Assembly: GCA_033764955.1 (NCBI GenBank)
Contig: JANRIL010000001.1
Location: 32,653-96,652, forward strand
Direction of reading: 5' to 3'
Origin: Cyanobacteriota bacterium
GTDB lineage: Bacteria; Cyanobacteriota; Cyanobacteriia; Thermostichales; Thermostichaceae
Length of the DNA: 64,000 nt
The notes under the pieces were generated by a model. It worked only from the letters and a program-made list of their open reading frames with translations, was not told where the DNA came from and ran no database searches. The first letter of the stretch is position 1; each line of letters opens with the position of its first letter. Below, one piece after another: positions 1 through 64,000 of this stretch. The translations under genes were made by a program, and so were the position numbers.

Positions 1-1464
1 CAAGAGGAGATGAGAACCCACCAAGAAGGAGAACCGTTTCCAACAAAACCTGTCCGCAAACGCTACATCATCAATCAGGGATCCTATGAGGGCAAGATTC
101 GGGTTCACTCGGAGAACCGCCGGGGACTACTCGACTACACCGATGAGTTGGCTGGGCGCTTTGCCCGTATGAATCAGTATCGGCATGGGTATGGGGATGA
201 TGCCTTCAATGATCTGAGTGAGTTTAATGGTGGGCCACTGAGTCGGGACAAAGTTGGGGGGAGTGATTATTTGCCTCGGACTGCCATCAGTTCCACCGGA
301 TCCATTCAGTGGGAGACTTTGCGCCAACTTCAGGAACAGGCGGGATCCGATGATCATGCCGGAGTCTGGGCGAGGTGGTTGTTTTGTGCGGTGCCATTGC
401 CGCCTGCACTGATCAACCTGGATGACTCCCAACCGGATCCGCTCTCTCCACTTCTCAAGTCCCTCTACATTCAGTTAGACGAACTCCCCGACCAAGACTT
501 TTTCCTCAGTGATGCTGCTAAACAACGATTCCAAACTTGGCAACATTCCCTTGTCCATCGCACTCAGGCAGAGATTCATCCGGCTCTGAAAGCGGCCTAT
601 CCCAAACTCGAAAGCTATGGGGCACGATTGGCTCTGCTCTTGCATTGTGTCTGGGCAGTTGTAGAGGCCAAGAAACCGGATCCGGTCATCTCCGGCGAAA
701 CGATGCAACGGGCTATCGAACTCACCAACTGGTTTGCGGGGCAGATGCGCCTGGTGCTGGCTCACAATAGTCCCCTCAAACAGACGGAAGGGGAGCTACT
801 CAAGATCCTGAATGTGCTCAAGCGTAGAGGATCTGTGACAGCTCGTGAGATCCGCAACTATTGCTGGACGCTCCGAACTAAACCCTTGCCGGAGATCCGG
901 CAGATGATGGTACGCCTTGCCCACTCTGGGTTTGCCACTCTCACCGGAGAGGGAGAACGGATCCGGCTGTGTGTAGAGAGTGTAGCGGCTGTAGTAGAGG
1001 AGCCTCTACATGCTGAAACGCTTTCCCAGTCAGAAATACAGCAATTCGTAGCGACTGTAGAGGGAGAAGGGGGGGTAGAGAAAAATGGGAACTATTCTGT
1101 TCTGGATCCACCTGATTTCTCTACGCAAGGGGGGGATCCCCTCTACACCCCTACAGCAATGTCTGAAATCCAGATAGAGCAAGAGGTTGAGCCAGTAGAG
1201 ACTGACCTCTCCACTCCACTACATCCCTCTACAAGTTTGTGCTGCTCACCGCCTCAGCGGTTACCGCTCCTGCAAGTAGGAGACATTTGCCGTTATGTCG
1301 GATCACATGGCGTTCTGGGGGTGACTTGCCGGGGAAGGGATCTCAAGGTGCTTGAGGTGAAAGGATCCGTGGCGACGGTCAACGCTCTCAAGGATTTCTT
1401 TCACCACCATGAGTGGATCCATCCCTATGACATTGAGATCCAATATCTGAGAAAGAGATCTTGA
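1..1464 (+). CDS. DUF3987/YfjI-like replication (primase/helicase-associated) protein of an integrative element; 5'-truncated by the window
   Basis: Frame is open from base 1. DUF3987-type motifs 'GLLDYTDELAG', 'STGSIQ', 'GVWARWLF', 'YGARLALLLH'. Followed by a winged-HTH-like segment; adjacent to an integrase. Confidence 0.75.
   Translation, partial: QEEMRTHQEGEPFPTKPVRKRYIINQGSYEGKIRVHSENRRGLLDYTDELAGRFARMNQYRHGYGDDAFNDLSEFNGGPLSRDKVGGSDYLPRTAISSTGSIQWETLRQLQEQAGSDDHAGVWARWLFCAVPLPPALINLDDSQPDPLSPLLKSLYIQLDELPDQDFFLSDAAKQRFQTWQHSLVHRTQAEIHPALKAAYPKLESYGARLALLLHCVWAVVEAKKPDPVISGETMQRAIELTNWFAGQMRLVLAHNSPLKQTEGELLKILNVLKRRGSVTAREIRNYCWTLRTKPLPEIRQMMVRLAHSGFATLTGEGERIRLCVESVAAVVEEPLHAETLSQSEIQQFVATVEGEGGVEKNGNYSVLDPPDFSTQGGDPLYTPTAMSEIQIEQEVEPVETDLSTPLHPSTSLCCSPPQRLPLLQVGDICRYVGSHGVLGVTCRGRDLKVLEVKGSVATVNALKDFFHHHEWIHPYDIEIQYLRKRS
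973..1232. repeat. Array of short GTAGAG/CTCTAC-type repeats in both orientations (iteron-like) inside the replication gene
   Basis: GTAG(A/C)G at 973, 982, 994, 1048, 1057, 1075, 1195. C(T/C/A)CTAC at 1004, 1119, 1141, 1149, 1217, 1227. GTAGCG(G/A)CTGTAG at 982 and 1048. Confidence 0.7.
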
Positions 1465-1496
1465 GATCCATGAGTTCTTCACCAAGAGATAAAATT

Positions 1497-1820
1497 ATGG
1501 TTGATAAAACTCTCAGAGAACAAAGTCAGCAATATGTCAAATTTGCTCTGCCAGAATTAGTTCTGAAAGAGTTGTTTGTTGAGCCTCTGATTATTCAAGA
1601 AAGGCTAGGTTTGTCAATCAGAACCTTACAGATCTTGAGAAGGGAAGGCTCCCTAATTCAAGGGATCCATTTTTCCGAAATCAACACTAGATTAATTGTC
1701 TATAATCTACCCTTAATGATCGATTGGGTTGCTAACCGTCATGATCCAGACGCTCACATCAAAGCTATCGAAAACTTTCAGGCTAGCTTACTGAGTAATC
1801 GAAGCAGAAGACGTGGCTAA
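1497..1820 (+). CDS. Excisionase-like HTH DNA-binding protein (alternative starts 1461/1470)
   Basis: Small basic protein with the HTH-like segment 'ERLGLSIRTLQILRREG..GIHF', convergent on an integrase. Confidence 0.6.
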   Translation: MVDKTLREQSQQYVKFALPELVLKELFVEPLIIQERLGLSIRTLQILRREGSLIQGIHFSEINTRLIVYNLPLMIDWVANRHDPDAHIKAIENFQASLLSNRSRRRG

Positions 1821-3022
1821 TGTGATGCAGTAGGAACCATTACAGGCACTTCAACTTGATTGATAATCCCTAAATAATGCTGAGAAATGATCCATTCTGA
1901 GTTCCCTACCCACTTAGCAACGTGTTTAGTCGGGATCCCAGCTTCAATACACTGGGTGATAAAAGTATGGCGCGTCTGATAGGGTTTCCGATACTCAATA
2001 CCACACTGGGAAAGGATTTTCTTCCAAGCTCCAAAACAAAAGTGATACCAATTAATATACTGACCCCCTCTGGGAGCGGGAAAAATCAAATCTGTTGGAC
2101 TGGCATTCTCTGGTTTGATGGATTTTAATAAAGCCTGCAAATTCAAGTTGCAGGGAAAGCGGCGCTTCTCTTGTGTTTTTAGGCCATCTTTCATTACAGG
2201 ACGATAGGATCCATCCATTACTACTGCCTGCTCAAATAAAATCTCGTTCCCTAACCAGTGTCGCCACTCCAATGCAATTGCTTCACCTGGTCGGCATCCT
2301 GTAGCAAAAAGTAGTTGGACTAAAGGTGTATAAACTTTGTAATAGGTTGATTTAGAAAATGCTCGAATAATCTTAGATTGCTCCTGGGGAGTGAATGGCC
2401 TAATATCCATTTCATCATCTTCGGTTCTTTTCTTCGTCTTAATTTTGATTTCAGAAGCCATTCCCTGGAATGGATTGGACTCAATGAGTCGTGCTTTAAC
2501 AGCCCACTTGCAGCAGGCTGACAATTGAACCATGATCCGCTTAGCACCATAAGCCGTCAAATGACCTGTGAGGTAAAGGTGAATGAGTTCAGCATCCTCA
2601 AGCTTTTGAGTGGGGAATTTAGCTATATGACGCCGAACATGGTTATGGACGGTTCTCACAGTGCCAGGGGTAACATTGGGGAGTCGATAGACAGTGTAAC
2701 GATCCCAGAGGTCTCCAATCAAAGACTGGGATGGTGTGGACGAATCCTTCAACGGATCCTTGGACTGACTCAGTTTACCTGTCGTTGCTGACTGGGGTTT
2801 GTACTTCGCTAAGGTGGGATCCACTTCCCCGTAAGCAATGTCTCGCTCAATCTGGGCTGCCCGCATTTCAGCCGCCTTGCGGTTAGCTTTACTATCCGGC
2901 AGCCCTAACGAAAGATAGTACCGTCGCCCCAAGTAGCTAAAGACCAACTGAAGGCGCTGGTTACTCACCTTAATTTGGACGGATCCAGCACTGGCCTTCC
3001 GAGGCTGATTGGCTGACTGCAT
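1817..3022 (-). CDS. Tyrosine recombinase/integrase with N-terminal arm-binding (DUF3596-like) domain
   Basis: 'TGCRPGEAIAL' (Arg box I), 'KPYQTRHTF', 'WVGNS..IISQHY' (catalytic Tyr). N-terminal 'LQLVFSYLGRRYYLSLGLPD' arm domain. Confidence 0.93.
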   Translation of the reverse strand: MQSANQPRKASAGSVQIKVSNQRLQLVFSYLGRRYYLSLGLPDSKANRKAAEMRAAQIERDIAYGEVDPTLAKYKPQSATTGKLSQSKDPLKDSSTPSQSLIGDLWDRYTVYRLPNVTPGTVRTVHNHVRRHIAKFPTQKLEDAELIHLYLTGHLTAYGAKRIMVQLSACCKWAVKARLIESNPFQGMASEIKIKTKKRTEDDEMDIRPFTPQEQSKIIRAFSKSTYYKVYTPLVQLLFATGCRPGEAIALEWRHWLGNEILFEQAVVMDGSYRPVMKDGLKTQEKRRFPCNLNLQALLKSIKPENASPTDLIFPAPRGGQYINWYHFCFGAWKKILSQCGIEYRKPYQTRHTFITQCIEAGIPTKHVAKWVGNSEWIISQHYLGIINQVEVPVMVPTASH

Positions 3023-3030
3023 AAGAATAA

Positions 3031-3064
3031 GGGGTAAGACTGCTTACCCCAATCTTACCCCAAT
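3031..3064. promoter_or_regulatory. Putative integrase arm-type binding sites
   Basis: CTTACCCCAAT tandem at 3043-3053 and 3054-3064, plus inverted GGGGTAAG at 3031-3038, between int and the tRNA. Confidence 0.55.
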
Positions 3065-3158
3065 TAATGGCCTGAAGTCGTTGGAACTAGGCAGAACTCG
3101 TCGGGTAGGGATCCCTCAACATCTTGCCAGAAGGCTTGTCCAGAGCCAGTTTTGTTGA

Positions 3159-3231
3159 TGGGGCGTACAGGACTTGAACCTGTGTAGGGCAAATTATGAG
3201 TTTGCTGCCTGAACCGCTCGGCCAACGCCCC
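3159..3231 (-). tRNA. trnI: tRNA-Ile2 (anticodon CAT, lysidine type); CCA not encoded
   Basis: Minus strand GGGGCGTTGGCCGAGCGGTTCAGGCAGCAAACTCATAATTTGCCCTACACAGGTTCAAGTCCTGTACGCCCCA folds as a cloverleaf. D-arm and anticodon arm resemble cyanobacterial trnI-CAU more than Met tRNAs. Confidence 0.9.
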
Positions 3232-3295
3232 CTAAGAGTAGAAAATGGAAAACTTAGGCTATTCTAGCCTGCGGGATCCCTTCTCAAAAAGTTAG

Positions 3296-4807
3296 CTAAG
3301 GGAGAAAGGTCTCTAGCAGGTAACGATTTTTTTGAAATTCATTGAGCAAAAGCTCCACCTCAATCTGCCATAAGCCGGACTGAGCCATCTCTCCTCCGTG
3401 CCAGAAAAAGGAGTTTTTTGGGGATTGCTGCATAGGACGACGAATCGGATCAATATCTTGTTCGGGCAGGGAAAAGACTAAAGTGGCGGTCAGGGGATCC
3501 CGATCGGTCTGGGTTTTCAAAATTAGGGTATTTTCTCCGGCACGACAGGGAATGATGCAGAGAGTAATGGCTTGACCCGTGCTGTCCGTAGCCGTAAGTT
3601 GGCACTGGTTTTGTTCAGGCGGGTGGGTCTGGGCGAATCCAGAGGGATCCTGTTCCACCAGAGCCGTCGTGACCAGCAGGAGCAGCGCCAGTCCGAGGAT
3701 CTCGACGGTGACCATACGGCGGAGGCGGGGTAAGACTAGCAGGGATCCCTGAGCTAGGGTAGGCAGGAGGCGAAATTTATTGTGGGCAGCCAAACCCAGC
3801 AGCAGCAGCACGATCAGCAGTTTGAACAAGACAAGTTGAGTATAGAGATTGCGGATCTGCCAAGGCCACCCCAGATGGATCAACCCCAACCCCAATCCAG
3901 CCAGTGTTAACAGAGGCACAATCAGAGTAGCTCGCCTGGAAAAGTGCTGAATGGCTTGCCGATCCGCTTTTCCCAAAGCAATTCGCAGCAATCCCCCTCC
4001 CCAAAAAGCAATACCAGCTAGGTGCAGAAACAAGATCCCCATCGCCGGGATCCCCTGTCTAGCTGAATGCCCTACCCCACAAAAGGAGAGCAGTACTAAG
4101 CCTTGCCCCCAGCCTCGCGTAGGCACAGCCAACAAACCCAGCATCCCCAGCATCCGCACACCAGCGCTGATCCCATAGGCGGAGGTGAACAGGGATCCCC
4201 AACCCGTGCCAGACCCCTCCCCATACAACTGCATAAATTGGGTCAGTAGCCCCGCCCCGCTAGCCGCCATCGTTACCCCAATGCACCAGAGCAAGCCACG
4301 GCGAGACCAGCCCGCTATCCCCACACTCAGTAGGGATCCCCCGTACAGGAGTGCCCGCCCACCCGCCCCCCCCCAGCGCCATGGATCCCAGGCATCAGGA
4401 TGAGGGATATCCCCCGCTTGAGCTACCCCCACCGAAAAGACGAACCCTCCCCGCACCGGATGACCATCCGCCGAGATGGCTCGCCAACTCACTGTGTAAA
4501 GCCCCCTCGGCAAGTCGGTCTGAAGGGACACTGTTGCCTGCTCACCAGCCACCACAGGGGATCCCTGAACCACCGTTTCACCAGCCGCATTCAGCACCCG
4601 CAATTGGGTTACCTCAACCGTTTCGTTGAAGTGCAAGACCACTTCGGGGGGAGAATTGACCAAGACCTCTTGATCCGCAGGCTGAGTGTGCCGCAAAGCC
4701 GCATGAGCTAGGGCAGGATCCCCAGATAAGCCAAGAACCAGACACAACCCCAGCAACAAAAAAACAACCAATCGATAGCAATGATTCATAGACACTTGCC
4801 CAACCAC
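3296..4807 (-). CDS. CopC-CopD fusion (YcnJ-like) copper uptake/resistance protein with C-terminal YtkA-like domain
   Basis: Signal peptide ending ALA-HA (N-terminal His), 'SWRAISADGH' CopC motif, CopD transmembrane helices ('HLAGIAFWGGGL'), C-terminal 'GLWQIEV'. Confidence 0.88.
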   Translation of the reverse strand: MVGQVSMNHCYRLVVFLLLGLCLVLGLSGDPALAHAALRHTQPADQEVLVNSPPEVVLHFNETVEVTQLRVLNAAGETVVQGSPVVAGEQATVSLQTDLPRGLYTVSWRAISADGHPVRGGFVFSVGVAQAGDIPHPDAWDPWRWGGAGGRALLYGGSLLSVGIAGWSRRGLLWCIGVTMAASGAGLLTQFMQLYGEGSGTGWGSLFTSAYGISAGVRMLGMLGLLAVPTRGWGQGLVLLSFCGVGHSARQGIPAMGILFLHLAGIAFWGGGLLRIALGKADRQAIQHFSRRATLIVPLLTLAGLGLGLIHLGWPWQIRNLYTQLVLFKLLIVLLLLGLAAHNKFRLLPTLAQGSLLVLPRLRRMVTVEILGLALLLLVTTALVEQDPSGFAQTHPPEQNQCQLTATDSTGQAITLCIIPCRAGENTLILKTQTDRDPLTATLVFSLPEQDIDPIRRPMQQSPKNSFFWHGGEMAQSGLWQIEVELLLNEFQKNRYLLETFLP

Positions 4808-4808
4808 C

Positions 4809-5348
4809 CTAATGGCTAGCGGTTTCCCGCACCAACTTCAACAGAGGGGCAGGCTCTGCCAACTCCTCAGGATCCTCTCCAGGGGCAGCCACTTCAATCC
4901 AGCGATGAACCCCTTGTTCACATTCCTGCACCACCGGAATGGGCACCACTTGATCCGGTAGATCCGGCAATTTAAGACTGAGGCTAAATTCATCCATAAA
5001 CTCGTCGAGCAAAGGTCCCCCCGTCCACACCACCTCCGCCACAGTTTCGGTAATGGGTTTCCCGTGGGATTCGATCGGAGTGTCTAACTTGACCTTAACC
5101 GTGCTGATCTCCCAGCCGGGATGCACCATCGGTTTGACCGAGAGAGAACCCTTAGGCAGTTGCACCCGCACTTTAGTGGTAGGGGATCCCTCACAACCAT
5201 GAGGCACACGGAAGGTGAGCTTGGCATAACCGTTAGCAGGAGCCTCTTTAGGCCAAACCGTAACATGGGCTAATGATGGGGGAGTTATCCCGACGACAAG
5301 ACTAGAGGTTAGCACCGAAAAACAGATCGTTCGCAATCGTGTAATCAT
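4809..5348 (-). CDS. YcnI-family (DUF1775) copper-binding protein
   Basis: 'AHVTV', 'FRVPHGCEGSPT', 'VVWTGG', 'QECEQG..RWIE', 'PAPLL'. Confidence 0.9.
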   Translation of the reverse strand: MITRLRTICFSVLTSSLVVGITPPSLAHVTVWPKEAPANGYAKLTFRVPHGCEGSPTTKVRVQLPKGSLSVKPMVHPGWEISTVKVKLDTPIESHGKPITETVAEVVWTGGPLLDEFMDEFSLSLKLPDLPDQVVPIPVVQECEQGVHRWIEVAAPGEDPEELAEPAPLLKLVRETASH

Positions 5349-5494
5349 TTTTATGTGGGTAGAGAGTTAACAATTCAAACCATTAAGCTAATCCAAAATA
5401 GCCAATCCAAAACTAGCCAAGTGCTAGCTACTTCCGTCCATGGAAAGTTATTTTCACCCAGGATGGAATCAAAGTCTCACGCTGAGAGGAGCAA

Positions 5495-5514
5495 GTCAAA
5501 AGACGGACTGTCAA
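5495..5514. promoter_or_regulatory. Operator-like motif GTCAAAAGAC-N5-GTCAA upstream of ycnI (PetR-type GAC-N5-GTC core)
   Basis: GTCAAAAGACGGACTGTCAA; same 15 fixed bases as at 7080-7099. Confidence 0.65.
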
Positions 5515-5556
5515 ACATCAACATGGCCAACCATTGGACAACCTCACCATCTCTAC

Positions 5557-6426
5557 CTAACCCACCGCCACAGACGGGAAACTCTGGATACTTTTTTCTA
5601 CTGCCAGATACCAATTTTGTTCAGCTTCCTGGAGGTGAGGATCCAGTTGCAACGCCCATTTGAATTGCTCAATCGCTGCATTCATCTGTCCTGTTTGAGC
5701 CAAACTTACCCCTAACCCATTGTGAGCCGCTGCCCAATCTGGTTTGAGTTGAATGGCTAGGGAGAAAGAATCCACAGATTTGATGGGATCCATCCGTCGT
5801 TCAACCATACCCATCACATAATAAATTCTTGCATCCCTTGGGTTCAGATCCATCGCTATCTTCAATTGCTCTTGAGCCGCATGATGCTGATCTTCTTGAT
5901 ATAGAGCCTCTCCCAAAGCAATATGAGATTCTATCAGGGCTGGATCCAAATCAACAGCCATTTGCAATTGCTCAATTGCCAGAAAAAGATCTCCTTTAGC
6001 AAGTAAGACATTAGCAAGATTGTGGTGAGTCTGAGCAAGATTAATTATACTTTCTCCCCTCCGATCGCCATTTAATAAATTTAATGATAGCTCTAATTCA
6101 AACTCATGAAGAGCTTCTTCGAGATATCCAGTTTGAGCCAGTATACTACCCAGATTATTATGGGCATTAGGGTGAGAAGGATTACTCTGGAGAGCTAAGC
6201 GAAACTTTTGAGCCGCTTGATCCCATTGCTGCTGCTGATAAAGGTGAAGCCCTTCCTCAAAGTAAATTCCTGATTGATAAAGTGGATCCTGAATTGCATG
6301 GGCGATCAAGGGCAAGACTAATAGATTTAACATAACCCCTAAGCCAATCAAAAGCAGGGTGGCAGCTAGGATATAAATAGTTTTCCATAATTGATGAGCC
6401 CAAGAAAAAGGTTCCTGCTCAGACAT
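5557..6426 (-). CDS. Membrane-anchored tetratricopeptide-repeat protein
   Basis: N-terminal transmembrane helix; repeated 'AHNNLG/AHNGLG...A..L.P' TPR units. Confidence 0.85.
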   Translation of the reverse strand: MSEQEPFSWAHQLWKTIYILAATLLLIGLGVMLNLLVLPLIAHAIQDPLYQSGIYFEEGLHLYQQQQWDQAAQKFRLALQSNPSHPNAHNNLGSILAQTGYLEEALHEFELELSLNLLNGDRRGESIINLAQTHHNLANVLLAKGDLFLAIEQLQMAVDLDPALIESHIALGEALYQEDQHHAAQEQLKIAMDLNPRDARIYYVMGMVERRMDPIKSVDSFSLAIQLKPDWAAAHNGLGVSLAQTGQMNAAIEQFKWALQLDPHLQEAEQNWYLAVEKSIQSFPSVAVG

Positions 6427-6490
6427 GAATTTATCCCCAATTGGTTCGCCGACTGAATTGAATAACTAACTACTAATCACTACCCATCAT

Positions 6491-6907
6491 TTAGTCATCT
6501 GCACAGGCTAACAAAACTGAATTTTCCCTAAGATTAGCTAAGTTCTTTCCCCAGTTCCTTTGAGCTTGGTCTAACACATAGGCAGCTACCGAATCAATCT
6601 CTTCCGGCTTGAGTCGTTTACCAAAAGCAGGCATTCCTCCCTTGCCATAAGTTACTTGCTTAATTACTGCTTCCTGTGAATCCATGCTATATTTTTGCAG
6701 GGTTTGAAGATAGAGATTTTTGTCAGGCATAACAGAATTTTTACCCCCCATGTGGCAGCCAATGCAGTTAGCCTTAAATATCTTGGCTCCCTGCGTTAAG
6801 TCAGCTTCGGCAAAAGCAGGGAATGTAAGGATCCCACACATGAACATGGAAAGTAATAACAAACCTATGGCACGAATCCACTTTCTTATCTGCATATTCA
6901 GCATCAT
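6491..6907 (-). CDS. petJ: Cytochrome c6
   Basis: Signal peptide AFA, CIGCH heme motif, 'KQVTYGKGGMPAFGKRL' with the axial Met and the c6-type Gln. RBS before the ATG at 6907. Confidence 0.88.
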   Translation of the reverse strand: MMLNMQIRKWIRAIGLLLLSMFMCGILTFPAFAEADLTQGAKIFKANCIGCHMGGKNSVMPDKNLYLQTLQKYSMDSQEAVIKQVTYGKGGMPAFGKRLKPEEIDSVAAYVLDQAQRNWGKNLANLRENSVLLACADD

Positions 6908-7079
6908 CCTTTCTCTCCAAAGCAAGACATTTCCCAAAACACCTAAACAACTATTGTCGAGCTATTTTGAGCATCACGAACTAACACAAACAATCTGTGC
7001 AAAACTCAGATAAAAATTTGACTAGATTTGAGCAGTACTTTATTCCTTGCCACTATTTTGCTCCAGCTTGTCTGCCGGT

Positions 7080-7099
7080 GTCAAAAGACAGCTTGTCAA
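7080..7099. promoter_or_regulatory. Operator-like motif GTCAAAAGAC-N5-GTCAA upstream of petJ, overlapping TTGACA hexamers on the minus strand
   Basis: GTCAAAAGACAGCTTGTCAA; partial repeat CAGCTTGTC at 7064-7072. Confidence 0.65.
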
Positions 7100-7174
7100 T
7101 GTTAACGTTGCTATTTTTCATAGCCCATTCCTCCGGTGTGCCGGGATCCCATCTATACATTTGAACTCAGAAGC

Positions 7175-7600
7175 CTAGTAATCACGTCCATTCTGTAAGG
7201 TAAAAGTTGTAACTTTACCTTCCTCAGGATCCACAATCCAATGTTCAGGGATCCCTAGTTTTTCATATTCCCTAGTCTTGATTTCATAGTCTCGTTCTCG
7301 ATTCTCCTCACCAGGGCTGACGACCTCCACCACCAAGAGCGGCGGACGTTCCACAATGTTCGCTAATTTAGGGTTTTGCTGGCGAAGTGCCTCCCAGTCT
7401 TCAGCATGAATAATCCAGAAATCTGGTTCTCATGAGGTTCGGATCCCCCTCTTGCGACTCCCAAAATAGGGATCCCATTCCGCGCATCCAAATGTTATTC
7501 CAAGTCAACGGAAATGCTCAGGTACTCGATTCGGTTACGAATTTACTATCTCAGGTTTCGGGATATCCCTCTCCTCCCCTGATTCATACTGCTACTCAGC
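7175..7600 (-). pseudogene. Uma2-family endonuclease pseudogene
   Basis: Minus-strand translation 'GIRTS*EPDFWII...PPLLVVEVVSPGEENRERDYEIKTREYEKLGIPEHWIVDPEEG...'. In-frame TGA in place of the Arg of the R-x-PD motif; degraded 5' part (boundary approximate). Confidence 0.85.
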
Positions 7601-7850
7601 AACGCCTCATTGAGATGACCTGAGGCACCTCTACACATAGCCAACCGATCACCAGTATCAATGCCCTACTCTGGTTCAAGCTCAGGGGCACAGGCTTTTC
7701 GGCTTATACTACCGATCTCAGGCTCTACATCCCAGCTTTGGAACAGGAGGAATTATAGTCATTCCGATTTAATTTGAGAATCGCAAAGCCCCTCACAGCT
7801 TGGCTAGAAGGACTTAGGTAGTCGGATTCTTATGATGATATGCGGAGATA

Positions 7851-8243
7851 TTACAGGGATCCCTGAGATGGCCTGGTTTCAGGGTAGCCCGCCTCTCGCC
7901 AGCCCCGCATACCTCCATCCATAGAAATGACGCGGGTATAGCCCATCTTTTGCAGATTATCCGCCGCTAGGGCAGAACGAAAGCCGCCCCCACAATAGAG
8001 AATAATCTCAGCGTTGGGATCCGGAATGTGGCTTTCGATATCCCGCTCTAGGATCCCCTTGCCCAGATGAATGGCCCCCTCAGCATGTCCAGCCAGCCAT
8101 TCGGATTCTTCCCGCACATCAATGAAATGAAAGGGATCCCCTTGTTGCTGTTTCTCTCTGACTTGATCCACGCTCATTTCCACAATGCGAGTTTTCGCTG
8201 CTTCGACCAGGGCAAGGAACTTCGGAGCATGATGAGGAGCCAT
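7851..8243 (-). CDS. Single-domain rhodanese/sulfurtransferase
   Basis: 'IDVRE..EW..GH..GA', 'YCGGGFRS', 'MDGGMRGW'. Confidence 0.92.
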   Translation of the reverse strand: MAPHHAPKFLALVEAAKTRIVEMSVDQVREKQQQGDPFHFIDVREESEWLAGHAEGAIHLGKGILERDIESHIPDPNAEIILYCGGGFRSALAADNLQKMGYTRVISMDGGMRGWREAGYPETRPSQGSL

Positions 8244-8256
8244 CTGCGGATCCCCC

Positions 8257-8808
8257 CTAGCCCACTAACTCGATAGCATCCGCCCGCCGATCCGCATGGT
8301 GACGGGGCAGTCCTTCCAACGCCACTTCCCGATCATCGCGGCTGCCTGGGGGGATCCCAGGCTCAGTTAATTGATCCAGTTCGGTTACAAAGTCCTTAAC
8401 TCCCTGGAATTGTCGATAAACAGAGGCAAAGCGAACGTAAGCCACCTCGTTTAATTTTTGTAGCCCCTCTAGCACCATTTCGCCAATTTTGAGGGTACTG
8501 ACCTCCTGCACATCTTCCAGTTGCAGGCGCTCTTCAATGCGCTCCACCAGATCTTCCATTTGCTGGACACTGACCTGGGTCTTTTGACAGGCTCGCATCA
8601 CCCCCTGCAAAATTTTGTTGCGATTAAAGCTCTCCCGCGAACCATCCCGTTTGATCACCATGATCGGCACAAACTCAATCCGCTCATAGGTGGTGAATCG
8701 ATAACTGCACGACATACATTCCCGCCGCCGCCGCACACTCTGACCGGCCTCAGCTGAACGAGACTCCAAAACACGAATTTCTTGCTTGCTACAACGGGGG
8801 CATTTCAT
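8257..8808 (-). CDS. nrdR: Transcriptional repressor NrdR
   Basis: 'MKCPRC...VRRRRECMSC..RFTTYE', ATP-cone, 'VAYVRFASVYRQF'. Confidence 0.97.
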   Translation of the reverse strand: MKCPRCSKQEIRVLESRSAEAGQSVRRRRECMSCSYRFTTYERIEFVPIMVIKRDGSRESFNRNKILQGVMRACQKTQVSVQQMEDLVERIEERLQLEDVQEVSTLKIGEMVLEGLQKLNEVAYVRFASVYRQFQGVKDFVTELDQLTEPGIPPGSRDDREVALEGLPRHHADRRADAIELVG

Positions 8809-8925
8809 GGGTGCAAATCCTCTCAGGCGAACTCACAGTCGGCGAAATCAGTGAAGGGTAAGGGAACGCGGGGGAAAACTCATCCTCTAGGACGGAAGGC
8901 AAAATGCTGATGCAAACAAACTGTA

Positions 8926-10491
8926 TCAAATCTTCTCCGCTTGGGCATCACCATCCGCCATTGTCTGGATCGCTGCTGGGGATCCGGATTGCCACCAAGC
9001 TTGAGCGAGTGCCTGGATTTGGCGAATGGTCTCCGGTTCGAGACGATCCAGGTGAGCTAGCACCAACCCCATCCGACCTAGCCCCTGCAAGGTTTGGCGA
9101 TGTCTCAGTAAAAAATCCCAATAAAAGAAGTTAAACGGGCAAGCGTCCTCCCCAACTTTCTGGTTGTGATGATAGTGGCAAGAGCGGCAATAGTCACTCA
9201 TGCGATGGATGTAATTGGCGGAGGCGGCGTAGGGCTTGCTGGCGAGCATTCCCCCATCCGCAAACAACCCCATGCCAAGCACATTGGTTTGCATCACCCA
9301 ATCATAACTATCAATAAAGACCGCATGAAACCACGATTCCATGACTTGGGGTTGGATGCCGCTAATCAAGGCAAAGTTGCTGAGAATCATCAGCCGTTGA
9401 ATGTGGTGAGCATATCCGGTGCGCTGAATTTGATCGATGACTTGATGTAAACAATTCAAGTCTGTCTGTCCTGTCCAAAAAAAGTCGGGTAACGGATGTT
9501 GATGCTGAAAGGTATTCTGTTGAGCATAGTGATCGGGCATTAGATATTCATAAAGACCGCGCATATATTCTCGCCATCCCAATATCTGTCGAATAAATCC
9601 CTCCACACTGTTGATCGGGATCCCGTTCGTCCAGTAAGCATTTTCGGCCTCTTGGATTACCTCCTGAGGGGTCAATAGCCCCATATTTAGATAAGGAGAA
9701 ATCAAGCTATGCCAAAGGCTATCGGATCCCGTTACCATCGCATCTTGCCAAGGACCAAATTGGGTCAACCGATGGGCTAAAAAATCTTGTAAAACCAGCC
9801 AAGCCTGTGGTCGAGTCACCGCCCAGCCAAAGTTTTTCAGGGATCCAAAGTGATGGGTATAGTGGGTAGAGACTTTCTGGATGACCGTCTGGGTGATGGC
9901 ATCGGGGGGGAAATGGAGAGGGCTGGGAAAAGTGACTTGAGCAGGTGGAGGTTGGCGATTCTGGCTATCAAAATTCCACGCCCCGCCACAGGGATCCCTT
10001 CCTTCCATCAAAATCTGAAATCGTTTGCGCCCCGCTCGATAAAAATCTTCCATCAACAGACGTTTCCGACCTTTTGCCCATATCAGAAACTCGGATCTTG
10101 ACCAGAGAAAATGATTATTTTCAAGGAGGACAATCGGACAAGGAAGTTGAGGGGCTATGGCTTGAACGTATTCTCGAAAAGGAATATCGGCTGGGGTCAT
10201 CAGGCGAATTTCCCTGAGGTTTCGCTCCGTTGCCCAGTCATGCAAAGGGATGACAAAATCGACAGATTCTACATACGTGACTGGATAGCCCTGCTGGTGC
10301 AGTGCTTCTGCAAAATGACGCATAGCTGACCAGATCAGTACCAGCTTTTGTTGATGAAAATTACGCTGGTTTACCCAAGCCTGCGACTCGATCAAAATCA
10401 CCGGAATGGTGGCCGGATCGTCGGAAAGGCAGGCCAAAGCCGACTGTTGAGGATGCAGTTGATCGCCTAAAATCCAGACGCCTACGGTCAT
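8926..10491 (-). CDS. FeS-type cryptochrome/photolyase (FeS-BCP, PhrB/CryB-like (6-4) photolyase)
   Basis: 'ILGDQL', 'HQQKL..IWSAMRHFA', 'GYAHHIQRLM', and four cluster Cys (LNCL, YCRSC, ACPFN). Confidence 0.92.
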   Translation of the reverse strand: MTVGVWILGDQLHPQQSALACLSDDPATIPVILIESQAWVNQRNFHQQKLVLIWSAMRHFAEALHQQGYPVTYVESVDFVIPLHDWATERNLREIRLMTPADIPFREYVQAIAPQLPCPIVLLENNHFLWSRSEFLIWAKGRKRLLMEDFYRAGRKRFQILMEGRDPCGGAWNFDSQNRQPPPAQVTFPSPLHFPPDAITQTVIQKVSTHYTHHFGSLKNFGWAVTRPQAWLVLQDFLAHRLTQFGPWQDAMVTGSDSLWHSLISPYLNMGLLTPQEVIQEAENAYWTNGIPINSVEGFIRQILGWREYMRGLYEYLMPDHYAQQNTFQHQHPLPDFFWTGQTDLNCLHQVIDQIQRTGYAHHIQRLMILSNFALISGIQPQVMESWFHAVFIDSYDWVMQTNVLGMGLFADGGMLASKPYAASANYIHRMSDYCRSCHYHHNQKVGEDACPFNFFYWDFLLRHRQTLQGLGRMGLVLAHLDRLEPETIRQIQALAQAWWQSGSPAAIQTMADGDAQAEKI

Positions 10492-10527
10492 GATCTGGCT
10501 TCCTTGTCATAGTGGACGGGGATCCCG

Positions 10528-11547
10528 TTATTCACTCAGGTGTAGCCCTAATCCCTCTTTGCGGTTCCGCAGGTCGTAATATAAAATCGCCTTGATCACC
10601 TGCCAAAAGGGAAGAATCAGCGCCCCACTGACAAATCCCGCCAAAAGACTGACGATAAAACTGGCAGTGGTCACGGCAAAAAACAGCCAACTATCCTCCG
10701 GCAACAATAATCCAGCAATGTCAAAAGGAACCTGTGGTAAATAGCCCACGATCAACTGCACAGGTAGGGTAACAATACCCGCAATAAAAGTAATCAAAAA
10801 GAGGCGACCCACGGATCCCTGAGTCAACTGCCAACTGCGTCGGATACTGGCGGCGGTGGTCAGTTGCGGTTCAATCGCCAGGGGTAACTCCGACAACATC
10901 CAACGGGTATAGAACCAAGCTATAGGTAGCAACACTAGGCCAATCACCCCCAAAATCACCAGTAGCGCAATCACCAATCCCAACAAAATATTGTCAGAAG
11001 GAGAGTCGCCCCCAAATAAAGCCACCATCACAAAACCCAAAATCCCCAACACAACTACGGCCAGGATGACCAGCCCTAGATAAAGAACAAACATCAAAAT
11101 TCCCACCCGAAAGGCCACCCCCAAAAATGACCAAAGACGGGGATCCAAATCTTGGCGAGCGGCTGCTATGCTCTCCGGCTGATTGCTTAATTCTTTGAAG
11201 GTTAACCGAGAAATCAGAGCAGAAATCAACACAAACTTGGCCCAGCCGTAGAGTGCCAAGGGAATCATCACGAGAGCAAAAACCAGCAAAATGCCCGCCG
11301 CCGCCCCCAAGCCATCCAGGATAGCTACGGGAATATCGACCTCCTCACTAAAACCAGGAATGACCCCTGCCAAAAACGCAAACAGCGAACCATAAAGAAA
11401 CAAAAAGCAAAAGAAAAAGGGGATCAGCCAAAGATAAGCCCGCAGCGATAGCCAAAAGTAAGACTTAATCTGAGATCGCCAAAGCTGCACCCCCAAACTG
11501 ACCACATTGCCGACACTGAGAGGATTGAGGCTGGAATAGGCAGTCAT
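10528..11547 (-). CDS. Polytopic membrane protein (DUF975/GDPD-membrane-domain-like)
   Basis: 'PLSVGNVVS', 'SIRRSWQLT', 'LYYDLRNRKEG'; multiple transmembrane helices. Confidence 0.75.
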   Translation of the reverse strand: MTAYSSLNPLSVGNVVSLGVQLWRSQIKSYFWLSLRAYLWLIPFFFCFLFLYGSLFAFLAGVIPGFSEEVDIPVAILDGLGAAAGILLVFALVMIPLALYGWAKFVLISALISRLTFKELSNQPESIAAARQDLDPRLWSFLGVAFRVGILMFVLYLGLVILAVVVLGILGFVMVALFGGDSPSDNILLGLVIALLVILGVIGLVLLPIAWFYTRWMLSELPLAIEPQLTTAASIRRSWQLTQGSVGRLFLITFIAGIVTLPVQLIVGYLPQVPFDIAGLLLPEDSWLFFAVTTASFIVSLLAGFVSGALILPFWQVIKAILYYDLRNRKEGLGLHLSE

Positions 11548-11639
11548 AGCACTCCGGCATAAATAAGTGGAGCCAAGCAAGGCACGGATTGGTTTTATCT
11601 CGTACGGGTTAGATTATCGAGAGATCTTCAACAAAACTT

Positions 11640-12599
11640 ATGGATATTCAACGCTGGATGGCGCGCCGTGATCCGCAATGGCGAGAACTGGATAACCTGC
11701 TTAAACAGGCAGAAAGCCAAGGGATCCGTTCCCTGCGCTCCCCAGAAGTGCGGCAACTCTCCAGCCTTTACCGGAGCGTCAGCGCCGATCTGGCTCGTGC
11801 CCAAACCCATCAGGTGGGACAGGTGGTGACTCGCCATTTGCAGGATTTGGTGACCCGCAGTTTTGCCCAGATCTATCAGGGATCCCGGCGACAAGAATGG
11901 GCTGCCGTCTGGCAGTTTTATGCCTGGGGATTACCGAAGGTACTGCGTCAAACCTCACCCTATTGGGGGCTGGCGGTGCTGCTGTTTGGTCTCGGTATGG
12001 GAATTGGTTGGCAGAATAGCCAAGCGGATCCGCAGTTTATGGCCTTACTCGTACCGGAGGGGATCATTGAACAGGTGCGGGATCGGGGGGAGTTGTGGAC
12101 GGGTTCGATTGTCGGGGTAGAGCCGCTGGCCTCCAGCCGCATTACTACTAATAATTTGGCGGTTTGTTTCGCTGCCGTAGCAGGGGGGATCACGGCTGGG
12201 CTGTATACGGTTTTTATTATGGTTTTGAATGGGTTGTTGATCGGCTGTATCGCGGTGTTGGTGGCGCAATACCAGTTGGCAGGGTCTTTCTGGGCGTTTG
12301 TTTTTCCCCATGGGTCGTTGGAGTTACCTGCCATTTTTTTGGCGGGGGGGGCAGGATTGCTGTTGGCACGGGCGTTGTTGTTTCCCGGCTGGTATCGGCG
12401 ACTGGATGCTCTGCGCCTCTATGGTGGGTTAGCGGTTCGGTTGCTGGCGGCTGTTGTGCCGTTGTTGCTTTTAGCCGGAGCCATCGAGGGGTTTATTTCT
12501 CCCCAACCAGGGATCCCGGATGTCCTGAAATATGGCTTGGGATCCCTGCTGTTTGGCCTACTGATCAGCTATGGCTGTCGGCAACCGAAGAGAGGCTAA
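11640..12599 (+). CDS. SpoIIM-family (DUF95) membrane protein
   Basis: 'LYRSVSADLARA', 'ITTNNLAV', 'PHGSLELPAI', 'AGAIEGFISP'. Confidence 0.9.
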   Translation: MDIQRWMARRDPQWRELDNLLKQAESQGIRSLRSPEVRQLSSLYRSVSADLARAQTHQVGQVVTRHLQDLVTRSFAQIYQGSRRQEWAAVWQFYAWGLPKVLRQTSPYWGLAVLLFGLGMGIGWQNSQADPQFMALLVPEGIIEQVRDRGELWTGSIVGVEPLASSRITTNNLAVCFAAVAGGITAGLYTVFIMVLNGLLIGCIAVLVAQYQLAGSFWAFVFPHGSLELPAIFLAGGAGLLLARALLFPGWYRRLDALRLYGGLAVRLLAAVVPLLLLAGAIEGFISPQPGIPDVLKYGLGSLLFGLLISYGCRQPKRG

Positions 12600-13414
12600 A
12601 ACTGGTTGTTGATCCAGTCAGAGAACTCAGACACACGGGTATAGACCCCCGGAAAGCGGGGGCGACCACAACCCCGGCCAAAGCTAGTAACCCCCACTTG
12701 TACCCACGCACCCGGAGACTCTTCAACCAGCAGAGGCCCGCCGCTATCCCCTTGGCAGCTATCCCGCCCAGGTCTGCCGGCACAGATCATATTGTCAGAA
12801 ATTTGTCCCGGATAGGATTGACTGCAACTGGCGTTGGATTGAACCGTGACATCCACTTCCTGGAGTTGATTGGGAAAAAGGCGGGTAGGGCCTAGCCTCG
12901 CATCTCCCCAACCAATGGCGGTTGCCGTTTCTCCCACAAATAAACCATCAGCGGGTTCTGCTCTGGTCACAACAGGGATCCCTGTGGATGGGGGGGCGAT
13001 GAATAGCAACGCAATGTCGGAGTCTTCGCCGTTTAGCCCATAATCCGGGTGAATCGATAGGCTGGTGACCGCTAAGCGTTCTCCGCCATTGGTTAAGTCA
13101 GCCGTACCTAATAAAACCTCAATGTCTGCCGGATCACTCAACCCAGTGTCAACTAAGCAATGCGCCGCTGTCAGCACCACCTGCGGTGCAATCAGGGATC
13201 CTCCACAAAAGAATGCCTCATAGTTATCCGGCTGATCAGACTGCAACAGCGCCACCATCCAGGGATAAGCCCCAGGATCGGCATCGGATCCCCCCACAAT
13301 CAACTGACTCGACTCCGATGGGATCCCAGTTTGAGCGGTCGGGAGAGACTCCTTTCCACATCCGGCCACCAGAAAGAGCAACGATAAGCCCAGATAAGAG
13401 AAAGCACGGTTCAT
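12596..13414 (-). CDS. Trypsin-like S1A serine protease, predicted lipoprotein
   Basis: Lipobox LVAGC, IVGG, 'CGGSLI..LTAAHC', 'DIALL', 'DSCQGDSGGP', 'PGVYTRVS'. GGAG RBS before the ATG at 13414. Confidence 0.92.
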   Translation of the reverse strand: MNRAFSYLGLSLLFLVAGCGKESLPTAQTGIPSESSQLIVGGSDADPGAYPWMVALLQSDQPDNYEAFFCGGSLIAPQVVLTAAHCLVDTGLSDPADIEVLLGTADLTNGGERLAVTSLSIHPDYGLNGEDSDIALLFIAPPSTGIPVVTRAEPADGLFVGETATAIGWGDARLGPTRLFPNQLQEVDVTVQSNASCSQSYPGQISDNMICAGRPGRDSCQGDSGGPLLVEESPGAWVQVGVTSFGRGCGRPRFPGVYTRVSEFSDWINNQF

Positions 13415-13461
13415 ATCCATCTCCAGTGAGGAATGACTCCTATTAACGTAGCAGCAGATGG

Positions 13462-15228
13462 TTAAGGCTTCGGGTGAGGGAGGGTGAGTGGCGGCGGCTG
13501 AGTGGTCTCTAGCGTTTCTGTCCAGATAACCTGGTTTTTTAGAAGTACAACCCCCCCCCATTCCGCCTGCGAGGTTAGGGGTAGCCGTGCTTGCAGTTCG
13601 GCCACAAACGGTTGCCAGGTGACGACATGTTCTACCCAGCCATTCTCCACCAAGGGAATCAATGACCACAATTGTTCGCTGTAGGGAACCTGATCTGGCC
13701 CATAAAAATAGGGAATAAAGGAGCGAAAGCCGTAGAGAGCCACCGGATAGGGCGGCGAGGATCTAGAATCTACTGAGGCAAAGGACTGAAAGAAAGCCAT
13801 AGATCCCCCTTGGGTGTGGAGGAGCACCCGTGAGATTAACGTGCCCCAGATCAGTTGACCGCTCAGCCACGTGGCTAACAGGAGTAGTAGCCAACGGCGG
13901 GATCGTCTAGCCCCATTACTGGTGTTCCAGCCCAACCCAGAAACCCCCAGACCTATCAAGAGGATGATTCCCGGCCAATAGACATACCCCGGCCAGCTCA
14001 CGGGGGCACTCAGATAGGCTTGCGTCAAGGGATCCCCTATCCAGGTTTTGACCAGCTCTCGATGTTGCCCAACCCAGGCCAGAAGTAACAAGAGGCAGCC
14101 GATCAACCCGCCGCTCAGGAGCGTTCCCAGGGTTTCTAGCCTCGTCAAGCGGGATCCCTGCTCCAGGCAGCGCTGGCAACGGCGAGCCGCAAAATAGGAT
14201 CCCAAAGGATAGAGAAGGGAGGTGTAGTGGATCAGCTTGGTTTGCACCACCAGGGAAAACAACCCCAGCACCACTCCAAACGCTACCAAGAGCAGATGGC
14301 TGAAGCGACGGGCGGCCTGAGAATCTTGATTTTCCTGGGCTATCCAGGGATCTTGCATCCCCTGCCAAGTCAACCAGGCAAACGGGAAACACCCCAGACT
14401 GTAAGCCAGCAGATGAAAATAAATCGGCCCCCCATGACCGTCGGAGGTGGTCAAAATCCGCCACTGATAGCGGATAAATTGCCAGACAAAGGTGGGGCCA
14501 GCCAGCAGCCATTCCACTACAAACCAACTCAGCGCTACCCCACCCACCACCAGACTAAATCGCAGCCCTTCTCCCCAAGTCATCCAGGGATCCCGATGCC
14601 AGATTTTGTAGAGACCCCAGATCACTAACGGCAGAAGGATGCCCAACGGTCCTTTGGTCAACATCGCCAGACCCAGCAGGATTGCTCCCAGATAGAGGTA
14701 GTGATCGGCCTTTTTCTGGTGTAAGCGCGCCTGTTCCCAGCCAAACAAGCCCAGCAATCCCCCCAGCATCAGGCTATTCAGGAGCGGATCGATCAAACCC
14801 GTTTTGCCAAACAGCATCGGCAGCAAGCTGCCACCCATCAGGATCCCCCAACACCAAGCCAGCCGTGTGGATCCCAGGTGAGCCGCCACCCCCACCAACA
14901 GCCCCACCAACAGCCCTCCCGCCAGGGCATTGGGTAAACGAGCCGCCGTCGGATTCACCCCTCCCACCCCCATGCTGAGTGCCTGAAGCCAAAAAAAGAG
15001 GGGGGGCTTTTCCCAAAAGGGCAGGTCGTTGATGTGCAGTTCCCACCAATGCCCCGTCCGCAGCATGTGCCGAGCTAAGCTGCCATAGATCAACTCATCC
15101 CAGTCAAACAAAGCCGGGATCCCTTGCCCAATCAGCAGGCTAAGGGTGGCTAGCCCTCCCAACAGGATCCCAAGCCGCCACGGAACAGGTATTCTCGAAG
15201 AGAATCGTTGCCAGCCTAAATTGACCAT
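13462..15228 (-). CDS. ArnT/PMT-like GT-C glycosyltransferase (family 39/83)
   Basis: 'DWDELIY', 'FWEKPPLFFW', 'ARLPNAL', 'LTKGP', many transmembrane helices. Confidence 0.88.
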   Translation of the reverse strand: MVNLGWQRFSSRIPVPWRLGILLGGLATLSLLIGQGIPALFDWDELIYGSLARHMLRTGHWWELHINDLPFWEKPPLFFWLQALSMGVGGVNPTAARLPNALAGGLLVGLLVGVAAHLGSTRLAWCWGILMGGSLLPMLFGKTGLIDPLLNSLMLGGLLGLFGWEQARLHQKKADHYLYLGAILLGLAMLTKGPLGILLPLVIWGLYKIWHRDPWMTWGEGLRFSLVVGGVALSWFVVEWLLAGPTFVWQFIRYQWRILTTSDGHGGPIYFHLLAYSLGCFPFAWLTWQGMQDPWIAQENQDSQAARRFSHLLLVAFGVVLGLFSLVVQTKLIHYTSLLYPLGSYFAARRCQRCLEQGSRLTRLETLGTLLSGGLIGCLLLLLAWVGQHRELVKTWIGDPLTQAYLSAPVSWPGYVYWPGIILLIGLGVSGLGWNTSNGARRSRRWLLLLLATWLSGQLIWGTLISRVLLHTQGGSMAFFQSFASVDSRSSPPYPVALYGFRSFIPYFYGPDQVPYSEQLWSLIPLVENGWVEHVVTWQPFVAELQARLPLTSQAEWGGVVLLKNQVIWTETLETTQPPPLTLPHPKP

Positions 15229-16756
15229 GAGTTCTCAGCCAGTAAATCGAAAAAAACTATTGGATCAACGCAGTCGGTTGGTGCTGTTTTATGAACAGAT
15301 CATGGCTCTAGTTGCCCTTGCCAATTTATGTCTAATTTTATTTGATAGCAGCTACATCGCTTGGCGAGATTTCTGGTTGCAGGGCAAAATTCAACTGTTT
15401 GGTGGATTCGGGGATCCGATTGCCCTACCCATTTTATCGGAGGAAACGCATACTTCTCCCATCACACAGCTTTATGATCCGGTCAAGGGAATTGAACCCA
15501 ATCCAGACACTCAGCGCTACTTACAATTTGTCGATCAACTAGAGGCTGAAATTCTCAGATCGGGTATTACTTCAGAACTATCTCAAGAGCTGCTGGCCCA
15601 ACTTCGCAACCTTAGCCAAGAAATGATTGATACGGATCCTTTTCAGTTGGCAGGGAAAAGTGGGGTTCTGGCAAAAATTCAAAATCGTATGCGGGATCAT
15701 ATTCCCAATCAAGCCACAGGCAAAGCCGCTTTTTCCACCTTCTGGACGGCTGACTATCTAAGCCGCGTTCCCGAACAAGAGGGTTTGTCTTTTTTTCAGG
15801 AAGAAATTCGCCCTCTGCTGGAACTCAATTACAATCGTCCCATCGGAGAAAGTGGCAGCTACATTGATTTTTTCCCTGCTCTTGATTTTCCCTTTGTTGC
15901 CCTGTTTGGCCTAGAGTTATTGCTGCGGACTCTCATGATTAGTCGGCGCTTTACGGGGGTAAGTTGGTTAGATGCCGTTTTGTGGCGCTGGTACGATCTT
16001 TTGTTTCTGCTGCCCTTCTGGCGCTGGTTACGCATCATTCCTGTCGTGATTCGACTAGGGGATGCTCGACTGATCGATTTGGCACGGGTACGCAGTCAGA
16101 TGAGCCAAGGATTTGTCACTAATTTTGCAGAAGATTTAACCGAAGTAGTGGTGATTCGGGTGATCAATCAAATTCAGGGATCCATTCAACGGGGCAACTT
16201 TGGTTTGCTCCCCTCCGGTAAAAAATCTGCAGATTCTCCCCAAAAGTCTACTCATAAAAACCAAAACTTTACCTATATTGATCTGAATAATATCAATGAA
16301 ATCGAAGCCATTGCCACCATTTTTATCAAAATGATTTTGTATAAGGTTTTGCCCAAAGTGCAACCGGATGTAGAAGCGCTGCTTCGATACAATTTGGACA
16401 CGATTTTCAAGCAACTTCCCGGCTATGAAGGGTTGACCGCTTTAGGGATCCCGGAGCAGTTTGGACAACGCTTAGCCAGCGAAATTACTCAGTCTGTCTA
16501 CCAGTCTTTAACAAAATCGTTTGAGGATCCCGTCGGCAACCAACTGACTGCCCAACTCAGCCAGCATTTTATGACTGCCCTAATGAGCGAGCTAAAAGAA
16601 CGGCGTTCTCTAGAAGAGATTCGTCAGCTACTCTATGTCTTTTTGGAAGAAATTAAGCTGAATTATGTGGAGCGGCTATCCCAAGAAGATCTTGAAGAAG
16701 TCATGGAACAAACCCGCCGGATTCGTCAACAAGCCCAGAGCATCGATCCATCCTAA
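15227..16756 (+). CDS. Conserved cyanobacterial membrane protein of unknown function
   Basis: Long ORF with transmembrane helices and 'YDPVKGIEP', 'WRWYDLL..LPFWRWLRIIPV..RL'. Confidence 0.75.
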   Translation: MSSQPVNRKKLLDQRSRLVLFYEQIMALVALANLCLILFDSSYIAWRDFWLQGKIQLFGGFGDPIALPILSEETHTSPITQLYDPVKGIEPNPDTQRYLQFVDQLEAEILRSGITSELSQELLAQLRNLSQEMIDTDPFQLAGKSGVLAKIQNRMRDHIPNQATGKAAFSTFWTADYLSRVPEQEGLSFFQEEIRPLLELNYNRPIGESGSYIDFFPALDFPFVALFGLELLLRTLMISRRFTGVSWLDAVLWRWYDLLFLLPFWRWLRIIPVVIRLGDARLIDLARVRSQMSQGFVTNFAEDLTEVVVIRVINQIQGSIQRGNFGLLPSGKKSADSPQKSTHKNQNFTYIDLNNINEIEAIATIFIKMILYKVLPKVQPDVEALLRYNLDTIFKQLPGYEGLTALGIPEQFGQRLASEITQSVYQSLTKSFEDPVGNQLTAQLSQHFMTALMSELKERRSLEEIRQLLYVFLEEIKLNYVERLSQEDLEEVMEQTRRIRQQAQSIDPS

Positions 16757-16793
16757 TTGGGCATCCCAGTCCCCCAGTTCGGACGTTAATCCC

Positions 16794-16982
16794 TTAGGAC
16801 TTGCGCTTCTCTACCGAACGGGATCTGGAACCTTGTCGGGCACGGCGGCGTTTGTCCCGCCATTCCGCATAGGTGACATAACCAATCCCACCCGTTACCC
16901 CTACTAACAGAAGAAAGACGGTGGTATAGGCAATTTGTAAAACAACCGAGGGTAATTCAGGATTGGCGGGATCCACAACCAT
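16794..16982 (-). CDS. Small single-pass membrane protein downstream of petN
   Basis: Transmembrane helix followed by 'GGIGYVTYAEWRDKRRR'; AAGGAG RBS adjacent. Confidence 0.7.
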   Translation of the reverse strand: MVVDPANPELPSVVLQIAYTTVFLLLVGVTGGIGYVTYAEWRDKRRRARQGSRSRSVEKRKS

Positions 16983-17015
16983 CTCCTTGAGTCCAGCAAA
17001 ACGGGTTAGCACTCA

Positions 17016-17105
17016 TCACATGCCGTTGCGGCCCCACACCACCAGAGAGATGGACAAGACAAATGAGACTAAAACCGCAACCCAGCCGAGAGTAACAATA
17101 TCCAT
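17016..17105 (-). CDS. petN: Cytochrome b6f subunit VIII PetN
   Basis: Translates to [29 protein letters not shown] (below the ORF-track size cutoff). Confidence 0.96.
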
Positions 17106-17257
17106 GCCAACGATCCTTCTGCTTTGCAACATTTCGGTCTTTTTTATCCTAAATCATCTTGGGGATCCCTACCCCCAAAAAAGACGGTGTCCACTGTGGC
17201 ACACCGTCTTACTTTTTCAAGATCATTCTTGGAGGGGAGTCAGCCAATCTCTCCTGT

Positions 17258-19174
17258 CTACACCCCCAAACTGACGGGAATTGGGGAAGGCAGGGTAGGA
17301 TCGGGATCCACCTCCGGCAGTGGCATGACCAAGGGAGAGCCATCCAAAATAGCTTGTAGCTCTTCTCCATCAATCGTTTCCACTTCCATCAACCGTTGGG
17401 TGATCCGATCCAAAATGGCACGGTTGTCGCTCAAGACTTGTTTCGCTTTGGCGTAGGCAGCCTCCACCAAACGATGCACCTCTTCATCAATGATTGCCGC
17501 CGTCTCTTCCGAAAAATCCCGCTCGGTAGCGATGTCACGCCCCAAGAAGATATTACCGGATTGGCGTCCCAACGAGACATGCCCCAACCGATCACTCATG
17601 CCAAAGCGGGTCACCATATTGCGGGCAATGCGAGCCACCTGCTGGAGGTCGCTGGAGGCACCCGTCGTGATCTCGGTTTCTCCATAAACCACTTCTTCGG
17701 CGACCCTTCCCCCTAAGGCAACAGCCATCATATTTTGCAGATGGGCACGGGTGGTCAGCCCCATATCATCATCACTGGGCATAAACCAGGTCAATCCACC
17801 CGCCTGCCCACGGGGAATGATCGTGACCTTTTGAATGGGATCATAATTGGGCATCAAAGCCCCCACCAGGGCATGTCCGGCTTCGTGATAGGCCACCAGT
17901 TGCTTGCGCTTTTCGCTCATCAGGCGATCCTTCTTCTCTGGCCCGACCAAGACGCGATCGACAGCATCGTTGATCTCATCCATTGAGATTTCGGTTAAAT
18001 TGCGGCGGGCTGCCAAAATGGCCGCTTCGTTGAGCAGGTTAGCCAAGTCCGCTCCCGTAAAACCAGGGGTGCGACGGGCGATTTTTTCCAGATCAACATC
18101 TTGGCTGAGGGTTTTGCCACGGGCATGAACCTTCAGAACATCGTAGCGACCCGTAAAATCAGGCCGATCCACGGTGACTTGCCGATCAAATCGTCCGGGG
18201 CGCAGCAAGGCTGCATCCAAGACATCGGGACGGTTGGTGGCGGCAATCACGATGATGCCAGAGTTGCCCTCAAAGCCATCCATCTCGGTGAGCAGTTGAT
18301 TGAGGGTTTGTTCCCGCTCATCGTTGCCACCGCCTAAGCCAGCTCCTCGCTGCCGCCCTACGGCATCAATCTCATCGATGAAGACAATACAGGGGGCATT
18401 TTGCTTCGCCTGTTCAAAGAGATCGCGAACACGGGAAGCTCCTACGCCAACAAACATCTCGACAAATTCGGATCCCGAAATGGAGAAAAAGGGAACCCCA
18501 GCTTCTCCGGCCACCGCCCTCGCCAAGAGGGTTTTCCCCGTTCCGGGAGGCCCCACCAGCAGCACTCCTCTGGGAATGCGTGCCCCCAAAGCCGTAAAAC
18601 GCTCAGAATTTTTTAGGAAATCTACCACCTCGGCCAGCTCTAACTTGGCTTGCTCAATCCCCGCTACATCGTTGAAGGTGATCTGAGTTTTGGGTTCCAT
18701 CTGCACCCGCGCCTTGGATTTGCCAAAGTTGAGGGCTTGGTTGCCGGGGCCAGATTGGGCGCGTCGCAACAGCAAAAAGAGCCCCACTAAGATCAGAATC
18801 GGCAACAGCAAACTGCCCAAAAAGCGATTAAACAAGTTTTCCTCTTGAGCAGGTCTAACCACCAAATCTTCGACGCCATTGTCGCGAATGATGGTTTCAA
18901 ACTCAGGGGTGAGGGGGGGAAGATTGACCTGAACGAGAGCCGGACGACCATTTATAGAAGTATCGGCGATGGCAATCAATCGTCCATCTGCCATCGTCTC
19001 GATGGTGATCTTGTCAATTTGTTTGGCTTCGATGCGGCTGATCAGATCGGAGTAGGTGATTTCCATCCGATCGCTGGGTTTGCTCCCCAAAAAGGTGGTT
19101 GCCAACGAGATGACCACAATTGCCAGCAGAGCATATAAGCCTGCACTTCGCCATTTCTTATTTTTTTGCGCCAC
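17258..19174 (-). CDS. ftsH: ATP-dependent zinc metalloprotease FtsH (FtsH3-like)
   Basis: Two transmembrane helices, GPPGTGKT, '[11 protein letters not shown]', SRH, HEAGH. Confidence 0.97.
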
Positions 19175-19424
19175 GTATAGTCGCCCTCCCAGACAGCAAG
19201 GAATGATTTCTTAACGGTAGACGATCCCGAAAGTGGGGTTTTCGATAACTGTTAACTAATATTAACTTAGCTGAGGAGCATTTTGATAGGGTAGGCGGTT
19301 TCTGGCTCTATCTCCTCAGGATCACCCAACCGGAAGGGGTCGAAGATCGATAAAGTAGAGAGATGGGATCCCTTGGCTGAATGGGCTTAGGGGATGTCGG
19401 CTCTTTCCTCTCAGGCTCTCGCTT

Positions 19425-19895
19425 ATGTTGACCCAACTGCGCTCCCTCAGCTTTGCCGTAGACGGGCGGTATGCCTCAGATGGCGAGTTGGAGTTTATGA
19501 ATCGTTACTTGCAAAGTTTTGACCTGCGGCTGAGCACCTACCAAAAACTGCAAGCGGCGGAAGTGGAGATCATCAACGAAGTGGAAAGCACGCTGAAAAG
19601 TTTGGATCCCCATCTTTTGATGCGCGGTACGGAGGACTTTCAGACTAAGTGGAGATCCGATACCGTGCGCGTCTTTCGTCTATCTTTGTTAACGATGTTG
19701 CTCGATGATCCCGACCGTTATCAAGAACGCTTTTTGCTGTGGTTTCAAACCCTGATGCGGGCGTTTAAGACCCAGCGCAGTTGTGAAGTCACCTACCGTG
19801 TTTTGTTGGAAACTGTGAAAAAGCACTTGACCGGAGAGGAAGCTAGCTTGATCTGCCCTATTTTGGAGCTGAATCGGACGATGCTGGGTACCTAG
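19425..19895 (+). CDS. Allophycocyanin-like (globin-fold) protein
   Basis: 'DGRYASDGEL', 'RLSTYQKLQ..E.EII' phycobiliprotein-like N-terminus. Confidence 0.75.
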   Translation: MLTQLRSLSFAVDGRYASDGELEFMNRYLQSFDLRLSTYQKLQAAEVEIINEVESTLKSLDPHLLMRGTEDFQTKWRSDTVRVFRLSLLTMLLDDPDRYQERFLLWFQTLMRAFKTQRSCEVTYRVLLETVKKHLTGEEASLICPILELNRTMLGT

Positions 19896-19918
19896 GGATC
19901 CGGTCAAAGCGGTCAGGG

Positions 19919-20161
19919 TCAGGCCACCTCTTCGCTAAAGGCCAATACCTCCAGTTCACTGTCTTGCAGATGCGCCTTAAACTTACGTTCAAATTGCACT
20001 TGGTACGGATAGTTGGCACTGACCGGACGCCCGTTCCAGTCCAGCAAAACAGCCGTCAAGACTCCTTCTAGCCCGTAGATATCAAAAGCTTCATTGCGGT
20101 GGTCAGGGTGATGGTAGACCAGCACATGAGACTTGACTCGAATGCGATCTCCGATGTTCAT
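19919..20161 (-). CDS. ftrV: Ferredoxin-thioredoxin reductase variable chain
   Basis: 'MNIGDRIRV..HVLVYHHPDHR..FDI.G.EG', 'SANYPY', 'FKAHL'. Confidence 0.93.
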   Translation of the reverse strand: MNIGDRIRVKSHVLVYHHPDHRNEAFDIYGLEGVLTAVLLDWNGRPVSANYPYQVQFERKFKAHLQDSELEVLAFSEEVA

Positions 20162-20242
20162 GGCAGGCGCTCCAGGAGGAAGAGTTTTGGTGATTCCCAC
20201 TCTAACGTATTCCTAAGTTTGCCTTCTCAATATCCCAAATCA

Positions 20243-21562
20243 TCACGTTTTTTGGCGATTCTGTAACAGGGATCCCTGATTGGCTGGATTGGTTACCCAG
20301 GCTTGGGCGTAGCCGAGAGCCTCCTCTTGGGTTTGAATCTCTCCAGTGGCTTGTGCCAGGCGGATCGCGGTCAGTAGGGATCCCACCCAGCGCCCGGAGG
20401 GGAGCCCCAGAAACTCGATCAACTGATGTCCATCCAGGAGAGCCACAGGGTGAGCCAACCGATCGTGGGGATTGTGATAGCGCTCCAGCCAGGGAATGAG
20501 GTGGCAGGCAGAGAGTCCATAGGCATGAGCCAGCAGCGCGATAGCCGGGAAGAGGGATCCCGCCGCCTGAAAAAACAGGTAGATTTGACTAGCCGGCGGG
20601 GCAGCGATGGCAAGGGTTTGCAGTTGTGGGGTCAAGGTTTTCAGCTTCTGCATCCACTGCCGCTCGATGCGTGAATATTTGAGATGCAGCAACGCTGCGT
20701 CCATCTCAGCCAGGGAAATCCCTTCCGGTAGGCACAATGCCGCCAGCCAGAGGGTAATCAGCCCCGTGCGTTGGTCGGTCAGCGGGTGTTGCAGGGGCAA
20801 AAAGCTGCTGGCATAGTTAGCACTCAGTTCTGGTAAGCGAGACATCGCTTGCTCAGCCACCTGAAAGCTGGCGGCACTTAAAAACGGTAACCAGTCAGTG
20901 AGAATGCCATCTGACCAGGCTTGTCCTAGCCAATATAAACCCTGCTGTTGCTTGGCAAGCAAATAGCTGATCTCGGTGCGTACCCGCTCCCCCGCCACCT
21001 GTTGCAGCAGGGATCCCCGTTGGCGGATTGCCTCTTGGGTGGGGGGATCGAGATCAAAGCGCAGTTGGGCGGCTTGTCGATAGGCGCGCAGCAGGCGCAG
21101 GGGATCCGCCGTTAAATTGTCCGGATGCACCATGCGGAGGCGGTGCTGGCAGAGATCGGCGTAGCCCTCCAAGGGATCCAATCGCTTCCCGCTGTGCAGT
21201 TCCAGAGCAATCGCATTGCAGGTAAAGTCGCGCTGATAAAGGTCAGCCTCTAGGCTGGATCCGGCCTGCTGAGCAATATCTAGGGTTAAATCCGGTAACA
21301 CCACACGGGCAATATGCCGCTGTTCATCCAGCACCACATATCCCCCCTGCAAGTAACGGGCTAGATTGGCTGCCCATTGCAGGGCATCTCCCTCCACCAC
21401 CAAGTCGAGATCCAGCTTACCCATCGATCCGTCGGGATCCCAGCCCAAATGTTCCTTCAGCAGCCAATTGCGGACGGATCCCCCTACCAAATAAACAGGG
21501 TTAGGCAGGCGATCTAGCCAATCACTGGCAATCGGAAGGGACGACAAAACGGAAGGTGCCAA
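20243..21562 (-). CDS. Class II tRNA nucleotidyltransferase, probably the CC-adding enzyme
   Basis: 'YLVGGSVR', DLD, 'RDFTCNAIA', 'DPLRLLRAYR'. The flexible loop before the EDxxRRD-equivalent motif is missing. Confidence 0.85.
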   Translation of the reverse strand: MAPSVLSSLPIASDWLDRLPNPVYLVGGSVRNWLLKEHLGWDPDGSMGKLDLDLVVEGDALQWAANLARYLQGGYVVLDEQRHIARVVLPDLTLDIAQQAGSSLEADLYQRDFTCNAIALELHSGKRLDPLEGYADLCQHRLRMVHPDNLTADPLRLLRAYRQAAQLRFDLDPPTQEAIRQRGSLLQQVAGERVRTEISYLLAKQQQGLYWLGQAWSDGILTDWLPFLSAASFQVAEQAMSRLPELSANYASSFLPLQHPLTDQRTGLITLWLAALCLPEGISLAEMDAALLHLKYSRIERQWMQKLKTLTPQLQTLAIAAPPASQIYLFFQAAGSLFPAIALLAHAYGLSACHLIPWLERYHNPHDRLAHPVALLDGHQLIEFLGLPSGRWVGSLLTAIRLAQATGEIQTQEEALGYAQAWVTNPANQGSLLQNRQKT

Positions 21563-21707
21563 CGAACGTCATATCCAAACCAAGCAACCCTAGCTTAAAC
21601 GGTTCGGGCGCTCGGAGGGCAGGGATCCCTTAGCCATCCGGTGACGAAGAGAGGGATCGCTTAGGATGGGGGGTGAACTATTTGGTCAGCGTGGCTGAGC
21701 AATCCCC

Positions 21708-22184
21708 ATGAGTGAAAGCCTTTCCCCTTCCCCCAATAATGCTGATTTGCGGGACTTAATCCTGGCTCTCGACAAAAAAATGGATATGCAATTCAGTACG
21801 CTTGAAAGAAAGATGGACAATCAATTTGCTCAGTTGACTTTAGAAATTAAGCAGGTTGAACTGAAGCTAACTGGGGAAATTATTAGGGTTGAAGAAAAAT
21901 TGGGTGGAGAGAGCAAGCGAGTCGAGGAAAGACTGGAGGGAGAGATCAAGCGAGTTGAAGAAAAATTAGGCGGAGAGATCAAGCGAGTCGAGGAAAGACT
22001 GGGGGGAGAAATCAAGCGGGTTGAGACCGAAGTCAAGGGAGTGGAAGAAAAGGTAGGGGCGAAACTGGACGGGATCACGACCCGCATTGATTATCAAGAA
22101 TTTATCAGTCGAGGAGCCATTCTCATCCTAATTGGGGGCATTACCACAGGCATTGTTAAATATTTCTTCTTCCCTAATCCTTGA
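21708..22184 (+). CDS. Coiled-coil protein with 11-aa repeats and C-terminal transmembrane anchor (Bdr/DUF1640-like)
   Basis: GEIKRVEE(K/R)LG repeats; hydrophobic C-terminus. Confidence 0.75.
   Translation: MSESLSPSPNNADLRDLILALDKKMDMQFSTLERKMDNQFAQLTLEIKQVELKLTGEIIRVEEKLGGESKRVEERLEGEIKRVEEKLGGEIKRVEERLGGEIKRVETEVKGVEEKVGAKLDGITTRIDYQEFISRGAILILIGGITTGIVKYFFFPNP
21873..22037 (+). repeat. Five 33-bp tandem coding repeats
   Basis: Units start at 21873, 21906, 21939, 21972, 22005 and alternate GTTGAAGAAAAATT / GTCGAGGAAAGACTG. Confidence 0.9.
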
Positions 22185-22356
22185 AACATAGTTGGGCTGA
22201 CTGACGATTTCAAAAAGTCTGATTGGGGTAGGTGGGCAACCCTCATCTCTGGGCGGATAACCCAACCTCATCCCCAGAAGGCCGAGAGCCAAGAGTTATA
22301 CTGGAGCTGGTCAAAAAAATTTATCTTGCCTCATGCATGTGATTGAGGACTAGGTT

Positions 22357-23037
22357 ATGTATTTTCACCCCTCTTATTTGTTGTTGATCCCTGGCATGCT
22401 GCTAATGTTTTGGGCACAGGCTCAGGTGCAGGGAACCTATCGCCGCTACGCTCAGATCGCCTCTAGCTTAGGTATGACGGGAGCTGATGTGGCTCGCACC
22501 ATCCTCCACAAAATGGGCATCCACGATGTGAAGGTTGAGCCGGTGGCTGGAGAACTCACCGATCACTACGATCCGACGGCGAAGGCAGTTCGTCTCTCCC
22601 AGGGGGTTTATGGATCGGGATCCCTGGCGGCGGCGGCGATTGCGGCTCACGAATGTGGGCATGTCTTGCAGGACTATCAGGGCTATGGGTTTATGAATCT
22701 GCGGGCATCTCTTGTGCCCGTTGCCAATTTGGGATCCCAGCTTGGGCCGATTTTGGTGATGGTGGGTTTGTTTACTGGGGCATTGGGGGGCATTTTCATC
22801 AACATTGGCATTGGCTTGTTTATCGCTGCGATTGCCTTTCATGTGGTGACTCTGCCTGTGGAGTTTGATGCGTCAGGGCGTGCCCTCAAGCTGATTGACC
22901 AACTGGGAATTTTGCAGGGACAAGAGAATCAAGCGGCGCGGGCGGTGTTGCAAGCTGCTGCCTGGACGTATGTGGCTACCGCCCTCTATGCGGTGCTGCA
23001 ACTGGTGCAACTGCTGATGATGTCGCGTGACGAATAA
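22357..23037 (+). CDS. Membrane zinc metallopeptidase (YugP/Zn_peptidase_2)
   Basis: 'LTDHYDP', 'AAHECGHVLQ', 'TLPVEFDAS', 'AAWTYVA'. Confidence 0.92.
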   Translation: MYFHPSYLLLIPGMLLMFWAQAQVQGTYRRYAQIASSLGMTGADVARTILHKMGIHDVKVEPVAGELTDHYDPTAKAVRLSQGVYGSGSLAAAAIAAHECGHVLQDYQGYGFMNLRASLVPVANLGSQLGPILVMVGLFTGALGGIFINIGIGLFIAAIAFHVVTLPVEFDASGRALKLIDQLGILQGQENQAARAVLQAAAWTYVATALYAVLQLVQLLMMSRDE

Positions 23038-24454
23038 CCCAAGGGGGGATACCCCAGTATTGGATCCCCAATCGGATCAAGGAGCAGGGGGTCAGGCATT
23101 TCTGGCAGGTCGTTCTCAGGCTCGTCAGTTGGCATTTCTAGCGCTTCGCCAGATGGATCGCCAGTCAACTTTTGCCAATATCGCCCTGGATCGGGTGTTG
23201 CGTTCTACGGATTTGCCTCAACCAGAGCGGGATTTGGTGACGGAGTTGGTGTATGGGATAACGCGCCGTTGTCGCACCCTCGATGCCCTGATCGATCGCT
23301 ATAGCCGTAAACCTGCCCAGCAACAGCCCCCTGATCTGCGCCGAGTTTTGCACGTAGGGTTTTATCAGCTTGCCTTTTTGCCCCAGATTCCTCCAGCAAT
23401 TGTCATTCACACCACCGTTGAACTGGCTCGCCAACAAAAACTGGAGCGATTGACTCAGGTTGTGAACGGGATCCTGAGGGCGTTTTTGCGGGCAGCGGAT
23501 CCCGTTGATCTGACTGCTCATCTGTTTCCTGAGCCATTCCATCGGGATCCCGACGCGGCTCAATTGGCTCTTTTGGAAAGCTTTCCCGACTGGTTGGTGG
23601 AGTTGTGGCAGCAGCAACTTGGCGATTCGGCTACCCAAGCCCTCTGTCGCTGGTTCAATCAGCCCCCTACTATCGATCTGCGGGTTAATTGCTGCCGGAC
23701 TGATCTAGTAGAAGTAGCCCAGGCTTTACAGGCTGTGGGGATCCCGACGGATCCGATTACCCATACCAGAGGCGGGCTGAGATTGCGCCACCATGCTGGC
23801 GATATTACGCAACTGCCCGGATTTCGGGAGGGGTGGTGGACGGTGCAGGATGCCAGTGCTCAGCAGGTGGTGGAATGGTTGGATCCCCAGCCCCACGAAC
23901 GGGTGATCGACTGTTGCGCAGCTCCCGGTGGCAAATCAACAGCCATTGCAGAACGGATGGGGAACGAAGGGGAAGTTTGGGCGTTGGATCGGCATCAGGG
24001 ACGGCTGGCGCGGGTTGAGGACAATGCCCAGCGATTAGGGCTGACCTGCATTCGCACCCAAGCGATTGATCTGACGCAAGTCGAACCGCAACGGGATAGC
24101 TTACCCAGTTGGCGCTCGGCGGATCGGGTGTTGCTGGATGCCCCCTGCTCAGGATTGGGCACCTTGCATCGCCATGCTGATGCCCGTTGGCGACAGTCTC
24201 CGGCCATGATTGAGGATTTGGTTCGTCTCCAGGCGAGGCTGTTGCGGCAGGTGAGCCGCTGGGTCAAGCCGGGCGGAATACTGGTTTATGCCACCTGTAC
24301 GCTGCATCCCGCCGAAAACCAGCAGCAGATCGAAGGCTTTTTGGTTGAACAGACTGACTGGCATTTGGATCGGGATCCCTGGCAAATTTGGCCACACCGC
24401 GAACAGCGAGATGGCTTTTTTATGGCGAGGCTGACCTATCTGGGATCCGGCTAG
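23027..24454 (+). CDS. rsmB: 16S rRNA m5C967 methyltransferase RsmB/Sun
   Basis: NusB-like N-terminus, 'QDASAQ', 'CAAPGGKS', 'DAPCSG', 'YATCT', 'DGFFMA'. Confidence 0.95.
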   Translation: MTNNPRGDTPVLDPQSDQGAGGQAFLAGRSQARQLAFLALRQMDRQSTFANIALDRVLRSTDLPQPERDLVTELVYGITRRCRTLDALIDRYSRKPAQQQPPDLRRVLHVGFYQLAFLPQIPPAIVIHTTVELARQQKLERLTQVVNGILRAFLRAADPVDLTAHLFPEPFHRDPDAAQLALLESFPDWLVELWQQQLGDSATQALCRWFNQPPTIDLRVNCCRTDLVEVAQALQAVGIPTDPITHTRGGLRLRHHAGDITQLPGFREGWWTVQDASAQQVVEWLDPQPHERVIDCCAAPGGKSTAIAERMGNEGEVWALDRHQGRLARVEDNAQRLGLTCIRTQAIDLTQVEPQRDSLPSWRSADRVLLDAPCSGLGTLHRHADARWRQSPAMIEDLVRLQARLLRQVSRWVKPGGILVYATCTLHPAENQQQIEGFLVEQTDWHLDRDPWQIWPHREQRDGFFMARLTYLGSG

Positions 24455-24488
24455 ACTGGCAGGTGGCCGTAAGGAGAATTGGCTGATC

Positions 24489-25064
24489 ATGGCAAACCCC
24501 GACAATATCCTGACCTTTTGGTTTGGATCCCCTGACCACCCCGACTATGGCAAGCCCCGCCCTGCATGGTTTGCTAAGGATCCTGAGTTTGACCAGACCC
24601 TCCGCCGCCAGTTTCTGGATACCTATCATCAGGCTGCCGCTGGACACCTGCAAACTTGGCAGGCATCCCCTACTTCTGCCCTGGCGCTGATTCTGCTGTT
24701 GGATCAACTGCCCCGCAATATCTTTCGGCAGACTCCCCAAGCCTTTGCTACCGATCCGCAAGCTCTGGCTGTGGCGGAACAAATGGTAGGGACGGGTTGG
24801 GATCAAGCTCTTGTGCCTGTGCAGCGCTGGTTTGTCTATTTACCCTTTGAACACAGCGAGTCCTTGGCCGATCAGCGACGGGCGGTACAACTATTCGAGA
24901 CCCTCGCCTGGGATCCCGACTCCCAAAGCGCGGTGACCTATGCCCACAAACACCTGGCGGTGATCGAGCGGTTCGGGCGGTTCCCCCATCGCAACGCTAT
25001 TTTGGGGCGATTCTCCACACCTGAAGAACTGGCGTTTTTGCAGGAACCAGGATCTTCTTTTTGA
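24489..25064 (+). CDS. DUF924 family protein
   Basis: 'ILTFWFG', 'LDQLPRNIFR', 'YLPFEHSE', 'RFGRFPHRN'. Confidence 0.92.
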   Translation: MANPDNILTFWFGSPDHPDYGKPRPAWFAKDPEFDQTLRRQFLDTYHQAAAGHLQTWQASPTSALALILLLDQLPRNIFRQTPQAFATDPQALAVAEQMVGTGWDQALVPVQRWFVYLPFEHSESLADQRRAVQLFETLAWDPDSQSAVTYAHKHLAVIERFGRFPHRNAILGRFSTPEELAFLQEPGSSF

Positions 25065-25141
25065 TAAGAGCAGCAGAATTGTTGGGCTGGCTGATGGCGC
25101 GACTTGTTAGAACAAAAAGGCTGTAAGCTTTCTCAGCTTAC

Positions 25142-26161
25142 TTAGGGGTTAACCCCTCCTGAAAAGGGTTGATAGGAGCCTCCCAACGCTTGCACAATGG
25201 TACGGGTATTGGCCTCCATCATGGCGATATAGCTCTCCGCTCCACTGCCCTGACCACCTAAGGAATCGGAATAGAGTGGATCCGGTGCTAATGTTACTTG
25301 GGCTTCCGCCGCTACCGTTTGAATCAGCATGGGGTTAATGGTGGTTTCGGCAAAGATGGCCGCGGTCCCGGCTTCTTGAATGGAATCCACCAGCCGCGTC
25401 ACCGTTTGGGCACTGGGTTGTTCCTCGGTGCTGATGCCGATCAGGGATCCCCCCAACTCCAGTCCATAGGCATGAGCATAATACTGAAAGGCATCATGGG
25501 TGGTGACAAGGATTCGATATTGGGGAGGAATCGTTTGAATTTGCTGCTCAATCCACCTGTCGAGAGCCGACAATTGAGCCAGATAGTCACGGGTGCGCTG
25601 CTGAAATTGGGTTTGATTCGCCGGAGATACCTCAACCAACGCATCGCGGATCGCCCCCACCATGAGCATGACATGAGCTACATCCCCCCACACATGGGGA
25701 TCCGGCACCTGCTGCCCGTTATAGCTCGTTTGCAAAGGGGGAACCACCTCCCCCACCGCCAGTTTCTCGGCTTTGACGCCCGCCCCTTCCATGAGGCGGA
25801 TCAGCCCTGGCTCAAGGTTGTAGCCGTTGTACAAAATCAAATCTGCTTCTTCTAGAGCACGACTATCGGCGGGAGTGGGTTCATAAATATGCGGATCGGT
25901 GCCTGCTTCTAGCAAACCGGTGTGATGGATCGCTTCTCCCGCAATGGTTTCCGTCCAATCGGCAATCAAGGTGCTGGTGGAGACAACCCGTGCTAACGAG
26001 GGATCTTCCTGCTCAGCCAGAGCACAACCCAGCCCTCCAGTCAACAAACAGCCTATCAAGGCTAAAGGGATCCCAATGCCGGAGATTTTCCTGTTTGGCA
26101 GGATGGCACTTTGCCGCCCTGTATTTTTGGGTAGCCCCGCATTCTGGGGAGAGGTTTTCAT
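25142..26161 (-). CDS. mntC: Mn/Zn ABC transporter solute-binding protein
   Basis: DPHIYEP, DPHVW, THDAF, YSDSL ligand motifs; ManR-type boxes upstream. Confidence 0.85.
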   Translation of the reverse strand: MKTSPQNAGLPKNTGRQSAILPNRKISGIGIPLALIGCLLTGGLGCALAEQEDPSLARVVSTSTLIADWTETIAGEAIHHTGLLEAGTDPHIYEPTPADSRALEEADLILYNGYNLEPGLIRLMEGAGVKAEKLAVGEVVPPLQTSYNGQQVPDPHVWGDVAHVMLMVGAIRDALVEVSPANQTQFQQRTRDYLAQLSALDRWIEQQIQTIPPQYRILVTTHDAFQYYAHAYGLELGGSLIGISTEEQPSAQTVTRLVDSIQEAGTAAIFAETTINPMLIQTVAAEAQVTLAPDPLYSDSLGGQGSGAESYIAMMEANTRTIVQALGGSYQPFSGGVNP

Positions 26162-26186
26162 GATCCGCCTGCCTGTGGAGAGAAGA

Positions 26187-26248
26187 TTTTCATGATCATT
26201 TCATTTTTATCCTAGACCTTCTGCTAAACTATGAAAAGACTATGAAAA
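26187..26248. promoter_or_regulatory. Two oppositely oriented ManR-type boxes in the divergent mnt promoter
   Basis: Plus strand 26230-26248 TATGAAAAGACTATGAAAA, against the Anabaena ManR site TATGAAAAGAATATGAGAA as recalled. Minus strand 26205-26187 AATGAAATGATCATGAAAA. Confidence 0.75.
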
Positions 26249-26268
26249 TCAATTCTCCCTCTCATTCC

Positions 26269-27018
26269 ATGACGGCTCTTCCCCCTTCTGCTCTGTCTAG
26301 GATCACCATCACCGATTTGCGGGTGTCCTACCGTTCTCACCTGGCACTCGATCAGATCACTACCCAGTTGGCGGCAGGACAACTGACGGGCATTGTGGGG
26401 CCTAATGGAGCTGGCAAAAGTACCCTAATCAAGGCCATGTTGGGACTGATTCCCATTGAGCGGGGGGAGATCACCCTGGATGGACAACCCGTGTCTGGAC
26501 AGCGCCGCCGCATTGCGTATCTACCGCAGCGCTCCCAAATTGATTGGACTTATCCGGCCACGGTCTGGGATGTTGTTTTGATGGGGCGAGTGCGAAAAAC
26601 TGGGTGGTTACGGCATTTTTCCTCCAACAGTCGAGAGTTAGCCCATGCTGCCCTAGCCAGGGTGGGTTTAGCGGATTTGGCCAATCGCCCGATTGGGCAA
26701 CTGTCGGGAGGACAACAACAGCGGGTGTTTTTAGCACGGGCATTGGCACAGGAAGCCGACATTTTGGCTTTGGATGAACCGTTTGCCGGAGTGGATCAAA
26801 AAACGGAAGGGATCCTCTTCGACATCCTCCGCCAGCTTGCCGATCAGGGATCCACCGTGTTGATCATTCACCACGACCTAGGAACCGCCATTCGACGGTT
26901 TGATCACCTGCTGTTACTCAACCAGCGACTAATCGCCCAGGGATCCCCCCACCAGGTTTTACAACCCCACTACGTGCAGCAAGCCTACGGGGGCTATGGG
27001 TTGCCTGAGGTGGCCTAA
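26269..27018 (+). CDS. mntA: Mn ABC transporter ATP-binding protein
   Basis: GPNGAGKST, LSGGQQQR, DEPFAGVD. Start moved to 26269 because 26242 lies inside the ManR box. Confidence 0.88.
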   Translation: MTALPPSALSRITITDLRVSYRSHLALDQITTQLAAGQLTGIVGPNGAGKSTLIKAMLGLIPIERGEITLDGQPVSGQRRRIAYLPQRSQIDWTYPATVWDVVLMGRVRKTGWLRHFSSNSRELAHAALARVGLADLANRPIGQLSGGQQQRVFLARALAQEADILALDEPFAGVDQKTEGILFDILRQLADQGSTVLIIHHDLGTAIRRFDHLLLLNQRLIAQGSPHQVLQPHYVQQAYGGYGLPEVA

Positions 27019-27887
27019 TGGGAGAAGGGATCCTGTCACTGATCTGGGAACCGTTGCAATACAGCTTTATGCAACGGGCACTGTTGGTGGCGGTGGCGGT
27101 TGGCATCCTCTGCGCGGTCATGGGCAGTTATTTGTTGGTGCAACGGCTGGCGCTGTTGGGGGATGCCATTAGTCATTCCCTGTTGCCGGGATTAGCGCTG
27201 GCTTTTATGGTGGGGGTGAATATTTTTGTCGGAGCCTTTATCGCCGGGGTGATTAGCACCCTCTTGATTCATGCCATCCGCTCCCGCACGACTCTTAAGG
27301 AAGATGCCGCGATGGGGGTTGTCTTCTCAGCGTTTTTTGCCTTAGGGATTACCCTGATCACGCTCCTGCAAAAGGCGCAAAAAATTGACCTCAATCACTT
27401 TTTGTTTGGCAATATCTTGGGGGTGACGGCAGAGGATGTGTGGATAACCATTGCAATTGCGGGACTGGTTTTGCTGGTGGTAGCCCTTCTTTATAAAGAG
27501 CTTTTGTTTGTCAGTTTTGATCCGATTGGGGCGCAAGCTGCCGGGATCCCAGTGGCGGGGTTAAATGCCAGTTTGATGGTGCTGGTTTCCCTCACCCTAG
27601 TCGCCAGTATGAAAGCCGTCGGGGTGTTGCTGGTCTTAGCCATGCTGATCACCCCTGGAGCCACCGCCTATTTGTTGGTGCCCCGTCTGCATCAGGTGAT
27701 GGGGGTGGGATCCCTGCTGGGGGTGGTGGGTAGTGTGATGGGTCTGTATGGCAGTTATTACCTGAATGTGCCCTCTGGTCCGGCGATTGTCTTGGTGGTC
27801 TCCCTGGGATTTTTCCTGGCGCTACTGTTTAGCCCCAGCCAGGGATTATTGACTCGCCCCCATCCTCCAGGATCCCCTCAACCTTGA
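27018..27887 (+). CDS. mntB: Mn ABC transporter permease
   Basis: 'LLGDAISHS..PG', 'KEDAAMG', 'HFLFGNILGV'. Confidence 0.88.
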   Translation: MGEGILSLIWEPLQYSFMQRALLVAVAVGILCAVMGSYLLVQRLALLGDAISHSLLPGLALAFMVGVNIFVGAFIAGVISTLLIHAIRSRTTLKEDAAMGVVFSAFFALGITLITLLQKAQKIDLNHFLFGNILGVTAEDVWITIAIAGLVLLVVALLYKELLFVSFDPIGAQAAGIPVAGLNASLMVLVSLTLVASMKAVGVLLVLAMLITPGATAYLLVPRLHQVMGVGSLLGVVGSVMGLYGSYYLNVPSGPAIVLVVSLGFFLALLFSPSQGLLTRPHPPGSPQP

Positions 27888-27930
27888 GTCTATGGTTGGC
27901 GCTTTTGCTGAGCCGCTGCATGGACTAAAA

Positions 27931-27980
27931 CCATAGACTGAAATCTATGGATATCTAAAAATCATAGTATTTTACTTATG
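27931..27980. promoter_or_regulatory. LysR (CmpR/NdhR-type) ATAG-N8-CTAT sites upstream of cmpA
   Basis: CCATAG-ACTGAAAT-CTATGG (27931-27950) and CATAG-TATTTTAC-TTATG (27963-27980). Confidence 0.75.
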
Positions 27981-28126
27981 TATAACCCCACAGTAGAGTC
28001 TTAATTAAGAAAATTAAACCTTTCTGTATTTCGCATTCCATCCTTTGGGATCCTCTCCCCGCTGACTCTCAGGGCTTTCATCACCTCCCATTTCTGATCC
28101 TCAATGATCAAAGGAGATCATTAGTT

Positions 28127-29470
28127 ATGGTTCGTTTGGATCGATCCAGACGCAAATTTTTACTATCTGCTGGAGCCTACACCAGTAGTTCGGTTTTATT
28201 GGCCAGTTGTTTAGGCAACCCACCTTCTCGTACCCAAAACACGGTGGCAACTCCAGTCTCCTCATCGGTTGACAGCAATCTAGAAACCACCACCATCAAG
28301 CTAGGCTATATCCCAATTGTGGAAGCAGCCCCTCTCATTGTCGCCAAAGAGAAAGGATTTTTTGCGCAGTATGGCATGAGCGGGGTGGAAGTCTCCAAGC
28401 AAGCCAACTGGGGATCCGCCCGTGACAACGTAGAAATCGGTTCGGCAGGAGGGGGGATCGATGGCGGTCAATGGCAGATGCCCATGCCCTATCTAATTTC
28501 AGAAGGGTTGATCACCAAAAACAATGTGAAAGTTCCCATGTTTGTCTTGGCTCAGCTCAATACGCAAGGCAACGGGATTGCCATCGCCAACAAACATCTG
28601 GGTCAGGGATTTGGCTTGGATGTGAGTGGAACCAGGGACTATATCGTGGGCTTAAAAGCCGCCGGAACTCCCTTCAAAGCCGCTTCTACTTTTCCCAAAG
28701 CCAACCAAGATTTCTGGATCCGTTATTGGTTAGCCGCCGGGGGTATTGATCCCGACAATGACCTGGATTTGTTGGTGGTTCCAGCGGCTCAAACGGTGGC
28801 GAATATGCAAACCGGAACGATGGATGCCTTCAGCACGGGGGATCCCTGGCCTTATCGAATTGTGGCGGATCAAATTGGTTTTATGGCAGCCCTGACAGCA
28901 CAGATATGGCCGGCTCACCCAGAAGAATATCTGGCGGTGCGGGCGGATTGGGTGGAGAAACATCCCAATGCTACCAAAGCTCTCTTAAAGGGGGTGATCG
29001 AGGCGCAGCGTTGGTGTGATTTGCCCGAAAACCGACCGGAGCTGGCGGAGATTTTGGCGGGGCGCAACTACTTCAATTTGCCCGTTGAGATCCTTACTTC
29101 TACCCTGCAAGGGAAATACACCCTGGGAGATGGCAAACCCGCCGTTGATAACTTCCAATCCGGGCCTCTCTACTGGAAGGATGATCGGGGCAATGTTTCT
29201 TACCCCTACCAGAGTCATGATCTGTGGTTTTTGACGGAAAGTGTGCGCTGGGGCTTTTTGCCTCCCGACACCTTAACTACTGCCCAAGAGTTGATTAGCC
29301 AAGTGAACCGCGAGGATCTCTGGCGAGAGGCAGCCCAAGAACTCGGCATAGCCGCCAGCGATATTCCCAGCGATACCTCTCGTGGCATCGAAACATTTTT
29401 TGATGGGATTAGCTTTGACCCACAAAACCCGCAAGCCTATTTGGATCAGTTAACCATCAAACGGATCTAG
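28127..29470 (+). CDS. cmpA: Bicarbonate ABC transporter (BCT1) binding lipoprotein
   Basis: RRKFL...CLGNPP signal; CmpA-specific '[11 protein letters not shown]', 'GGQWQMPMP', 'NQDFWIRYW', 'STGDPWP', 'HPEEYLA'. Confidence 0.92.
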
Positions 29471-29553
29471 CCGGATGCCTTTCCTGATTGGGATCCTAGC
29501 CACCCAGCGGGATCCCCTCAATCCCCTAACCCTTTTCACATGAGCACAATCTA

Positions 29554-30378
29554 ATGACCACCTCATCTTTTCCCAAAAGCAGCAATTCCCCCCTTCAGGC
29601 TTGGATCCCGGCCTTTCGCCAGCATGTTTTGCCCCCCCTCTTGGGGATCCTGGGATTTTTGCTGATTTGGCAGCTTTTTTCCAGTTCCGGTTTAACTCGC
29701 CTGCCGGGGCCGGCCTCGATTGTTTTGGAAGAACGCACCCGCGAATTGTTGCTCTATCCCTTTTATGACCTAGGAGGATTGGATAAAGGTCTGTTTTGGC
29801 AAACGTTGGCCAGCCTGCAACGGGTGGCGATTGGCTATTGTGCGGCGGCGTTGGTGGGGATTTCTCTGGGGATCCTGATTGGCTTGAGTCCCTTCATGAA
29901 CAAAGCCCTGGATCCGATCTTTCAGTTTTTACGAACCGTGCCACCCCTAGCTTGGGTGCCCATTGCTTTAGCCGCCTTGCAGCAAAACGAACCCGCCGCC
30001 CTCTTCGTCATTTTTATCACCGCCATCTGGCCGATTTTGATCAACACGGCGGTTGGCGTGCAGCAGATTCCCCAGGATTATCGCAACGTGGCGCGAGTCT
30101 TGCAGTTGCCCAAACAGAAGTTCTTCTTCCAGATCCTGTTGCCATCAGCCCTCCCTTATATCTTTACCGGATTGCGAATCGCCATCGGTTTGGCGTGGCT
30201 GGCCATTATTGCCGCCGAGATTGTTATGTCGGGCATCGTGGGCATTGGCTTCTTCATTTGGGATGCCTACCAAAACAACTACATCAGCGAGATCATCCTG
30301 GCTCTCGTCTATATCGGGGGGGTGGGGCTGATCTTGGATCGCTCGATGGCTTGGTTGCAATCTCGCCTCTTCCGCTAA
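29554..30378 (+). CDS. cmpB: BCT1 permease
   Basis: 'DKGLFWQTLASL', 'WLAIIAAEIVMSG', operon position. Confidence 0.9.
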   Translation: MTTSSFPKSSNSPLQAWIPAFRQHVLPPLLGILGFLLIWQLFSSSGLTRLPGPASIVLEERTRELLLYPFYDLGGLDKGLFWQTLASLQRVAIGYCAAALVGISLGILIGLSPFMNKALDPIFQFLRTVPPLAWVPIALAALQQNEPAALFVIFITAIWPILINTAVGVQQIPQDYRNVARVLQLPKQKFFFQILLPSALPYIFTGLRIAIGLAWLAIIAAEIVMSGIVGIGFFIWDAYQNNYISEIILALVYIGGVGLILDRSMAWLQSRLFR

Positions 30379-30466
30379 TGGATCCCTTTGCGGTGGGATC
30401 CGTGCCTACCCACTGCCGTAGGGGATCCCGTGTCTACCTGCCAACCCTATCCTCAGTGTGAACATC

Positions 30467-32488
30467 ATGTCTGTGCTTGTTGCTATTGATCAAATCGACA
30501 AAATTTTTGATTTGCCGGGGGGTAATCAATATCTGGCGCTCAAAGGGATCCATCTGGAGATTCAACAGGGAGAATTTGTTTCACTGATTGGGCATTCCGG
30601 CTGCGGCAAATCGACCCTCCTCAATATGGTGGCGGGGTTGGATCTCCCCTCAGAAGGGGTGGTGCTCCTGCAGGGGGAACGGATTCACCGCCCTGGTCCC
30701 GATCGGATGGTGGTCTTTCAAAACTACTCCCTACTGCCCTGGCTGACGGTGCGCCAAAATATCGCCCTAGCCGTGGATACGGTGCTGGAAGGTCTCTCCA
30801 AAGCAGAGCGTCAGGAAATTGTCGAACAGAATATTCGGATGGTGGGACTAAGCCACGCCGCCGACAAAAAACCGGATCATCTCTCCGGCGGCATGAAACA
30901 ACGGGTGGCAATTGCCCGTGCCCTGGCGATCCGCCCTAAAGTTTTGCTCTTGGATGAACCCTTCGGTGCTTTAGATGCCCTCACCCGTGGCAACTTGCAG
31001 GAACAACTGATGGCGATCTGCGAAGCCAACGAGATTACTGCTGTCATGGTGACTCACGATGTGGATGAGGCGGTGCTGCTCTCGGATCGGATCGTCATGC
31101 TCACCAACGGTCCCGGATCCCAGATTGGGGGAGTGATGAGTATTGACATTCCCCGTCCCCGCAAACGGCTGGAAGTGGTCAACCATCCTAGCTACTACAG
31201 TTATCGCAGTGAGATCATTTACTTCCTTAATCAGCAGAAGCGGGTCAAACAACGGCGAGCCAAGAAGCAAGCGGTGGTGGCGCGGCATGGGCTGGAAAAA
31301 ATCAACCTAGAAATCGGCTTTGTCCCTTTGACCGCTTGTGCTCCCCTGGCGGTTGCCCACGAAAAAGGTTTTTTTGCTAAGCACGGACTGGAGGAAGTGC
31401 GCTTGGTGCGGGAGGCCAGTTGGCGAGGGATCCGCGATGGCATGGCTGCCGCCTATCTGGATGCCGCCCAAATGCCCGCCGGAATGCCCATGTGGATGAG
31501 TTTGGGGGGAGGGGATCATCCCCCGACTCCGGTGGTATCCGCCCTTACCCTCACCCGCAACGGCAACGCCATCACCTTGGCGCGTCGTTTTTATGAACAA
31601 GGGATCCACTCCCTACCGGATCTGAAACGGATGTTGTTGGACTCCCCCGAACGGCAACACACCTTTGGCATTGTCCATCCCTCCTCGATGCATAATCTAT
31701 TGCTGCGCTATTGGCTGGCGGCGGGGGGGATTGATCCCGATCGAGATGTTGTGTTGCAAACCATTCCTCCGGCGCAGATGGTGGTGAACCTGCAGGCGGG
31801 CAGTATCGACGGCTATTGCGTGGGGGAACCCTGGAACCTGCGGGCAGCAATGGAGGGGATTGGGTTTACGGTCGCCACCGATCTCGAAATTTGGCTGGGA
31901 CATCCCGGCAAAGTCTTAGGGGTGCGGGAGGACTGGGCACAAGCCTATCCCAACACCCACATCGCCCTCGTAAAAGCCCTGCTGGAGGCCAGCCGTTACT
32001 GCGAAGATCCGGCGAATGCCTCAGAGATCCGCCGTATTTTGGCCGGTCGTGCCTATCTCAGCACCGATATGGCCTACATCCATCTGGGGGATCCCAATCC
32101 TGCCCTGAATACGCTACCTGCCTGTAGCCTGGAACAGCCGATGCGGGAATATGCCCATCATCGCTTTTTTACGCAAGCGGGCAACCGCCCCAGCCGCACT
32201 GAGCACCTCTGGATGATGACCCAGATGGCTCGCTGGGGGGATACCCCTTTTCCGCGTAACTGGGTAGAGATTTTGGAACGGGTTTGTCGGGTGAGTGTAT
32301 TTAGCACCGCCGCCCGTGAATTGGGGATTGATGTCAGCTACAGCCGTAGCCCCATTCAGTTGTTTGATGGCGTGCCCTTCAACGCTGATGACCCGATTGC
32401 CTATCTCAACCAACTGACTATCAAGCACGACATCTATATGGCAGAAGTGCCTTTGGATACCAGACAATCCCTAGTGATCGCTCCCTGA
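30467..32488 (+). CDS. cmpC: BCT1 ATP-binding subunit with C-terminal solute-binding-like domain
   Basis: GHSGCGKST, LSGGMKQR, plus NrtA/CmpA-like C-terminal domain. Confidence 0.9.
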   Translation: MSVLVAIDQIDKIFDLPGGNQYLALKGIHLEIQQGEFVSLIGHSGCGKSTLLNMVAGLDLPSEGVVLLQGERIHRPGPDRMVVFQNYSLLPWLTVRQNIALAVDTVLEGLSKAERQEIVEQNIRMVGLSHAADKKPDHLSGGMKQRVAIARALAIRPKVLLLDEPFGALDALTRGNLQEQLMAICEANEITAVMVTHDVDEAVLLSDRIVMLTNGPGSQIGGVMSIDIPRPRKRLEVVNHPSYYSYRSEIIYFLNQQKRVKQRRAKKQAVVARHGLEKINLEIGFVPLTACAPLAVAHEKGFFAKHGLEEVRLVREASWRGIRDGMAAAYLDAAQMPAGMPMWMSLGGGDHPPTPVVSALTLTRNGNAITLARRFYEQGIHSLPDLKRMLLDSPERQHTFGIVHPSSMHNLLLRYWLAAGGIDPDRDVVLQTIPPAQMVVNLQAGSIDGYCVGEPWNLRAAMEGIGFTVATDLEIWLGHPGKVLGVREDWAQAYPNTHIALVKALLEASRYCEDPANASEIRRILAGRAYLSTDMAYIHLGDPNPALNTLPACSLEQPMREYAHHRFFTQAGNRPSRTEHLWMMTQMARWGDTPFPRNWVEILERVCRVSVFSTAARELGIDVSYSRSPIQLFDGVPFNADDPIAYLNQLTIKHDIYMAEVPLDTRQSLVIAP

Positions 32489-32537
32489 GGGCGCGACATG
32501 GTTCTCCCTTTCCCCATCTACTCCCATTTGGAAACCC

Positions 32538-33377
32538 ATGCTTATGTCAACCGCGACCCTAACAACTTCCCCTTCCTCAGCGCCTCAGGATCGGGATCCC
32601 TACCTGGTCATTGATAATGTCTCCAAAATTTATCCCACCCCTAACGGGCCTGCTGTGATTTTGCAGCGGGTTAACCTGACGGTGGAGGCGGGGGAGTTTA
32701 TCTGCGTGATCGGTCACTCCGGCTGTGGCAAATCGACCCTTCTCAATATGGTGGGGGGGTTTTCGGCTCCTACCGATGGACAGGTACGCCTCAAGTCCCG
32801 ACCGATCGCTCACCCAGGTCCCGACCGGATGATGGTTTTTCAAGGCTATGCCCTGCTGCCCTGGATGACAGTCTTTCAAAATGTCTATATGGCTGTGGAT
32901 GCTGTTTTCCCCGACCGATCCAAGCTAGAGAAGGAGCAGATGGTTAAAGAGCACCTCGCCTTGGTAGGGCTGCTTGAGGCTGCCGAGAAAAAGCCCCCGC
33001 AAATTTCGGGGGGGATGAAGCAACGGGTGGCCATTGCCCGTGCCTTGGCAATCCGTCCGGAAGTGCTGATTTTGGATGAACCCTTTGGTGCCCTCGATGC
33101 CATTACCAAAGAGGAGTTACAGGAAGAGCTGCTCAAGATTTGGGAGGATCACCGATGTACCGTGTTAATGATTACCCATGACATTGATGAGGCGCTCTTT
33201 TTGGCGGATCGTCTGGTCATGATGACCAATGGCCCCGCTGCCCGCATCGGCGAGGTGATCCCGATTCCTTTCTCCCGCCCCCGCGATCGCACCCGCATCA
33301 TGGAGGATCCCGAATACTACAAACTGCGGAACTACGTTTTAGACTACCTCTATAACCGCTATGCCCATCACGAATAA
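32538..33377 (+). CDS. cmpD: BCT1 ATP-binding subunit
   Basis: GHSGCGKST, ISGGMKQR, 'ALDAITKEELQEEL'. Confidence 0.9.
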   Translation: MLMSTATLTTSPSSAPQDRDPYLVIDNVSKIYPTPNGPAVILQRVNLTVEAGEFICVIGHSGCGKSTLLNMVGGFSAPTDGQVRLKSRPIAHPGPDRMMVFQGYALLPWMTVFQNVYMAVDAVFPDRSKLEKEQMVKEHLALVGLLEAAEKKPPQISGGMKQRVAIARALAIRPEVLILDEPFGALDAITKEELQEELLKIWEDHRCTVLMITHDIDEALFLADRLVMMTNGPAARIGEVIPIPFSRPRDRTRIMEDPEYYKLRNYVLDYLYNRYAHHE

Positions 33378-33383
33378 ACCTGC

Positions 33384-34310
33384 ATGAATTTGTCTGAGTT
33401 GCTGGCTATGACTGCTCCTTATCCTGGTTGGCGTGACTATTTTGCTGGACGATCCTGTGTGATTGCCACCATGCACGGCAAAGAAAACGTGATCGCTCCC
33501 CTTGTGACGGCCACTTTGGGGGTAGAGGTAAGCAAGTTAGCGAACTTTAATACCGACGTTTGGGGTACGTTTACGCGAGAGGTGGCTCGTCCTGCCGATC
33601 AGATCAGCACGGCTCGTCTCAAGGCGGAAGCCGCGATGGATCAATCGGGATCCTCGTTGGCGATTGCCAGCGAGGGTAGTTTTGCGCCCCACCCAGCCAT
33701 CCCGTTTATCGCCGCCGATCGGGAGGTGGTCTTGCTCTATGATCGTCAGCACCAGTTGCAGGTTTATGGAGAAGTCCTCTCCACCCACACCAACTTTGCC
33801 TCTACGGTGGTGGTTCAGCCCGATCAGGCGGTGGCTTTTGCCGAAAAAGTGGGTTTTCCTGAACATGGGATTGTGGTGATGGCGGATCCCCGAATGGCGG
33901 ACTCGGCTCCTGCCATCCCCTCCGGGATCCCTCCTTCTGGGATCTATAAAGACATCGCCTCTCTGGCGGAGCTGCGCTCGCTAGTGAATCCACTGCTGGC
34001 TCGTTCAGGAAGGGTGCGCCTGGAAACCGATATGCGTGCCCATCGCAACCCCACGCGGATGCAGGTAATTGCCCAAGCCACCCATGATCTCCTAGAAAAG
34101 CTACAGCAGCAGTGCCCAGCCTGTGGCTTGCCAGGGTTTCAGGTGGTGGAAGTTCGTGCTGGTTTACCCTGCCAGTGGTGTGGGATCCCGACCTCCGCCC
34201 CGCGTGCCCATCTCTATCGCTGTCAGGGTTGTCATCACCAGCAAGAAACATTATTTCCCCATGGCAAAACCCAGGCGGATCCGGCGAGTTGTCTGCATTG
34301 CAACCCTTGA
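33384..34310 (+). CDS. DUF6671-like protein with C-terminal Cys-rich (four CxxC) domain
   Basis: 'ATMHGKE', 'ASEGSFAPHP', 'ETDMRAHRNPTRM', CPAC/CQWC/CQGC/CLHC. Confidence 0.8.
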   Translation: MNLSELLAMTAPYPGWRDYFAGRSCVIATMHGKENVIAPLVTATLGVEVSKLANFNTDVWGTFTREVARPADQISTARLKAEAAMDQSGSSLAIASEGSFAPHPAIPFIAADREVVLLYDRQHQLQVYGEVLSTHTNFASTVVVQPDQAVAFAEKVGFPEHGIVVMADPRMADSAPAIPSGIPPSGIYKDIASLAELRSLVNPLLARSGRVRLETDMRAHRNPTRMQVIAQATHDLLEKLQQQCPACGLPGFQVVEVRAGLPCQWCGIPTSAPRAHLYRCQGCHHQQETLFPHGKTQADPASCLHCNP

Positions 34311-34370
34311 TCCGGCCTGCGGGGATTGCTGTGCGCTTATCCATCGGTTTTCACAAGGGATCCCGTCATC

Positions 34371-37175
34371 ATGGTTGTTCATCTCTCCGAACGGCACATG
34401 CACAGAACCCGCTGGGTCTTAACCACCCTCTGGTTGCTGTTGATTGTCTCGCTGTTTTATGACCCCTTTACCCCCCGCCTGACGGATCCCGCCAATACCG
34501 CCAGTCCTCTGCGCTTGGATCCCGATACCTGCGTCTTGGTGCAGGGATCCTGTCTGCCTCTCACCGCCTATTCCTTGGGAGCACCGATTTTTTGGGGATT
34601 GGTGGTACCCGCCAGCATTTTTATCCTGCTGGTCTTTGGGCATGAGCTATGGCGACGGATCTGCCCCCTCTCCTTTCTCTCCCAAATTCCACGGGCGTTG
34701 GGCTGGCAACGGCAACGAAAGCGGGTGAGCAGCAACGGGACGGTGCGCTATGAGATTCCCAGAGTGGAACCCGATTCCTGGCTGGGTCGCCACTATCTCT
34801 ATGTCCAATTCACCTGGTTTTTTGTCGGACTCTCCAGCCGCATTTTGTTTATCAATAGCGATCGCCTCGCCCTAGCCATCTGGATCCTGTTCACGATTGC
34901 GGTAGCCATTGGTGTGGGTTACTGGTATGGCGGCAAGTCCTGGTGCCACTATTTTTGCCCGATGGCTCCGGTTCAAAAAATTTATGGCGAACCGCGAGGC
35001 TTATTCACCAGTCAAGCCCATCTCTCCGAGAGCAAAATTACCCAATCGATGTGTCGGGTGGTGGATGGGGAAGGACAAGAAAAAAGTGCCTGTGTAGCCT
35101 GCCAAAGTCCCTGCATCGATATTGATGCTGAGCGCACCTACTGGGAAGGCATCCAACAGCCTGCTCAGGCATGGCTTTACTACGCCTACATTGGCTTGGT
35201 GATGGGCTATTTTTTCTATTACTACCTTTATGCAGGCAATTGGCACTATTACTTTTCGGGAGCCTGGGCTTATGAGCCGAACCAATGGGGATCCCTGACC
35301 CGCCCTGGCTTCTATCTGTGGGACTATGGGATGCCGATTCCGAAATGGGTCGCGGTGCCCCTCGCCCTGGGTGGGTTTACGCTGGCGGGCGTCTGGCTAG
35401 GCCATCGACTGGAAACCTGGGCACAACAGCGCTGGGGATCCCAGTTATCCTCAGAGACCATTCGCCATCGTCTTTTGAGCATCGGGACGTTTTTTATCTT
35501 CAACTTCTTTTTTATTTTCGCGGCTCGTTCCTGGATTAGTTTGTTGCCCTTGGCTCTCCAATACGCCCTCGATTCGCTGTTGGTGCTGACCAGCGCTTTT
35601 TGGCTGGTGCAAACCTGGGGGCGCAGTTTACCCCTTTATCAACGGGAGAGTCTCTCGGTTCGCCTCCGCAAGCAGTTGGTCAAACTGAACCTCGACTGGT
35701 CCCGCTATCTGGATCACCAATCCCCTCAGGATCTCACCCCCGATCAGGTGTATGTCTTAGCCAAAGTTTTGCCGGGATTTAGCCGCGAAAAACGCCAACA
35801 AGCCTACAAAGGGGTTCTCAAAGAAGCCCTCCAAGAAGGCTATATCGAGAGCAGCAGTAGTCTAGAGGTATTGGAGCAAATCCGCTCCCAACTGGAACTG
35901 AGCGATGACGAACATCGCACGATTTTGAGCGAGTTAGGGGTGGAGGATCCCGATTTGTTGGATCCCGACCGCCTGCATTCCGTGGAAAACAGTGTGCGCC
36001 TGACAGGATTCCGCAAAGCCCTAGAACGCCTACTCAGCCTGCAACAACGCCAATCCATCACCGATCTCCTGCAACGGGATCCGCAGGGGGTACGGCGGTT
36101 GCGCCAGCAATATTGCATCACTTACGAAGAGGAGGAGGAGATTTTATGGGGGTTGGATCGAGAAGCAGGGGATCTACACCGAGCCAAGCATCTCTTGCAA
36201 CAGCTCGAACCACTGATTCTTCGCTATCACGCCCTCAACCAGCCCCAACTGTTGCCCCAAACCCTGGTGTTGAACCTCTTACGGGCTTCCGTTCGCCAAA
36301 AAAAGCAGCTTTTGGTCAGGGGACTGTTGGAGTTAATCGAAACCACCCGCGAGCAGGATCTCGCCCTGCGGATGGCCCGTGAGTTAGGCAACCTTGCCCC
36401 CACTGCTTTGCAGGATGTTTTGAATAACCCGCTTTCTGCATGGAAGCAGCGTCTGGGATCCGAGATATTAGGCTATTTAGAACAATCCGCCAATGGGCAA
36501 CCCGCCTGCTCCCTCACCATGACAGCCGGGGATATGGCTGATCACCTGCAAGCCCTCCTGCAAGACAGCAATCCCCTCACCCAGGTGGCCAGCCTGTTTA
36601 TCTTGGCGAAAGTGGATCGAGAGAAGGCTCAACAGCAAGCCCAGATGATCCTCTCCCACCGATCTGCCCACCACCCAATCCTGTCAGAACTGGCTCAGCA
36701 GGTGGGAAAAGCGGGAGGGATCCCTCTCACCGCCTGCCCCGCTCTCGAAAAGCTGGCCTACCTATTCAACACCCACTTTTTTGCCGATATCCACAGCAAA
36801 ACCCTCCTGGAATTGGCCGAGATCGCTGATTTCAAGCACTACCAAACCGATCAGGTAGTTTCGGACGAGGGAGATACCTGTCGTGAACTATTGATCTTGA
36901 TCGAGGGGGTGGTGCAGGTGGAGGTAGAAAGGGACGGGATCCCTGCCGTCTTTAGTCTCTTGCCGGGACAACTGCTCGACGAATTGGAGGTGCTCTCCCA
37001 GGGGATCCAAGCGGGACGCATCACAGCCAAAGCCACACCCACTCGTATTCTGGCTATTCCGGTGGATGCCTTCGATGCCATCTTGGATCGGGATCACGAT
37101 TTTGCTCGGCGAGTCATCAAACTAGAAAGCGCCCGTCTGCATCAGGTGGTGGGAAGCCCCCTCTTCAACGGTTGA
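34371..37175 (+). CDS. Membrane 4Fe-4S (NosR/NapH-like) protein with HEAT-like region and C-terminal cyclic-nucleotide-binding domain
   Basis: 'HELWRRICPL', 'WCHYFCPM', 'CVACQSPCIDID', many transmembrane helices, cNMP-like 'EGDTCRELLILIEG.V.V'. Confidence 0.8.
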   Translation: MVVHLSERHMHRTRWVLTTLWLLLIVSLFYDPFTPRLTDPANTASPLRLDPDTCVLVQGSCLPLTAYSLGAPIFWGLVVPASIFILLVFGHELWRRICPLSFLSQIPRALGWQRQRKRVSSNGTVRYEIPRVEPDSWLGRHYLYVQFTWFFVGLSSRILFINSDRLALAIWILFTIAVAIGVGYWYGGKSWCHYFCPMAPVQKIYGEPRGLFTSQAHLSESKITQSMCRVVDGEGQEKSACVACQSPCIDIDAERTYWEGIQQPAQAWLYYAYIGLVMGYFFYYYLYAGNWHYYFSGAWAYEPNQWGSLTRPGFYLWDYGMPIPKWVAVPLALGGFTLAGVWLGHRLETWAQQRWGSQLSSETIRHRLLSIGTFFIFNFFFIFAARSWISLLPLALQYALDSLLVLTSAFWLVQTWGRSLPLYQRESLSVRLRKQLVKLNLDWSRYLDHQSPQDLTPDQVYVLAKVLPGFSREKRQQAYKGVLKEALQEGYIESSSSLEVLEQIRSQLELSDDEHRTILSELGVEDPDLLDPDRLHSVENSVRLTGFRKALERLLSLQQRQSITDLLQRDPQGVRRLRQQYCITYEEEEEILWGLDREAGDLHRAKHLLQQLEPLILRYHALNQPQLLPQTLVLNLLRASVRQKKQLLVRGLLELIETTREQDLALRMARELGNLAPTALQDVLNNPLSAWKQRLGSEILGYLEQSANGQPACSLTMTAGDMADHLQALLQDSNPLTQVASLFILAKVDREKAQQQAQMILSHRSAHHPILSELAQQVGKAGGIPLTACPALEKLAYLFNTHFFADIHSKTLLELAEIADFKHYQTDQVVSDEGDTCRELLILIEGVVQVEVERDGIPAVFSLLPGQLLDELEVLSQGIQAGRITAKATPTRILAIPVDAFDAILDRDHDFARRVIKLESARLHQVVGSPLFNG

Positions 37176-37300
37176 GTCCAGCGTCCCCTTGATTTGTCTT
37201 TACTGCAAAATGAAAGAGTGGACTTAATCAAGCGCCTCAGCAAAAAACAAGCAGGTTACACTGAAAACATTCTTTTTCTGTGGCTTAGGAAATCGGCTCT

Positions 37301-38956
37301 GTGCCCAAGATGGCGGCGACAAGCAACATGAAATTAGTCCCGCTGGGGGTGGAGCCAAGGGAAGGGTGTTGTTATTGGCTAGAAATGGGATCCCACCGCC
37401 TCCTGCTCGATTGTGGACTACGGGATCCCCGACCGCTGCTGGATCTGCCCCATCCCCCTGATCTGGTGATTTGCAGCCATGCTCACCCCGATCACCTGCG
37501 GAGTTTGGCTGCTTTCCACCAGCACTATCCTGACGTGCCCATCTACGGCACCCGCCTCACCTACCGACTGGCGGCAGGGCTGGGGTCAACCTGGGATCCC
37601 AATGGTGTGTTTCCAGCCATGCGCTGTTTGGCGTTTAACCGTGCTACCGTGGTTCGCCCCGATTTGATGCTGTGTTTTTTTCGCGCCGGACATCTGCCCG
37701 GAGCCGCCACCATTCTGCTGCAAGATACCGCCACCCCTTCCCCGCAAACTTTTATTTACACGGGGGATTGCTCCCTGGCGGCCACCCGCTTTAGTGAAGG
37801 ACTGGATCTGGAGGCGCTACGCCATTGGCAACCGGATGCTCTCTTGATCGAAGGAACCCTCGGCATTGAACGCTATCCCTCCCGTCGTCATCTGGAGAAC
37901 CGTCTGGTGGAGCGCTTAGCCACTGCGGTTGAAGAGGGATCCCTAGTCTTTTTGCCGGTGCCCGCCCTGGGGCTGGGGCAGGATCTACTCTATCTGCTCA
38001 AAACCCATCACCGCTTTACCCAGAGCAAAACCCGCTTTACTCTCTGGGTGGATGCCGCCGTTGGACGGGGGTGCGATCTCTACCAAGAACTCCTCACTGA
38101 TTTTTCCCAGTCCATTCAAAACTTTGCCCATTACCAGCCCCTCTTTTGGGAGGAACGGGTTTATCCCCATGTCTTGCCGTTACCCACCACCCTCTGCCAG
38201 TTGGTTGAGGTCGTGAGCGGCGCTGGTATTGTTCTCTGCCACGCCGCCGCCCCCCCCCAGGTGTGGCATCCCCTCTGGCAAGCGTTGTCCAGCGCCCTGC
38301 CCCAACGCAACGGGAATCATCTGCGCTGGCTCCAGATGCCAGAAGTTGTCCTAGAAACCCCGCTCACCGATTGGCCTGCTGCCCTTCTGCCGCACATTCA
38401 GCAAGAAAGCTGTGGTTGGCATAGCCATCTTGACGGTAGTGCCCTTCTGCAAATCATTCACACCCTCCGACCCCAACATGTCATCCTCTGCCACGGGGAT
38501 CCTGATGCCCTACTTGATTTAGCCCATCTGCCCGAATTAAGTACCCGCTATCATATCCATTGTTCCCAGCCCTATCTCCCCCTTGACCTTCCCCCCAGCC
38601 AACTTCAGCCCAGCGAACCCTCGCATCCCCCGATCCGCTACGAAGGGCACCTCGACGAATGGACACAACCCACCTCCAGTGGGCAATCCCAAACCACACT
38701 GATTCAAATCCTCTTGCCGGGGAGCCTGACGCAAGATCCTCGTTGGCAACATTGGTCAGACACAGGCATCGTGGAGGCCACTTGGCAAGGGGAACAGTTG
38801 GTGATCCGCGGTCTCTCCGCCCGCGAACTCCTCAAACCTGTCAAAGATCCTGAGGCGATACAAACCTTGCGGATCCCGATGGATGTGGTCTTGCCATCCC
38901 CTGACCTCAATTCGTTACCCCCCTTCGATCCAGAGTGGGAATCCGGTCAGTCTTGA
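37301..38956 (+). CDS. Metallo-beta-lactamase/beta-CASP fold protein (putative RNA-processing hydrolase)
   Basis: 'LLDCG', 'SHAHPDH', 'AGHLPGA', 'YTGD', 'LRPQHVILCHG'. Confidence 0.85.
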   Translation: MPKMAATSNMKLVPLGVEPREGCCYWLEMGSHRLLLDCGLRDPRPLLDLPHPPDLVICSHAHPDHLRSLAAFHQHYPDVPIYGTRLTYRLAAGLGSTWDPNGVFPAMRCLAFNRATVVRPDLMLCFFRAGHLPGAATILLQDTATPSPQTFIYTGDCSLAATRFSEGLDLEALRHWQPDALLIEGTLGIERYPSRRHLENRLVERLATAVEEGSLVFLPVPALGLGQDLLYLLKTHHRFTQSKTRFTLWVDAAVGRGCDLYQELLTDFSQSIQNFAHYQPLFWEERVYPHVLPLPTTLCQLVEVVSGAGIVLCHAAAPPQVWHPLWQALSSALPQRNGNHLRWLQMPEVVLETPLTDWPAALLPHIQQESCGWHSHLDGSALLQIIHTLRPQHVILCHGDPDALLDLAHLPELSTRYHIHCSQPYLPLDLPPSQLQPSEPSHPPIRYEGHLDEWTQPTSSGQSQTTLIQILLPGSLTQDPRWQHWSDTGIVEATWQGEQLVIRGLSARELLKPVKDPEAIQTLRIPMDVVLPSPDLNSLPPFDPEWESGQS

Positions 38957-39021
38957 TAGATAAGGGATCCCTGGGATCTCTGAGATGTATCTTTGTATGC
39001 TTCATAGATGCAGAATCAAGC

Positions 39022-40086
39022 TCAAAAGAGATCCGAGAGGATGGTTCTCAGATCCGCTACGGGATCCCCAAAGCAGGTCACCACGCTGCCATCACTCGAA
39101 TCAACCAGGTTGAGGCTGGCATTGCCAGAGGGTTGACTGCTATCCAAGAGAGGTACACTTAAGCCCCCTGTTCCCTGCGATACCCGTAGCAGGCTGCCTC
39201 CCCCATCAAATTGATAGGCTTCCGTCACATAGGCCGTAGGAGAACTGAGGCTACTCACCGCTGTCGAGACAGCAGGCACCTGAATTTGGGTTTGGTTGCC
39301 GCTCGTAATGCCCACCAAAATGGCGGCATTTAATTGATTACAGATGGCAACCACCAACGGCTGATCCGCCGATCCGCTGGCATTGCTGGCCGTCACGGTC
39401 ACGGTTTGTAGGGATCCCGGCTGGTAAGTTAGCGTGAAGTCCTGCGGATAAAAGCTCCCCAACTGATCGCGGGAGCTAAATTGAAGGACTCCCTCAAAAG
39501 CCAATAGGGAAGAGACATAAATTCCAAAGCGATTGGAGGCGGCGCGCGCGGGGATGTTGGTTTGTCCGGGAATATAGCCCAAAACCGCCCGTGACTGCCA
39601 ATTTTCTGTGCTGTAGGGAAGCAAAGGCCCAGCTAAGACTTGGGGCGGGCTGGTGGGGGGAGGTTCGGGAGTGCCTTCTCCATCCGAGTCAATGCCATTG
39701 CCCAAAAAAGCCACCGCCCGCGGCTCATACACGCGATTGCCCAACAAATCGGTCAGGGCATCGGCATCTTCTGGCAAGCCAAGGCTGCGGATGTAGACCG
39801 TTAAGGGTTCGGTGATCAACACATCATCACGGCTACGCCGCACATCAAATTCGATAAAAGTGCTGGGACTTCCGGTGGTCAGGGATCCCTCTACCGTGAA
39901 GTTATCGGGCAAGAGTAGCGCCAGATCTACAGGAGCTAGGGTATTGGTCTCTCCCCCGCAGGCGGATAGCACCAGCCCTCCCAGGAGATAAGCCCACCCT
40001 CTAGACAACGCAACCTGGAAGCTGAATCGATGATTACTTCTCAAGCAGCAAGATTTGGATCTCTGCCCAATTATTTGACCTGCCAT
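39022..40086 (-). CDS. Hypothetical protein, predicted lipoprotein (start uncertain)
   Basis: Long ORF with lipobox 'LVLSAC' and a beta-rich Ser/Thr-rich body. Confidence 0.65.
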   Translation of the reverse strand: MAGQIIGQRSKSCCLRSNHRFSFQVALSRGWAYLLGGLVLSACGGETNTLAPVDLALLLPDNFTVEGSLTTGSPSTFIEFDVRRSRDDVLITEPLTVYIRSLGLPEDADALTDLLGNRVYEPRAVAFLGNGIDSDGEGTPEPPPTSPPQVLAGPLLPYSTENWQSRAVLGYIPGQTNIPARAASNRFGIYVSSLLAFEGVLQFSSRDQLGSFYPQDFTLTYQPGSLQTVTVTASNASGSADQPLVVAICNQLNAAILVGITSGNQTQIQVPAVSTAVSSLSSPTAYVTEAYQFDGGGSLLRVSQGTGGLSVPLLDSSQPSGNASLNLVDSSDGSVVTCFGDPVADLRTILSDLF

Positions 40087-40190
40087 AGTCAGCTTCTCCC
40101 CTCCACACATCCTCACCTACTATAGGGCAAAGCCGGGGAATGCCAACCTCCGGGATCCCGACGGGTAGCGGTGTGAACACCCCCAAGTGG

Positions 40191-40469
40191 CTAGTAGCCG
40201 CCAGCAATAGCCGGAACGATGCTCACTTCATCCCCATCCTGCAAGGCCGTGTTAGCCCCTTCCAAAAAGCGGATGTCTTCGCTGTTGACATAGAAATTGA
40301 CAAAGCGCCGCAACTCACCGCTCTCATCACACAAGCGTGCCTTGATGCCGGGACAAGCATTCTCTAGAGAGTTCAAAAGCTCACGAATATTGTCCCCATC
40401 ACAGGAGATGACCGCCCGATCATTGGTCAACTTTTGCAGCGGAGTTGGAATCAAAACCTTAATCGCCAT
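40191..40469 (-). CDS. MoaD/ThiS-family sulfur-carrier protein ending GG-Tyr
   Basis: 'IKVLIPTPL', '[12 protein letters not shown]', '[14 protein letters not shown]'. Confidence 0.92.
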
Positions 40470-40550
40470 AGCCTTAACGTACTCACCTTTACGTGCGTCA
40501 ATGTTTGTGTATTCAGGGGTTGTCCCAAAAGGGATCCGGTGCGGCATCCC

Positions 40551-41864
40551 CTAAACCGTCACCTCTTGCCAGTCTAGCCGTTCCAGGGTGCGTGCCCGGT
40601 CGAGAGCCTGCTCAAAGCTTTCGATCTTGGGGGAGATCTGAAGCGGATGACCGACATGGGGTTGAATGGCTTCCTGGGTTTTTAATCCATTGCCCGTGAT
40701 ATAGGCCACCGTGGTGGCTTCAGGATCTAGTTTTCCCGCTTCGGCTAATTGTTGCAGCACCGCGATGGTGGTGCCCCCAGCGGTCTCGGTAAAGATCCCT
40801 TCGGTTTCCGCCAGGAGCTTGATCCCAGCAATAATCTCAGGATCGGTGACCGCCGCAATCTGTCCGCCGGTTTTACGGGCAATATCGAGGGCATAGATGC
40901 CATCCGCCGGATTGCCGATGGCAATCGATTTGGCAATCGTATTGGGTTTAACCGGAGAGACAAAATCCCGACCTTCGCGGAAAGCCTGGGCGATGGGGGA
41001 GCAACCCGTGGCTTGAGCGCCGTTAAATTGAACCGGACGATCCGCCACCAAGCCCACCTTGACAAACTCCTGAAACCCCTTATAAATCTTGGTAAACAGG
41101 GATCCCGATGCCAGGGGAGCCACAATCTGATCCGGCAGTTGCCAACCCAGTTGTTCCGCCACTTCATAGGCGAGGGTTTTGGAGCCTTCCGAGTAGTAGG
41201 GGCGCAGGTTGATGTTGACAAAGCCCCAGCCATAGCGATCGGCGACTTCCGAGCAGAGACGGTTCACTTGGTCATAGTTGCCCTCCACCGCCATGACCGT
41301 GGGACTGTAGATCAGGGATCCCAACACCTTGCCTGCCTCCAGATCGGCGGGAATAAAAATGTAGCACTCCAGCCCCGCATGGGCGGCGATAGCAGCGGTT
41401 GAGTTGGCTAGGTTGCCCGTACTCGCACAAGACACCGTGGTGAATCCCAACTCCCGCGCCCGTGTTAGAGCCACCGATACCACCCGATCTTTGAAGCTGA
41501 GGGTGGGCATATTCACGGCGTCATTTTTAATATAGAGATTTTTTAACCCCAAACGCCGCCCCAGTCGTTCTGCTTTCACCAAAGGCGTTAATCCTGTCCC
41601 CACATCAATGGGCTGCTGAGAGTTGACGGGCAAGAAAGGTCGATAGCGCCAGATGGACAACGGCCCCTCTTGAATGGTTTGGCGAGTTACCGTTCGCTTG
41701 AGAAAGTCGTAGTCATAGGCAACCTCCAAAGGCCCAAAACACTGTTCGCAAACGTGAATGGCAAGCGGTTGATACTGAGCGCCGCACTCCCGACATTGCA
41801 AATGGCTAATCTGATGACCTGAAACCGAGGACAGGGAGGTGGGGCGAGAGACGGCTTGAGTCAT
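40551..41864 (-). CDS. Threonine-synthase-like PLP enzyme with N-terminal Zn ribbon
   Basis: CRECG..CEQCFG, 'PTLSFKDR' (PLP Lys), 'CASTGNLA', 'NINLRPYYSEGSKT'. Confidence 0.9.
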   Translation of the reverse strand: MTQAVSRPTSLSSVSGHQISHLQCRECGAQYQPLAIHVCEQCFGPLEVAYDYDFLKRTVTRQTIQEGPLSIWRYRPFLPVNSQQPIDVGTGLTPLVKAERLGRRLGLKNLYIKNDAVNMPTLSFKDRVVSVALTRARELGFTTVSCASTGNLANSTAAIAAHAGLECYIFIPADLEAGKVLGSLIYSPTVMAVEGNYDQVNRLCSEVADRYGWGFVNINLRPYYSEGSKTLAYEVAEQLGWQLPDQIVAPLASGSLFTKIYKGFQEFVKVGLVADRPVQFNGAQATGCSPIAQAFREGRDFVSPVKPNTIAKSIAIGNPADGIYALDIARKTGGQIAAVTDPEIIAGIKLLAETEGIFTETAGGTTIAVLQQLAEAGKLDPEATTVAYITGNGLKTQEAIQPHVGHPLQISPKIESFEQALDRARTLERLDWQEVTV

Positions 41865-41972
41865 AAAATTGGGGAAATTTTGGGTGGGAGAAGGGATCCA
41901 CGGAATCTACTGAATCGCAAGGCAGGATAAAGCCTAGCCGCAAAAAGAAGATTTAACTTGTAGTCTTGCCGG

Positions 41973-42032
41973 ATAGTAACACCCCACTCCTGTCCTGTCA
42001 AACAATCCCGACTATTTTTATCGGGATTGTTT
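41973..42032 (-). promoter_or_regulatory. Sigma70-type promoter with an abutting palindromic operator
   Basis: Minus strand TTGACA (42001-41996)-N17-TACTAT (41978-41973) with extended TG. Inverted repeat AAACAATCCCGA-N9-TCGGGATTGTTT at 42000-42032. Confidence 0.75.
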
Positions 42033-42115
42033 TTTCCTGCTAGATAAGAGATTCAGCCTTCTTGGGGAGATAAGGGTGCCAATTCCTGTTGGGGAGTAAT
42101 CATTAAAAAATGCAA

Positions 42116-42143
42116 CAAAAAAGACCCCCCAGCGGAGAGTCTC
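42116..42143 (-). terminator. Rho-independent terminator of 6S RNA
   Basis: Minus strand AGACTCTCC-GCT-GGGGGGTCT-TTTTTT. Confidence 0.8.
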
Positions 42144-42146
42144 TTT

Positions 42147-42349
42147 GGTATCCCATTGCGCCGTTTTACCTTAGTTTTCGACCTGGAGGTTCCAGAATAG
42201 AGTCTCGGCTGAGAAGACGATAGCGTCCAGGTTGTTACGTCGGGTTAGGACATCCAGGCTTGCTGCTCGTTCTCAAAACTCCTGACTCTTGGCGTCGAAA
42301 GGTATAGATCAGAAAAACATAAAGGCAGGCACCAACGCCGCAGGATATC
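42147..42349 (-). ncRNA. ssaA: 6S RNA (cyanobacterial 6Sa/SsaA)
   Basis: Minus strand has complementary ends (GATATCCTGCGGCGTTG...CGGCGCAATGGGATACC) and the conserved cyanobacterial 6S segment GGAACCTCCAGGTCGAAA...GTAAAACGGCG; terminator follows. Ends approximate. Confidence 0.85.
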
Positions 42350-42525
42350 TCCCCATCATAGCTCAGGCCAGCCAATCCGCAGAGGTGGCGCGGAAAGGAT
42401 CTAGGACATAGGGATCCCACTACCCCTGCCTGGTCTGGATCCCCATGACTGAACTCTAGGAGCCTCGAATCCTCATAGCCAACCTGTTGATAGTCTGGTG
42501 GATTGGATTGGTGATGTTACTGGAG

Positions 42526-43557
42526 CTACTGATTTTGATCCCACGGACTCAAGCGATAGTTTCTAGGGGTTTGTCCGGTCCAGCGCTTGAAGGCGCGATG
42601 GAAGGCACTCGGTTCCGAGAATCCCAGAAAAAAAGCAATATCATGAACAGAAGTTTCCGGATTCTTCAAAGATTGAAGAGCTAGTTCCCTACGTGTTGCG
42701 TCTAGCAACTGTTGGTAAGTGGTGGATTCAGTTTGGAGATCTCGTTGGAGTTGACGGACGCTCGTCATCAGAGTACGGGCAACCGCCGCAATAGTGGGTC
42801 CTTCTGTCTGTAAGACCTGGGTGATGGCCGCTATCACTGTTTGAGAATATTTATGGGACTGGGTTTGAGCCATCAGCATCCCAGTCGCGTGGGCTTCAAA
42901 CACCGAAAGCAACTTGGAATTGGCTGATCGCACTGACCAATTTAGACAATCGGCACTCAAAATAATACGGTTAGCAGGTTGGGAAAATTGCACCTTGGTG
43001 TGAAAAATGCGTTCATGCTCCGACACATCAGCCGGACAAGGATGTTGAAACCACACGACTTGAGCGTCGAGGGTATGGCTCGTCAATTGCTGAGTGGCCG
43101 TAAATAGCGCTGCAAACGTACTTTCAATCGGATGGCGAGGTTCATCCAATAGATAATTTTTGCAGCCGCCGACAATATTGCAATCACAGTAAACTCTACC
43201 ATCAGTGATGTGGTGATGAAGGGTGATGCCACGGCTAAATAGTTGTGTGTATTGGCACAACTTTTCAAGCACCTGCCCGTAAGTTTTACAACTGAGCAGG
43301 ACATAACCGACAACGCCAATGGCAGCCAAGTCAAAGGCTTCGCCAATGTGTAATCCAAGATCCCGATCCCCGGTTTGTGCCACTGCCTCACGCCATAGCT
43401 TTTGCAGAACTTCGCCCACCACCTGGCGATCAGGATCTTCTAGCCAAACCGGATCAATTTCTGCGACTCGATATAAAGCAGAGGCTTCGACCCCTTGAGC
43501 CACCACATACTGCACGATATCTCGCACAATCACAACGGAAAATGTAGCCTCTTGCAT
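42526..43557 (-). CDS. AraC-family transcriptional regulator (Arabinose_bd_2/OruR type)
   Basis: 'GLHIGE..D...GVVGY', C-terminal 'IAFFLGFSEPSAFHRAFKRWTGQTP'. Confidence 0.92.
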   Translation of the reverse strand: MQEATFSVVIVRDIVQYVVAQGVEASALYRVAEIDPVWLEDPDRQVVGEVLQKLWREAVAQTGDRDLGLHIGEAFDLAAIGVVGYVLLSCKTYGQVLEKLCQYTQLFSRGITLHHHITDGRVYCDCNIVGGCKNYLLDEPRHPIESTFAALFTATQQLTSHTLDAQVVWFQHPCPADVSEHERIFHTKVQFSQPANRIILSADCLNWSVRSANSKLLSVFEAHATGMLMAQTQSHKYSQTVIAAITQVLQTEGPTIAAVARTLMTSVRQLQRDLQTESTTYQQLLDATRRELALQSLKNPETSVHDIAFFLGFSEPSAFHRAFKRWTGQTPRNYRLSPWDQNQ

Positions 43558-43570
43558 AGTCGATTTTAGG

Positions 43571-43609
43571 TTGGCACCATGGGTCAATTTTGGGGCGTGG
43601 CGGGTCAAT
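43571..43609 (+). promoter_or_regulatory. Tandem direct repeats, putative AraC binding half-sites
   Basis: TTGGCACCATGGGTCAAT and GGGGCGTGGCGGGTCAAT at a 21-bp period. Confidence 0.6.
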
Positions 43610-43891
43610 CGGCTTCCCCATCCAAAAGCTTACTGTTGAATCACCAAATCCACCCCGCCGATGCCACAGAAAACAGTCCGTCTACCGGCTTTGAGCAGCT
43701 TATTCGAGGGTTTTAGGGTCTATAGAACAAGCTCTAATCAACACGCGGGCAGGGATCCCTGGTCGGATCCGGACGGAAACTTCTTTGCTGAAGTACCAAC
43801 TACAAGCGGAAGGCAGGCTGAAATCAATGAACCGACGCTATGCAATTATCCACACAGCTTAGGATCCCTCACTCTGGAGAAATATTTCTGA

Positions 43892-44641
43892 ATGTCAAAC
43901 CCTTTACACCTGCTGCGGACAACGGGCATTCTGCTCATTTTGCTCGTTATCGTGTCGAATATTCCATATATTTTGCTGATTCAAACCTTCGGGTACGACG
44001 ACATTCTGCGCGAACCTGTGGATGTGGTGCTAACAAGGTTTCAGGCAGGGGGATCCGGACTAATTTTCACCTGGTTTGTTTTTGGGCTGGCCGCATTGCT
44101 ACTAATACCGACAAGTTTTTTGTTGCACTCGGTGATGGTGCTTACCGCAACCCGTAATCAGTCCCCTTTCCTGCTGGCAGCAACACTGATGGGAGCACTG
44201 TCAGGCATTTTGCAAGCAATTGGGCTAATGCGGTGGGTATTTGTGGTGCCGATCCTTGCCCGTCTCTACACCGATCCGCAGACCACGGCTACGACTCGTG
44301 AAGCGGTGGGCATAGTTTATCAGGTGGTGCATCAGTATGGTGGGGTGGTCATCGGTGAGCACTTGGGGCAAACTCTGCTGATGGGATGGACTTTGGGCCT
44401 TGCTTGGGCGATGCGATCTTCATCTCTCTTCAAATCTTGGGTTGCTTGGTGGGGGCTGTCTACAACACCTCTGCTGCTACTGGGGCAAAGTGAGTTGTTG
44501 GCCACTGTCATTACTGGGATCCCGGTTGTAGAAGCCACTCCCATTGGGTTCATCCTCTGGGAGATCTGGTTGCTGGTCGTTGGTATTTTTTTGCTGCTCG
44601 TGTCCTCGAAACAGTTGATTCTAAAGTCAAATCAAATGTAA
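43892..44641 (+). CDS. DUF4386-family membrane protein
   Basis: 'FGYDDILREP', 'GLMRWVFVVP', 'HQYGGVVIGEHLG'. Confidence 0.8.
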   Translation: MSNPLHLLRTTGILLILLVIVSNIPYILLIQTFGYDDILREPVDVVLTRFQAGGSGLIFTWFVFGLAALLLIPTSFLLHSVMVLTATRNQSPFLLAATLMGALSGILQAIGLMRWVFVVPILARLYTDPQTTATTREAVGIVYQVVHQYGGVVIGEHLGQTLLMGWTLGLAWAMRSSSLFKSWVAWWGLSTTPLLLLGQSELLATVITGIPVVEATPIGFILWEIWLLVVGIFLLLVSSKQLILKSNQM

Positions 44642-44664
44642 TAGAACTAGGAGTAAGTAAAGCG

Positions 44665-45306
44665 ATGAAACCATTCCGTGCCTTTCTGAGTAAGCAACTG
44701 GGATCCCCATCCGGCTGGTTTGGACGATTGCTTTTGCGACTACTCAATCGCAATAATGCAGCCATGAATAACCTGGTTTTGCAAGAAATACAGTTGCAAT
44801 CGGGGGAACGAGTCCTCGAAATTGGATTTGGGGGTGGGGATCTAATTCACAGAATTGTGAAGACGGGTCTATCGTCCTTGATCGTAGGAATAGAGCGATC
44901 ACCCGATGCTCTAAAAATTTGTCAAAGACGATTTCAGCCATTCATTCGTCAAGGAAAAATTGAACTTCATTTAGCGGACGCGGCAACTTTGCCCTTTCCT
45001 GATCACTACTTTAGTCAAGTATGTACGGTCAACACCCTCTATTTTTGGCCAGATGCGCCACAAGTATTTGCTGAAGCTCATCGAGTGCTGAACCTGGGTG
45101 GAAAACTGCTGGTTGGCTATGCTTCAAAAGCCTACTTAGACCAACAAAAATTTTCTCAGCATGGCTTTGCAACCTATGACGTGAGTGAAGTTGAAATGAT
45201 GGTAGAGATGGCTGGGTTTGCCAGCATCAGTACGGTTTCTGGTCAAAGCAATCACCATCAGGAGTTCTTCTGCACGTCGGGGATAGCGGTTTCCTCCAAG
45301 AAATAA
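44665..45306 (+). CDS. Class I SAM-dependent methyltransferase
   Basis: 'VLEIGFGGG', 'LPFPD..F..V.TVNTLYFW', 'RVLNLGG'. Confidence 0.9.
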   Translation: MKPFRAFLSKQLGSPSGWFGRLLLRLLNRNNAAMNNLVLQEIQLQSGERVLEIGFGGGDLIHRIVKTGLSSLIVGIERSPDALKICQRRFQPFIRQGKIELHLADAATLPFPDHYFSQVCTVNTLYFWPDAPQVFAEAHRVLNLGGKLLVGYASKAYLDQQKFSQHGFATYDVSEVEMMVEMAGFASISTVSGQSNHHQEFFCTSGIAVSSKK

Positions 45307-45379
45307 GATTTTGTTGATGTCCTAACAGCAGGCGAAGGGGGCATAAATAAGGCAAGGGATGAACCCCAACCATTATCTG

Positions 45380-45985
45380 TCAGGCAGAAGATGAGGGGGT
45401 AGGGCAAATATCCAGAGCATTAAAGCGGTTCATAGCCGTGGAGAGATCCTGTTGGATGAGGGTTTCCACCGCTTCCGCCGCCACCCTTAGAACTTGACTC
45501 CAACAGGGCTGCTCCTTCTCACTAAAACCGCCCAAAACATGCCCGACGACATCTTTTTCACCTTTGGGTTGCCCGACCCCAATCCGCAAACGGGGAAATT
45601 CTTGGGTTCCTAAATGCTGAATCAGGGATTTGATGCCGTTGTGTCCACCCGATGAACCATTGGCCCGCAGCCGGATCCGCCCCAACGGAAGATCCATATC
45701 GTCATAAATCACCAGTACCTGATCCGCCGAAATTTTGTACCAATCTACAACGGTTCGCACCGATTCCCCTGACAAATTCATGTAGGTTTCGGGCAAGAGG
45801 AGGCGCTGCTTAGCCTGGAGTGCTACCCCCTCCCCCCAGCGCCCACGGAACCGCTTTTCCAATCGTAGTGGGATCCCCCAGCGATCAGCGAGATATTCCA
45901 AGACCATAAACCCGCAATTGTGGCGAGTGTTTTGGTATTGACGGCCAGGATTGCCCAACCCGACGATCAGATGGATCCCGCTCAT
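45380..45985 (-). CDS. pth: Peptidyl-tRNA hydrolase
   Basis: 'LIVGLGNPG..Y..TRHN', 'TYMNLSG', 'GGHNGIKS', 'RLRIGVG'. Confidence 0.97.
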   Translation of the reverse strand: MSGIHLIVGLGNPGRQYQNTRHNCGFMVLEYLADRWGIPLRLEKRFRGRWGEGVALQAKQRLLLPETYMNLSGESVRTVVDWYKISADQVLVIYDDMDLPLGRIRLRANGSSGGHNGIKSLIQHLGTQEFPRLRIGVGQPKGEKDVVGHVLGGFSEKEQPCWSQVLRVAAEAVETLIQQDLSTAMNRFNALDICPTPSSSA

Positions 45986-46020
45986 GACAAAAAGTTGCTG
46001 CTTGTGTTCGTTAAGGTACT

Positions 46021-46143
46021 TTAATGGGCTGAGCCATTGCCATGATAGTTATCGGTGTTGTAAAAGCCGTTACGAGTCCCGAAATAGAGCGCCCCCAGCG
46101 AAACCGCCACCGTAATCACCACCAAAACAATCTTAAACAGCAC
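46021..46143 (-). CDS. ndhP: NDH-1L small subunit NdhP
   Basis: GTG start; MLFKIVLVVITVAVSLGALYFGTRNGFYNTDNYHGNGSAH with the diagnostic C-terminus (below the ORF-track cutoff). Confidence 0.93.
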   Translation of the reverse strand: MLFKIVLVVITVAVSLGALYFGTRNGFYNTDNYHGNGSAH

Positions 46144-46357
46144 GGGATCCCCCTTCTCGTTGTTCTTACTCTTGTCTTCTTGATAGATTTATGGATGGTT
46201 GACTGAGCTTTTAGCCATCTGATGACAAGCCTTCGTAAAAAGCCTTAGCCAAAAGCGTCAGTCAAAAGCGTTGAGGCTCAGAACCACCCGTCTTTGCCGC
46301 CGCTATCTTAACAGATTTGAGTCGCTACACTAAGTAAGAATGCTCTGTAGGGATCCC

Positions 46358-46912
46358 ATGCCTGGAATTGATGAGAGTCGGGCTTTTTTATCCGTGCAAA
46401 TTGCTGTGTTGACGATTTCCGATAGTCGTCGTTTCGCTGAAGATCGCTCCGGTCAAACCTTGGTAGACCGTCTCACGCAGGCAGGACATCGATTAGCCGC
46501 ACGGGCGGTGGTGCAGGATGAAGAGGTGGCGATTGTGCATCAACTGCAAGAGTGGTTGAAGGATCCGCAGGTGGATGTGGTGATTGCCACGGGTGGAACA
46601 GGGGTGACGGGGCGAGATGTCACGCCGGAAGCCTTTCGGCAACTTTTTGAAAAAGAGATCCCAGGATTTGGAGAACTGTTTCGGCAGATCAGTTTTCCGA
46701 AAATCGGCACCGCTAGCCTGCAATCGCGGGCAACGGCAGGAGTGGCTCAAGGCAAGTATTTATTTGCCCTGCCGGGATCCCCTAGTGCCTGTCAGGATGC
46801 CTGGGATGAAATTTTACGCTGGCAACTCGACAGCCGCTATCGCCCTTGCAATTTGGTGGACTTAATGCCGAGGTTGCAAGAACACCAAAAAACGGTGGGG
46901 CACCTCCATTAG
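46358..46912 (+). CDS. moaB: Molybdenum cofactor biosynthesis protein B
   Basis: 'IAVLTISD', 'TGGTGVTGRDVTPE', 'LPGSP', 'RPCNLV'. Confidence 0.93.
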   Translation: MPGIDESRAFLSVQIAVLTISDSRRFAEDRSGQTLVDRLTQAGHRLAARAVVQDEEVAIVHQLQEWLKDPQVDVVIATGGTGVTGRDVTPEAFRQLFEKEIPGFGELFRQISFPKIGTASLQSRATAGVAQGKYLFALPGSPSACQDAWDEILRWQLDSRYRPCNLVDLMPRLQEHQKTVGHLH

Positions 46913-47815
46913 GTCATGTTTATCTTTAGTAAAATCAGTATAGACTGTCTATAAATATAAATGATGAGCCTACTGGTTTTAGATGATTACAAATGGCAGA
47001 AGATATTGGCTTTTCTGCGAACAGAAGATAAAGTGAACATTGGCAAGGAAAAAGGATGCAAACAGTTTATTGAGGCTGTCTTATGGATGTCTCGTTCTGG
47101 CTCTCCTTGGCGCTATCTTCCCAAAGAGTATGGCAAATGGTACACGATTTATCAAAGCTCCCATAGATGGAGTCGTTTTGGGGTTTGGGAACGCATGTTC
47201 AAGCACTTTATTAAAGATCCCGATTTAGGGCATGTGATTATTGACTTAACAACAGTTCGTGCTCACTCCTGTGCAGCAGAAAAAAAGGGGAGCAGACCCT
47301 AGGAAGAAGCCTAGGGGGATATAGCAGCAAGACTCATGGGAGTCTGGATGGGTTGGGGAACCCGCTAGTTTTTAGAATCATTGGTGGGGAAAGGCACAAT
47401 ATTACCCAAGCAGAGAAATGGATAGATGAGTGGCAAGAGGAAACCACAAAGGTTATTGGAGATAAAGGGTATAATTCCAATAAATTGATTGGGCAGATAG
47501 GGGAAACTCAGGCAATCATTCCATCTAAAAAGGATAGAAAGATAGAGCGAGCTTATGACAAGCACTTATACAGCGAGAGGCATTTGATAGAATGCTTTTT
47601 CCATAAGCTGAAGCAGTATCGACATCTATTTTCTGGCTTTGGCAAGTTGGCAAGGAACTTCTTGAGCTTTCTCTATTCTTTCGGTAGTCCCTTCTGGCTC
47701 AAATATAGTCATTCCCAATAAGAATGCGGCCACCTAAATCTTCATATCCAAGCTTTGAGAGATTTTGGGTTTCTCAAACTAAATTGGAACGACTATATGA
47801 AAGATCAACAAAACC
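46912..47815 (+). mobile_element. IS5-family insertion sequence (two-ORF type) with TA target duplication
   Basis: Left TIR GGTCATGTTTATCTTT (46912-46927), right TIR AAAGATCAACAAAACC (47800-47815). TA at 46910-46911 and 47816-47817. Confidence 0.88.
46961..47721 (+). CDS. IS5-family transposase, orfA/orfB joined by a -1 frameshift
   Basis: orfA 'PWRYLPKEYGKW.TIY'; slippery AAAAAAAGGGG at ~47280-47290; the -1 frame continues KKGEQTLGRSLGGYSSKTH...GDKGY...ERHLIECFFHKLKQYR. Confidence 0.85.
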
Positions 47816-48597
47816 TAGTCTCCCTGAGGCTGATCTTCCCAATGACGAATCTCTGTTGGCTGGCCGGGATCCCAAGGATTTTTCTGAGAAGCATGCAACC
47901 CCTGTGAAACCACTGCATAAACATCCTCCGAAATCAGACGGGATCCCTGGTAGACAGAAACCAACAAATGCTGAGGATCCCGCCAACTCTCCTGGCGTTG
48001 CAGAGGTTGAAGGGGTAGAGCAGTGGATCCATATAAGCTAATGATCAGATGGTGTTGGCTGGCTCGCACTCGCCAGCGAATCGGCCAGGGATAGGGGTTT
48101 TGTAAGCGCAGGTCTGCTTGCCCATACCAAACGGTGGCGTCCAATCCGGTGGGCACCGACTCGACTGTCGTGAAGTGGGCATGGCGTTCGATCACCCGCA
48201 ACCCCGCTCGCAAAGCAGCTTCGTAGAGACTGGAGGAAACTTGACAGATGCCTCCCCCCACCGAGTCTACGGTTTCCGAGGTCATAAAAGCAGGGGCGGG
48301 TAAATAGCCTCGCTCTAACGTGCGTGGTCCCACCTGCTGATTAAAGGAAAAGATCTCCCCCGGCTCCAGATAAAGTCCATCCAAACGGGTTGCGGCCTGT
48401 AGGATATTGTGTCGCTGGCTGGCATCCCGCTCCTCCAGGGAAGTGGTGGATTGGCTCAGCCGTTGGCTATCCACACGGGTTAACCCGAGAGCCGCCGCCG
48501 CCACCACTGGCAATAGCCCCAGCAGGCCCCAACGCATCCACCCGCTCAGGGATCCCCTAATTTGCCTCGATCTGTGGATGTTAGTTGACTCGTCCAT
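47815..48597 (-). CDS. VanW-family protein
   Basis: 'PGEIFSFNQQVGPR', 'GGGICQVSS', 'GLDATV', 'DLRLQNP'. Confidence 0.9.
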   Translation of the reverse strand: MDESTNIHRSRQIRGSLSGWMRWGLLGLLPVVAAAALGLTRVDSQRLSQSTTSLEERDASQRHNILQAATRLDGLYLEPGEIFSFNQQVGPRTLERGYLPAPAFMTSETVDSVGGGICQVSSSLYEAALRAGLRVIERHAHFTTVESVPTGLDATVWYGQADLRLQNPYPWPIRWRVRASQHHLIISLYGSTALPLQPLQRQESWRDPQHLLVSVYQGSRLISEDVYAVVSQGLHASQKNPWDPGQPTEIRHWEDQPQGD

Positions 48598-49567
48598 CGG
48601 GCATAGTGGCTCCCTGCAAAATCGCTCCCAATAGATTAGCCGTGCTTAAATCGGCGCGGGTGAGAAGAGCCTCCGTTAAATTAGCGTTTTCTAGGTTGGT
48701 ACGGGCAAGATAGGCATCCACTAGGCTGGCTCGACTCAGGTTGCATCCTGTCAAATTGGCTCGACTTAAGTCCGCTCGTGCCAGCTTGGCCTCGCTGAGG
48801 TTCACCCCCACCAAATTGGCCTTGCCCAGCTTCGCCTCCACCAAATTGGCATCCTTGAGATTGCTCCCCGATAAATCCGCATCCGCCAACTTCGCTCGTT
48901 CTAACTTCGCTCCCGCCAGATTGACCCCTACCAAATTGGCTCCTGTCAAATCCGCATCCCGCAGCGAAGCTCCCCGTAAATTGGCTCCGGCTAGGTTGGC
49001 TCCGGCTAGGTTGGCTTCCGCTAGGTTGGCCTCCACCAAATTGGCTCCACTCAGATCCACCCGTGATAAATCTGCTCCTCCAGCGTTCACCCCCTGTAAA
49101 TCAGCTCGACTCAGGTTGGCACTGCGAAGCACACAGTTGCGCCGACTATCTCGCCGCAGATTGGCTCCCCGCAGACAGGCTCCTGAGAGATTGGCGCTGC
49201 TCAGATTCGTATTTCGTAAATCCGCCTCAATTAAATTGGCATCCAAAAGCGTCGCCAAGGTCATGTTGGATCCCTGTAAATCGGATCCCTGCAAATTGGC
49301 TCCATGCAGGTTGGCATCGCTTAAGTCGGCATCCGTTAGATCCGCTTGATTGAGGTTAGCACCACACAGCTTAGCCCCCACCAGATTGGCTTTGCTCAAC
49401 TTCGCCCGCCCTAAATAAGTAAAAACCATCGAAGCGCTGTGCAGATCGGCCTTAGAAAGATTCACCCCAATCAAATCAGCTCGGCTCAGATCAACCCCCC
49501 CTAGGTTTTCTCCCATAAAATTAGTTGTACCGGAAGCATAACGTCGCAGTAGTTGATCGGCATCCAT
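48581..49567 (-). CDS. Pentapeptide-repeat protein
   Basis: Continuous A(D/N)Lxx repeats; 'LLRRYASG..NF' N-cap, 'MPDG' C-cap. Confidence 0.95.
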   Translation of the reverse strand: MDADQLLRRYASGTTNFMGENLGGVDLSRADLIGVNLSKADLHSASMVFTYLGRAKLSKANLVGAKLCGANLNQADLTDADLSDANLHGANLQGSDLQGSNMTLATLLDANLIEADLRNTNLSSANLSGACLRGANLRRDSRRNCVLRSANLSRADLQGVNAGGADLSRVDLSGANLVEANLAEANLAGANLAGANLRGASLRDADLTGANLVGVNLAGAKLERAKLADADLSGSNLKDANLVEAKLGKANLVGVNLSEAKLARADLSRANLTGCNLSRASLVDAYLARTNLENANLTEALLTRADLSTANLLGAILQGATMPDGRVN

Positions 49568-49688
49568 AGCAGTAAGCAGTTATGAGTGAGAAGTTGTGGG
49601 TAAAACGGGATAGAGGTTAATTTTGGGAATCATCCGAGAGCAATTAATTTTTTCAATGAAAGCTTTTCTGAGTGAAACCCTAGAAATA

Positions 49689-51458
49689 CTACAAACCAAA
49701 TAAACGTCGTTCTGCTTCCTCCATTTTGCTGAGCATTGAGGTAAATTTGCCAGAGATTTCTGTAATTTCTCGAATAAATAAATGCAGAGCTTGATACTTT
49801 AGGGTGAGGGCTTCTGCTAAACTGCGAGCCTGGAAACTTTCATCTAATATATTGCCAAATTCCGAGAGTTTATTTTCTATCGCCGTTTTGACCATGCTGA
49901 TACTGCGGCGTACCAAGCGTTTGATGTCTTCATCCAACTCCGGTTTGGAGCGCACCAATTCGCTACTGACCAAAATCTCTCGCAGTGAGGAATAGGGATC
50001 CTCTTCACGGATGTTTTCAGCCGATGGAGTCGTCAAAACATCCGCTTGCAGGAGTCTTTGTTCGGCAGCCTGTAATTTGTTGAGAATGGCGGTAAAAGTG
50101 GAAGCGGATCCCTCGACATCTTTCAAAAAGCCTCGTAAGACTTGGTGCTTGAGGGAGAGATATTCAGCCGGATCTTCGTCCTGAAGCCGTTCATCCAACT
50201 GGTTCCCCAGTTCGCTGAGGGTATTTTCGATAGTGATCATGAGGGCATTAGCGTTTTTATCTACAAGCCGTCTGATGCGTTCATCTAGCTCAACCTGCTC
50301 ACCGTTGCCAGGAGGAGGATTGGGTGGCAGGGGGTGGGGCGGCGTAGTCCGGCGAACGGGAAGGGGTGGGGTGGGGGCAGCGGGGTGGGTCTGGGTAATC
50401 GGCAACTCGGGCTGCCAAGTGGCCTCCTCAGGCTGACTGGGGGAGGCGAGGGGAGGCTGAGTGGAAAACGGGGCGGGGGAGGGGCGGGGCGGGGAGGCGG
50501 GGGCAACCGGAGGGGGGGAAGTAGGAAAAGGCGGGGGAGGGGAAGTGTAGGTAATGGGGGGGGAAGCTAGCGGGGGAGGGTTAGCGCTGGCAAAGGAATA
50601 ACCCGGTATGGGCTGCTCCACCTCCGTGATCCGACTGCTTTGCCCGGAACCGCCGTTTAGCCAGGAGAGTTCTGAACCATCGAGAGAGTCTTCTAAATCG
50701 AGTCCTAGCAAGCCTCCCACTGCCGTTGGCAAAGGATCCGGCTGGGGCAGTGGTTCATAAATATAGAGGGGCTTCATAGCATAGATCAAAGCACTCGCCA
50801 CCTGACTGGTTTGGTCGGGATCCTCCATCTGCGAGACCATTCCCCTCACCTTAGATTCCAGATCCTCTGGTGTCGGGCATGTTTCAAACAATTGTCGGAG
50901 CAATTCATCCAGGCTGTAGCGCTTGAGGATGGCTAGCCCCTGATCATTGAGGGGGATCGGTTGATAGAGGAGGGCATAAAGCAGCAGCTTGGCACGCAGC
51001 GGATTGGATTGGCGAAAAATCTCACTGCGAAGGGCAAATGGATTGTAATCAGGCTTAACAAGCTGCATCCCTGGGGGGGCGGGGGGCTTGGTGATGGGTG
51101 TGGGAGGATGACCCATCCCAGAGGAGGGAGGGATTCCTCTGGCGGGAGGCGGAGTAGAGGTGGGTTGACCGTAGAGTTTGCCCAAACGCTCGACAATAAT
51201 CTTGGCTAACTTGGCATATTCTGCTTTTTTGTTGATGTGTTTGATGGCGTCGCCAAAACTTTGAATCAGTTGCTCAAGGGTGCTATTTCGCTTATAGAGT
51301 TCTTCTAGGAGATCATTGAGATTCAGGTCATCAATGACACGGGCGTCATTTTCCCATTTATTGTGGCAGGTATAAAAAATTAACTTTTTGATGCGGCTCA
51401 GGTTGGGATCTTGATGCAGATCTTGGGTGACTTGATGAAGGAGAGCCAGGGTTTCCAT
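49689..51458 (-). CDS. Hypothetical protein: two helical N-terminal modules, Pro-rich linker, two ~85-aa C-terminal repeats
   Basis: 589-aa ORF with visible internal duplications. Confidence 0.8.
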   Translation of the reverse strand: METLALLHQVTQDLHQDPNLSRIKKLIFYTCHNKWENDARVIDDLNLNDLLEELYKRNSTLEQLIQSFGDAIKHINKKAEYAKLAKIIVERLGKLYGQPTSTPPPARGIPPSSGMGHPPTPITKPPAPPGMQLVKPDYNPFALRSEIFRQSNPLRAKLLLYALLYQPIPLNDQGLAILKRYSLDELLRQLFETCPTPEDLESKVRGMVSQMEDPDQTSQVASALIYAMKPLYIYEPLPQPDPLPTAVGGLLGLDLEDSLDGSELSWLNGGSGQSSRITEVEQPIPGYSFASANPPPLASPPITYTSPPPPFPTSPPPVAPASPPRPSPAPFSTQPPLASPSQPEEATWQPELPITQTHPAAPTPPLPVRRTTPPHPLPPNPPPGNGEQVELDERIRRLVDKNANALMITIENTLSELGNQLDERLQDEDPAEYLSLKHQVLRGFLKDVEGSASTFTAILNKLQAAEQRLLQADVLTTPSAENIREEDPYSSLREILVSSELVRSKPELDEDIKRLVRRSISMVKTAIENKLSEFGNILDESFQARSLAEALTLKYQALHLFIREITEISGKFTSMLSKMEEAERRLFGL

Positions 51459-51799
51459 ATCAGCCTTGTGCCAACCGGACCAAAAAGAGAGGTATCATCG
51501 GCGTCTGTTTTGTCCACTTATCCAACCCTTTGACTGCTAATCTAGCCGTAAAGCTTAGGGATCCCTAATCGCCAGGTGGTTAGAGAAAAGCACTAAGTTC
51601 TTCAGGATTTATGGCTCACCAACAGGAACGGTAATGCTTCGCAGGATAGCATATCGACTCTAACCTGAGGACTTTTCTGTAGGGTAAAGTCTGCGGAAAA
51701 GTCAATAAACCACCCAAAAGGAACCAATGGCTCAAACCCCTCTATCCCATCAGCGAAAAATCTTGCCTCAAGATGGGATCCCAGCCGGTTCGGGTTGCC

Positions 51800-52540
51800 T
51801 TAGTCCCGCTCGTTAGGAAGGGATCCCCGACCCAAATCATAGCGGGAGGGGGTGGCAAACAACCCTAACATTGGCCCCAAGACAGCTCCAAAGACAAATC
51901 CCCCGGCATGTGCCCAGTAGGCAATACCTCCCCCTTCCATGCCAATGTTGGAGCGTGCTCCTAGACTGGCCAGCCCATAGAGCGCCTGTTGCACAAACCA
52001 AAAACCCAAAAAGACCCAGGCCGGAACTTGTAGAGTGGTGATGAAAATACCAATTGGAATCAGGGTGAGAACTTCTGCCCGTGGAAACCGTAGGATATAG
52101 GCACCCAACACCCCGGCGATCGCCCCACTAGCCCCCAAGGAAGGGATCCGAGAGAGCGGATCAAAATACCATTGGGTGAGTGCCGCTAAGGCTCCGCACG
52201 TTAGATAAAAAATGATGAATTTGAAATGTCCCAGTCGATCCTCGACATTATTGCCAAATACCCAGAGAAAAAGCATGTTCCCCGCGATATGCAAAAAGCC
52301 TCCATGCAGAAATTGTGAGGTAAAAAGAGTTAACCACTCCGGTCGTCCCTGGTTGGGGAGCAAACCGCGAAAACTAGCCGTCAAATCTCTGGGCACCACC
52401 GCCCATGTTTGAAAAAATCGCTCTAGATCCGCACCACTTAACGTCAGTTCATAGAGAAAAATCATAATATTGAGGATTAACAGCCCATAAGTGACGTAGG
52501 GAACTAGGGTGGTGGGGTTTTTATCTTTGAGAGGAACCAT
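51800..52540 (-). CDS. Rhomboid-family intramembrane serine protease
   Basis: 'FLHGGFLHIAGNM', 'GASG', 'AYWAHAGG'. Confidence 0.95.
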   Translation of the reverse strand: MVPLKDKNPTTLVPYVTYGLLILNIMIFLYELTLSGADLERFFQTWAVVPRDLTASFRGLLPNQGRPEWLTLFTSQFLHGGFLHIAGNMLFLWVFGNNVEDRLGHFKFIIFYLTCGALAALTQWYFDPLSRIPSLGASGAIAGVLGAYILRFPRAEVLTLIPIGIFITTLQVPAWVFLGFWFVQQALYGLASLGARSNIGMEGGGIAYWAHAGGFVFGAVLGPMLGLFATPSRYDLGRGSLPNERD

Positions 52541-53063
52541 AGTTGTAGCTCCTCTGAGGAGCAAATGGGGTGGATAGGCGTCGCCAGTTGCCGTTTAGTC
52601 TAACCTTCTTTTAGAGGTAGATCCCTCCACTGGTTGGATCCCTGGGAGCAGATGGTTGGCTTTACAACAAAATAGCTACGACAGAGGCTTTTAGTGTTCT
52701 TTGCCCTGAATGTGGATCATTAAGGTAAATTTCAAAACAAAATCCCTAACCCGCAGCCTCTATTATCTTCCTAGTCCAGCTTCCGCTTAGAGAACGCAGA
52801 GAGCAGAACCCTAATTTCTAAAGATCCTTAATGAATCCTTATGAGAACTCTATAGGCTTGTCGATCACGTTTAGGTATCCTACTGAACGGTCATGTCATG
52901 ATCATTTCTCATCCAGCCCCGAATCCTTGGCCAACCTAGAGTGGCAAAAATTGGCTTCACGTTTAGGGATCCGCCGTTGATGACTGACCTCAACGCCTCC
53001 TTCACCATTTTAGGGATCGGGAATAATGCTAATCTCGAAAAGCCATTCGCCTAATCTGTCCTG

Positions 53064-54155
53064 ATGCTGAGAGCCGGAATCGTTGGGTTGCCCAATGTAG
53101 GAAAATCAACCCTATTTAATGCCCTATCGGAAAATGCTAAAGCGGAGGCGGCTAACTTCCCCTTTTGCACCATCGAACCCAACACGGGGCTAGTGGTGGT
53201 GCCGGATGAGCGGTTAGCGGTACTCTCCCAGATCAGTCACTCCGAAGCTGTCATTCCCAGTCGCATCGAGTTTGTCGATATTGCTGGGTTAGTCGCGGGA
53301 GCCAGCAAGGGGGAAGGATTGGGTAACCAGTTTCTCTCCCACATTCGCCAAGTGGACGCGATTGTTCAGGTGGTTCGCTGTTTTGAGGATCCCAACATCA
53401 TCCATGTGGCCGGATCGGTGGATCCCTTGCGAGACATCGAGGTGATCAATCTTGAGCTAGCCCTCGCTGATCTGAGTCAGATCGAACGGCGGTTGGAACG
53501 GGTTCGCAAACAGGCCAAAACCGATAAACAAGCCCAACTGGAGCTAGGTGTCTTGGAACGGCTGCTGGAAGCCCTCAACATCGGCAAGCCTGCTCGCTCC
53601 ATTCCCTTAACTGAGGAAGAAGAAGCTACCATCAAATCTCTAGGACTGTTGACTCGTAAGCGCTTGATCTATGCCGCCAATGTGAGTGAAACGAATCTCG
53701 CCACAGGCAATGACTGGGTAGAACAGGTGCGGACACTGGCAGCCAGCGAGGGATCCAAGGTAGTGGTGGTTTCAGCCCAGGTGGAGGCGGAACTGATCGA
53801 GTTGCCGGCATCCGATCGACAAGACTATCTCGACTCGCTGGGGGTGTCAGAGGGTGGGCTAAAATCCCTTATTCAAGCCACCTACGATCTGTTAGGACTG
53901 CGGACGTATTTTACCTCCGGCCCCAAGGAAACCCGCGCCTGGACGATCCCGATTGGGGCGACGGCTCCCCAGGCTGCCGGGGTGATCCACACGGACTTTG
54001 AACGGGGCTTTATCCGGGCGGAAACAGTGGCCTACGGGGATTTGGTCAAGGCGGGATCCCTCAACCAGGCCAAAGAAAAAGGTTGGGTACGCAGTGAGGG
54101 TAAAGAGTATGTGGTGCAGGAGGGAGATGTCATGCACTTCCGCTTTAATGTCTGA
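53064..54155 (+). CDS. ychF: Redox-regulated ATPase YchF
   Basis: '[15 protein letters not shown]', '[10 protein letters not shown]', '[12 protein letters not shown]', 'DVMHFRFNV'. Confidence 0.97.
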
Positions 54156-54402
54156 GGGGATGGCTGATCCTGCGCGGGATCCCCTAGCCAATTGCTCAGT
54201 TTGCCCTGGAACACTGCCGTTGATCACAGAGATGCTAGAGAGGATTGCGGTAAGCTAGCCAGCAGCTACCTGTCCTGCCCATCCTGGAAGAGCGAAACCG
54301 CTAGCGGTGGATTCCTGGTCAATTTTTTTGAAATTATCTGAAGAAAAAATCTGACTCCATTAAAAGCTAAAAACGCATGATCAGCCTTGTTGAAGGATCC
54401 CT

Positions 54403-56229
54403 ATGAGATGGATAAATTCCAGTTCCCTGGTTGGGTTTTTGGGCAGTTTTGTCCTGGTGGGACTGATCGCTTGGGGTCTCTCGTGGCAGGTGGAAGAGAT
54501 TCAGGTGGATCCCCCCCCGCCTGCCCAGCCCCCTGTCGTCAGCCGCTCCGTCGATCTGATCGGTCGGCGGGGAGGACAGCAGCGCTGGCGACTGTTGGCG
54601 GAAGAAGTGGAGCTAGAGCAGGGGCAGCAAATATTTGATCGCGGAGCGCATGGATTTTTTTACGGCAACCCTAGCACTCCCCAGGATGAGGGGGAGCTGT
54701 TCTTTCGAGATCAGGAAGAAATGGCTTGGGAAGCTAAACAAGCCCGCTACAATCCTGCCGACGATCAGTTGTTTTTGACTGAAGAGGTGGCGGTGAATGG
54801 GCAAGATGGCAGCCAACTGTTAACCAGTGCCCTCAAAGTCACCCCTGAAGAAGCCATCGAAGTCCCCGCTGCTTTCACCCTCAAGGGGGATGAAGTTACC
54901 CTCTCAGGAGAATCAGGAACCTTTAACTTTCAATTTGCCCGCCTGACGGCCAAACAAGGGCGGCTAACTGTGCATGAGCCAGATCCACTGGCGGCTGATG
55001 GCAATACTTCCGCTTCGTCCACCCTGGTAGCCTCGGCCACGACCACCACCACCACCATTACTGCTGATGATTTGCAGTATGACCGTCATAACCAAATCGC
55101 TGAGGGACAAGGCAATTTAGTCATTCAAGATGGCGGCATTGAGATCAAAGCTCCCCAGGGTCGCTATAACCGCAAGGCAGCCCAAAGTATCCTATCCGGG
55201 GGTGTTACCCTGCGAGAGGTCAACCGTTCTCAAGCTAATGGGGATCCTCTTTTAGCCGATCTCACCCTAGTGCAAGCTGAGCCTGCCGATAGCCCCGAGC
55301 AGGAAGTAACCATCATCGCCGATCAACTGACCTATGACCGCAATACCCAAATTGCTCAGGGGGAGGGCAATCTGGAAATTCAACAGGGAGAAACGGTGAT
55401 CGCCGCTCCCACGGGCAGCTATCGCCGCAAAGAGTCCCAGAGCGTCTTAACAGGGGGAGTGACGCTGCGGGAACCCCAGCGGGTCTTACAGGCCGCTCGT
55501 TTGGAAGGGAACCACCGCGACAAGATCTTTTTGTTTGAAGAGAATGTCGTTTATACCCAATTAGCAGAGGGATCCCCGACCTCTGGAGAAGAGACCCTCA
55601 CCGAAGAATTGCGGCGGGCTGAAACGGAGGTAAAGTCCACTCGTCTGGTTTATAACTCCCGTAGCGAAACCTCAGAATTTAGCGATAACGTTGAATTTAT
55701 TCAAAAGAACCGTCAGGCCACCGCTCAGCAGGCCAGAATCACCCCGGAGCAGGTTCTGCTGGAGGGAGATGTGACCATTCAACAGATTCGCGGAGATTGG
55801 CTGGCACGGCGATTGGATAACCCTGAAACCCAGGCGGATGTGGATCGACCCACCCTAATTTTTGCCGACCGCGTAGAAATTGACCAAGCCACCAGTGATG
55901 CTCGTTTTTATGACAACGTCGTGATTGTTCAATCCAACCGTGCCGCCGAAGGAGATAGTGCTATCTATTCGGATCGGCTGCAAACCTTTGAGTTATTGGC
56001 GGAATCTGCACCCGTTTTGCTCTGTGACCGAGGCACAACCGCCGAACTCTTACCCGACTCCATCGAATCCTTGCCGGGACGGGATGCCCTGGATGTCACC
56101 TGCCGTGGAGCCAACAAAACCCAAGCCCAACGCATCAACCTCGATATGGCCAATGACACCTTCACTGCCATTGGTTCGGAAAAAGGGCAAAGCAGTATTC
56201 AGTTCAAAGTCACCAATGAAGCCCCCTAG
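54403..56229 (+). CDS. Membrane-anchored multi-beta-jellyroll LptC/LptA(OstA)-like protein
   Basis: N-terminal transmembrane helix, LptC-like 'WRLLAEE', repeated 'ITAD.L.YD...A.G.GN' OstA-type units; operon with LptF/G. Confidence 0.75.
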   Translation: MRWINSSSLVGFLGSFVLVGLIAWGLSWQVEEIQVDPPPPAQPPVVSRSVDLIGRRGGQQRWRLLAEEVELEQGQQIFDRGAHGFFYGNPSTPQDEGELFFRDQEEMAWEAKQARYNPADDQLFLTEEVAVNGQDGSQLLTSALKVTPEEAIEVPAAFTLKGDEVTLSGESGTFNFQFARLTAKQGRLTVHEPDPLAADGNTSASSTLVASATTTTTTITADDLQYDRHNQIAEGQGNLVIQDGGIEIKAPQGRYNRKAAQSILSGGVTLREVNRSQANGDPLLADLTLVQAEPADSPEQEVTIIADQLTYDRNTQIAQGEGNLEIQQGETVIAAPTGSYRRKESQSVLTGGVTLREPQRVLQAARLEGNHRDKIFLFEENVVYTQLAEGSPTSGEETLTEELRRAETEVKSTRLVYNSRSETSEFSDNVEFIQKNRQATAQQARITPEQVLLEGDVTIQQIRGDWLARRLDNPETQADVDRPTLIFADRVEIDQATSDARFYDNVVIVQSNRAAEGDSAIYSDRLQTFELLAESAPVLLCDRGTTAELLPDSIESLPGRDALDVTCRGANKTQAQRINLDMANDTFTAIGSEKGQSSIQFKVTNEAP

Positions 56230-57394
56230 TTCTGCGCTCCCTCCCGCTTTCGGTTGGCGATATCTCTCAGCCATCTGGGGATCCCTCTGGCTAGGGGGAT
56301 TCTTTTTGGAGGGCTATCTTCTCAAAGAAATGATTCGTCCTTTCTTTTTGGGAGTGGCTGGAGGCACAACCTTATTATTAGGTAACCAACTGTTTCTCTA
56401 TACCGATCTTTTGGTAAAAAAAGGTGTTCCTCCCATTACCATCTTGCAGATTTTGGTCTTAAACCTCCCTGCCATTTTGGTGGTCACTTTTCCGATTGCT
56501 GGACTATTTGCCACCCTCCTCATGTTGGGTCGGATGGGATCCGAGAGTGAGATCACTGCCCTGAGAGCGGCAGGCATCTCCTATCGCCGCCTGTTTATTC
56601 CGGTTTTATGTATTGGCATGGCTATTAGTGTTTTGGCCTTCTTGACTAATGATTTTATTGTCCCTCTCACCAATCAAAAAGTGAGAACCCTCAACCATAA
56701 TTTATTTTTGACCAAAGATGCAGTTTTTTTGGATGCCGAAGAATTTTTTAAGGTGGATGACAACCTCTGGTTTTATATTGGCCGCATTGATCGGGAGACG
56801 GGTTTGATGGAGGATGTGTTGATCCTCGATCGCAAAGCAGAGATCGGATCCCTGCGCTACCCCCAAGTGATCACCGCCCGCACCGCCCGCCAAGAAGGGC
56901 AGGATTGGCTGCTAGAAGGAGCGGTGGTACGCCGTTATGATGACCAGGCGCGCACCTACTACGAAGGGAAAGTGGGCAGAATGCAACTGCATATCGCTGA
57001 TGATCTGGTCAACTTGGCCAAGGGGGATCCCGTTCCCCAAGAGCAGTCAGCCAGGGTTTTAGCGGAACGCATTCAAAAATCGATTGAAGAAAATCGCCCC
57101 TCTGAAGACATCAAGCGCCTCCGCACGGAATGGCACCTCAAATTTTCTATTCCTTTTGCCAGTTTCTTTGCCATTATGATTGCAGCCCCCCTTGGGTTGC
57201 AGACAGTTCGCCAGACGGGTCGCTATGGGGGTGTGGCTGTGGCTATTGTTTTGGTGTTTATTTACTATGTATTGTTGAGCTTGAGTCGTAGTTTGGGTCG
57301 GGTGGGATCCGTGGATCCCTGGTTGGCTGCCTGGTTGCCTAATATCGTTTTTGCTGGTCTGGGAACGTTGTTGTTAGCGCGGTTTGTCAAATGA
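56216..57394 (+). CDS. LptF/LptG-family permease
   Basis: 'YLLKEMIRPF', 'SESEITALRAAGIS', 'KFSIPFA', 'AAWLPNIVF'. Confidence 0.9.
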   Translation: MKPPSSALPPAFGWRYLSAIWGSLWLGGFFLEGYLLKEMIRPFFLGVAGGTTLLLGNQLFLYTDLLVKKGVPPITILQILVLNLPAILVVTFPIAGLFATLLMLGRMGSESEITALRAAGISYRRLFIPVLCIGMAISVLAFLTNDFIVPLTNQKVRTLNHNLFLTKDAVFLDAEEFFKVDDNLWFYIGRIDRETGLMEDVLILDRKAEIGSLRYPQVITARTARQEGQDWLLEGAVVRRYDDQARTYYEGKVGRMQLHIADDLVNLAKGDPVPQEQSARVLAERIQKSIEENRPSEDIKRLRTEWHLKFSIPFASFFAIMIAAPLGLQTVRQTGRYGGVAVAIVLVFIYYVLLSLSRSLGRVGSVDPWLAAWLPNIVFAGLGTLLLARFVK

Positions 57395-60300
57395 GATTTT
57401 GCTTTTCTCCCTCCTTATGGCTTGCCCTGTGCTGTAGTGGCTCAACGGTTTCCGTGGTGCTATGGGCTGGTGCGGCGCTAGCTCAGGTACAACCCCTGCC
57501 CACCGATATGCCTGGTTACGATCAGTTCTGGATTCAACAAACTCCCTCGCAACGAGTGGATTGGGTGCGGCGACAAACGACGACCACACCTCCCGATAAC
57601 TCGTTGGCGGATCCTCCCCAGGCATCTGAAGATAAGGTCAGTAGTTTCCCCCAACCTATCCGTGAAAACACGGCCACTGATGAACAGGCGGCTGGAGTGG
57701 GTTCAGATAGCCCACCACCACTCACCCAGCCATCCGCTACCGCCCCTCAAAATCCGGTTATTGCTTCAACTCCCAGCCCCATTTCTCCTCAGCCCCTCAC
57801 CCCGGCGGAACGGGATCAACAACGGCTAACTCGTTTGCTGGCGGATGGCCGGACGGCGTTGGCGGCTCGGCAATCGGGCAATCCTCCCCCAGCTACCCCT
57901 GCCCCTCAGCCCCTAGACCCGACTCACGCTTCTTTACCGACGCCTCCATCGGTTGAGCCTGTGACGGCGGTTACCCAGGCCAGTCATCTGCAACTGGATC
58001 CGCAACCTCAAGCCTGGGTGCGCTCCGATTCTGTCGTGGAAGCCCTGGATACGGCTTTGCTCTCCCCCCCTAGCCCTACTCTCCTCTCCCCCCCTAGCCC
58101 ACCTGTAGCCGCCCCCACCTTGGTGGCAACCTTGCCTGAGAGAAGTTTGGCTCCCTCAGTCTATGGTGCCCCAGGGGAGACATCCTTCTTAGCCTACGGG
58201 TTGCTGGAGCAGTTTCCCCTCCTCGAAACCTCCTCCCGCTCCACCCTCACCCCTGCTGTTTCCCCGCCACAACCAGCTCCCGCAGATGGGATCCTCCCCT
58301 CCCTTTGGGCGGAATTTCCGCTGTTGCAGGGAGTAAATCTGAGTAGTCAGTCTGGCTCGGCGGGGCTGCCCTCTTCTCAGGGGATCTCTCCATTACCGAT
58401 TCCCCTTGCCAACCGAGGGACAAGTCCAGGATCGACGGCCTATCACCCCGCTCTGCTGGCGGAATTTCCCCTGTTTGGAGTGAGTAGCCCCACCTCCCCA
58501 GAATTGACCGCCGCCGATCCCAAGGGATCCCAACTTCGCCAACAACTGGAAGCGAATCTGCAAGCGGATATTCCGTTGGATCCCGATCAGCTCAATGTCA
58601 CGGGAGATGTGCTCAGCTATCAAGCCGAACAACAGGTGGGAATCGCTGAGGGGAACGCACGGATTCGCCTCTCGGATGGCACCACGATTACGGGTGACAA
58701 GCTGCTGTTTTATCGCCGAGAAAAACGCCTCCGCAGTGAAGGCCCTTTCTTGTTAACGCAGCCACCGAACCGCAGCAATAAAGCTGGGAGGCAAATTCAG
58801 GGACGCAATCTTGATCTTGATATTCCCAGTCGTTCAGCTCAATTTGAAAGCTCGCTGGTGATTATGCCAGGAGAAGCTCCTGGCACCAAAGTCTATATCC
58901 GCAGCGAAGAAACCACCGCGCTGTTGGGGGATCAGATCTTTTTTGAGAATGCCACCATCACCACCTCCCCAGAAGCCCCCATCACCCATTACGTGAAAGG
59001 GGATCGGGTGGAGGTTTTCCCCGATGATCGTGTGTTAGTTTACGATGCCCGTGTATTTGGGGGCGGGAAACAGGATGCCAACGGAGATCTGGAGGCAGGG
59101 ATCCAAATAGGATACTTCCCCCTCTTTGTCTATAGCCTCAAAGACCACCAATGGATTTTGCCAGGGCAAAGCGAAGAAGAAGGCGTCTATGTCAAATCCA
59201 GTTGGGCCTATCAATTCGACCAATATAATTTTGGTGGTCTGCGGATTGATGCCATGCAAAAGAAGGGGTTAGGTTTAGGCTTTGTGCATGACTATATCCT
59301 ACCTATTCCCGATAGCACCAACTATGGTCGCGCTCAATTTTATTTGGTGACAGAAGCGGATCAAAATCGTATGTCTAGCCGTTTTCGGGTGGATCACTTT
59401 TTTGATTTTTATGCGTCAAATATTTTGGGTAACTATGGCGGCTTAAAAGGTCAACTGAATATCAATTTTGATAACACCTATCGACCCAGTGGTGGCCGCA
59501 ACGATAACGCCGATTTTCGCCTCAACACCTCCTACCGCGCCGATCTTTCCACCACTACCCTCAACATCAGCCGCACCGGATCCCAAGAGCGGGGCACCTA
59601 TAGCTTGCCAATCACCCTCAATCACAATCAGCAGTATGGGGGAGTACGCTGGCTCAAATCAGATCTACGTCTGGACTATAACCAACGCCTTACCTCTCGC
59701 GATGGCAATGTTTTTTCCGACGCTCGTTTTACCTTCAATACCCAAGCTAAGCCCCCTGGCTGGCTGGGAGATTATCAACTCACCTATCGAACCTATGGCA
59801 GTTCTAATGGAGATCGAGAATCTCGGAAAAATCTGGAGCTACGGTTCACTCCTGATGCGATTAAGTTGACACGAGATATTTCGTTTAGCACCAACTTGTT
59901 AGCCACCCAAAACCAGCAACCTGATCGAGAAAACAATCAAAAACTCAACTACTTTAACAAATATGAAATTCGCTCTAGCTTGAGGTTTAGCGAGATCAAG
60001 CCCGCCGACTGGATTAGGATCAATCCCGGATCCGTAGAATATTTTCAGGCTCTTTATTCCACTCCCGACCAAGAATCGACGGTTACCCTTAATCCCCGAT
60101 TAACCATCACTCCGGCCAAGTGGTCTAGCATTGACATGCGATATAACCGCGTTTTTAATGGCAATAATTCGGTGCCTTTTGAGAGCATCTCTAGTAATCC
60201 CAAGGATACCGACCGGATCAACGCCAATATCAGTTTCTTTACGCCCAAAAATACGCTGCCTAATGTTCCCCCCGGCTATATTGCCTTTGAGGATGATTTG

Positions 60301-60969
60301 CCCGGAGAGCTGGCGATTGCGTTGACTTTCCCCGATGATACGACCGAAGATCTAGCGGCGATTGCGGATAAGAGTCAGGCGGAATTACAGGCATCTGTGC
60401 GTAATCTTTTACGACTGGATACTACGGCGGGCTATGATTTTGTTTCCCAAAAATGGGATTTATTGAATGCTAATTTCACCTGGAATACAGCCCCCAATTT
60501 GTTCGATGTGCAGTTACAAACGGGCTATGACCTAAATAATGGGGAGTTTCGGCCCTTTCGACTGCAATATAAGGGGCGCACCACCACCACCTTTGATCGC
60601 AATTTGCGCTCCGGTTTGGACAATTATGAGCCAGGATTTAGCTACGGATTGCAGGCGGTGTATGATCCTAAAAAAGGAGAGATTTCCGACTATAGCCTCG
60701 ACCTAGATGCCACGATTGGCACGCAATGGCAAAATCACTGGCGGTTCCGACTGGGGTTAACCGAAGAGGGGATCCGGCGTGTGGAAGTGCGCCGAGATCT
60801 GCGAGATTTTGAGGTGCGGTTGGCCTATGATCCAACGGCTCAATTGCTGCGATTGGAGGGGATTCTAGTGGCTTTTCCCAGTCGTCCGGTGGGCTTGAGC
60901 CAGGAGCGGGGTGAGTTTTTGTTGACCACCCCCACCAGCAGTTTTAGTTCCGATTCCATCTTGCCCTAG
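57391..60969 (+). CDS. LptD-like outer-membrane protein with long Pro/Ser-rich N-terminal extension
   Basis: Signal peptide, OstA-like domain ('VTGDVLSY...AEGNA'), 'PGQSEEEGVYVK' barrel entry, amphipathic beta strands; follows lptF/G. Confidence 0.72.
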   Translation: MRFCFSPSLWLALCCSGSTVSVVLWAGAALAQVQPLPTDMPGYDQFWIQQTPSQRVDWVRRQTTTTPPDNSLADPPQASEDKVSSFPQPIRENTATDEQAAGVGSDSPPPLTQPSATAPQNPVIASTPSPISPQPLTPAERDQQRLTRLLADGRTALAARQSGNPPPATPAPQPLDPTHASLPTPPSVEPVTAVTQASHLQLDPQPQAWVRSDSVVEALDTALLSPPSPTLLSPPSPPVAAPTLVATLPERSLAPSVYGAPGETSFLAYGLLEQFPLLETSSRSTLTPAVSPPQPAPADGILPSLWAEFPLLQGVNLSSQSGSAGLPSSQGISPLPIPLANRGTSPGSTAYHPALLAEFPLFGVSSPTSPELTAADPKGSQLRQQLEANLQADIPLDPDQLNVTGDVLSYQAEQQVGIAEGNARIRLSDGTTITGDKLLFYRREKRLRSEGPFLLTQPPNRSNKAGRQIQGRNLDLDIPSRSAQFESSLVIMPGEAPGTKVYIRSEETTALLGDQIFFENATITTSPEAPITHYVKGDRVEVFPDDRVLVYDARVFGGGKQDANGDLEAGIQIGYFPLFVYSLKDHQWILPGQSEEEGVYVKSSWAYQFDQYNFGGLRIDAMQKKGLGLGFVHDYILPIPDSTNYGRAQFYLVTEADQNRMSSRFRVDHFFDFYASNILGNYGGLKGQLNINFDNTYRPSGGRNDNADFRLNTSYRADLSTTTLNISRTGSQERGTYSLPITLNHNQQYGGVRWLKSDLRLDYNQRLTSRDGNVFSDARFTFNTQAKPPGWLGDYQLTYRTYGSSNGDRESRKNLELRFTPDAIKLTRDISFSTNLLATQNQQPDRENNQKLNYFNKYEIRSSLRFSEIKPADWIRINPGSVEYFQALYSTPDQESTVTLNPRLTITPAKWSSIDMRYNRVFNGNNSVPFESISSNPKDTDRINANISFFTPKNTLPNVPPGYIAFEDDLPGELAIALTFPDDTTEDLAAIADKSQAELQASVRNLLRLDTTAGYDFVSQKWDLLNANFTWNTAPNLFDVQLQTGYDLNNGEFRPFRLQYKGRTTTTFDRNLRSGLDNYEPGFSYGLQAVYDPKKGEISDYSLDLDATIGTQWQNHWRFRLGLTEEGIRRVEVRRDLRDFEVRLAYDPTAQLLRLEGILVAFPSRPVGLSQERGEFLLTTPTSSFSSDSILP

Positions 60970-60999
60970 CATGGATGGACAGCAACCAGATAGGGGAGG

Positions 61000-61758
61000 A
61001 TGAGGTTGAGCAGGCAGGCAAAATGGCTACGGTGGGGCGGCGGGCTGCTGGGGGGGCTAATTCTGGCTGGATGGCTCCCGGATATGGCTTGGGCGCGTCC
61101 GGTGTTGAATGTCAGCATGACCTTGGGCTTGTCGGTGAGTGCGGATTATTGGTACGTGGTGGCGATCAGCAGTGCCAGCCAATCGGGGCCACGGGCTAAT
61201 TTGGTGGATCCCAATGTCAGCACGAGTGGGGATGCGGTGACGTTTGTGTCCGGCTGGGATCACCTGATTCGCGTCAAGCCCCTCAACAACGAAGAGGCAT
61301 TGGTGCAATCCACGATTGAAACGTCGGGATCCCCAGAGCGGGAGTTTGCCAGTGGTTTTAATGAAGTGAATCTGAGCAAAACCACTCGTGAACGGGACAC
61401 CATCAATTTGGTGATTGATTTGGAGGATCTGGGGGGGTTGGATCCCGTCAACAGTGATATCCATGTGGCGTTGCTGACCATCAACGCTCCGTTTCGGGTG
61501 GATGTGGAGGAAACCTCCCTGGCTTTAGATGCCACCAAGGGGATTAGCCCCCATTACTATCGCCTCAGTCTTTCGGATCAACGGCAGGTTTTGGTGGATG
61601 ATCCGCAACGGCAGGAAACCGTCCGACGCAGCCGCGAGCTGATCGAAAACAACAATGCGGGCGGGGTGCGGGATGTCGGCGCGCTGGTGGAAGGGGGATC
61701 CCTAGGGATTTTGGCCGCCAACATTTTGACCTTCAGTTTGGAACTGACTGAGCGCTAG
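61000..61758 (+). CDS. Exported hypothetical protein
   Basis: GGAGG RBS, signal peptide ending AWA, beta-rich body. Confidence 0.7.
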   Translation: MRLSRQAKWLRWGGGLLGGLILAGWLPDMAWARPVLNVSMTLGLSVSADYWYVVAISSASQSGPRANLVDPNVSTSGDAVTFVSGWDHLIRVKPLNNEEALVQSTIETSGSPEREFASGFNEVNLSKTTRERDTINLVIDLEDLGGLDPVNSDIHVALLTINAPFRVDVEETSLALDATKGISPHYYRLSLSDQRQVLVDDPQRQETVRRSRELIENNNAGGVRDVGALVEGGSLGILAANILTFSLELTER

Positions 61759-61761
61759 GCT

Positions 61762-62376
61762 GTGATCTCACCCATTCATCCCATTACAGCCGCTAGTTTT
61801 GCCCTGATTGATCAAGAGATTGGCGAACACGCTTGGTCAGAACCGGAGTATGGGATTGTGCGGCGAGCCATTCATGCCACGGCGGATTTTGAACTGCGGG
61901 ATTTATTTTATTTCAGTCCGACGGCGATTGCGGCGGGAATAGCGGCTTTGCAAGCCAAGTGTCCGGTGATTGTGGATGTACGGATGGTGGCGGCGGGGGT
62001 GGTGGGCGGGTTGCAGCGGCAGGGGATCCCTTGTCACTGTGCCCTGGATACTCTGGGGGATGGGGGGATCGCCGAGGGACAAACCCAAACCGCCACCGGC
62101 ATGTTGGCGTTAGCCCGCGCTTATCCTGAAGGACTTTATCTGATTGGCAACGCTCCTACGGCTCTGCTAGCGATTGTTGAGCAAATTCGTCAGCAGAAGA
62201 TGCAGCCCGCCTTGGTGGTAGGGGTGCCTGTGGGTTTTGTGGCGGTGCAGGAGGCGAAACAAGCCCTGGCCAGCCTAGAGGTTCCCCAGATTCGGGTTTT
62301 GGGGCGCAAAGGGGGATCCCCGGTGGCGGCGGCGATTCTCAATGCTCTGTTAACTTATTCAATCGGTGGTACATAG
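61762..62376 (+). CDS. cobH: Precorrin-8X/cobalt-precorrin-8 methylmutase
   Basis: 'HPI..SF..ID', 'RRAIHATAD', 'IGNAPTAL', 'PVGFV', 'GRKGGS'. Confidence 0.93.
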   Translation: MISPIHPITAASFALIDQEIGEHAWSEPEYGIVRRAIHATADFELRDLFYFSPTAIAAGIAALQAKCPVIVDVRMVAAGVVGGLQRQGIPCHCALDTLGDGGIAEGQTQTATGMLALARAYPEGLYLIGNAPTALLAIVEQIRQQKMQPALVVGVPVGFVAVQEAKQALASLEVPQIRVLGRKGGSPVAAAILNALLTYSIGGT

Positions 62377-62600
62377 GGACAAGATCATGATTCGTGATAA
62401 CTAAAATAATCTAATGAGGGGAAGGTTATGGGTAGCGTGGCAAGAGACTCTCATATTGGCAGTGGTAGAATCTCAGCCAATGGGAAATCTGCAAGATCGG
62501 ATCATTTCTGTTATTCAGAATATTCGGAATTATTTCAAAGTACCCCAAAACATATCCAGATTAGTCAGACGGGGACTGTTGTTAAGGGCGCTGGCAGCAG

Positions 62601-63731
62601 ATGAAAATCTTGGCTCAAACTGATGCCCTCAACGTTTCTTTGGTAAAAGCCTATACTGGCATCCCAGAGGCGACGGCTTGGTGTGATCGGATCCGTGGGT
62701 TATCCCCCTGCTTTATTTGCGGATTTGCCTTTACCGAAACCGCCCTGATCCCTGGCATTTCAGCGGCGGGGGCTTCTCCGCTAGCCCGTCGCTTTACGGC
62801 GCTGGCCGATGCGGAAGTCTTATTGCAGGGATTTTCCCCCCGTCTGCCCACGTCCCCAGATGGGTATCCCTCTCCAGTAGTGATTAGCCGCGCCATTCTG
62901 TCTCAATTGGACTGGTCAACCTATTTGTTTGATTGCGGCTTACCCGAATCCCTCACCGGATTGATCCGCGTCTCTGAGCAGTCGGGATCCCGCTGTTTGA
63001 GTACGGGGCAGGCGATGGATCGCTCCACGGTGCAGCACCTCTTTCAGCAGGGAAAGGAGTGGGGGCAAGCTTTAGCCAGCAGGGATAGCTATTGCGTGAT
63101 CGGGGAATGCGTAGCTGGCGGCACCACCACCGCCTTGGCGGTGCTCTTGGGGCTAGGGTGGTCGGTAGCTGGCATGGTCAATAGCAGCCATCCCATCTGC
63201 AATCACGAACAAAAATGGGCGCTAGTTCAAGAGGGATTGCGCCATCTTCCCCCCCAGGCGGATCCCTGGCAAGTGCTGGCTGCCGTCGGGGATCCCATGC
63301 AAGCGTTTGTGGCAGGTTTTGCCCTGCAAGCCTCTCAACACAACCCTGTCTTGTTGGCAGGGGGTACACAAATGCTGGCGGTGGTTGCCATCATGCAGCG
63401 TTTGGCGAGGGATATGGATATATCCTGGCAACCGCAAAATATGGTGGTGGGCACCACTCGCTGGGTGGCGGAGGATCCCACCGGACAAACGGTTCGATTA
63501 GCTGAGCTACTGGGAGAAGTTCCCCTTTTGGCGACCCAACTCAGCTTTGCATCGAGTCGCTTCGCTCCCCTGCAAGCCTATGAACGGGGCTATGTCAAGG
63601 AAGGAGTGGGAGCGGGGGGGCTTTCCCTAGCTGCTAGTTTGTCCGCAGGTTGGCAGCAAGAGGATTTATTGACAGCCATTGAAGGAGTGTATGAACAATG
63701 GCTATCCTATGGGCGGAGCAGGGATCCCTAA
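62601..63731 (+). CDS. cobT: Nicotinate-nucleotide:base phosphoribosyltransferase (archaeal/cyanobacterial CobT type)
   Basis: 'IPGISAAG', 'GECVAGGTTTA', 'LAGGTQM', 'KEGVGAGG'. Confidence 0.88.
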   Translation: MKILAQTDALNVSLVKAYTGIPEATAWCDRIRGLSPCFICGFAFTETALIPGISAAGASPLARRFTALADAEVLLQGFSPRLPTSPDGYPSPVVISRAILSQLDWSTYLFDCGLPESLTGLIRVSEQSGSRCLSTGQAMDRSTVQHLFQQGKEWGQALASRDSYCVIGECVAGGTTTALAVLLGLGWSVAGMVNSSHPICNHEQKWALVQEGLRHLPPQADPWQVLAAVGDPMQAFVAGFALQASQHNPVLLAGGTQMLAVVAIMQRLARDMDISWQPQNMVVGTTRWVAEDPTGQTVRLAELLGEVPLLATQLSFASSRFAPLQAYERGYVKEGVGAGGLSLAASLSAGWQQEDLLTAIEGVYEQWLSYGRSRDP

Positions 63732-63860
63732 TTGCTTTACAAGGGTGAAGTTGTGCGGCGGTAGCCAAGTTTGAATACTCACCGATCACCTCTGTTCCGT
63801 CCGCACCAACGCAGTGTTATGGTTGATTTACTTAACAATGAGAATAGCAAAAACTCTACA

Positions 63861-64000
63861 GGGCACATCGATAAATCAATCGAGGGATTTAGCTGGCGAC
63901 ATTCTATAGTTTATGAGATTGTTTAAGGAGATAAATCATAAGGATAGCAATGGGTCAGCAGGGATTTTGGGATCTAGAGAAACGAAAAGAAAAGCTTACG
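63861..64000 (+). mobile_element. Left end of a second IS5-family element (transposase starts at 63950, truncated by the window)
   Basis: GGGCACATCGATAAAT terminal-repeat-like sequence, then ATG giving MGQQGFWDLEKRKEKLT, typical of cyanobacterial IS5-group transposase N-termini. Confidence 0.65.

Follow-up and report, generated by a model that had tools for sequence, protein, structure and literature searches.

We analysed a 64,000-nt window, the whole stretch of DNA considered here (Cyanobacteriota bacterium, Thermostichaceae, GCA_033764955.1, contig JANRIL010000001.1, positions 32,653-96,652 of the forward strand). Four genes, described as co-oriented in a first-pass annotation, lie on the minus strand: petJ, a TPR protein gene, ycnI and a copC-copD fusion gene. 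The features of the locus are as follows:

7080..7099, minus strand: predicted PetR site of activator type in the petJ promoter, ATTGAC-N9-TTTGAC with a GAC-N5-GTC core
7055..7060, minus strand: predicted -10 hexamer CAAAAT of the petJ promoter, 18 nt after TTGACA
6491..6907, minus strand: petJ, cytochrome c6, with CxxCH, the Gln of QVTYG and the Met of GMP
5557..6426, minus strand: TPR protein gene, one N-terminal hydrophobic segment, starting 64 nt after petJ
5495..5515, minus strand: predicted PetR site of activator type in the ycnI-copCD promoter, a perfect TTTGAC-N9-TTTGAC with GAC-N5-GTC
5471..5476, minus strand: predicted -10 hexamer GACTTT of the ycnI promoter, 17 nt after TTGACT and preceded by TG-n
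4809..5348, minus strand: ycnI (DUF1775), with a signal peptide, a mature N-terminal His28 and an invariant Trp
3296..4807, minus strand: YcnJ-type fusion gene, CopC (35-126)-CopD (143-385, about eight helices)-YtkA-like (about 400-503)
3159..3231, minus strand: tRNA-Met(CAT), the boundary to an integrase-bearing element on its far side, outside the system

The petJ gene was the only c6 gene found in the source genome. Its product carries CxxCH and the axial Met, has c6 proteins as its nearest solved structures and scored 132.5 bits with profile NF045930, just below the cut-off of 135. The PetJ C-terminus is about 19 residues longer. The petJ and TPR genes are likely co-transcribed; a TPR gene lay downstream of the site at 30 of 132 class-wide sites, counted regardless of orthology between these genes.

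YcnI is predicted to be a soluble periplasmic Cu(II) binder. Its N-terminal His and conserved Trp were invariant in a 16-row alignment that included Bacillales homologues and left out B. subtilis YcnI itself. The protein has no Glu ligand, showing H-G-C where the Bacillales rows show V-E, and a hydrophobic-segment scan detected no C-terminal transmembrane anchor. His and Trp without Glu characterise a mainly proteobacterial YcnI subtype (PMC8424229), and the closest matches of YcnI were proteobacterial DUF1775 proteins, at 46-58% over the full domain, compared with 29-50%, mostly over part of it, for Bacillota. A PDB sequence search with YcnI returned 3esm alone, as a weak match. The initial description of YcnI as Bacillus-like had to be abandoned given these nearest relatives, the absence of Glu ligand and anchor, and the position of ycnI before the importer gene. 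In the broader proposal given below, YcnI-CopCD was probably acquired a single time, the donor being of proteobacterial type, and then wired to the site. No predicted PetR site (two or fewer mismatches) was found in 41 non-cyanobacterial ycnI loci.

The fusion protein has a CopC-CopD-YtkA architecture, assigned by Pfam for CopC and CopD and by a predicted model and structure comparison for the YtkA-like domain. CopC and CopD exceeded the Pfam cut-offs and fell below the NCBIfam equivalog cut-offs. The best match of CopC was the CopC domain of B. subtilis YcnJ (9c14; E 4e-10, TM 0.90), and alignment to 9c14 identified the brace residues His35 and Asp114-x-His116, invariant in 21 rows, as were the membrane residues His247 and His262 of CopD. 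Under copper limitation, B. subtilis requires CopC and CopD histidines (PMC12362106; PMC13344008). The essential CopD histidine of B. subtilis YcnJ is H295; His247 and His262 are candidates for its counterpart. By structure, the domain at the C-terminus resembles YtkA (TM about 0.8, both models being predicted), and it had no sequence likeness to the YtkA-like partner of the DsbD_2 fusion discussed below.

Two ideas about the fusion gene and its surroundings were dropped. Pfam CopD matched in 165 of 201 genomes, as if CopD were widespread in cyanobacteria, but matches above 55 bits occurred only in family members, mostly in long frames; the weak matches that we inspected were two 200-aa proteins, HemJ-like by eye, and one small 150-aa membrane protein. 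Delivery of the cluster by the adjacent integrative element was not supported: the integrase lies beyond the tRNA, and the 14 of 22 relatives that have ycnI carry it in differing gene contexts.

A motif scan placed exact copies of a 20-bp motif at window positions 5495-5514 and 7080-7099, 146 nt upstream of the ycnI ATG (5348) and 172 nt upstream of the petJ ATG (6907). This bore out both the identical motif noted at first pass and its estimated spacings of about 150 and 170 bp. There was no third match with two or fewer mismatches in the 64-kb window, where shuffled controls gave a mean of 0.12 matches and 0 of 100 shuffles gave two. The motif also proved rare in the 3.8-Mb genome, with four exact, zero one-mismatch and seven two-mismatch copies. 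The third exact copy (C26:7664) lies 50 nt before a DsbD_2/ferric-reductase-like fusion gene, and the fourth (C16:3130) has a pentapeptide-repeat gene about 220 nt downstream, for which we noted no copper link. Read on the coding strand, the motif is a TTTGAC-N9-TTTGAC direct repeat around a GAC-N5-GTC core; the core is present in both sites, and the ycnI copy fits the repeat at 12 of 12 fixed bases and the petJ copy at 11 of 12. By sequence, the motif matches the published petJ-type PetR site, the extended motif TTTGAC-N9-TTTGAC at -35 that defines the PetR-activated class (Garcia-Canas et al., 10.1101/2020.07.31.226407).

The second TTGAC of each predicted PetR site coincides with the -35 hexamer of the petJ or ycnI promoter, a placement that follows from sequence geometry in predicted promoters. 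The ycnI -10 hexamer GACTTT is a weak match, under the bar of the consensus scan, which does not list it. Class-wide, an nAnnnT hexamer occurred 17 or 18 nt past the second TTGACN at 113 of 131 sites, compared with 2-25 sites at other spacer pairs and 5 when measured from the first TTGAC; all four exact sites of the source genome had a -10-like hexamer at spacer 17 or 18. Occupancy of a site over -35 might in theory obstruct RNA polymerase, and CopC and CopD were first described in resistance operons, so the genes might serve copper buffering or detoxification, repressed by PetR and released by copper as in petE-like logic. BlaI/CopY proteins are indeed usually repressors (Garcia-Canas et al., 10.1101/2020.07.31.226407). 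We regard this reading as extremely unlikely, because the direct-repeat form and -35 placement equal those of petJ, a PetR-activated promoter, and a single site precedes petJ and then ycnI in 12 of 12 genomes of genus g2. PetR represses petE alone, and in this repressed class the site is an inverted repeat located between -35 and -10 (Garcia-Canas et al., 10.1101/2020.07.31.226407).

The source genome carries petR and petP, as anticipated at first pass, in an overlapping pair at C18:68170-69470; PetR scored 98.5 bits with PF03965, and HExxH was seen by eye in the downstream ORF (petP). The earlier attribution of the GAC-N5-GTC motif to PetR stands as to the identity of the site and fails as to a repressor role, since the petJ-type -35 direct repeat belongs to the PetR-activated class. 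A motif match at petE had also been expected and did not appear: petE is in the source genome, with no GAC-N5-GTC within 300 nt upstream. Of the 23 family loci, just 1 had a petE core site; the relaxed count was 6 versus 8.4 in shuffles. With 22 of 23 family loci lacking the core site at petE, the petE/petJ switch may be one-sided in the source genome. In agreement with the earlier statement that no YcnK, CsoR or CopRS regulator lies nearby, no copper regulator was found among 36 window ORFs (8926 onward, mostly at least 200 aa) and 9 ORFs scanned separately. The single CsoR/RcnR-family gene of the genome is on a different contig. No YcnK repressor was found in the petJ-ycnI-copCD cluster, nor any match to NosL, which we take to be the sensor domain of YcnK, in the genome assembly (89% complete).

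Across the class, 104 of the 139 petR-bearing genomes had an exact site, against 4 of the 62 that lack petR, counts in which kin are not independent; the motif matched 185 times and the reversed control 23 times. A petR gene was found no more than 300 nt from a listed site in 25 genomes, a count based on 32 same-contig pairs chosen by hand. The site heads petJ and recurrent envelope modules, namely the DsbD_2-reductase fusion, one TonB-receptor clade, MbnPH and cydA. Porins are also behind it in some genomes, some sites precede DUF2231-COX2 operons, and 12 of 132 head other or no recognised genes. The regulon proposed at first pass was therefore right about petJ and ycnI and too narrow, as the site heads several alternative envelope/metal modules across cyanobacteria. 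Copper limitation induces several Anabaena TonB receptors (PMC2771747), a finding that we did not count as support for the site-bearing clade.

We compared 23 genomes of the family, the source and 22 relatives. The YcnI and YcnJ-type pair shares the site with petJ in relatives as well, which upholds that much of the proposed YcnI/YcnJ module, and the site-ycnI link is conserved in three gene layouts. G000, G013 and G006 have a separate site before ycnI (at two mismatches in G006), and 12 of 12 g2 genomes have a site-petJ-GLTT ORF-ycnI operon. In 4 of the 12 g2 genomes, copCD does not follow ycnI. G014 and G020 have copCD elsewhere, with no site (three or fewer mismatches) in about 650 nt upstream; G018 has a copCD fragment, and G022 has no copCD after ycnI. 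In addition to these four, G017 has a 1-kb insert between the two genes. The petJ and ycnI genes being neighbours, local duplication is easy, and the ycnI site could be a duplicated or hitch-hiking petJ promoter of no selective meaning, or be read by another factor; the detached copCD genes and the source-genome site before the unrelated pentapeptide gene would suit this. We consider it very unlikely: only the fixed motif positions are identical in the two boxes, their N5 and flanks differ, G006 has the site before ycnI with petJ absent from its 6.5-kb locus, and the site follows petR presence and position.

Thirteen family genomes had ycnI only, eight mbnP only, two both and zero neither; the source genome has no MbnP/MbnH. 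The site lay just upstream of mbnP in 10 of 10 genes (two or fewer mismatches). Within genus g6, G013 carries ycnI-copCD in the slot divergent from petJ-TPR, where G005 and G011 carry mbnP-mbnH; petRP adjoins it in G013 and G005. Of 10 family loci with the DsbD_2 fusion, only 6 had the site, and at two of the others the upstream DNA was short or cut.

As an alternative to copper import, PetR could activate a relay for metallation, located in the periplasm or the membrane, that routes scarce copper to cytochrome c oxidase (CuA/CuB) with no net import. Both Qox and Cta are supported by YcnJ in B. subtilis, with "import and/or metalation" left open, and CtaK, a CuA assembly factor, is similar to the YtkA domain (PMC13344008). 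The source genome has one COX1, and the class-wide sites before DUF2231-COX2 operons also fit. We nevertheless judge the relay unlikely: the membrane CopD domain is retained with its invariant histidines, and alternation of the module with MbnPH, together with TonB receptors and porins under the same site, points to acquisition. In addition, 20 of 22 relatives carry cydA, so there is a terminal route besides the oxidase; we found no cydA in the source genome (89% complete). The argument that cytochrome c oxidase is the sole terminal oxidase and must be fed by the importer was dropped on the same cydA count.

As the same box precedes petJ and a likely copper-import pair, PetR likely also switches on copper scavenging. 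We think it probable that at copper scarcity PetR activates petJ-TPR and ycnI-copCD, sparing copper via c6 while YcnI-CopCD captures Cu(II). If the locus behaves as in Synechocystis, PetR would accumulate when copper is scarce and activate the petJ-type sites at both promoters, and the cytochrome c6 made would spare copper. By analogy with Bacillus YcnIJ, YcnI and CopC-CopD-YtkA would capture Cu(II) in the periplasm by their histidine braces, and a CopD-dependent step would move copper into or across the membrane, for uptake or metalation. The copper could serve cytochrome c oxidase, plastocyanin or both. When copper returns, PetP would degrade PetR, as in Synechocystis.

Many cyanobacteria likely have a PetR-run copper-starvation regulon with an uptake arm of interchangeable modules, which are likely YcnI-CopCD in this family and MbnPH, the DsbD_2-reductase fusion with its YtkA-like partner, or a TonB-dependent receptor elsewhere. 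We lean slightly towards the broader proposal that PetR is a general cyanobacterial copper-starvation activator instead of a switch for four genes and that YcnI-CopCD, MbnPH, the DsbD_2-ferric-reductase with its YtkA-like partner, the TonB clade and porins are the missing high-affinity importers, alongside copper-free stand-ins, cytochrome bd among them. The YtkA-like partner has an N-terminal His. The rare, position-fixed site offers a short list of testable genes for the missing copper importer, ties two poorly understood modules (MbnPH and the DsbD_2-reductase fusion) to copper starvation and places an apparently foreign module under a host regulator. Our literature search found no published description of this arrangement; prior notice is possible in subscription papers and bioRxiv supplements, which lay outside it.

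Among known systems, MbnP/MbnH (TIGR04052/TIGR04039) takes the regulatory slot of ycnI-copCD in relatives and has no sequence kinship to YcnI or CopCD. MbnP is a kynurenine-bearing copper-binding protein paired with the di-heme enzyme MbnH, and the biological function of the pair is described as unresolved (PMC11951088). B. subtilis ycnKJI (PMC8424229, PMC12362106, PMC13344008) resembles our locus in a DUF1775 protein that has the N-terminal His and the Trp, in a CopC-CopD-YtkA fusion with a His brace and DxH and, by analogy, in an expected role in copper acquisition under limitation. B. subtilis YcnI needs its membrane anchor (PMC12362106), whereas YcnI here has neither the anchor nor the Glu ligand. 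Our locus further differs in having no YcnK, control being likely via a copper-degraded activator, in the order of ycnI and the importer gene, in its diderm host and in sequences that group with proteobacterial homologues. Unlike Bradyrhizobium pcuABCDE, the cluster has no TonB receptor or PCuAC gene, and host and regulator differ; there, PcuE is presumably a CopC/CopD fusion encoded after pcuD. The likeness lies in PcuD, which is homologous to YcnI and has been linked to copper acquisition (PMC8424229), and pcuABCDE has been examined under copper starvation for oxidase assembly (PMC6669012).

The closest regulatory parallel is PetRP of Synechocystis PCC 6803, with a BlaI-family PetR, an overlapping PetP protease gene, the GAC-N5-GTC core and TTTGAC-N9-TTTGAC at the petJ -35. 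Its measured PetR regulon comprises four members, petE and petJ as well as slr0601 and slr0602, with no uptake system in the available text, which calls the cyanobacterial copper import system unidentified (10.1101/2020.07.31.226407). According to a 2025 review, CtaA is the one cyanobacterial copper importer that is well characterised, CopD going unmentioned in the review's available part (PMC12292863), and a 2026 review, likewise in its available part, still gives petE and petJ alone as PetR targets (PMC13421787). Unlike in Synechocystis, petE here is without the site, and the site also heads the ycnI-copCD and DsbD_2-reductase operons.

The motif GTCAAAAGAC-N5-GTCAA occurred exactly at 5495-5514 and 7080-7099 of the window, with no further match there at two or fewer mismatches; shuffled windows (n = 100) held 0.12 matches on average. 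The gene cluster in question was as follows.

Genes of the copper cluster in the window
6491-6907, minus strand: petJ
5557-6426, minus strand: TPR gene
4809-5348, minus strand: ycnI/DUF1775
3296-4807, minus strand: copC-copD fusion

The petJ product extends ~19 residues beyond the usual C-terminal Trp (window 6491-6550), and this tail holds a Cys. An integrated element (window 1-3231; a DUF3987 ORF, a 119-aa ORF without a Pfam match and a tyrosine integrase, beside tRNA-Met(CAT)) abuts the cluster, with the tRNA gene between the two. At 25142-27887, a gene for a ZnuA-type binding protein and the genes for an ABC ATPase and permease, a Zn/Mn uptake set, are divergently oriented. Genome-wide, GGGATCCC occurred 4915 times vs 109 for GCGATCGC; we take the former to be a variant of the cyanobacterial highly iterated palindrome.

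The motif was not common genome-wide: the whole assembly (3.8 Mb, 89% complete) contained four exact copies and seven copies with two mismatches, but no copy with one. The third exact site (contig C26; locus L002:7664-9459) was located 50 nt 5' of a gene encoding a DsbD_2/ferric-reductase-like fusion, followed by one for a 167-aa exported protein. The fourth (contig C16; L001:3130-3149), with a partial third repeat, was ~220 nt 5' of a pentapeptide gene; no such pairing was found among the family sites examined, and this site is possibly the remnant of a lost operon.

The ycnI copy has the coding-strand form TTTGAC-N9-TTTGAC enclosing GAC-N5-GTC, and the petJ copy is one base off this form. 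In the accessible part of Garcia-Canas et al. (10.1101/2020.07.31.226407), GAC-N5-GTC is the PetR core; the extended form TTTGAC-N9-TTTGAC lies at -35 of petJ promoters, which PetR activates, and an inverted form lies between -35 and -10 of petE, which PetR represses. The reading of the motif shared by petJ and ycnI as a PetR site was thus supported, but the repressor role assigned to PetR needs correcting because the petJ-type form at -35 is the class that PetR activates. The genome has the anticipated petR-petP pair (contig C18:68170-69470), petE (contig C34) and a single cytochrome c6 gene. At 113 out of 131 sites of other cyanobacteria, an nAnnnT hexamer lay 17 or 18 nt past the second TTGACN; eight alternative spacer pairs gave 2-25 sites each, and taking the first TTGAC as the starting point gave 5. 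This geometry fits all four sites of the present genome, with the predicted ycnI -10 (GACTTT) being weak and under the consensus scan's bar.

Across 201 genomes of the class Cyanobacteriia, TTGAC-N5-GTC-N-TTTGAC gave 185 exact matches in 108 genomes, vs 23 matches for the reversed pattern. Genomes with a match to PetR carried it in 104 out of 139 cases and those lacking one in 4 out of 62, and petR lay within 300 nt of a site in at least 25 genomes among the sites listed (32 same-contig pairs entered by hand, with 35 of the 185 sites outside the list); these counts are descriptions and not significance tests, because related genomes are not independent.

Within the family Thermostichaceae, ycnI was present in 14 out of 22 genomes, vs 0 out of 38 sampled outside it. 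Motif conservation 5' of ycnI orthologues, raised in the first-pass annotation, was borne out in three settings: all 12 genomes of genus g2, where a single site stands ahead of petJ, a GLTT-repeat His/Met-rich ORF and ycnI; relative G013, where petJ and ycnI point away from each other, three sites lie in the gap and petRP adjoins; and relative G006, with a two-mismatch site ~45 nt 5' of ycnI and no petJ within the 6.5-kb locus. None of 41 non-cyanobacterial ycnI loci carried the motif at two or fewer mismatches. In g2, copCD came directly after ycnI in 7 out of 12 genomes; one further genome has 1 kb inserted between the two genes, and in the remaining four copCD does not follow. The two intact detached copies had no site in the ~650 nt of upstream DNA visible. 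Detached copCD counts against a link between ycnI-copCD and the site. A ycnI site that is meaningless or read by a different factor is improbable. The small GLTT-repeat protein (L045:2677-3021, L091:1573-2139), encoded in the petJ-ycnI interval of g2, elsewhere precedes an HMA-domain gene and was not found in the present genome.

The expected match at petE failed to appear: the PetR core was missing from 22 of the 23 family petE loci (L046-L068) and present in one, and a relaxed count gave 6, below shuffles (8.4). Reciprocal petE repression is therefore not evident in the family, and plastocyanin may be constitutive or under another control.

In relatives, genes for MbnP and MbnH (TIGR04052 and TIGR04039, above cut-off) lay downstream of the site; MbnP binds copper via a kynurenine site that MbnH makes, according to the parts available of PMC11951088 (background, PMC3621798). 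Among 23 family genomes, 13 had ycnI alone, 8 had mbnP alone and 2 had both, leaving no genome without either; the two with both belong to those with detached copCD. A site (two or fewer mismatches) stood just 5' of mbnP in 10 out of 10 genes. In genus g6, the slot divergent from petJ-TPR held ycnI-copCD in G013 and mbnP-mbnH in G005 and G011. The DsbD_2 fusion was under the site at 6 out of 10 family loci and downstream of 27 out of 132 class-wide sites. The C26 copy combines DsbD_2, with HCxxMC, and a ferric-reductase-like part; its exported partner has a predicted YtkA/FixH-like fold with His directly after the predicted signal peptide (by eye). This pair is a strong uncharacterised copper-uptake candidate.

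We examined the downstream DNA of 132 of the 185 sites (30 supplied loci and 100 chosen regions); the shares are not frequencies, because the chosen regions are biased to second sites.

First recognised gene within 450 nt of the site, out of 132 sites (some cluster labels assigned by eye)
petJ: 50
DsbD_2 fusion: 13
TonB receptor: 13 (plus 2 behind a DJ-1 gene)
His-rich exported protein: 8
GLTT ORF: 5
mbnP: 5
PepSY_TM: 5
OprB porin: 3
DUF2231-COX2: 3
cydA: 2
DsrE: 2
smaller classes: 9
other or none: 12

Most site-led TonB receptors formed one clade (45-91% identity), and database names label some of them cobalamin receptors. The gene cydA, for the copper-free cytochrome bd oxidase, stood directly under a site or closed a site-led operon (L124, L127, L116, L118); site-led cydA is a second copper-sparing substitution. 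A Sod_Cu-family protein was encoded 3' of petJ at five sites, all of one family (L179, L181, L182, L186, L195).

The fusion model (mean pLDDT 83) comprised CopC (35-126), ~8 helices (143-385) and a beta-sandwich (~400-503), the last domain being YtkA-like. CopC, nearest to that of Bacillus subtilis YcnJ, retains His35 and Asp114-x-His116; in the membrane part, all 21 aligned rows share His247 and His262. CopC and CopD score below the NCBIfam equivalog cut-offs. Without copper, PetP would be idle and PetR would build up, activating both the petJ and ycnI-copCD promoters; c6 would take plastocyanin's place, YcnI, as a soluble protein, and the CopC brace would capture periplasmic Cu(II), and CopD would pass copper onward. 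Cu(II) is exchanged between YcnI and YcnJ in B. subtilis, where growth and oxidase function under limitation depend on the histidines of CopC and CopD (accessible portions of PMC12362106 and PMC13344008). A pure metalation relay, delivering metal to the oxidase without net import, is rather unlikely; the genome has one COX1 gene. A detoxification role is the least probable reading. PetR-activated copper acquisition by ycnI-copCD is probably the predicted module's function.

Regulator, site and all the protein families have been described before; what would be new is their combination and a PetR regulon with a proposed copper-uptake arm. The available part of 10.1101/2020.07.31.226407 gives a four-gene PetR regulon and calls the copper importer unidentified, and the accessible parts of the 2025 and 2026 reviews (PMC12292863; PMC13421787) add nothing on PetR-controlled copper uptake. 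We found no description of the combination or of such an arm in the openly accessible literature.

A midpoint-rooted YcnI tree of 30 rows (27 of 49 loci, mostly longer matches, and three Thermostichaceae sequences) recovered the cyanobacterial sequences as a single clade (100/99); a 100/100 split separates Bacillota from the proteobacterial side, to which this clade belongs. The closest named relatives were Thermostichus and hot-spring Synechococcus records. The YcnI is thus not the Bacillus-like protein first supposed, and cyanobacterial ycnI was likely a single gain from a proteobacterial-type donor. The present YcnI shares the N-terminal His and Trp with Bacillus YcnI but carries H-G-C where the Glu ligand would stand and lacks the C-terminal helix; His and Trp without Glu mark a mainly proteobacterial YcnI subtype in the part of PMC8424229 available.
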